The notes under the pieces: generated by a model | Told to the model about the DNA's origin: nothing | Databases searched by the model: none | What the model saw: only the letters and a program-made list of their open reading frames with translations | Source of the DNA: Candidatus Saccharimonadota bacterium | GTDB taxonomy: Bacteria > Patescibacteriota > Saccharimonadia > Saccharimonadales > UBA4665 | Assembly: GCA_002952755.1 (NCBI GenBank) | Contig: CP025011.1 | Coordinates: forward strand, 1,260,001-1,292,000 | Length of the DNA: 32,000 bases | Direction: 5' to 3' | Program-made: the position numbers and the translations under genes | Part shown: positions 1 through 32,000 of the stretch, piece by piece | Layout of the letters: each line of letters opens with the position of its first letter | How positions within the stretch are numbered: the first letter of the stretch is position 1

Positions 1-3000
1 GAACATTATTCGCTCCACTGTTCTTTTGCACATCCAACAAATCGCCTGTCTGCGTCGACGAGTTGCCTTGTATTTGTAAGGCTATATCGGCGTCGCGACC
101 TGCAGCGACATATACCGATGTTCCGGTTGCGCCCGCCACGAAGTTCGGCGGCGTTGAGCTCTGGCGGTCACCGGTCAAGATTGTCGACCAATATGCGCCC
201 ATCTGTAAATCATTCCCACCGCCCCCTTGCCAATATATATCCCCGCCGCTCGAACCGATACGGAAATTCCCGGAACCGCTCGTATTAGAGAATAGTAACT
301 GCGATACGTGGGCCGCAGTCCCGGGGGTCGAATTATAGATCTCCAGCTGATTATTCACAAGTAATTGGGAAGTTATAATCCCGCTATCTGATGCTGTCGG
401 CGCAACTCCACCGCTCGACCAACCTGCATATACGGCACCAACCTGCCCTGTGCTCGTTGCAGTGCCGCCCTGCAAATATATTGCCCCGCCTGCGTTAGCA
501 CCTGTTCCGGTAGCATTGCCAGCCGTAAGAGTAATGTTACCTCCAGCACTACCGGCCGCTGCATTGCCGCCAGCACCGCCTTGCAATGTAATACCAGCAC
601 CAGCACCGGTTCCAGAGGAAGTACCCCCCGTAATCTGCACTGTACCACCAGAGGTATTGCCCCCGCCAGCTGCGCCCCCAAGCAAGACCACTCCCCCTCC
701 AGCACCACTTGCACCGCCGGTGCCCCCTAGTAGTTCCGCAATACCACCCGCCCCCGTCGTGTTGCCCGTAGCGCCCTGAAGCTCAAGTGTATCACCGGCG
801 GTAGCCGCGGTTGTCTGAGTAGCACCAGTTATGATAATCGGACTTGTATTTGTAGCACCAAATGTAAAACCTGACGAAGTAATCGTATCGGTATTGTACG
901 TGCCTGTTGCGGTGATATTACCCGTGGAACTTACGGCCAAGACAGTTGTGCCGCTTCCATTCAAGAGATCCAGAATATCGCCGGAGCCGCTTGCATTGGC
1001 TTGCAACACCCCCGCTACGCTGCCGCTGGTAGCAGCCTGTACATTAAAGTTAGCCTGCTGTGTGGATAATGCGTTGTTAATAGCGGTACTGCTCACAAAA
1101 GCTGTGAAGACAGCCGATATGGTGTTAGCCTCGCCCGAAGTGTTCTGGTTAGCAGTTGGTTGGTAAGCGGTACCGGCAGTTACATTCGTATTGTATGTAA
1201 CAACATTGGTCTGACCGGTAATCTTATAGGTGAATCCAGAGCTAGCACCAGCTGTAGCCGGTGTACGCTGCACCTGGGCATAGCCTTCAAATAATTCTCC
1301 AGAAATTTGGGGAGTTAGGCTGGAAAATGTCACTGTTGATGAACCCGAAGAGATGCGCGATCCGTTTGTGTCAACACCCCAAGATGTGCCTGCATTGACT
1401 CCGCTCGCCGTATACTCAGTGGCGACGATTTCATTATTATTGCCCAGACCAGATGATGACAGCGTAATAGTCCCTGCTCCCGTACTCGTAACTGTTCCCA
1501 TCCACATCTCCACCCGGTTGACCGTGCCGTCACCCGCCAGAAAGCCCACGCGCGTCCACGTTGTTACGCCACCGCCAGAAATGCTAGTTATTGCATTGCC
1601 ACTCGGTATCTGTGCTGCAACTACGATAAGATTTCCGACGGTTGTTGGACTATCACTCACAGTTGTAACTGTAGTGCCTGAGCCATGATTATCAGTTTCA
1701 TTTACTTCGGTGATGCTTGCATTTGAGTTGGAGCACGAACTGAAAATTAGTTGGGTTGCAGAGCTAGAGCTAGTTTCCAGACACAATCCTGTCGTTGGTG
1801 CGCTCGTCGGCAGTGTCAGTGTATAGCCCGAGGCAGTGCTGTTGGTACTCGCGTTAATTGTTATCGGATTACCGGCAGTCGTGGTGTTAAACAACAAACT
1901 ACCCGCCTGATTGGTATCGGTGCCCAGTACGGCCTGTTTGGAAATCGTATTTACACTAAACACATTATTCGTACCGTCATTAACCGCAAAGGTATTTGCT
2001 GAGGTAGTGCTGGATTTAATAGTATCGGTATTATTCGTAAGTGTTTCTGTAATACCGGCACCCTGGAGCGTAATCTTGGTTCCAGTAGTAGTGTTACCAA
2101 GCGTGACAGTCTGTACCCGATTAGCCGTACCGATAAGGATAGAGCCATTACTTGTTGTGCTCGTACCAACATCCAAGACGATATTACCCGCAGTGCTAGT
2201 CGTACCCGTAGCATTACCCGTGGTGAGTGTTATGTCAGATGAATTCGTCGATCCGGCCGAGGTTGCCGGCGTACCAATAGCAGTGCCACCAAAACCCTGT
2301 AAGCTGAGTATTCCCGCTGCCGTCCCCCAAGTAGCCGCCGCAGCAGACTGAATAGTAAGAGCGCCGGCGGTTGTCGACCAAGTCGAGGCTGCTCCTGCAG
2401 TAATAGTGACGCCATTGCCTTGGATAGTGGTAGTGCCACCAGCTGCTGAGTTTGGTCCTGAACCGATGCTAACGACGGAGTTACCCCCAGCATTATTTGT
2501 ATACCCAATATTAATGGTAGCCGTACCAGAAGTCTGATTAGTACTCCCTATTATGGTAGTAGTGTTGGCATCCTTTGAAGTTTCGATCTGGGTCGTTGTT
2601 CCATTGAATGAGCTACCTGTGCCAAAGCCGCTTTGTGAGTTACCGGTGGAACCGATATTTATGTAGCCATTGAGGGTATCGATATCGAAAAGGGTGTGGT
2701 CGCCACCGCCGGAATGAGCACTACTGTTCTCAACCTGGAAGGCAGTGGTTGAATCGACAGTAGGGTGTTCGAAGTACTGGCCTTGGATGGCAAAGCCAAA
2801 GACGACAGCCCCAGTTTGCGACGTTAGGCTCAGGAAGTTACCGCCACCAAGGCCGTTTGTATCCTGAATATTTATGGCATTGACTGCACTAGTGAGGCTG
2901 ATGGTTGGATTCGTACCGCCAGCTGAAGCATTGTAGGCAGTCTGCAGGCTACACACGGTGGTAGCGGACGAACAGAGGGTGCCGGTTTCGTTGGGGAGAG

Positions 3001-4021
3001 TGAGTGTGTGGCTTCCGGAGCCACTGGTTGCAGCCTGGAGAGTGATAGCATTGGCGTTGGAGGCGTTGTTGAATACGAGCTTACCTGCAAGTGAACTTGC
3101 AGTTCCTAGGACTATTTGGTTGTTAGAGTTGTCAACCGCCAATATATTGTTTGAGCCACTTTGAATCTGAATTGCAGTCGTTGAAGTTGCAGAAGGTTTT
3201 AGCGTTATAGTGCCCCCGCTACCAAAGGCAGCGACGTTCACCCCGGACCCGTTCAGGAGGTCAAGGATATCGCCGCTACCAGTTGCGTTAGCCTCAAGTA
3301 CGCCCGCCACAGTGCCGGTCGTAGCTGCTTGCACGTTAAAATTAGCAGCTTGAGTGGTAGTTTGGTTCCGAATATAGCTATTCGTGCCGCTACCCAAGGC
3401 AAAGCCACACGCGGTGGCCGCCTGATAACAGATGGTCGCAGTAGACGCGCCAGGGTCGGGCAGAGTAATTGTCGCATCCTGCCCAAAGCTGCCAGCGAAC
3501 TGAAGCACACCCGTGTGGGCACCAGCCAGACTTGCGAGTTGCCCCGCTCGAAAAGCATAGGGCACAGCAGTGAGATGTAAGCGCGGCGTCATCTCGCCAT
3601 CCCATGAGGGAGTGCCCGTACCGCCAACATTCATGCCCAGATATAAGTCTTGATTCCAGTCTATTGAAGGAAGGGTGGTCACACTACCTAAGCTCACTGT
3701 AAGATAACCATTAGCCACACGGACAACGTTGCCGCTCGTCCGCGTTTCCACCCACAGACAATTAGCGTCACCAGAGCAACTGCCTTGGGATGAACCTGAC
3801 GAGGATAGTGCATTATAGAGCTTGAATTCGACGTTATAGTTGCCATCAGGCACAATACTGCCTGACGCGTTCATGAGTCGTGCCTGAAAGTTAATAGTGC
3901 TATTGGTGGCAGCACTCGCATGGTTACTAAAATAGTTTGTGAGCCAGCTTGTAGAGAGAACTAAAGAAATACAGAGCACAGCACGCAATGAGCGCCAGGG
4001 CAATTTTACAGATAATGACAT
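1..4021 (-). CDS. Very large secreted Thr/Gly/Ser/Asn/Ala-rich modular repeat protein (putative cell-surface fibre/adhesin). The 5' end is complete; the 3' end runs off the left window edge (>1340 codons). It is absent from the supplied ORF track.
   Basis: I read every plus-strand triplet starting at 2,5,8...4019 and none is tta/cta/tca, so the minus strand has no stop in this frame. ATG is at 4021-4019 (alternative GTG at 4033-4031), and an in-frame TAG lies upstream at 4069-4067. The N-terminus MSLSVKLPWRSLRAVLCISLVLSTSWLTNYFSNHASA/ATN has a Sec-signal layout: basic n-region, hydrophobic core, AxA site. Every minus ORF listed in the track for 1..4021 is in one of the other two frames. The same conserved motif recurs in this frame 2292 nt (764 codons) apart. 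The ORF caller probably skipped it because no stop codon lies inside the window. Confidence 0.85.
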   Translation of the reverse strand, partial: MSLSVKLPWRSLRAVLCISLVLSTSWLTNYFSNHASAATNSTINFQARLMNASGSIVPDGNYNVEFKLYNALSSSGSSQGSCSGDANCLWVETRTSGNVVRVANGYLTVSLGSVTTLPSIDWNQDLYLGMNVGGTGTPSWDGEMTPRLHLTAVPYAFRAGQLASLAGAHTGVLQFAGSFGQDATITLPDPGASTATICYQAATACGFALGSGTNSYIRNQTTTQAANFNVQAATTGTVAGVLEANATGSGDILDLLNGSGVNVAAFGSGGTITLKPSATSTTAIQIQSGSNNILAVDNSNNQIVLGTASSLAGKLVFNNASNANAITLQAATSGSGSHTLTLPNETGTLCSSATTVCSLQTAYNASAGGTNPTISLTSAVNAINIQDTNGLGGGNFLSLTSQTGAVVFGFAIQGQYFEHPTVDSTTAFQVENSSAHSGGGDHTLFDIDTLNGYINIGSTGNSQSGFGTGSSFNGTTTQIETSKDANTTTIIGSTNQTSGTATINIGYTNNAGGNSVVSIGSGPNSAAGGTTTIQGNGVTITAGAASTWSTTAGALTIQSAAAATWGTAAGILSLQGFGGTAIGTPATSAGSTNSSDITLTTGNATGTTSTAGNIVLDVGTSTTSNGSILIGTANRVQTVTLGNTTTGTKITLQGAGITETLTNNTDTIKSSTTSANTFAVNDGTNNVFSVNTISKQAVLGTDTNQAGSLLFNTTTAGNPITINASTNSTASGYTLTLPTSAPTTGLCLETSSSSATQLIFSSCSNSNASITEVNETDNHGSGTTVTTVSDSPTTVGNLIVVAAQIPSGNAITSISGGGVTTWTRVGFLAGDGTVNRVEMWMGTVTSTGAGTITLSSSGLGNNNEIVATEYTASGVNAGTSWGVDTNGSRISSGSSTVTFSSLTPQISGELFEGYAQVQRTPATAGASSGFTYKITGQTNVVTYNTNVTAGTAYQPTANQNTSGEANTISAVFTAFVSSTAINNALSTQQANFNVQAATSGSVAGVLQANASGSGDILDLLNGSGTTVLAVSSTGNITATGTYNTDTITSSGFTFGATNTSPIIITGATQTTAATAGDTLELQGATGNTTGAGGIAELLGGTGGASGAGGGVVLLGGAAGGGNTSGGTVQITGGTSSGTGAGAGITLQGGAGGNAAAGSAGGNITLTAGNATGTGANAGGAIYLQGGTATSTGQVGAVYAGWSSGGVAPTASDSGIITSQLLVNNQLEIYNSTPGTAAHVSQLLFSNTSGSGNFRIGSSGGDIYWQGGGGNDLQMGAYWSTILTGDRQSSTPPNFVAGATGTSVYVAAGRDADIALQIQGNSSTQTGDLLDVQKNSGANNV

Positions 4022-4202
4022 TTTGGTATGCACGGTACTTTTGTTTGGTTTATTTTTATTTCTCGTCTACTGAAGTAGAGTGTGGAGTACTCTATTAGTA
4101 TCCTCCTAACGAGTGCGTACGAACAAGATACAAAACAGAGATAATTAGAAGCCTTCTCCTGACCGAATAACTGCTTTATTAAAAGAAACATATGTTGTAT
4201 AT

Positions 4203-4211
4203 ATTATAACA
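4203..4211 (-). promoter_or_regulatory. Candidate extended -10 promoter (TGtTATAAT) for the giant surface-protein gene
   Basis: The minus strand reads gatTGTTATAATatat. There is no good -35. This would give a leader of about 175 nt. Confidence 0.3.
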
Positions 4212-4283
4212 ATCACGAGGGTCATCTGTTTACGGTTGTAAAAATACTAATTCTATTGCATCTAGGCTGCGGCTAGTTGATGT

Positions 4284-4317
4284 AAAAAAAACCAGCGACG
4301 CATAGATGGTCGCTGGT
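4284..4317 (-). terminator. Rho-independent terminator after rplU
   Basis: A 9-bp stem, accagcgac (4291-4299) / gtcgctggt (4309-4317), with a 9-nt loop. On the minus strand it is followed by a run of 7 T (plus A-run 4284-4290), 23 nt after the rplU stop. Confidence 0.75.
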
Positions 4318-4340
4318 TTATCCACAGCTGGAACAAAGAA

Positions 4341-4649
4341 CTAGGCGATTTTTGTAATCTTTATCGCCGTTTGGTGTTGGCGGTGTCCTTGCACTTTGTG
4401 CACCCGCTTCTTGGCCTTGTATCGAATTGAGGTTACCTTCTCTGCCTTTACGTCATTGGCAACAATTTCGGCAGTGACCTTAGCCTTTTCGACTATAGGA
4501 GTCCCGACGCTGACTGAATCACCATCGATAATCAATAATGGCTCAAAAGTGGCGCTCTTGCCGCTTGCCTTGAGAAGTTCAATCTGCAGCGTCTCACCTT
4601 CACTTACGAGGTACTGCTTACCGCCAGTAGCAATAACTGCTTTTTTCAT
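4341..4649 (-). CDS. rplU: 50S ribosomal protein L21
   Basis: The 102-aa ORF MKKAVIATGGKQYLVSEGETLQIE...HRQHQTAIKITKIA has the typical L21 length and motifs (GGKQY, GHRQ). Confidence 0.9.
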   Translation of the reverse strand: MKKAVIATGGKQYLVSEGETLQIELLKASGKSATFEPLLIIDGDSVSVGTPIVEKAKVTAEIVANDVKAEKVTSIRYKAKKRVHKVQGHRQHQTAIKITKIA

Positions 4650-4734
4650 ATTTTTTACTCTTTCTAATAGAATTAGCTACCTGTAGATAGTAACAGATCT
4701 TCCCCACTCTGTAAAGGAGCATGCCCAGGCAGTG

Positions 4735-7596
4735 TTAGGCGCTTTCGAGAGAAATGACTAGAGAAATTCCATCAATAAGGGAGTCCATCTCATGAGCATA
4801 CTTCTGGTCGGCGATTACCCTTGTTGCGAGTGTTTCATGGGTAATGATTGCCTCGTGTTCCGCAATAGCTTTTTGTAATATACTATCCGCCGTCATAAGG
4901 CTCAGTTTAATATGATCATCAACTTCGAGATCCGCCTGCTTGCGCAGATTTTGCACATTTCTAACCACCTCACGCATCATGCCTTCACGCCTCAACTCTG
5001 GAGTAATGTGCTTGTCGATCTCTATCTCTTCACCCTGCTTTACGCTTTTTATATTAAGCTCATCGATAAGAATCGGCACGAAATCGAACTCCCCTTCAGT
5101 CTGGGGCACAGTAATACTGGCCAGCGGCTGGCGCACCTTCAATCCGGCTTTAGCGCGAAGACTCAGACCCTGGTTCACATACTCGCGAACTTTCTCCATG
5201 TCGTTCATGACCTTCTCGTTAATGTAGCCTGCCGGTAACCAGTCTTTTAGATGGATCGATTCTGTGTCGCCGGTCATATTGCGATACAACTCTTCTGCCA
5301 TGAAAGGGGTAAAAGGCGCCAGAACGTATGCGAGTCGCGTCAACACATAGTGCAGCGTAAGATATGCATCGTTTTTATCTTCGTCGTCTTCACTCTTCCA
5401 GAATCGGCGACGGCTCCGGCGGACGAACCAATTTGATGCATCATCAATAAAGGGCAGAATCGGTCGGAGCGCACCTTGTACATCGTATGCCTCAGTACGC
5501 TCCTCAACCTCCGCTACCAGCTTATGTAGTCGCGAGACAACCCATATATCGAGGGGACTCTTCAAACGATCTGACGGGTCCTCTAAAGAGCCCTCGTATT
5601 CCCAATCGTCAACTTGAGCATATAAAGTAAAAAAGTCATACATATTCCAAACCATACCCAGCTTGCGGGCCACATCCCCAACGTCTTTATCGGCAAGAGC
5701 AAAATTTTCGCCATTAGTAAGCGAACTTGAGAGCATTAGAAAACGAAAACTATCTGCAGAAAATTTGTCCATGAGCTCCACGGGGGGAGTGTAATTCTTG
5801 AGCTTTTTGCTCATTTTTTTGCCGTCGGCTGCATTAATAAAGCCAGTACAAATCAGATTCTTAAATGGTGATACGCCAAATAGGCCAACATTGATAGCCG
5901 TCAGACTATAAAACCACCCCCGCGTCTGATCAACAGCTTCGACGATGAAATCCGCAGGGAACATCCTCTCGAACTTTTCTCTGTTCTCGAAGGGGTAATG
6001 GAGCTGGGCGAACGGCATCGACCCCGACTCAAACCAACAGTCCAGTACCTTCCCAATGTGACTCATGTGCGTACCATTGAGCTCAAACGTAATGTCCATC
6101 ACTTCGGGCAAATGGTAATCATTAAGGCGCTTCCCAGTGAATTCCTCAAACTCATCATACCCACCAAAGACCTTTATCACCTCGGTACCATCATTACGTA
6201 CACCCTTCCAAACGGGGATTGGTGTTGCCCAATACCGATCTCTAGATAGATTCCAATCAGGTGCCTGCTCAATGATATTGTGAAAACGCTTAGTGCGAAG
6301 CGTGTCAGGTATCCAATTGGTTGTCATATTGGCCTGAAGCATGGCTTCCTTCTGTTCCTGGATGTCCATGAACCAGCTGGGGTGGGCGCGATACATAAGC
6401 TTTGACCCACAACGGTGGCAGTGCGGGTATTCATGAGTGATGTACTCAACCTTAAGGGCCATCCCCTCCTCTACCAAAGTTTTGGCAATGGCTTTATTAA
6501 CTTCCCATATATTCTTACCAAGCCAGCGGCCCTCAGTGTAATTGCCATCTGCATCGACAATGGAAACGAGGGGTACATTTTCTCTTTTACAGAGCTCGTA
6601 GTCTTCTTCGCCGTAGGCAGGCGCTTCGTGCACAATACCACTACCATCCTCAGAGTTCACGAAATCAGCATGCAAAATACGATGCGCCTGTGGTCCGCGA
6701 TTTTCAAATAGAGGCTCATAACGTTTACCTACGAGCTGACGGCCCTTTACCTGCTTCAAGACGGTATAGACCAACGGTTGGTGTTTGCCGTCGCGCATGA
6801 CACGGCTCACTGCGTCGCTTGCAATATAAAACTTCTTGCCTTCATACTCCACCAGTGAATAATCTGTACCCTCGTGGACAGCAATCGCCACATTTGCCGG
6901 CAATGTCCAAGGAGTAGTCGTCCAGGCCAGCAAATATTCATCTGTATTTTCCAGCTTGAAATATACAAATACACTTGGGTCGGTGTCTTGCTGGTAGCTA
7001 TTTTCCATTGCAACCTCAGACTTCGAGATAGGCGTCGCATCCTTGGTGCAGTAAATGAGAATCTTCTCACCCTCGTAGATCTTTCCCTTTTCGTAAAGCT
7101 CCTTGAAAGCCCACCAGACAGACTCCATGTACTCCTTGTCCATGGTCTTATATGCGCCTTTAAATTCCACCCAGCGACCAAGTCGCTCAATAGTATCTTC
7201 CCACTCAGTACCCGTCTTAACCATCGCCTTACGACATTCACGTACATAATCACTGATACTAATTGTCGTACCAATTTCTTTCTTGCTCTTAATGCCTAGC
7301 TTCTTCTCGACGTATACTTCTGCTGGCAAACCATGGCAATCCCATCCCCATCGTCGCTCAACCCGCTGCCCCTTCATGGTATGAAAACGGCCCATGGCGT
7401 CTTTCACAGTTGAGATTAACAAATGACCATGGTGAGGAGTCCCGGTCAAAAAGGGTGGCCCATCATAAAACACCCACTGATTATGTACGGGGCGCTGTTC
7501 GACTGATTTCTCGAATATGTCATGCTCTTTCCAATAACGAGCTATATCTTTTTCGTACTCAAGTGCGCGGCGGCGCGTGCCTTTTTTAAATTTCAT
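4735..7596 (-). CDS. ileS: Isoleucyl-tRNA synthetase (type 2-like)
   Basis: Class I HIGH-type motif (PHHGHLL), KMSKK loop (GKKMSKKLKNY) and an IleRS-type DWNLSRDRYWATPIPVW block. I place the start at the ATG at 7596 (MKFKKGTRR), preceded by AAGGAG 6 nt upstream. The track's extension to 7665 runs into the T-box leader. Confidence 0.9.
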   Translation of the reverse strand: MKFKKGTRRRALEYEKDIARYWKEHDIFEKSVEQRPVHNQWVFYDGPPFLTGTPHHGHLLISTVKDAMGRFHTMKGQRVERRWGWDCHGLPAEVYVEKKLGIKSKKEIGTTISISDYVRECRKAMVKTGTEWEDTIERLGRWVEFKGAYKTMDKEYMESVWWAFKELYEKGKIYEGEKILIYCTKDATPISKSEVAMENSYQQDTDPSVFVYFKLENTDEYLLAWTTTPWTLPANVAIAVHEGTDYSLVEYEGKKFYIASDAVSRVMRDGKHQPLVYTVLKQVKGRQLVGKRYEPLFENRGPQAHRILHADFVNSEDGSGIVHEAPAYGEEDYELCKRENVPLVSIVDADGNYTEGRWLGKNIWEVNKAIAKTLVEEGMALKVEYITHEYPHCHRCGSKLMYRAHPSWFMDIQEQKEAMLQANMTTNWIPDTLRTKRFHNIIEQAPDWNLSRDRYWATPIPVWKGVRNDGTEVIKVFGGYDEFEEFTGKRLNDYHLPEVMDITFELNGTHMSHIGKVLDCWFESGSMPFAQLHYPFENREKFERMFPADFIVEAVDQTRGWFYSLTAINVGLFGVSPFKNLICTGFINAADGKKMSKKLKNYTPPVELMDKFSADSFRFLMLSSSLTNGENFALADKDVGDVARKLGMVWNMYDFFTLYAQVDDWEYEGSLEDPSDRLKSPLDIWVVSRLHKLVAEVEERTEAYDVQGALRPILPFIDDASNWFVRRSRRRFWKSEDDEDKNDAYLTLHYVLTRLAYVLAPFTPFMAEELYRNMTGDTESIHLKDWLPAGYINEKVMNDMEKVREYVNQGLSLRAKAGLKVRQPLASITVPQTEGEFDFVPILIDELNIKSVKQGEEIEIDKHITPELRREGMMREVVRNVQNLRKQADLEVDDHIKLSLMTADSILQKAIAEHEAIITHETLATRVIADQKYAHEMDSLIDGISLVISLESA

Positions 7597-7612
7597 GTAA
7601 GACTCCTTGCTA

Positions 7613-7827
7613 CATAAAAAATCACTGCTTCTGTCACCGGAACCCTCATGTAAGGGCGGTACCATCCGGTTTCCAAAAGAAGTGATTCTTTTTTGGCACT
7701 TAATTATTTGCTATTACGGGCATCCCCGGCAGGTTCTAGTCTCGAAAAATGATTTCTTCCTGCTGCTTCGTGGTTGATAGCCACTCATTCGTACAAATTA
7801 CGAAGCGCATGTTGTTACTTTTGTAAC
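7613..7827 (-). promoter_or_regulatory. T-box riboswitch leader (Ile-specific candidate) controlling ileS
   Basis: Minus-strand RNA has a canonical antiterminator. A1 is ACCGGA (7670-7665). The 7-nt bulge is UGGUACC (7664-7658). A2 is GCCCU (7657-7653), loop UACAUG, then AGGGU (7646-7642). A1' is UCCGGU (7641-7636). The motif GGAUGGUACCGC matches the T-box consensus GGUGGNACCGCG, and UGGU fits a tRNA with discriminator A. AUC (Ile) codons followed by A occur in the hairpin loop GUGG-CUAUCAA-CCAC (AUC = 7778-7776) and in GAAAUCAU. The leader ends in a long helix followed by U6 (plus 7616-7621), just before the SD. Confidence 0.75.
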
Positions 7828-7833
7828 AAATAA

Positions 7834-7862
7834 ATCATAGCGCAGCAACCTCTCATCTGCAA
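7834..7862 (-). promoter_or_regulatory. Candidate promoter of the ileS T-box leader
   Basis: Minus strand: TTGCAG (7862-7857), 17 nt spacer, TATGAT (7839-7834). Confidence 0.45.
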
Positions 7863-7873
7863 GACACAGTCAG

Positions 7874-8140
7874 TTATACAGCGTAGCCGGCGACCTCATT
7901 CATGAGAGGCAGCGGGACTCCTTGCCATACATTCAACACTGAACCGTCATCAGCGAGTGCCAAAATGGCAGGATATGACATGACATCGTATAGACTAGCG
8001 GTCGCCGCCCCATCACGCGTATTTAAACTGACCATCTCTATTTTCCGGCCAACATCAAATCGGTGCTGAAAATCACGAACAAAAGATTCGATATCTGTCG
8101 AATGATCAGAATCCGGTCTGTAAAGAATAAGCAACTTCAC
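7874..8140 (-). CDS. Small hypothetical protein (88 aa, Cys-free; alternating beta/alpha pattern hints at a thioredoxin-like fold, which is speculative)
   Basis: ORF with a GTG start, MKLLILYRPDSDHSTDIESF... It sits between the nrdJ terminator and the ileS promoter. I recognise no motif. Confidence 0.5.
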   Translation of the reverse strand: MKLLILYRPDSDHSTDIESFVRDFQHRFDVGRKIEMVSLNTRDGAATASLYDVMSYPAILALADDGSVLNVWQGVPLPLMNEVAGYAV

Positions 8141-8183
8141 TGCCCGAGCATAGCATAGTCTTTTTGACTAGTTCAACGCGAAC

Positions 8184-8218
8184 AAAAACCGTCCACTGTA
8201 TTAACAGGGACGGTTTTT
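8184..8218 (-). terminator. Rho-independent (symmetric A/T-flanked) terminator after nrdJ
   Basis: aaaaaccgtcc (8184-8194) / ggacggttttt (8208-8218) with a 13-nt loop, 18 nt downstream of the nrdJ stop. Confidence 0.75.
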
Positions 8219-8235
8219 GTTCCCTCCAGGGTCTA

Positions 8236-11025
8236 TTAACTGCAGCCAGTGGTTGAACCACAGCTCGTACAGACGTAGCAGCTACCCGCTCGCTGGGTTT
8301 GATTACCGCAGCTATAGCAGAGCGGCGCATGGGTGTCGGTCTGCACATCGGCCTTCTTTGGCGGAAGTGGTGCCTGATCAGTTTCGCTACTCATTACTGG
8401 TCGCTGGCCGCCCCCCTCAATCAGATGACTATCGGCAGATTGATCATCAGTAAGCAGGCTAGTCTGTTCTTCAGGCATATCGTCCAATGAGGCAAGTCCC
8501 AACTCCAACCGATCATCAAAGCTTAAGTAATCAAGAGCAAGACGCCGAGCTATATAATCAGTGATAGAGCTAGTAGTGCGGACCTCCAGGTCATCGGTAA
8601 TTCCGGACGGTGCAAAGCTGGTGCTCATCATTGCACGCACAAAACTCTTGAGCGGCACCCCGTACTGCAACCCATGACTCACCGATATGGCAAACGAATC
8701 CATGAGTCCAGATATGGTAGAACCTTGCTTGGCAACGCTCACGAATAGTTCACAAGGTGCGCCATCCTCGTACTCACCTACGGTAAAGAAGCCTTTTAGG
8801 TCGGCAACGCGGAATTTATACGTCTGGCTTTTACGCCGACGTGGAGGCAAACGACGTACAGCCCCTTTTACCACTATTCTATCGTTCAGCTTTTCAACCG
8901 ATGCAGCTGGCGATTCCTGGGCAGGCAGCGCGTCCTTCTTCTCAGCGTTCTTGTCGGTTGAAGACAGGGGCTGAGCAACCTTACAGTTGTCGCGGTAAAT
9001 TGCCACCGCCTTGATGCCCATCTTCCATGCATCGATATGTAGTTGCTCAACATCTTCAACCGTAACTTGTTCGGGCATGTTAACTGTCTTGCTAATGGCG
9101 CCGGAAATAAACGGTTGGACCGCCGACATCATCTTTACATGGCCAAGGTAGTGAATAGCATTATCGCCAACCGCACACGCGAATACGTCTCTATGCTCAG
9201 CCTTAAGATGAGGGGCCCCTGTAATACTGCTATTGTCGTGGATATGGGCAACAATGTCATCAATTTGCGGCTGCGTATATCCCAGCGCACGTAAGGCACG
9301 GGGCACCGTCTGATTCACAATAACCATACTGCCGCCACCGACCATATCCTTGTACTTAACCAGAGCAAAGTCGGGTTCGATCCCTGTCGTGTCACAACCC
9401 ATCATAAAGCCAATGGTGCCAGTTGGGGCCAATACGCTCGCTTGGGAGTTGCGTACTCCGTAGAGTTCGCCCAGTTCCACCGCTTCATCCCATGCTGATG
9501 TGGCGGCGCTCAATAACTCCTCCGAAATGAGACTGGCGTCAATATTGGAGACTTCTGCACGATGCATGCGCAACACCTTCAGCATGGCCTCACGGTCCTT
9601 ACGATACCCGGCGAACGGACCAACACGGCGAGCCATCTTAGCGCTCGTAGTATAGGCATGTCCAGTCATCAGTGCAGTAATGCCAGCCGCAATGGCTCGT
9701 CCTTCGTTCGAGTCGTAAGGCAGTCCCATAGCCATTAATAGAGCGCCTAAATTAGCGTAGCCCAGGCCAAGCTCACGGTATGCTTTCGCATTCTTGGTGA
9801 TTGACTCTGTAGGATAGGCGCTATAGCCGACAAGAATCTCCTGGGCAGTAAATACTAGTTCAACGGTATGTTTAAAAGCCTCGACATCAAAACGCACGTC
9901 ATCCCAGAACTTCAACAAGTTGATACTCGCCAGATTGCAGGCTGAGTTGTCGAGGTGCATATACTCGCTACAGGGATTACTTGCGTTTATACGACCAGCA
10001 TTCGGGGCTGTGTGCCATTTATTAATAGTTGTATCGAATTGCATACCCGGATCGGCACATTCCCAAGCAGCCTCGGCAATCTGACGGAAGATATGGCGAG
10101 CTTTGACCGTTTTGACTGTTTTACCGGTAGTAACTGCTTTGATGTCCCAATCGGCGTCATCAAGGACGGCTTGCATGAACTCATCAGTAACCCGGACTGA
10201 ATTATTGGCGTTCTGGTATTGAATGGAAAAAATGTCTTTGCCGTCGAGCGACATATCAAAACCAGCCTCTTGGAGCACTCGCGCCTTGCGTTCCTCGACT
10301 GCTTTGGCCCAAATAAACTCTTCTACATCAGGATGGTCGCCATTTAAGATAACCATTTTTGCGGCCCGACGTGTCTTACCGCCGCTTTTTATCGCCCCTG
10401 CAGACGCATCAGCACCCCGCATAAAGCTTAAAGGTCCAGAAGCGGTGCCGGCACTCTTGCCTAGCGGCTCTACCGAAGAACGAATAGAGCTTAAATTGAC
10501 CCCCGAACCGGATCCGCCCTTAAAAATCATGCCTTCTTCGCGGTACCAGTTTAGAATCGACTCCATCGTATCCTCGATACCCAAGATGAAGCATGCGCTG
10601 GCTTGTTGTGAACGTGCCGGTGCGCCAATATTAAACCAGACAGGCGAATTAAATGCTGCGCGCTGGGTGGCTAAGACGAACTTTAACTCTTCACGAAAAT
10701 CTTCGGCTTCTTCATCATTATCGAAATAACCCTCCTGCAACCCTTGCCTGGTAACCGTGTCAACAACACGATCTATAAGCTCTTTTAAGGAACTCTCACG
10801 CTCATTGGTGCCAGGAGTGCCTGTAAAGTACTTTTGGGCAACAATGTTAATAGAGTTTAAGGACCAACCCTCAGGAAATTCGACATCTTTCTGCTGAAAT
10901 ACCGGATTACCCGTCATCGGATTTTTCAGGAGTGACTCCTGTTTTGTCCATTTCAGTTGATCGTATGCCTTACTTTTTGGCGGGGTGAATAACCGCCCAA
11001 CCGTTACGCTGTTGGTTTGTCCCAT
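8236..11025 (-). CDS. nrdJ: Adenosylcobalamin-dependent ribonucleoside-diphosphate reductase (class II RNR)
   Basis: Long RNR alpha-type ORF with the active-site block NPCSEYMHLDNSACNLASINL, GGSGSGVNLS, and a C-terminal Cys-rich tail CYSCGNQTQRAGSCYVCTSCGSTTGCS typical of NrdJ-type enzymes. The start is probably the ATG at 11025 (GAGGG upstream); the track starts at the GTG at 11037. Confidence 0.88.
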   Translation of the reverse strand: MGQTNSVTVGRLFTPPKSKAYDQLKWTKQESLLKNPMTGNPVFQQKDVEFPEGWSLNSINIVAQKYFTGTPGTNERESSLKELIDRVVDTVTRQGLQEGYFDNDEEAEDFREELKFVLATQRAAFNSPVWFNIGAPARSQQASACFILGIEDTMESILNWYREEGMIFKGGSGSGVNLSSIRSSVEPLGKSAGTASGPLSFMRGADASAGAIKSGGKTRRAAKMVILNGDHPDVEEFIWAKAVEERKARVLQEAGFDMSLDGKDIFSIQYQNANNSVRVTDEFMQAVLDDADWDIKAVTTGKTVKTVKARHIFRQIAEAAWECADPGMQFDTTINKWHTAPNAGRINASNPCSEYMHLDNSACNLASINLLKFWDDVRFDVEAFKHTVELVFTAQEILVGYSAYPTESITKNAKAYRELGLGYANLGALLMAMGLPYDSNEGRAIAAGITALMTGHAYTTSAKMARRVGPFAGYRKDREAMLKVLRMHRAEVSNIDASLISEELLSAATSAWDEAVELGELYGVRNSQASVLAPTGTIGFMMGCDTTGIEPDFALVKYKDMVGGGSMVIVNQTVPRALRALGYTQPQIDDIVAHIHDNSSITGAPHLKAEHRDVFACAVGDNAIHYLGHVKMMSAVQPFISGAISKTVNMPEQVTVEDVEQLHIDAWKMGIKAVAIYRDNCKVAQPLSSTDKNAEKKDALPAQESPAASVEKLNDRIVVKGAVRRLPPRRRKSQTYKFRVADLKGFFTVGEYEDGAPCELFVSVAKQGSTISGLMDSFAISVSHGLQYGVPLKSFVRAMMSTSFAPSGITDDLEVRTTSSITDYIARRLALDYLSFDDRLELGLASLDDMPEEQTSLLTDDQSADSHLIEGGGQRPVMSSETDQAPLPPKKADVQTDTHAPLCYSCGNQTQRAGSCYVCTSCGSTTGCS

Positions 11026-11246
11026 AAGTACCCTCACTTTTTACACATAAGACGTCTCTCGTTATCTTATGCACTTACTTTATTGTTTTTAATTATTTGT
11101 TAGAGCCCAGAAAGCGAAACAATCTCTCAAAGTATCGCCAGCTCCCCCTTGAGCCTTGGTAGGCCCTATTTCCTTGTTATACCCCACCCTCTCCCAAAGG
11201 CACAAGTACAAGTTAGTGCAAAGGGGAACCGACGATCAAGACTTCT

Positions 11247-11717
11247 TTAAGAGGTCGTTGCCGTCTTTCGCTCTCTGATCTGCGAAAGCGCACGTTCGAA
11301 CCCTGCTATATCGGTAAAACGCCGATACACACTCGCAAAACGAACGTAGGCCACCTCATTCATGATCGCCAAACGCTCCATTATCATTTCACCTAAACGC
11401 GTTGTTGCCACCTCTGGTTCTCCGCAGCTGTATAGATTCTGCTCAATGTCGGCTACGAGCGCCTCAAGTTGAAGATTGGTTACAGGCGTCTTCTCGCACG
11501 CTCTGTATAGCCCCGCCAGCAACTTTTCCCGATTAAATAACTCTCTATTGCCATCATTCTTAATTACTATAAGCTGAGGACGCTCTACACGTTCATAGGT
11601 CGTAAAACGATAACCGCAATCAGGGCATGATCGACGACGTCGGATTGCCTGACCCTCGCTGGCGTCACGGGATTCGATCACTTTTGTATCATCACATCCG
11701 CATTGACTACATTTCAT
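11247..11717 (-). CDS. nrdR: Transcriptional repressor NrdR (zinc ribbon + ATP-cone)
   Basis: MKCSQCGCDDTKVIESR...CPDCGYRFTTYERVE zinc ribbon followed by an ATP-cone-like region. Size 156 aa. Confidence 0.92.
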   Translation of the reverse strand: MKCSQCGCDDTKVIESRDASEGQAIRRRRSCPDCGYRFTTYERVERPQLIVIKNDGNRELFNREKLLAGLYRACEKTPVTNLQLEALVADIEQNLYSCGEPEVATTRLGEMIMERLAIMNEVAYVRFASVYRRFTDIAGFERALSQIRERKTATTS

Positions 11718-11754
11718 GCGTACCCCCGTCTTTCTTTTGTTTTGAATGTACGAT

Positions 11755-11809
11755 CACTACATATAGTGCTTGTGGTTTAAATCATAGCTCTATTTATAGC
11801 GCCATGCAA
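11755..11809 (-). promoter_or_regulatory. nrdR-nrdJ promoter with two NrdR boxes
   Basis: Minus strand: -35 TTGCAT (11809-11804), 17 nt spacer, -10 TATGAT (11786-11781). Box 1 is CACTATATGTAGTG (11768-11755), just downstream of the -10. Box 2 is CGCTATAAATAGAG (11801-11788), inside the spacer. Both resemble the NrdR-box palindrome CACTATATATAGTG. Their centres are 33 bp apart. Confidence 0.65.
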
Positions 11810-11831
11810 CTATTTAAGGTTGTATTATTTA

Positions 11832-13157
11832 TTACGAAATACGCGTATTATCACCTTCGGGGTGATCATCATGCTCTTTATACCGTTTTGTGAGACGTCT
11901 TAGGAAGGATGGCTTCTCCAGTTCGGGGTCAGAATCTGCTGTGTCATCACTACTGTGAGTTGATGGGACCGCTGAAGGGGTAGCGTTTACTTCTGGGCTA
12001 GTATCGCTATCATCTAGCGTCCAAATGTTGGGCATGCCCGAATCAGGAGCTTTAAAATCCGTCGCCGCATCTTGCTGCTCATCAAGTGAGGTATCGATCT
12101 TCGAAAAATCATCATCAACTTTCGGCGATATAGGGGTAGGAGTCGGGGGGGCAACGGAAACAGAAGCGGCACCTCCGGCATCAGCGCGGCGATTCGTAAA
12201 ATATGAGGCGTCAAAGCCCGTGGCAACAACCGTTATAATTACCTCACCGTCGAGATCGGGACTAATCGTAGCACCAAATATGATGTTGGCATCAGCATCA
12301 GCAGCATTCGTAATGGTCTCTGCAGCCATATTAATCTCATGCATGGACAAATCATTACCACCGATGACATTAAAGAGAATGCCGCGAGCTCCATCAATGG
12401 ACACTTCGAGTAGTGGCGATTCAATCGCCTGCTGAGCAGCCTGCACTGCTCGATTCTCGCCACTTGCCCGACCAATACCCATGAGCGCCGAACCGGCGTT
12501 GCTCATAACCGCCTTTACATCGGCAAAGTCGAGATTAATCAGACCATGCACGGTAATAAGATCAGAAATCCCCTGCACTCCTTGCCTTAGCACGTCATCG
12601 GCGACTTTAAATGCCTCAAGCAGCGGCGTCTGACGGTCAATAGTCTGCAGCAAGCGGTCATTAGGAATAATAATAAGCGTATCGACACTCTTGCGTAAAT
12701 TCTCTATTGCCAGTTCCGCGTTTTTGCGACGCTTTTCGCCCTCAAAAGCGAAGGGCTTTGTAGCAAACCCAACCACTAAAATATTCATTTCTTTTGCTGC
12801 ACGAGCAACTACGTGGCCAGCACCGCTGCCTGTACCACCTCCCGCACCAATAGTGACAAAGATCATATCGGCGCCTTCAAGAGCCTTCTTAATCTCGTCG
12901 ATGGATTCTTCGGCTGCCTTTTGGCCAACCAAAGGATCGGCACCTGCACCTAAGCCCCTGGTCTCGTCTTTGCCAATATGAATCTTAACAGGGGCATTCG
13001 AATGATGGAGCGCCTGCGCATCGGTATTGATGATTATGAACTCTACACCCTCGACACCTGCATCCATCATACGCTGCACTGCGGCGCCCCCAGCGCCGCC
13101 GACGCCTATGACTTTAATGCGTGCGAATGTTTCTATAGCTGGTGCAACTTGAGGCAT
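11832..13157 (-). CDS. ftsZ: Cell division protein FtsZ
   Basis: Tubulin signature [25 protein letters not shown], and a disordered C-terminal linker. GGAGAGGG RBS upstream. Confidence 0.95.
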
Positions 13158-13192
13158 GAGCGACCCTCTCCAATCTTCACGTTATATGGTGC

Positions 13193-13221
13193 AGTATAGC
13201 CTAGCTACTCACTCAGTTCAA
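13193..13221 (-). promoter_or_regulatory. Candidate ftsZ promoter in the ftsA-ftsZ spacer
   Basis: Minus strand: TTGAAC (13221-13216), 17 nt spacer, TATACT (13198-13193). Confidence 0.4.
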
Positions 13222-13269
13222 CAAATTTGAACGGCCAGAATGGTACCCACTCTTAATGTATTCAAAAAA

Positions 13270-14505
13270 TCAGCGTCGAAAACGACGCAACAAACTATCG
13301 ACAAAATGTAGTGTTCGATCCGCGGCACCACTAGTATGCGTAGCGGTAACCTCGGGTAACAGTAGCATATCTAAGAGCATCAAACCAACTGCTGTACAGT
13401 ATGCAGGATCGCCCACAGTATCCACAAGGCCGCTCATAGGTTGCAGCTTACCGACACGCACAGCCAGTTGAAGCTGCTGCTTCGCAAAATCTGCAACACC
13501 GGGCAACTTGGCAGTTCCTCCGACAAGTATGACACCACCCGGCAATTTATGAGCTTTATGGATATGTGCCAGTTCTTTGTCGACATATTCGAACAACTCT
13601 TCGACGCGCGCCTCGGTAATCATAGCTATGTCTTCAGCTTTAAAGAAATAATCCTGGCTATGCATTTTGATTCTCACGTCGCGCTTCGCCACATTTGAAG
13701 ATAAGGTTGCAAATTGAACTTTTACAGCTTCAGCTACATCCAAATCAGTTCTTAGCCCAATCGCCAGATCGTTGGTGATATGCTGTCCGCCTATGGGGAG
13801 CACAGCCACATGTTGCACTTCGCCATCCTCGAGCACTACAAGATTCGTGGTACCGGCGCCAATATCAATAAGAGCAGTACCGGCTTCTTTTTGCTGGCGC
13901 TGTAATACGGCCTCTGAGGCAGCTAGGCTTGATAATGTACGGTTATGAACCGACACTTCGGCCTTTTCTAAAGCCATGTCCAAGTTACGTAAATTTGGAG
14001 TGGCAGCGGTTACAATATGCGTGTCTACTTCAAGACGAACGCCGTGCATGCCGACCGGGTCCTTAATGTTCTCTTGGCCATCAAGCCGATAGTTTTGTGC
14101 AAAAACTTGGATTATCTCTCTATTGGAGGGTAACTGTACAATGGCTGCAGCCTCTTCAACCCTTAAGCGATCGTCAGCAGTAATCTCCCGATTGGCAGAA
14201 CTAATAGCAATGACCCCCTTAGAGTTAAGTCCACTTACATGCGTACCGTTTATATTCACGGTTGCGCCTTGTATGCGGACCCCTGAGATGCGTTCAGCTT
14301 CAGTGACGGCGTGCGCTATGGCGTCAGCTGCGTCCTCGATATGTACCACGGCGCCCTTTCGCATGCCCATGTTGGGAGCGCTACCATGGCCGATTATTGA
14401 TAATTTACCGGGATTATTTGGATCGAGTATACCAATTACACATCGTACCGTGTTGGTGCCGATGTCAAGGCCGACATATGGTGTAGAAACGGATGACCCG
14501 TGCAT
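13270..14505 (-). CDS. ftsA: Cell division protein FtsA (actin-like ATPase)
   Basis: VGLDIGTNTVRCVIG phosphate-1 motif, IDIGAGTT, GGTAKLPG. 411 aa, directly upstream of ftsZ. Confidence 0.9.
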   Translation of the reverse strand: MHGSSVSTPYVGLDIGTNTVRCVIGILDPNNPGKLSIIGHGSAPNMGMRKGAVVHIEDAADAIAHAVTEAERISGVRIQGATVNINGTHVSGLNSKGVIAISSANREITADDRLRVEEAAAIVQLPSNREIIQVFAQNYRLDGQENIKDPVGMHGVRLEVDTHIVTAATPNLRNLDMALEKAEVSVHNRTLSSLAASEAVLQRQQKEAGTALIDIGAGTTNLVVLEDGEVQHVAVLPIGGQHITNDLAIGLRTDLDVAEAVKVQFATLSSNVAKRDVRIKMHSQDYFFKAEDIAMITEARVEELFEYVDKELAHIHKAHKLPGGVILVGGTAKLPGVADFAKQQLQLAVRVGKLQPMSGLVDTVGDPAYCTAVGLMLLDMLLLPEVTATHTSGAADRTLHFVDSLLRRFRR

Positions 14506-14551
14506 ATATGCACGCAGTATAGCGCTTACCCTTGGCCTAGAGCAAGCTTTC

Positions 14552-15307
14552 TTACACCTTGGTCAAGATTTCACACCCTGTTTTTGTGATAAGAAGCGTA
14601 TGTTCAAACTGTGCAGCGTAGGAACCGTCAACCGTAGAAAGCGTCCAGCCATCTCGACCTTCAAAGATTGCGGGACTACCCAGTGTAGCGATTGGCTCAA
14701 CGGCTATGGTCATACCAGCTTTCAGCACAGGACCCCGCCCTGCCCGCCCATAATTCGGTATCTCAGGGTCCTCGTGCAGCTGATGCCCCACACCATGGCC
14801 AACAAGTTCTCTTACAATCCCCAGACGGTATCTACGTAGCGTATGCTCAACTGTGGCAGATATGTCGCCTACATGACAGCCATGTTTGATAACTTTTATA
14901 GCTTCGAGCAGCGCCTGTTCGGTTCCTTTAAGAAGTCGGGCTGTATCAGTAGTTGTTTTATTGTCAACACAAACTGTGATACCACCGTCGGTAATCATCC
15001 CCTTATAACGGACTCCAAAGTCAAAATTGACAACGTCGCCAGCCTTAAAGGTGTACCCGTTAGGGATAGCATGCTGGACTTGATCGTTTACTGATATGCA
15101 AATAATGTCTGGGTATCCATAAAAACCCAGGAAAGCAGGTTCACCGCCTAGCCGTTCAAGTTCTTCATGGGCCAATATGGACATAGCCTTAGGCGTTAGC
15201 CCTGGCTTGCACCGTTCTCGCATAAGCTGCAAAACTGAGGCAAGCATCTTTCCGCTCTCACGCAATGCAGCAACCTCTTCGTCAGTCTTAATACGTATCA
15301 TATCCAA
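14552..15307 (-). CDS. map: Type I methionine aminopeptidase
   Basis: 251 aa with metal-ligand blocks (FDFG...D, HGVGHQLHEDP, EPIAT, FEHT). Confidence 0.92.
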   Translation of the reverse strand: MDMIRIKTDEEVAALRESGKMLASVLQLMRERCKPGLTPKAMSILAHEELERLGGEPAFLGFYGYPDIICISVNDQVQHAIPNGYTFKAGDVVNFDFGVRYKGMITDGGITVCVDNKTTTDTARLLKGTEQALLEAIKVIKHGCHVGDISATVEHTLRRYRLGIVRELVGHGVGHQLHEDPEIPNYGRAGRGPVLKAGMTIAVEPIATLGSPAIFEGRDGWTLSTVDGSYAAQFEHTLLITKTGCEILTKV

Positions 15308-15316
15308 AGTATAAGC

Positions 15317-15850
15317 CTACTCATCGACACAGCTAAGAACTGCGTCATGCACAAGTCGAGGATCCTGATCAGCATCTATATCGCAGACACGAGCACCCTC
15401 GTGGCGAAGATGATCTATAATCGGCAACGTAACAGATTGGTACTCACTGAATCGCTTAGCAATTGCTTCGTCAGTATCGTCTAAGCGTGCCCGGTTTAGA
15501 AGGCGTTTACGGACCACGTCTTCCGAAGCGGTAAGGTGAATGACGGCACTCAGCGAAAACCGTCCTTTATGCACCTGCTCAAGGAGCCAATCGGCCTGTG
15601 GCACTGTCCGCGGGAATCCGTCTAGAACGAACTCCTGTTTGGTGTCAATTAGCTCCAGAACCTTGTCCATTATATTGATCATCTCATCGTCAGATAGTAA
15701 TTTGCCTTGTAGCATTTCCTGACGACGCTTGCCAGTAACAAGAACTCGTAATATTTCTCCGGTCGAAATCCAGGCGTAGCCATGTTCGTCAGCCAGGATC
15801 TTTCCCTGCATGCTCTTACCCGAACCCGCAACCCCTGTCAGAATTATCAC
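15317..15850 (-). CDS. adk: Adenylate kinase, short (LID-less) type
   Basis: P-loop GVAGSGKS, STGEILR, LDGFPRT, R..DD..E.I.KR block. 177 aa, adjacent to map as in many bacteria. Confidence 0.8.
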   Translation of the reverse strand: MIILTGVAGSGKSMQGKILADEHGYAWISTGEILRVLVTGKRRQEMLQGKLLSDDEMINIMDKVLELIDTKQEFVLDGFPRTVPQADWLLEQVHKGRFSLSAVIHLTASEDVVRKRLLNRARLDDTDEAIAKRFSEYQSVTLPIIDHLRHEGARVCDIDADQDPRLVHDAVLSCVDE

Positions 15851-16299
15851 TATCGCAACCTTTCTTTCACTGCTGCTGCAATCCTACTGCCGTCAGCCTG
15901 GCCAGCAGTTTTTTGCTTTATGGTACTAATAACGGTACCTAGAGCAGCATCGCCATTCACACCTAAGCCCGCAATAGTCTGATCGATTAAGGAGATAAGT
16001 TCAGCGTCGCTTAACTGTGTAGGTAGATAGCCTTCAATGACCGCCTTTTCCGATAACTCTGCCTCAGCCCTTTCAGAATTCCCGCCCTGGCGATACAAAT
16101 CAGCACTTTCTTGGCGTTTTTTCGCTTCCCTGGAAAGCAAAATAACAATGTCCTTGTCTCCTAGGCCTTGCTGTCGCAGCCCCTTGGCAACTTCTTCGTA
16201 TAAAATGACACTCTTCAGACCTCTGAGGGTCGTTACGAGCGTCTTATTACCGGCCAGGAGTGCCGTTTTGAGATCCTGGTCAATACGAGCTTTGAGCAT
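15850..16299 (-). CDS. yqeY: GatB/YqeY domain protein
   Basis: MLKARIDQDLKTALLAGNK...SEKAVIEGYLP pattern typical of YqeY. It follows rpsU, the arrangement seen in Firmicutes. Confidence 0.8.
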   Translation of the reverse strand: MLKARIDQDLKTALLAGNKTLVTTLRGLKSVILYEEVAKGLRQQGLGDKDIVILLSREAKKRQESADLYRQGGNSERAEAELSEKAVIEGYLPTQLSDAELISLIDQTIAGLGVNGDAALGTVISTIKQKTAGQADGSRIAAAVKERLR

Positions 16300-16301
16300 T
16301 G

Positions 16302-16517
16302 CTAGCGTTGGCCGAATTTAATTTTCTTCAATTTAAGAGCTTTACGCTGTGCACGAATGATAGCTTTATTGCGCCGCTCGCGCTTGCTCATAGGCTTTTC
16401 AAAATATTGATTACCCTTAACAATGGCTACAACGCCAGCCTGCTGCACCTTACGATTAAAGCGGCGCAGGAGATTCTCTAACGATTCTTTCGAGTCTTTA
16501 CGTGTTACTTGGATCAT
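16302..16517 (-). CDS. rpsU: 30S ribosomal protein S21
   Basis: 71-aa basic ORF with ...SLENLLRRFNRKVQQAGV...FEKPMSKRERR... Confidence 0.88.
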   Translation of the reverse strand: MIQVTRKDSKESLENLLRRFNRKVQQAGVVAIVKGNQYFEKPMSKRERRNKAIIRAQRKALKLKKIKFGQR

Positions 16518-16562
16518 ATCTGTTTTATTCTAGCGTAACAGGGGCCTATTTGCAAGAAAAAG

Positions 16563-16856
16563 TTACACTACCTGCTGTTGCTTCTTTTGTGCCGCACGTT
16601 GCGACTTTAGAACGATGCTCTGCAGCTCCTTAAAGATAACAAATTGCTTATTTGTATGATAAATCTTCGTATTTCCCTGTTTTTCAGAGATAAGGAAGCC
16701 GACTTTCTCGAGACGCTTGAGCTCACGCTGGATATTGCCAGCATCTTCCTTGATAAGCTTAGCAAGGCCCCGTACGTGAGTTTTAAAATCGGGATATTTA
16801 GCATAAATCACAATGATTTTGCGTCGAACCCGTGAAGTGATAAATACATCTAACAT
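16563..16856 (-). CDS. Small winged-helix transcriptional regulator (ArsR/PadR-like size)
   Basis: 97 aa. The RGLAKLIKEDAGNIQRELKRLEKVGFLISEKQGNTKIY segment looks like an HTH plus wing. Confidence 0.6.
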   Translation of the reverse strand: MLDVFITSRVRRKIIVIYAKYPDFKTHVRGLAKLIKEDAGNIQRELKRLEKVGFLISEKQGNTKIYHTNKQFVIFKELQSIVLKSQRAAQKKQQQVV

Positions 16857-16924
16857 AAGCTATATTGTTATTCAAACAACGTACATAAAGTATAGCTGAG
16901 CCGCAAAGGCTTTTCAACACAAAT

Positions 16925-16955
16925 TTGCCACCTCTGCCCATAAAAAACATATAAT
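16925..16955 (+). promoter_or_regulatory. Candidate priA promoter giving a leaderless mRNA
   Basis: TTGCCA (16925-16930), 19 nt spacer, TATAAT (16950-16955), then 6 nt (gcgact) to the priA ATG at 16962. No SD is present. Confidence 0.4.
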
Positions 16956-16961
16956 GCGACT

Positions 16962-18887
16962 ATGCAGTTTGTGGAAGTATTACCCGGAGATGCTACGTAC
17001 CACGGTCACGAGCCCTTAACCTACGGTAGTAGAGATCGGCTGGCCATAGGTACGATCGTATCTGTACCATTACGCAAAAAACATATCTTAGGAGTAGTAG
17101 TAAAATCGGCCCAAAGGCCAGCTTTTGCTGTAAAACAGATAGATAAAGCGCTGCCCCTTCCACCCCTTCCTACTGAGCTTATCGAACTTATCAGCTGGAT
17201 AGCCGCCTACTATCCGGCCGCTCTCGGTATCATTACTCAACTCATGTTGCCCAAGGCCCTACCTAAAAAACCAATGATAGCTGCAGTAGCTCTTTCACCG
17301 GCCACAGCCTCACCCGAGCTGACAAAAGACCAGAAAAAGGTACTATCAAGCGTCAATAACCAGGGGCTTCATCTATTGCATGGCGAAACAGGGACGGGCA
17401 AAACTCGAATATACATTGAACTCGCCAAACGGGCGATTAACGCAGGGCGATCAGTGATTATTCTTACTCCAGAAATAGGTCTTACTTCACAATTAGCAAA
17501 TAATTTTGTTGAGGTCTTTGGGCAAGGAGTTATTATCCAACACTCCAAGCTAAGCGAAGCGACACGAAAACAGAATTGGCAATATATGCTAGAACAAACG
17601 AAACCGCAAATTGTTATCGGCGCGCGGTCAGCGCTGTTTAGTCCAATTAGGAATGTCGGATTGATCGTAATCGATGAAGCTCATGAAACAGCATATAAAC
17701 AAGATCAAGCCCCATATTACCTTACTACTACGGTAGCCGCTAAGCTGGCGTCTTTCCATCGTGCCCAGCTTATCCTAGGCTCTGCTACTCCCTTAGTAAG
17801 CGACTATTACATAGCTAAGGCCAAAGGGCGCCCCATTCTTCGCATGACAGAAACGGCAAGCAAATTCATCGACTCCCAGCGCACAATTGAGATTATAGAC
17901 ATACGTGACCGCAACTTGTTTACTAAAAGTCCGCATCTTTCAAATGCATTAATTAATCGTATGGAAACCGCTTTGCAAAATGGCGCGCAAATATTACTCT
18001 TTTTGAATAGACGCGGTACTGCACGGATAGTATTTTGTGAACGATGTGGATGGCAAGCTACATGTCCTCATTGTGATCTGGCGCTTATCTATCACGGCGA
18101 TACTCATACGATGCGATGCCATTCGTGTGACTTTAAAACGTCAAGCCCTCCCGGATGTCCAGAATGTCAAAACCCTTCGATTGTGTATAAAACGATTGGC
18201 ACGAAAGCTATAGTTGAAGAGGTTGGCCGTTTATTCCCAGAAGCGATCACGATGCGCTTTGATACCGACAACATGCAGAGCGAACGGATGGAACAACAAT
18301 ACGAGGCTCTCCGGGAGGGTAAAATTAATATACTCGTCGGGACACAAACAATCGCAAAGGGGCTCGACCTCCCTAATTTAGGTCTGGTGGGAATACTTAT
18401 AGCTGATAGTGGTCTTAACTTTCCTGACTTTAGCGCGGAAGAGCGGACCTACCAACTCCTAACCCAAGTCATCGGAAGAGTAGGGCGCGGTCACCGCGCC
18501 GGTCAGGTCGTATTGCAGACATATACACCTGAAAGTCCGCTAATTCGAGCAATTACTGCAGGGGACTGGGATTATTTTTACAACAAAGAACTAGACGAAC
18601 GTCGGAGATTTGTGTTCCCCCCCTTCTGCTATATTCTTAAACTGCAGTGCAAACGGGCCACGAGTATATCGTCGGAGCATACAGCAAGAGCTTTGGCTGA
18701 ACAGTTACGCAGCCGGAGATACAAGATTGCTATCGAAGGCCCAGCACCTTCTTTCCATGAGAAATTGCAAAACAAATTTATTTGGCAAATCATTGTCAAA
18801 TCTACACAACGGTCAGAATTAGTAAAGATTATAAAAGAATTGCCGAGCGGTTGGAGCTACGATATAGACCCTATGAATCTGTTGTAA
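16962..18887 (+). CDS. priA: Primosomal protein N' (replication restart helicase PriA)
   Basis: Walker A GETGTGKT, DEAHE box, and double zinc-finger insert CERCGWQATCPHCD...CHSCDF...CPECQ. Confidence 0.92.
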   Translation: MQFVEVLPGDATYHGHEPLTYGSRDRLAIGTIVSVPLRKKHILGVVVKSAQRPAFAVKQIDKALPLPPLPTELIELISWIAAYYPAALGIITQLMLPKALPKKPMIAAVALSPATASPELTKDQKKVLSSVNNQGLHLLHGETGTGKTRIYIELAKRAINAGRSVIILTPEIGLTSQLANNFVEVFGQGVIIQHSKLSEATRKQNWQYMLEQTKPQIVIGARSALFSPIRNVGLIVIDEAHETAYKQDQAPYYLTTTVAAKLASFHRAQLILGSATPLVSDYYIAKAKGRPILRMTETASKFIDSQRTIEIIDIRDRNLFTKSPHLSNALINRMETALQNGAQILLFLNRRGTARIVFCERCGWQATCPHCDLALIYHGDTHTMRCHSCDFKTSSPPGCPECQNPSIVYKTIGTKAIVEEVGRLFPEAITMRFDTDNMQSERMEQQYEALREGKINILVGTQTIAKGLDLPNLGLVGILIADSGLNFPDFSAEERTYQLLTQVIGRVGRGHRAGQVVLQTYTPESPLIRAITAGDWDYFYNKELDERRRFVFPPFCYILKLQCKRATSISSEHTARALAEQLRSRRYKIAIEGPAPSFHEKLQNKFIWQIIVKSTQRSELVKIIKELPSGWSYDIDPMNLL

Positions 18888-18916
18888 TTATCTTGATCTC
18901 CGTTATACTTTTTGAC

Positions 18917-19489
18917 ATGCACAGAGATGCCATCATTACACTTCCCAACACTCACTTGCGGGAACGGTCCAAAAAAGTAGGTATAATCACCGACCAAATT
19001 CAAGACCTTATTGCCAATATGCAGAGCGCTACTCTAGACTGGGAAGACAATCGAGAGCACGAGCTTGGGGTGGCACTTGCAGCCATTCAGATCGACTCAC
19101 CTCTAAGAGTTGTCATTATTCGTAATAATTTTGACAACAAGAAAGATAGATCATTCTCCATCTTCATTAACCCGGTTATTACGAAATACGAAGGTGACAT
19201 ACAAGAAGATTATGAGGGTTGCCTGAGCGTACCCGATATTTACGGTAAGGTCCCCCGATATAGCAAGGTGCGAATCCGTGCACTTGATAGCCAAGGCAGA
19301 GAAACACGACTAACCGCTACCGGATTCCTAGCAAGAGTATTTCAACATGAAATAGATCACACGAATGGTATCGTTTTTATAGATCATATCAAAAACAATC
19401 CAAACGCTTTCTACAAACTAAATGAAGATGGCGACCTGCAAGAACTGAACTATGAAAAATGCATTAGAACCAATCATATTCTTTGGTAG
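18917..19489 (+). CDS. def: Peptide deformylase
   Basis: EGCLSVP and HEIDH motifs. I place the start at the ATG at 18917 (MHRDAIITLP); the track's extension to 18782 overlaps the priA 3' end. Confidence 0.9.
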   Translation: MHRDAIITLPNTHLRERSKKVGIITDQIQDLIANMQSATLDWEDNREHELGVALAAIQIDSPLRVVIIRNNFDNKKDRSFSIFINPVITKYEGDIQEDYEGCLSVPDIYGKVPRYSKVRIRALDSQGRETRLTATGFLARVFQHEIDHTNGIVFIDHIKNNPNAFYKLNEDGDLQELNYEKCIRTNHILW

Positions 19490-20390
19490 TGGCCCCGTTG
19501 CAGCCAAGAGCCTGGAGTTGCTGGCACAACATTTTGTATTCGAGGCGATTATAACAAAACCCCGGGCGGCGCACCATACCGGAGACGTACCTGTTATAGC
19601 AGTCGCAGAACAACTTGGAGCTCCTTTACTCTTTGCCTCAACCAAACAGGAGCTTGATGACGTGTTCTACGATTATAAGCCTAGGAGCAAGGTTGCGATA
19701 TTAATCGACTTCGGTATTATTGTATCTCAAACAATCATCAACCGTTTTGCACTAGGTATTATTAATAGTCATTTTTCAATCCTGCCGGAATGGCGTGGCG
19801 CCGATCCTATTACCTTTGCTATTTTAAGCGGACAAAAACAAACTGGTGTCAGTCTCATGCTTCTCGTACCTGCTATGGACGAAGGGCCACTTATCGCCTA
19901 CGACACTTACGACCTACCGAAGACCATTACTGCGCCCGAGCTCACTACCAACCTCATCTATTTAAGCCACAAACTACTTACAAAAGAGCTGCCAAAATAC
20001 CTGGCCGGAAGTCGTGGAGTCACCCCACAAGAGGAGATGACCAATCGACAAGTATCGTACTCGCGAAAGCTAACCAAGGAAGATGGTATTTTAGACTGGA
20101 GTAAGCCAGCAGACCAGCTGGAACGGGAGATTCGCGCCTTCATTGAGTGGCCAAAGAGCCGCTTCCAGCTTGGAGATTCTTCGGCTATCGTCACTCAGTC
20201 GCATGTTTTAGACGAACAAGGGCACCCAGGGAGACGTACCATAATAGATAGACAACCAGCCATATACTGTAGAGAAAAAACGCTGGTGCTCGATAAAATA
20301 AAACCGGCCGGGAAGAAAGAAATGACCGGCCAAGCATTCCTGGCCGGCTATAAAAATATCTTCTTAGGCGCTCAAGCGGCTAGGTCGTAA
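19452..20390 (+). CDS. fmt: Methionyl-tRNA formyltransferase
   Basis: FFGSG N-terminus and the NSHFSILPEWRGADPI motif. def-fmt synteny, with a 38-nt overlap with def. Confidence 0.9.
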   Translation: MKNALEPIIFFGSGPVAAKSLELLAQHFVFEAIITKPRAAHHTGDVPVIAVAEQLGAPLLFASTKQELDDVFYDYKPRSKVAILIDFGIIVSQTIINRFALGIINSHFSILPEWRGADPITFAILSGQKQTGVSLMLLVPAMDEGPLIAYDTYDLPKTITAPELTTNLIYLSHKLLTKELPKYLAGSRGVTPQEEMTNRQVSYSRKLTKEDGILDWSKPADQLEREIRAFIEWPKSRFQLGDSSAIVTQSHVLDEQGHPGRRTIIDRQPAIYCREKTLVLDKIKPAGKKEMTGQAFLAGYKNIFLGAQAARS

Positions 20391-20863
20391 TCGCCTTGCT
20401 GTCGCGTTTCTTGTGATGGCATATGAGGCGGCAGAGGCTGTTGCGGTGGGTATGGCGGGTATGCTTGTGGCACAGGAGCTGCCCCCGGAGAAGTGTAGGG
20501 CTGGGAATTTGATGCAGGCATGGCTGGCATCTGCTGAGATTGCGCTGCTGCCTGCTGACTGGAAGCTAGTATCTGGGGTGCTACCTGGCTTATTTCCATC
20601 TTAAGGTTTTCGAATTCAGCCGCGACGACATCTTTATAGTTTGGGAAGTTTGTTTCGAGCCACTGCAGTGCGCCCGCCTCGTCATTCCTTTCTATAAACT
20701 GCTCGAACTCGCTTAGCTGGGCGTCCGTCATCTGTTCAGCTAACTTCATCCCAACTCGCATTTCCAACGTTTCATAGATATGGGCGAGGAGCTTTTTCTT
20801 TTCCTCAGGAGGCAGCCCGGCGAGGCCGAGTTCGCGGAGTAAGTCGTCATCAAGTTTAATCAT
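20372..20863 (-). CDS. Hypothetical protein: helical N-domain (DUF5663-like, from memory) plus a Pro/Gln-rich low-complexity C-terminal tail
   Basis: MIKLDDDLLRELGLAGLPPEEKKKLLAHIYETLEMRVG... followed by ...QQAAAQSQQMPAMPASNSQPYTSPGAAPVPQAYPPYPPQQPLPPHMPSQ. Confidence 0.6.
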   Translation of the reverse strand: MIKLDDDLLRELGLAGLPPEEKKKLLAHIYETLEMRVGMKLAEQMTDAQLSEFEQFIERNDEAGALQWLETNFPNYKDVVAAEFENLKMEISQVAPQILASSQQAAAQSQQMPAMPASNSQPYTSPGAAPVPQAYPPYPPQQPLPPHMPSQETRQQGDYDLAA

Positions 20864-20910
20864 CTATTATCCCTCTCCAGTCTATTTTATCACCATTTTA
20901 GCGAAAAGCA

Positions 20911-22674
20911 CTACAGACTGCGTGCCACTGTCGTACGCGTGAAGACTTCTATATGATCCCCTTCTTGAAGCTCTACACGCTCGTTGATCTTAAAGCTTAA
21001 ACCACACATCTCACCCTCAAGCACTTCCTTGACGTCTTGGGGGCCACGCTTAAGATTAGTAATTTCTACTTCAGCCAGTTTCTGAGAATCTCGCATAACT
21101 CGTGCCAATGCAGGTACTGCCATTTTGCCTTTGGTAACTTCCCCACCGCAGATAATTTCAGTCTTTGTAGTCTTAAATATTGCTCGAACTATCAAACGGC
21201 CAAGGTCAGTTTCAATGACTTCTGGGGCAAGGAGCTTACTGAGCCCGTTCTTAACGTCATCTATGAGCTCATATATAACACTATATAAACGGATCTCAAC
21301 CTTATCACGTGACGCCACTCTCTTAACGTTGGATGGAGCTACGACGTTAAATCCATAAATAATCGCATCGCTCGATGCCGCTGTGCGAATATCGTTGTCA
21401 CTGATGTTGCCCACGCCAGAGCTAACGATACGAATAGCCACCTCGTCAGTATCAAGCGCCTTCAAACTATCAACAACAGAGGTGAGCGAACCTTGCACAT
21501 CAGCACGAACAATAATATTAAGTTCCTGCACTTTGTTGTTACGATTAATGATTCGGATCAGCTCACCGCTAGAGATATCGCCGTGCCCAGTGTCGGCATG
21601 TTTTTGTATAGCACCCTGTTCTGCTAGAGATCGAGCCGTTTTTTCATCATATACCACGCTAAATTCATCTCCAAACTCTGGAGGTGCCTTAAAACCGGCA
21701 ATAACAACAGGCGTCGAAGGGCCAGCGAGAGCCAACGGTTTACCGTTGGTCGTATCCAGAGTACGAATCTTAGCATATGTTGCGCCTGCAACAACAAAGT
21801 CACCAGGTTTTAGAGTGCCCTCCTCTATAAGAGCGTTAGCCACAGGGCCACGTCCTTGCTCTACATGAGACTCGATAATAAGGCCAACTGCAGGAGCGTC
21901 AACGACCGCACGATAATCTTCCACATCGGCAACCAAGAGGATCATGTCGAGCAGATTATCTATCCCCTTCTTTGTCTTAGCCGAAAGTTCAACAGCAACC
22001 GTGTCGCCGCCCCACTCCTCGACTAATAAGTTCTGCTCAGCAAGTTGCTGCTTAATTCGATTTGAATCAGCACCCTCTTTATCAATCTTGTTAATCGCAA
22101 CGATGATTTTCGTTCCAGCCTTGCGCGCAAAACGAATTGCCTCTAGTGTCTGCGGTTTTATTCCGTCATCTGCAGCAATAACAATTATTGCTATATCAGT
22201 CAGATGCGCACCATGCTCACGTATGGCAGCAAACGCTTCATGTCCGGGCGTGTCTAAGAAGGTAATTGGACGCTTATTATGGGTAATCTGGTATGCAGAG
22301 ATATGCTGGGTAATGCCGCCGGCTTCACCCTTGGCCACGTGTGCATCTCGAATTGCATCCAGTAAACTTGTTTTTCCATGATCTACATGGCCCATAACAG
22401 CAACCACGGGAGGACGTGACGTGGCAGTCCCATTATTCGATTGTCGCTTATCCCTTTTTGGTAAGGCTATTTCCTGGATCTTTTTCTGCAATTCGACATC
22501 TAGCCCGATTTCCTGGACTATAATCTGAGCCGTATCAAAGTCGATACGCTCATTTACCGTCGTCATGACACCGTTCTTGAATAGTTCGCTGATCAAGCGT
22601 GTCACCGGTAGACTCAACTTATCGGCTAGGGCGCCAACGGTGATTGTATCTTCAACTTCGATTATTCTACTCAC
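20911..22674 (-). CDS. infB: Translation initiation factor IF-2 (short form)
   Basis: GTPase motifs GHVDHGKT, DTPGH, NKID. C-terminal IF-2 domains. GTG start with GGAG upstream. Confidence 0.93.
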   Translation of the reverse strand: MSRIIEVEDTITVGALADKLSLPVTRLISELFKNGVMTTVNERIDFDTAQIIVQEIGLDVELQKKIQEIALPKRDKRQSNNGTATSRPPVVAVMGHVDHGKTSLLDAIRDAHVAKGEAGGITQHISAYQITHNKRPITFLDTPGHEAFAAIREHGAHLTDIAIIVIAADDGIKPQTLEAIRFARKAGTKIIVAINKIDKEGADSNRIKQQLAEQNLLVEEWGGDTVAVELSAKTKKGIDNLLDMILLVADVEDYRAVVDAPAVGLIIESHVEQGRGPVANALIEEGTLKPGDFVVAGATYAKIRTLDTTNGKPLALAGPSTPVVIAGFKAPPEFGDEFSVVYDEKTARSLAEQGAIQKHADTGHGDISSGELIRIINRNNKVQELNIIVRADVQGSLTSVVDSLKALDTDEVAIRIVSSGVGNISDNDIRTAASSDAIIYGFNVVAPSNVKRVASRDKVEIRLYSVIYELIDDVKNGLSKLLAPEVIETDLGRLIVRAIFKTTKTEIICGGEVTKGKMAVPALARVMRDSQKLAEVEITNLKRGPQDVKEVLEGEMCGLSFKINERVELQEGDHIEVFTRTTVARSL

Positions 22675-22727
22675 TGTCGCACTCCTTTCTGCCGAATAGT
22701 CCGGCGATACACCCTACGTATAAGCGC

Positions 22728-23792
22728 TTATTTAGCGTTCTTAAGACTCAAAGCGATCTTACGCGCTTCAGTGTCAATATCGAGCACCTTGAACTGTTTC
22801 TTCTCGTTCAGCTTAAAGATTTGCTGAGGATCAACGGTATCGTCATCGCTCATTTCCGAAACGTGCACCAGTGCTTCCACACTGGGGCTTAGCTGTACAA
22901 ACGCGCCAAAAGGAGTAATACGGGTTATCTTGCCCTCGACGACGTCACCCTTAGCAAAAGCCTTAACCTCTTTCAACCAAGGATCTTCGCTCATCTGTTT
23001 GAGGCTTAGTGAGAGCCGGTCCTTGTCTATGGCAATGATCTTTGCTTTGACCATCTCACCCACTTTAACGTAGTCACGGGGGTCCTCGACGCGCTCCCAG
23101 GAAATCTCTGAGATATGGATAAGTCCTTCAATACCTTGTACATTCACAAAGGCACCGAAATCGATTACACCGGTAACCACACCCTCGACGACGTCACCTA
23201 CCTTTAATTCTGCAAAGCGGGCTTGCATATCATCCTTGACCGCCTCCTTCTCGGAGAAGATCAGTTTATTGTCCTTGCGGCTAACATCCAGGACTCGTAC
23301 GCGTATAGGCTTACCAACTAGGGCGTTCAACTTTTGTAAAATTTCGTCCTTGTCAGCTCCAGATACACGCGGGTAATGGCCCGCGGCCAACTGGCTTACA
23401 GGCAAAAAGCCACGTACGCTTTCCAGCTCTACAAGCAAACCGCCCCGGTTCGCATCATAGGGCATCACTTCTACAATTTCCTGTGCATCAAACATACGCT
23501 TGAGTTCGTCCCAGCCGCGATCCTTAGCTGCACGCTTCATGCTGAGCAATGCGTGGCCTTCGTCGAGTTCTGGGTCAATAACGCTCACCGTTACTGGCTG
23601 GTTAACCTCAAGCTGCTGTCCATGGCTGATTTCCCTGCGCATGACAACACCGACGCCTCTGGCGCCCAGGTCGATCCACACTTCGTGTTTCTTTACCGAA
23701 CTTACTACCCCCTCAATAACGTCGCCAGCTTCTAACTGCTTAACTTCGTCACCCTGGAGCAATTCGTCCATTGTTATAGATGTCTTTGACAT
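22728..23792 (-). CDS. rpsA: 30S ribosomal protein S1 (four S1 domains)
   Basis: Repeated S1/OB motifs (G.V.EG.V...GA.V.L..GV.G..H.SE). I place the start at the ATG at 23792 (MSKTSITM), with AAGGAGG 11 nt upstream. Confidence 0.88.
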   Translation of the reverse strand: MSKTSITMDELLQGDEVKQLEAGDVIEGVVSSVKKHEVWIDLGARGVGVVMRREISHGQQLEVNQPVTVSVIDPELDEGHALLSMKRAAKDRGWDELKRMFDAQEIVEVMPYDANRGGLLVELESVRGFLPVSQLAAGHYPRVSGADKDEILQKLNALVGKPIRVRVLDVSRKDNKLIFSEKEAVKDDMQARFAELKVGDVVEGVVTGVIDFGAFVNVQGIEGLIHISEISWERVEDPRDYVKVGEMVKAKIIAIDKDRLSLSLKQMSEDPWLKEVKAFAKGDVVEGKITRITPFGAFVQLSPSVEALVHVSEMSDDDTVDPQQIFKLNEKKQFKVLDIDTEARKIALSLKNAK

Positions 23793-23937
23793 GTCTCTAC
23801 ATGCCTCCTTGTATAGTATTTCTGCCACCCACTCTATTAGAGTAGACGTTAGATTAGTACTGATTATAACTCCTTTTATATCGGGGGTCAAAGGGTATAG
23901 AAAAGAGCCTCCTGCTCATGATACACTGAGTAGCAGT

Positions 23938-24759
23938 ATGTACCTGGGGATTGACATTGGAGGCACCAAAACGCTGGTAGCTAGTTTGAGCAATGACGGT
24001 GTCATTCAGGAAAAAGTCCGCTTTGCAACGCCTCAAGATTACAGCGTATTCTTAGTGCTTTTGGAAAAATATGTAGATGATCTTACAATAAATGATCTCA
24101 TCGCGTGCGGAGTTGCCGTGCCCGGCAAACTTGACCGTGCACACGGCATCGGACTCGCTATGGGCAATTTACCCTGGAAGGATGTACCAATAGCAGAAGA
24201 CGTGAAACATATTGTCGAGTGCCCTACTGTTGTCGAGAATGATGCCAACCTAGCTGGACTCTCCGAGGCGATGCTTCTAAAAGATCGTTATAATCGTGTC
24301 CTATACGTCACTATCAGTACTGGTATTGGCACAGGGGTTATCGTCAACCAGGAGATTGCACCCGGCTTTATCGACTCCGAAGGTGGACAAGTTATGGTTG
24401 AAAGCGCCGGCCGACTACTGCCTTGGGAAAAATTAATATCTGGCCAAGCCATAGTGAAACGCTTTGGCAAACGAGCTCAAGATATTACCGATAGAGAAAC
24501 GTGGAGCATCATTGCGCACGATATCGGACTAGGGCTCATAGACCTTATTGCCATGATGCAACCACAGATTATCGTGTTGGGAGGCGGCGTAGACACATAT
24601 TTCGATCGTTTTTCCGGCTTCTTGGCAAAAGATTTAAAACGGTATGAGACACCTATCGTCGCTATTCCGCCAATTATAGCCGCCGCACGTCCTGACGATG
24701 CAGTTGTATACGGGTGCTACGATTTAGCAAAAATGCGCTATGGAAAAATTTATAGCTAG
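23938..24759 (+). CDS. ROK-family sugar kinase (glucokinase-like)
   Basis: MYLGIDIGGTKT ATPase motif and ENDANLAGLSEA. The 146-codon N-terminal extension in the track (from 23500) is antisense to rpsA and is not credible. Confidence 0.8.
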   Translation: MYLGIDIGGTKTLVASLSNDGVIQEKVRFATPQDYSVFLVLLEKYVDDLTINDLIACGVAVPGKLDRAHGIGLAMGNLPWKDVPIAEDVKHIVECPTVVENDANLAGLSEAMLLKDRYNRVLYVTISTGIGTGVIVNQEIAPGFIDSEGGQVMVESAGRLLPWEKLISGQAIVKRFGKRAQDITDRETWSIIAHDIGLGLIDLIAMMQPQIIVLGGGVDTYFDRFSGFLAKDLKRYETPIVAIPPIIAAARPDDAVVYGCYDLAKMRYGKIYS

Positions 24760-25201
24760 GCTAGAACAAAACTATCCGCAATTAACTTTTACAGCCGATG
24801 ACATGAATTATTGGTCACCTACGGAAAAAACCATTTTCTATATTTCAAAAACAGATGAGAGGGCAATGGCCTCAGTATTACACGAGTTATCTCATGCTCT
24901 TCTGGGGCATCAAAATTATGGTAACGATCTTGAGCTATTAAACAAAGAAGTGGCAGCATGGCAGAATGCCCTCGACCTTTCTGCTGAATACGAGATCTCT
25001 ATTAGCAATGAACACATCCAAGACTGCTTAGACACATATCGGGAGTGGCTTCACAGAAGAAGCACATGTCCAACATGTAAAAGCTCGGGTCTACAAATAA
25101 CAGAAAATATCTATACGTGTATTAACTGCCATCAGGAGTGGAAAGTGAGTAGATCACGACTTTACCGTCCCTATAGGCAATGCATAAAGACTGGAACCTG
25201 A
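24740..25201 (+). CDS. Hypothetical HExxH protein with a C-terminal CxxC...CxxC zinc ribbon (putative small metallopeptidase-like or regulatory protein)
   Basis: HELSHALLGH motif and CPTCKSSG...CINCH. It overlaps the ROK kinase 3' end by 20 nt, which suggests translational coupling. Confidence 0.6.
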   Translation: MEKFIARLEQNYPQLTFTADDMNYWSPTEKTIFYISKTDERAMASVLHELSHALLGHQNYGNDLELLNKEVAAWQNALDLSAEYEISISNEHIQDCLDTYREWLHRRSTCPTCKSSGLQITENIYTCINCHQEWKVSRSRLYRPYRQCIKTGT

Positions 25202-25216
25202 GGCTCCAGTCTTTAT
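25184..25216. terminator. Bidirectional hairpin terminator between convergent genes
   Basis: A 12-bp perfect stem, ataaagactgga (25184-25195) / tccagtctttat (25205-25216), with a 9-nt loop. It overlaps the TGA of the plus-strand gene. Confidence 0.65.
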
Positions 25217-25238
25217 CAGACTTCTGTCTAAGTCGCTT

Positions 25239-25472
25239 CTAGATCTTAGAGCGAGTGCCTTTTGGGCGGCGCGAGATACGACCACCAGTCCTACCTGCTT
25301 CTTTTGCCCGCTGAGGGCCGGTCAGACCATCGTCGCCAACTTTCTTGCTAGCGAAGCCTCCAGTACGGCCCAAAGCACCACCCTTGGCGCCAATAATAGC
25401 ATAGAAGTCCGCGCCTCTTTTTGCTTTGTTCGTTGCAGCAGCCTTTAAGCCGCCAATTTTTGTTCCAGCCAT
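25239..25472 (-). CDS. KGG-repeat general stress protein (YciG-like)
   Basis: 77-aa Gly/Lys/Arg-rich protein with repeated GAKGG / GRTGG motifs. GGGAGG RBS. Confidence 0.6.
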   Translation of the reverse strand: MAGTKIGGLKAAATNKAKRGADFYAIIGAKGGALGRTGGFASKKVGDDGLTGPQRAKEAGRTGGRISRRPKGTRSKI

Positions 25473-25571
25473 TTAAAACCTCCCATGGCTTAAGTCTCTT
25501 GCTCTCCAGAAACATAAAAGGGCCTCGCGTTTTAGGCGAGACCCTCCGTTGTTTCTTTCGAAACTATTAGC

Positions 25572-25600
25572 ATAATAACATGCTTATGAATCTATGTCAA
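25572..25600 (-). promoter_or_regulatory. Near-consensus promoter for the KGG stress-protein gene
   Basis: Minus strand: TTGACA (25600-25595), 17 nt spacer, TATTAT (25577-25572). About 90 nt of leader with a GC hairpin (ggcctcgc...gcgagacc). Confidence 0.6.
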
Positions 25601-25690
25601 TACTTATGCTTAGGTGGCTGCCTCTTTGCCTGCGCGCTATTACATTTCTCTAAGCTTCGTATCTGTTCTATTACTTCTTCTATATAAGAT

Positions 25691-25717
25691 AAAAGCCATC
25701 CTATTCGGATGGCTTTT
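25691..25717 (-). terminator. Terminator-like hairpin ending the rRNA operon
   Basis: aaaagccatcc (25691-25701) / ggatggctttt (25707-25717), immediately 3' of the 5S on the minus strand. Confidence 0.6.
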
Positions 25718-25723
25718 ATATAA

Positions 25724-25837
25724 TTCGGCACCGTGCTATTTTCCCAGGGGTTGACCCCAAGTATTGTAACCGCGGCGAGGCTTAACTGCTGTGTTCGGCA
25801 TGGGAACAGGTGTTTCCCTCGCGCCATGGGCACCGAA
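25724..25837 (-). rRNA. rrf: 5S ribosomal RNA
   Basis: The minus strand reads TTCGGTGCCCATGGCGCGAGGGAAACACCTGTTCCCATGCCGAACACAGCAGTTAAGC...GGTGCCGAA. This includes the universal CCGAACAC..GTTAAGC motif and a terminal helix I pairing. About 114 nt. Confidence 0.92.
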
Positions 25838-25912
25838 ATGACAGCACCAACGTATTGATGAACTGTCATTTCGGCAACCATACGGTGCTGATTTGGATTA
25901 CAAAAAACATGG

Positions 25913-25956
25913 AGACAAACGGGTGTTCAAAATATGATAAACACCAATAACTAGTC
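25913..25956. repeat. 3' arm of the 23S processing stem (pairs with 29237-29272)
   Basis: accaataactagtc (25943-25956) is the reverse complement of gactagttattggt (29237-29250). agacaaacgg (25913-25922) is the reverse complement of ccgtttgtct (29263-29272). Confidence 0.8.
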
Positions 25957-26005
25957 GATACATTCTCTCACTCTATCCAGACCGAAGTCTAGGGTCGAAT
26001 GAGAG

Positions 26006-29195
<3,190 letters not shown>

Positions 29196-29236
29196 AGTAA
29201 AATTAAGCCTTACGGCTTACTCTACTTTTATGCATT

Positions 29237-29272
29237 GACTAGTTATTGGTATTCACCAATAGCCGTTTGTCT
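29237..29272. repeat. 5' arm of the 23S processing stem (pairs with 25913-25956)
   Basis: See the partner arm. This is the classical RNase III-type stem bracketing the 23S. Confidence 0.8.
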
Positions 29273-29568
29273 TTAATTTGCTCTATATAATCCAAATTTT
29301 TAAGTTGCAAAACTCAAGCTCTCACCAATTTCAGCTTGTCACTTAAGTTTACACACTAATCTACTCATGTAGATTTCTGTCTAAACTCAAGTGCCTTGCA
29401 ATGATATCAGTAAAAACAGAGGTTGTAAAGCAGAAAATGCTGATAAATTTACTTCATTTTCATATCTGTATCGTGCAACTGTGAAAATCAGCACACACGA
29501 ACAAGAATGGTCTCAAATAGCAGACTTTTGACAAGAAAAAAGAGATTAATTTAAATCTCTTTTTTCTT

Positions 29569-29645
29569 TGGTGGAGACACGGGGATTCGAACCCCGGACC
29601 CCCTGCTTGCAAAGCAGGTGCTCTAGCCAGCTGAGCTATGTCCCC
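29569..29645 (-). tRNA. tRNA-Ala (anticodon TGC), CCA encoded
   Basis: Minus strand: GGGGACATAGCTCAGCTGGCTAGAGCACCTGCTTTGCAAGCAGGGGGTCCGGGGTTCGAATCCCCGTGTCTCCACCA. It has the G3:U70 identity pair and a full cloverleaf. Confidence 0.95.
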
Positions 29646-29685
29646 TTATGGAGAGAAATCTGGTTGGGATGACAATCAGAAAATA

Positions 29686-29762
29686 TGGTGGGCGATCGGG
29701 GACTTGAACCTCGGACCTCGTCATTATCAGTGACGCGCTCTAACCAGCTGAGCTAATCGCCC
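29686..29762 (-). tRNA. tRNA-Ile (anticodon GAT), CCA encoded
   Basis: Minus strand: GGGCGATTAGCTCAGCTGGTTAGAGCGCGTCACTGATAATGACGAGGTCCGAGGTTCAAGTCCCCGATCGCCCACCA. It forms a cloverleaf with one A-C mismatch in the T stem. Confidence 0.93.
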
Positions 29763-29871
29763 ATACTCTCTTCACTCTAAAGGACAGGGCTATTGTATCG
29801 AAAAATCCCTTGCGCTTCAATAATCTGTTAAAGAAAAAGGCGCCGATGTGAGTCTGCGCCTGTCTTCCATT

Positions 29872-29899
29872 AAAAACTGAATAGTGCAATCAACGTCAA
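29872..29899. repeat. 3' arm of the 16S processing stem (pairs with 31580-31608)
   Basis: aaaaactgaatagtgcaatcaacgtcaa is almost the reverse complement of ttgacgttgatttgcactattcaattttt (31580-31608). Confidence 0.8.
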
Positions 29900-30030
29900 A
29901 TTCGTAGTTCAGATCTGTGTCTCGCCATCTGTTCGCACAGACGGTACATAAACGATCAGTACTGATCAATCGTCTATCGAGATCGACCTAGCTCATAAGT
30001 GATTACTCGACTTATTGCTAGTTTTCTCCC

Positions 30031-31506
<1,476 letters not shown>

Positions 31507-31579
31507 AAGAATTTGCTCTGATTCAGTCGAAAAGTAATCTTGCGATTACAAACTGACTTTCAAAACAATTCAAAATGAA

Positions 31580-31608
31580 TTGACGTTGATTTGCACTATT
31601 CAATTTTT
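31580..31608. repeat. 5' arm of the 16S processing stem
   Basis: See the partner arm at 29872-29899. Confidence 0.8.
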
Positions 31609-31655
31609 AATGATCTTTAGAGACAGTTGAATACGACCTCTAAACACTTAGGTAG

Positions 31656-31685
31656 ATAGTACGATAGAACACTAGAGAATGTCAA
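31656..31685 (-). promoter_or_regulatory. Candidate rRNA operon promoter
   Basis: Minus strand: TTGACA (31685-31680), 18 nt spacer, TACTAT (31661-31656), about 150 nt upstream of the 16S 5' end. Confidence 0.5.
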
Positions 31686-31742
31686 GGTTATTATTGTCAG
31701 GAAAAGTGGTAATTGTTACAGCAGATTCTTATCAATGAATAA

Positions 31743-32000
31743 TCATTGTTCGACAACTTCTTCGTCGTCATCTTCCACTGTAGCATCAACGAGCGCAAGC
31801 GATACTACTTCGTCCTTGTCGTTCAAACGCATAATCCGTACACCTTGTGTAGCGCGCCCCAATTCAGGGATGTTCTTGAGTCCGAGTCGAATTGTCTGGC
31901 CTTGCGAGGATACAATAATCACCTCCTGGCTCTCATCACTACTTAATGACTTCACGCCAACAAGATTACCGGTTTTACTATTAACAACCGCTGAACGGAT
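31743..32000 (-). CDS. gyrA: DNA gyrase subunit A, C-terminal end (5' part lies beyond the right window edge)
   Basis: The frame stays open to position 32000 (IRSAVVNSKTGNLVGVKSLSSDESQEVIIVSSQGQTIRLGLKNIPELGRATQGVRIMRL...). This is a GyrA C-terminal beta-pinwheel blade motif (GR.TQGV.) with an acidic tail. Confidence 0.8.
   Translation of the reverse strand: MRSAVVNSKTGNLVGVKSLSSDESQEVIIVSSQGQTIRLGLKNIPELGRATQGVRIMRLNDKDEVVSLALVDATVEDDDEEVVEQ

Follow-up and report, generated by a model that had tools for sequence, protein, structure and literature searches.

A giant secreted protein encoded beside rplU in Saccharibacteria, a candidate host-recognition device

We analyzed a 32,000-nt stretch of a Saccharibacteria chromosome (the window) and found that a long open frame at its left end is a genuine gene for a secreted protein of 1612 aa. 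On the evidence of sequence searches, the protein family is restricted to Saccharibacteria (Saccharimonadia). Its conserved N-terminal part, exchangeable distal modules and a central domain with phage relatives make the giant protein a candidate host-recognition device. We hold with moderate confidence that it is a cell-anchored fibre displaying glycan-binding modules for host contact.

The gene, its family and its genomic slot

Direct translation of the minus strand of window positions 1..4021 gave 1340 codons without a stop; the other five frames contained 31-110 stops each. The probability of such a stop-free run, computed from base composition, was 2e-27, and the longest open stretch among 200 shuffles was 213 codons. 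Retranslation thus upheld the frame that the preliminary description had read from the ATG at 4021. This ATG is the first start downstream of an in-frame TAA, and for several homologues the alignment begins at residue 1 of the 1612-aa protein. The gene had also been called hidden; it is indeed missing from the ORF track, but only because ORFs running off the window were not listed, and it is not hidden biologically. The complete gene spans positions 10001-14839 of locus L001, and its product (P0001, 100% identity; about 1575 aa when mature) includes 272 aa that fall outside the window (aa 1341-1612). The C-terminus expected beyond the window edge was thereby recovered (...TLDGVSVTGM), and no anchor, sorting signal or intramolecular-chaperone domain was found in it. 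The translation from a separate Logan assembly was identical, which argues against a frameshift artefact.

The start codon and a Sec-type signal peptide (aa 1-37) occupy 3911..4021 on the minus strand, as do all features described below. The peptide has K6, R10 and R13, a hydrophobic core at residues 11-22 and A-S-A at 35-37, after which predicted cleavage would leave the mature N-terminus ATNSTINFQARL. About 25 homologues show the same n-region, h-region and AxA layout directly before INFQ[AG]RL, in agreement with the earlier claim of secretion. The composition was also as described: in the window part of the protein, T, G, S, A and N make up 62% of residues and D, E, K and R 6.3%. Cysteines were said to occur only in close pairs, which is true of 82/88, 198/205, 350/357 and 747/763 but not of C17, unpaired within the signal peptide. 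The term repeat protein fits in part, as a few short protein motifs recur but no DNA tandem repeats were found. There was likewise no sign of a diversity-generating (DGR) variable protein, with no direct repeat of at least 50 nt in L001 9000-20674 and no reverse transcriptase among the genes called at the locus to complete a DGR pair.

Upstream, an intrinsic terminator of rplU was read from the sequence at 4284..4316 (minus strand; fold z = -4.8 vs. shuffles). It consists of an 8-bp G+C-rich stem (CCAGCGAC/GTCGCTGG), a 9-nt loop and a T8 run; with loops capped at 8 nt, the scanner did not report it. Since this terminator, whose hairpin and T-run are kept across 28 genomes, follows rplU, the giant gene is a separate transcription unit. 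A sigma-70-type promoter is predicted at 4203..4232 (minus strand; 10 of 12 matches) with TAAACA, an 18-nt spacer and an extended -10 (TG-TATAAT), implying a leader of about 175 nt. Syntenic loci in other genomes do not keep the extended -10 motif, so the promoter is predicted for this genome alone.

Homology searches (E<=1e-3) yielded 607 homologues, and those that carry names are from Saccharibacteria or Saccharimonadales. The N-terminal module described below (N-module) was located at 379 loci in species-representative genomes. Among the 79 loci listed, 77 carry Saccharibacteria or Patescibacteria labels, in line with the lineage first suggested, and the other two are labelled oddly. Synteny with rplU was strong: at 61 of the 79, rplU is found upstream in the same orientation. 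The neighbours (ileS, rplU, parA/parB, signal peptidase, ftsAZ, RNR and the rRNA operon) are all housekeeping genes, leaving the giant gene, as proposed, the only non-housekeeping one in the window. Neither the 32 kb window nor L001 was found to contain phage genes.

Among syntenic orthologues, N-module identity is 50-70%, compared with 52-62% for IleRS, and residues 216-1612 are mostly covered by any match to only 0-20%. The slot holds ORFs of 928 aa up to >2900 aa, which differ in their modules and include tandem paralogues. Some relatives carry Kelch, LVIVD, CBM_4_9, FG-GAP or DUF4082 domains, which are typical ligand-binding modules. In the cultivated epibiont Southlakia epibionticum, rplU is followed directly by parA with no giant gene between them, and the genome tables list no annotated relative of the family. 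As this organism is epibiotic without a gene at the rplU site, the family is not required for the epibiotic lifestyle generally.

Parts of the protein

The 1612-aa protein had no match in Pfam, NCBIfam, PHROGs or PDB sequences, and its parts were delimited from models, alignments and motifs. The first part of the N-module (aa 38-148; 3578..3910) is modelled as an Ig/MG-like beta-sandwich with the Cys82/Cys88 pair (AlphaFold pLDDT ~90); its invariant residues, numbered on the mature chain, include G17, G23, Y25, N26, F29, W53 and E55. A PDB fold search returned only generic beta-sandwiches (best E 0.08), and no library search bore out the suggested resemblance of the module to the N-termini of tail-fibre-like or collagen-like proteins. 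The second part (aa 149-215; 3377..3577) contains the segment WDGEMxPRLxLTAVPYAF and the first 'ITLP...C...C' junction (Cys198/205). Of 119 homologues, about 100 conserve this part, which has low pLDDT as a monomer. No Pfam or NCBIfam match to a TPS domain, as in FHA/CdiA two-partner-secretion exoproteins, was found in the N-terminal region.

A connector motif, ANFNVQAAT...GDILDLLNGSG, follows (aa 226-270; 3212..3346). It recurs at aa 990-1040 (902..1054) and, in degenerate form, as GDLLDV at aa 1326. Between the first connector and the central domain lies a T/S/G/N-rich stalk (aa 271-734; 1820..3211) of short strands that is poorly conserved in homologues and modelled at pLDDT <55 as a monomer; it includes the second junction, LTLPNETGTLC...C (aa 340-357; 2951-3004). 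The third junction, LTLPTSAPTTGLCLETSSSSATQLIFSSC (aa 735-763; 1733..1819; Cys747/763), abuts the globular domain, and its invariant positions in alignment A3 are Y64, L66, L68, P69, G76 and C78 ... C94. The central domain itself (aa ~769-975; 1097..1717) is all-beta and modelled as a jelly-roll/ConA-like sandwich at pLDDT 90-95. The second connector ends a junction-domain-connector cassette (q674-1036) that is duplicated in many homologues.

Reading of the translation then showed a glycine-rich region (aa 1041-1300; 122..901) with about seven loose units of 16-19 aa of the type GGxG...[IV]x[LI]xGG, presumed from this pattern to form a beta-solenoid-like stalk. Within it, aa 1101-1200 are 80% T/G/S/A/N with zero charged residues; the region is not conserved across homologues and has no DNA tandem repeat. 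The conserved C-terminal block starts in the window (aa 1301-1340, with GDLLDV; 1..121) and continues with a GAMYYN..FRC..W..C hairpin and an all-beta domain at aa ~1470-1612 (pLDDT 60-78). No relatives of the C-terminal part were found in Pfam, PDB or viral searches, and its last 272 aa had no Pfam match even at E<=10.

The absence of a known anchor bears on two alternative readings. Scanning all 1612 aa revealed no lipobox, no LPXTG and no further transmembrane-like segment, and Pfam, NCBIfam and motif scans detected no cell-wall anchor (LPXTG, SLH, LysM, GW or CWB). The protein could be an S-layer or other structural envelope coat, in which the N-module would be the wall anchor and the variable remainder the exposed lattice. 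Monoderm S-layer proteins share with it Sec export, a low-charge, T/S/G/A/N-rich and almost Cys-free composition, a conserved terminal module with a variable remainder and, in this genome, its own predicted promoter with a perfect extended -10 and a long leader; the core-like slot and the housekeeping-level conservation of the N-module would also fit. Nevertheless, we consider a coat unlikely: SLH, CWB2 and other S-layer anchor domains were not found, the extreme variation in length, the unrelated modules and the tandem paralogues in the same slot do not suit one lineage-wide coat, and lectin-like and propeller inserts typify binding proteins, not lattice formers. Moreover, the gene is absent from the Southlakia slot, and our literature search yielded no report of a Saccharibacteria S-layer protein.

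Release from the cell as a soluble lectin or effector would be consistent with the consensus AxA cleavage site and with the lack of any anchor. We judge this improbable, as a conserved N-module with freely replaced distal parts better suits a docking handle, and very long low-complexity stalks suit a spacer projecting off the surface.

The central domain and its phage relatives

The central domain (~205 aa) belongs to an unannotated family with 1327 clusters in 1.84e9 representatives and is also present in many proteins from outside Saccharibacteria. Its PDB neighbours have non-catalytic sandwich, lectin and glycan-lyase folds, all at E >= 0.0098; the best of them, at E 0.0098, is a GH43 enzyme, matched through its non-catalytic C-terminal sandwich. 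Some neighbours (PL7, PL14 and PL18 alginate lyases and a GH16 glucanase) raise the prospect of a fibre-mounted, depolymerase-like enzyme that would open the host envelope beyond mere binding. This would accord with the arabinogalactan-degrading enzymes reported to be encoded by another Saccharibacterium, Mycosynbacter amalyticus (PMC11880426), and with matches at the 3Di level to parallel beta-helix proteins and the capsule depolymerase of phage KP34. However, these 3Di matches are long alignments through low-confidence regions (rmsd 20-30 angstroms), no family of glycoside hydrolases or lyases matched at any threshold, and the domain alignment (A4) holds a single invariant acidic residue, E108, and thus no evident conserved catalytic pair. 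An enzymatic role therefore seems to us a poor prospect, on a par with that of a released lectin.

Structure searches against BFVD gave 73 matches (E<=1e-3; target TM-scores 0.6-0.76 across about 220 columns), which were assigned to the central domain by length arithmetic and independent sequence matches, as the Foldseek output lacked query coordinates. Among them are minor tail proteins from phages of Mycobacterium and Gordonia. No sequence link to these named actinophage proteins was detected (hhalign probability 1.4%), and a Smith-Waterman comparison with Tweety gp21 scored below shuffles, with no PHROG in common. Sequence homology was found to proteins on four viral contigs, with 37-38% identity to uncultured phage proteins. 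The match to a fibre-like 954-aa protein (IMG/VR contig UViG_3300046408_000009) had 38% identity and E 6e-21; its gene adjoins one matching a tail-fibre PHROG and lies between head and sheath genes. The capsid of this phage matches actinophage in 134 of 134 records, and the phages sharing the domain probably infect Actinobacteria. The viral contigs have a GC content of 56-66%, compared with 48% for the window. In the 954-aa phage protein the domain is N-terminal, at the end that is usually virion-proximal in tail fibres, which counts against the host-contact reading; in the Saccharibacteria protein it is internal.

This homology to proteins of the phage tail-fibre region lends indirect support to a function as a host-contact fibre, adhesin or S-layer-like structure. 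It could also, with the fold similarity to minor tail proteins and the sub-threshold matches that 4 of 35 relatives have to the trimerisation region of gp37, suggest a prophage or tailocin tail fibre (or its remnant) or a phage-decoy surface protein, not a host-contact device; we regard this as very improbable. The housekeeping context refutes a prophage, and against a tail fibre or its remnant there also stand the Sec signal peptide, a chromosomal slot conserved over deep divergence, the absence of both N-module and C-terminal domain among 2.9 million viral contigs, and the lack of any tblastn match for the whole protein in 50,697 phage records.

Proposed function and known systems

In the host-contact fibre that we favour, Sec export would deliver an extended surface fibre built as a chassis, the conserved N-terminal part, and a payload of exchangeable modules. 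The N-module (the Ig-like beta-sandwich plus WDGEM...PYAF) may dock non-covalently to the producer's envelope or to a conserved partner. Low-charge segments rich in beta-strands would form the stalk, with globular modules seated between disulfide-stapled 'TLTLP...C...C' junctions and 'ANFNVQAAT...GDILDL' connectors. Here, the payload would comprise the lectin-like jelly-roll domain and an orphan C-terminal beta-sandwich tip, and might bind surface glycans of a host bacterium, probably an actinobacterium; cultivated Saccharibacteria have a host range of Actinobacteria only (PMC11659515). We infer that the protein stays on the cell surface, and likewise its orientation, oligomeric state, binding of glycans and contact with the host. 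Retention is an assumption, given that no recognisable wall-anchor domain or sorting signal is present, and fibre shape and oligomeric state are presumed, as about 60% of residues, those of the stalk regions among them, have pLDDT <50 in the AlphaFold2 monomer models.

Several known systems resemble the protein in part. Phage receptor-binding fibres, too, have a conserved N-terminal part, distal modules that can be replaced and a long, low-charge, beta-rich stalk, and beta-propeller modules occur as alternative payloads in phage and cellular proteins alike. Similarity of the ~205-aa beta-sandwich to actinophage minor tail proteins (the Tweety gp21 family; PHROGs 2106/553/382/13352) is at the level of fold. 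The giant protein differs from phage fibres in its signal peptide and chromosomal housekeeping setting, in lacking sequence similarity to cultured phage records, PHROGs and Tweety gp21, and in an N-module and C-terminal domain not seen in viral contigs. With MSCRAMM-type fibrillar adhesins of Gram-positive bacteria it shares its large size, a signal peptide, a presumably elongated stalk, embedded putative ligand-binding modules, and family expansion with variation between genomes. Unlike them, it has no LPXTG/sortase signal, other wall anchor or known stalk or adhesive Pfam domain, and its conserved end is the N-terminus, with binding modules as internal or C-terminal cassettes. The name trimeric autotransporter adhesin, given by JGI to homologue P0015, does not suit the giant protein, whose last 272 aa gave no Pfam match (E<=10) to a YadA-type beta-barrel anchor of an outer membrane.

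Another partial parallel is offered by S. epibionticum, whose essential 'protein adhesins' SEML1_0891, SEML1_0315 and SEML1_0890 are VCBS, dockerin and FN3 proteins (Wang et al. 2023, PMC10633639). These are associated with a Saccharibacterium envelope, have domains of glycan-binding type and are proposed to target host glycans (PMC10633639), but they belong to other domain families, and the rplU slot of that organism is empty. In the proposed fibre, specificity would shift through module replacement, as in phage receptor-binding proteins. If this is true, the giant protein would be an adhesion and host-recognition fibre that is retuned by swapping modules.

The open frame and the architecture of its product

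The preliminary description had claimed that one minus-strand frame is open from an ATG at position 4021 to the window edge, and translation confirmed this: there were 1340 codons without a stop. Each of the five other frames contained 31 to 110 stops over the same stretch. The probability of finding no stop in 1340 codons, computed from base composition, was 2e-27, and the longest open run in 200 shuffles was 213 codons. The ATG is the first start past an in-frame TAA. This giant gene (1..4021, minus strand) was missing from the supplied ORF track because ORFs running off the end of the sequence are not listed. Its complete product, P0001 (1612 aa, 100% identical), was present in NCBI, JGI and Logan data on a 1.45 Mb contig, and an independent Logan assembly yielded an identical 1612-aa translation. 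There was no indication of a frameshift or an assembly artefact, and a compositional accident was ruled out by the stop-codon statistics together with hundreds of homologues.

The giant protein is rich in T, G, S, A and N (62% together) and poor in D, E, K and R (6.3%). In the part encoded in the window, cysteines occur at positions 17 (in the signal peptide), 82/88, 198/205, 350/357 and 747/763. The layout of the signal peptide is family-wide: a K/R n-region, a hydrophobic core and AxA right before INFQ[AG]RL. No lipobox, LPXTG motif or further hydrophobic segment was found in the sequence. A secreted protein of this kind could form an S-layer or coat, which we regard as unlikely, or act as a soluble lectin or effector, which seems less likely still; its retention at the surface, its orientation, its oligomeric state and any binding are properties that we infer.

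Three blocks were conserved among homologues (aa ~38–330, ~674–1036 and ~1320–1612), with variable stretches between them. Searches of Pfam, NCBIfam, PHROGs and PDB sequences returned nothing meaningful for the whole protein or its segments, nor did PDB profile searches with family alignments A1, A3 and A5. AlphaFold2 predicted a confident beta-sandwich at aa 38–148 (pLDDT ~90), whose model had only generic Ig/MG-like folds as PDB neighbours (best E 0.08), a very confident all-beta domain at aa ~769–975 (the central domain, pLDDT 90–95) and, with moderate confidence, a C-terminal all-beta domain at aa ~1470–1612 (pLDDT 60–78). Every stalk region had a pLDDT below 50 in these monomer predictions. 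The alignment behind the second structure model was anchored at both ends by homologues whose second cassette directly adjoins the C-terminal domain. Non-stalk segments were preceded by 'xTLxLP...C...C' junctions (aa 185, 340 and 735) and followed by 'ANFNVQAAT...GDILDL' connectors (aa 226 and 990, degenerate at 1326). The resulting junction–domain–connector cassette (aa 674–1036) was duplicated in many homologues, reaching up to six copies in proteins of 4,000–6,150 aa. Three uncurated domain families were thus defined, namely the N-module (aa 38–215), the central domain (1327 clusters in a set of 1.84 billion representatives) and the C-terminal tip; Pfam, NCBIfam, PHROG and PDB contain no counterpart of any of the three.

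Family distribution and the rplU slot

A total of 607 homologues were detected at E<=1e-3, and those with names were 'hypothetical' or 'beta strand repeat-containing' proteins of Candidatus Saccharibacteria or Saccharimonadales. The N-module pattern was found at 379 places in species-representative genomes. Among the 79 listed N-module loci, 77 were labelled Saccharibacteria or Patescibacteria; the other two carried odd taxon labels, yet had a Saccharibacteria-like rplU upstream. These two, DATLCF010000002.1 (L010, 'Nevskiaceae') and CAJCIR010000037.1 (L014, 'Chlamydiae bacterium'), possess a Saccharibacteria-type ileS–rplU–giant gene locus with L21 identity of ~70–79% and are probably mis-binned or mislabelled contigs. 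The rplU gene lay directly upstream on the same strand in 61 of the 79 loci, and ileS was present in 51. At or beside the rplU slot, L002, L009, L011, L024, L079 and CAVUMM010000005.1 (L049/L052) carry tandem pairs of family members that both have an N-module but differ in downstream content.

The gene order was ftsA-ftsZ-nrdR-RNR-ileS-rplU-[giant gene]-141-aa ORF-parA-parB-signal peptidase I. Southlakia epibionticum, an oral epibiont in cultivation, has the same backbone, but there parA (SEML1_0183) comes directly after rplU (SEML1_0182) (Wang et al. 2023, Table S1, PMC10633639), and its genome tables contain no annotation resembling the giant family (Wang et al. 2023). The giant gene is thus variably present on a conserved backbone and is not shared by the whole phylum.

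The remaining genes of the window were map, adk, yqeY, priA, def, fmt, a DUF5663 protein (20372–20863, minus strand, between fmt and infB), infB, rpsA and a full rRNA operon; this content bears out the earlier statement that the giant gene is the sole non-housekeeping gene of the window. Genomic context also excluded a prophage origin. The operon comprises 5S rRNA (25723–25837), 23S rRNA (26008–29191, minus strand), two tRNAs (29572–29762) and 16S rRNA (30034–31506). At 3184 nt, the 23S rRNA match is longer than its 2925-position model, and the ~260 extra nt may represent an insertion such as those reported for CPR rRNAs. A 153-aa ORF without a Pfam match lies beside the 5S rRNA (24740–25201, plus strand).

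A conserved intrinsic terminator ends rplU, and a promoter whose extended -10 is perfect was predicted at 4232..4203 (minus strand); the giant gene is therefore predicted to be transcribed as a separate unit with a ~175-nt leader. The extended -10 motif was not conserved at the loci of other genomes. Between rplU and the giant gene, the spacer (4022–4340 in the window, compared with loci L002–L080) varied very little in length across deeply diverged genomes (median 328 nt, most being 290–350 nt), with little sequence conservation past the terminator. A perfect DnaA-box consensus, TTATCCACA (gene strand: CTGTGGATAA), lies in this spacer at 4318–4326 (plus strand), directly past the rplU stop and ahead of the terminator hairpin. 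Of 28 Saccharibacteria genomes, at least 80% have kept it, and the same site abuts parA/parB in Southlakia. The idea of a DnaA-box function for the spacer was dropped, as boxes were not enriched in the window (nine found vs 7.3 expected).

Identity of the N-module among syntenic orthologues was 50–70%, comparable to that of the C-terminal 400 aa of IleRS (52–62%). Any detectable similarity covered mostly 0–20% of aa 216–1612. ORFs in the rplU slot ranged from 928 aa to >2900 aa and differed in their module sets, sometimes as two tandem paralogues, and relatives contained Kelch, LVIVD, CBM_4_9, FG-GAP or DUF4082 domains. No TR/VR repeat of a DGR was found, and recent internal gene conversion between the two connectors was rejected, there being no DNA-level repeat and no tandem DNA repeats. 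The variability of these distal modules, the payload, is explained by module replacement, not by a DGR or recent internal DNA repeats.

The central domain and its viral relatives

Matches of the central-domain model to PDB folds were weak (best E 0.0098) and comprised a GH43 accessory sandwich, the PAPP-A LamG-like domain, galectins, and PL7/14/18 and GH16 jelly rolls, which points to a predicted ConA-like lectin/glucanase-type fold. A fibre-mounted glycan-degrading enzyme would also draw on such a fold, a reading we consider improbable.

Among predicted viral structures there were 73 matches at E<=1e-3 (best 3e-9), many of them 200–250-aa proteins with target TM-scores of 0.6–0.76; most of those with names were minor tail proteins from phages of Mycobacterium and Gordonia. 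As the fold search gives no query coordinates, length arithmetic was used to place them: a query-normalised TM-score of 0.20 on 943 residues corresponds to ~189 superposed residues, a size that matches the central domain (207 residues) rather than the tip (~145 residues), so the matches would belong to the former. No sequence link of the central domain to Tweety gp21 was found (hhalign probability 1.4%, Smith–Waterman score below the shuffle mean, no common PHROG), and the likeness to named actinophage proteins is therefore at the level of fold only.

Sequence relatives were found elsewhere. The central-domain profile matched four IMG/VR viral contigs (HMM E 1e-28 to 1e-39), namely UViG_3300046408_000009, UViG_3300012359_000231, UViG_3300012207_000103 and UViG_3300044831_000040, and BLASTP of the domain against viral proteins found identities of 38% (186 aa aligned, E 6e-21) and 37% (155 aa aligned, E 9e-15). 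The GC content of the four contigs was 56–66%, vs 48% for the window. No viral relatives of the N-module or the C-terminal domain were found, and the whole protein matched no cultured phage record; a phage-derived or decoy role is very improbable. Ten small stand-alone central-domain representatives had no PHROG match. The contigs of two of these, the high-GC bacterial ENA contigs L082 and L083 (GC 0.62 and 0.69), showed no clear phage context around the domain; CBM_4_9 and TIG-domain proteins were encoded nearby, and the fragmented ilvD and short-chain dehydrogenase genes of both contigs suggest frameshift-prone assemblies.

One of the viral contigs, UViG_3300046408_000009 (L087), derives from a tailed phage. 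Its 954-aa protein (7959–10823, plus strand) has the shared domain at the N-terminus, followed by ~35 tandem ~20-aa repeats (GxVTxLGVxSPxAxxSxS). The gene immediately upstream encodes a 669-aa protein with a tail-fibre PHROG match and Reg_prop/NHL propeller repeats, and a tail sheath gene lies downstream; the contig also encodes a head protease and a major head protein. The capsid protein matched 134 cultured phage records, all 134 of them actinobacteriophages, and the phages that have the shared domain probably infect Actinobacteria.

A candidate determinant of host choice

In our assessment, the chances are about even that the giant protein is a cell-associated, possibly oligomeric fibre for recognition of the actinobacterial host surface. 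The conserved N-module would contact a conserved partner, the producer's own envelope, and the variable distal modules would contact a variable one, the host surface. Glycan recognition on actinobacterial hosts is consistent with the lectin-like and propeller payloads and with the occurrence of one payload in probable actinophages as well, in their fibre-region proteins; cultivated Saccharibacteria have Actinobacteria only as hosts (PMC11659515). More tentatively, Saccharibacteria may carry a 'cellular tail fibre', with a lineage-specific chassis, the N-module, fixed in the chromosome at the rplU slot, and receptor-binding cassettes from a pool of domains that actinobacteriophages use too. Episymbiont and phages would then share their targets on the actinobacterial envelope, and the host range of the episymbiont would be set by exchanging cassettes.

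Large surface proteins are known in CPR genomes in general. Wang et al. (PMC10633639) reported essential 'protein adhesins' that contain VCBS, dockerin and FN3 domains, and the modular fibrillar surface protein is already known as a kind. No description of the giant family was found in the literature searched on Saccharibacteria S-layer, giant surface and tail-fibre-like proteins. What is new is a Saccharibacteria-specific chassis fixed beside rplU, the three uncurated domain families, and a domain that also occurs in probable actinophage fibre proteins.

These results bear on the question of how ultrasmall CPR episymbionts choose and hold their bacterial hosts, for which type IV pili were the only characterised factors in the literature searched. 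The family is a sequence-defined candidate specificity determinant, in which a conserved handle is combined with modular payloads that differ between species sharing the rplU slot. One payload domain also occurs in phages whose hosts are probably Actinobacteria, the group to which the hosts of all cultivated Saccharibacteria belong. Should binding be confirmed, hosts of uncultured Saccharibacteria could be predicted from the modules found in the rplU slot.
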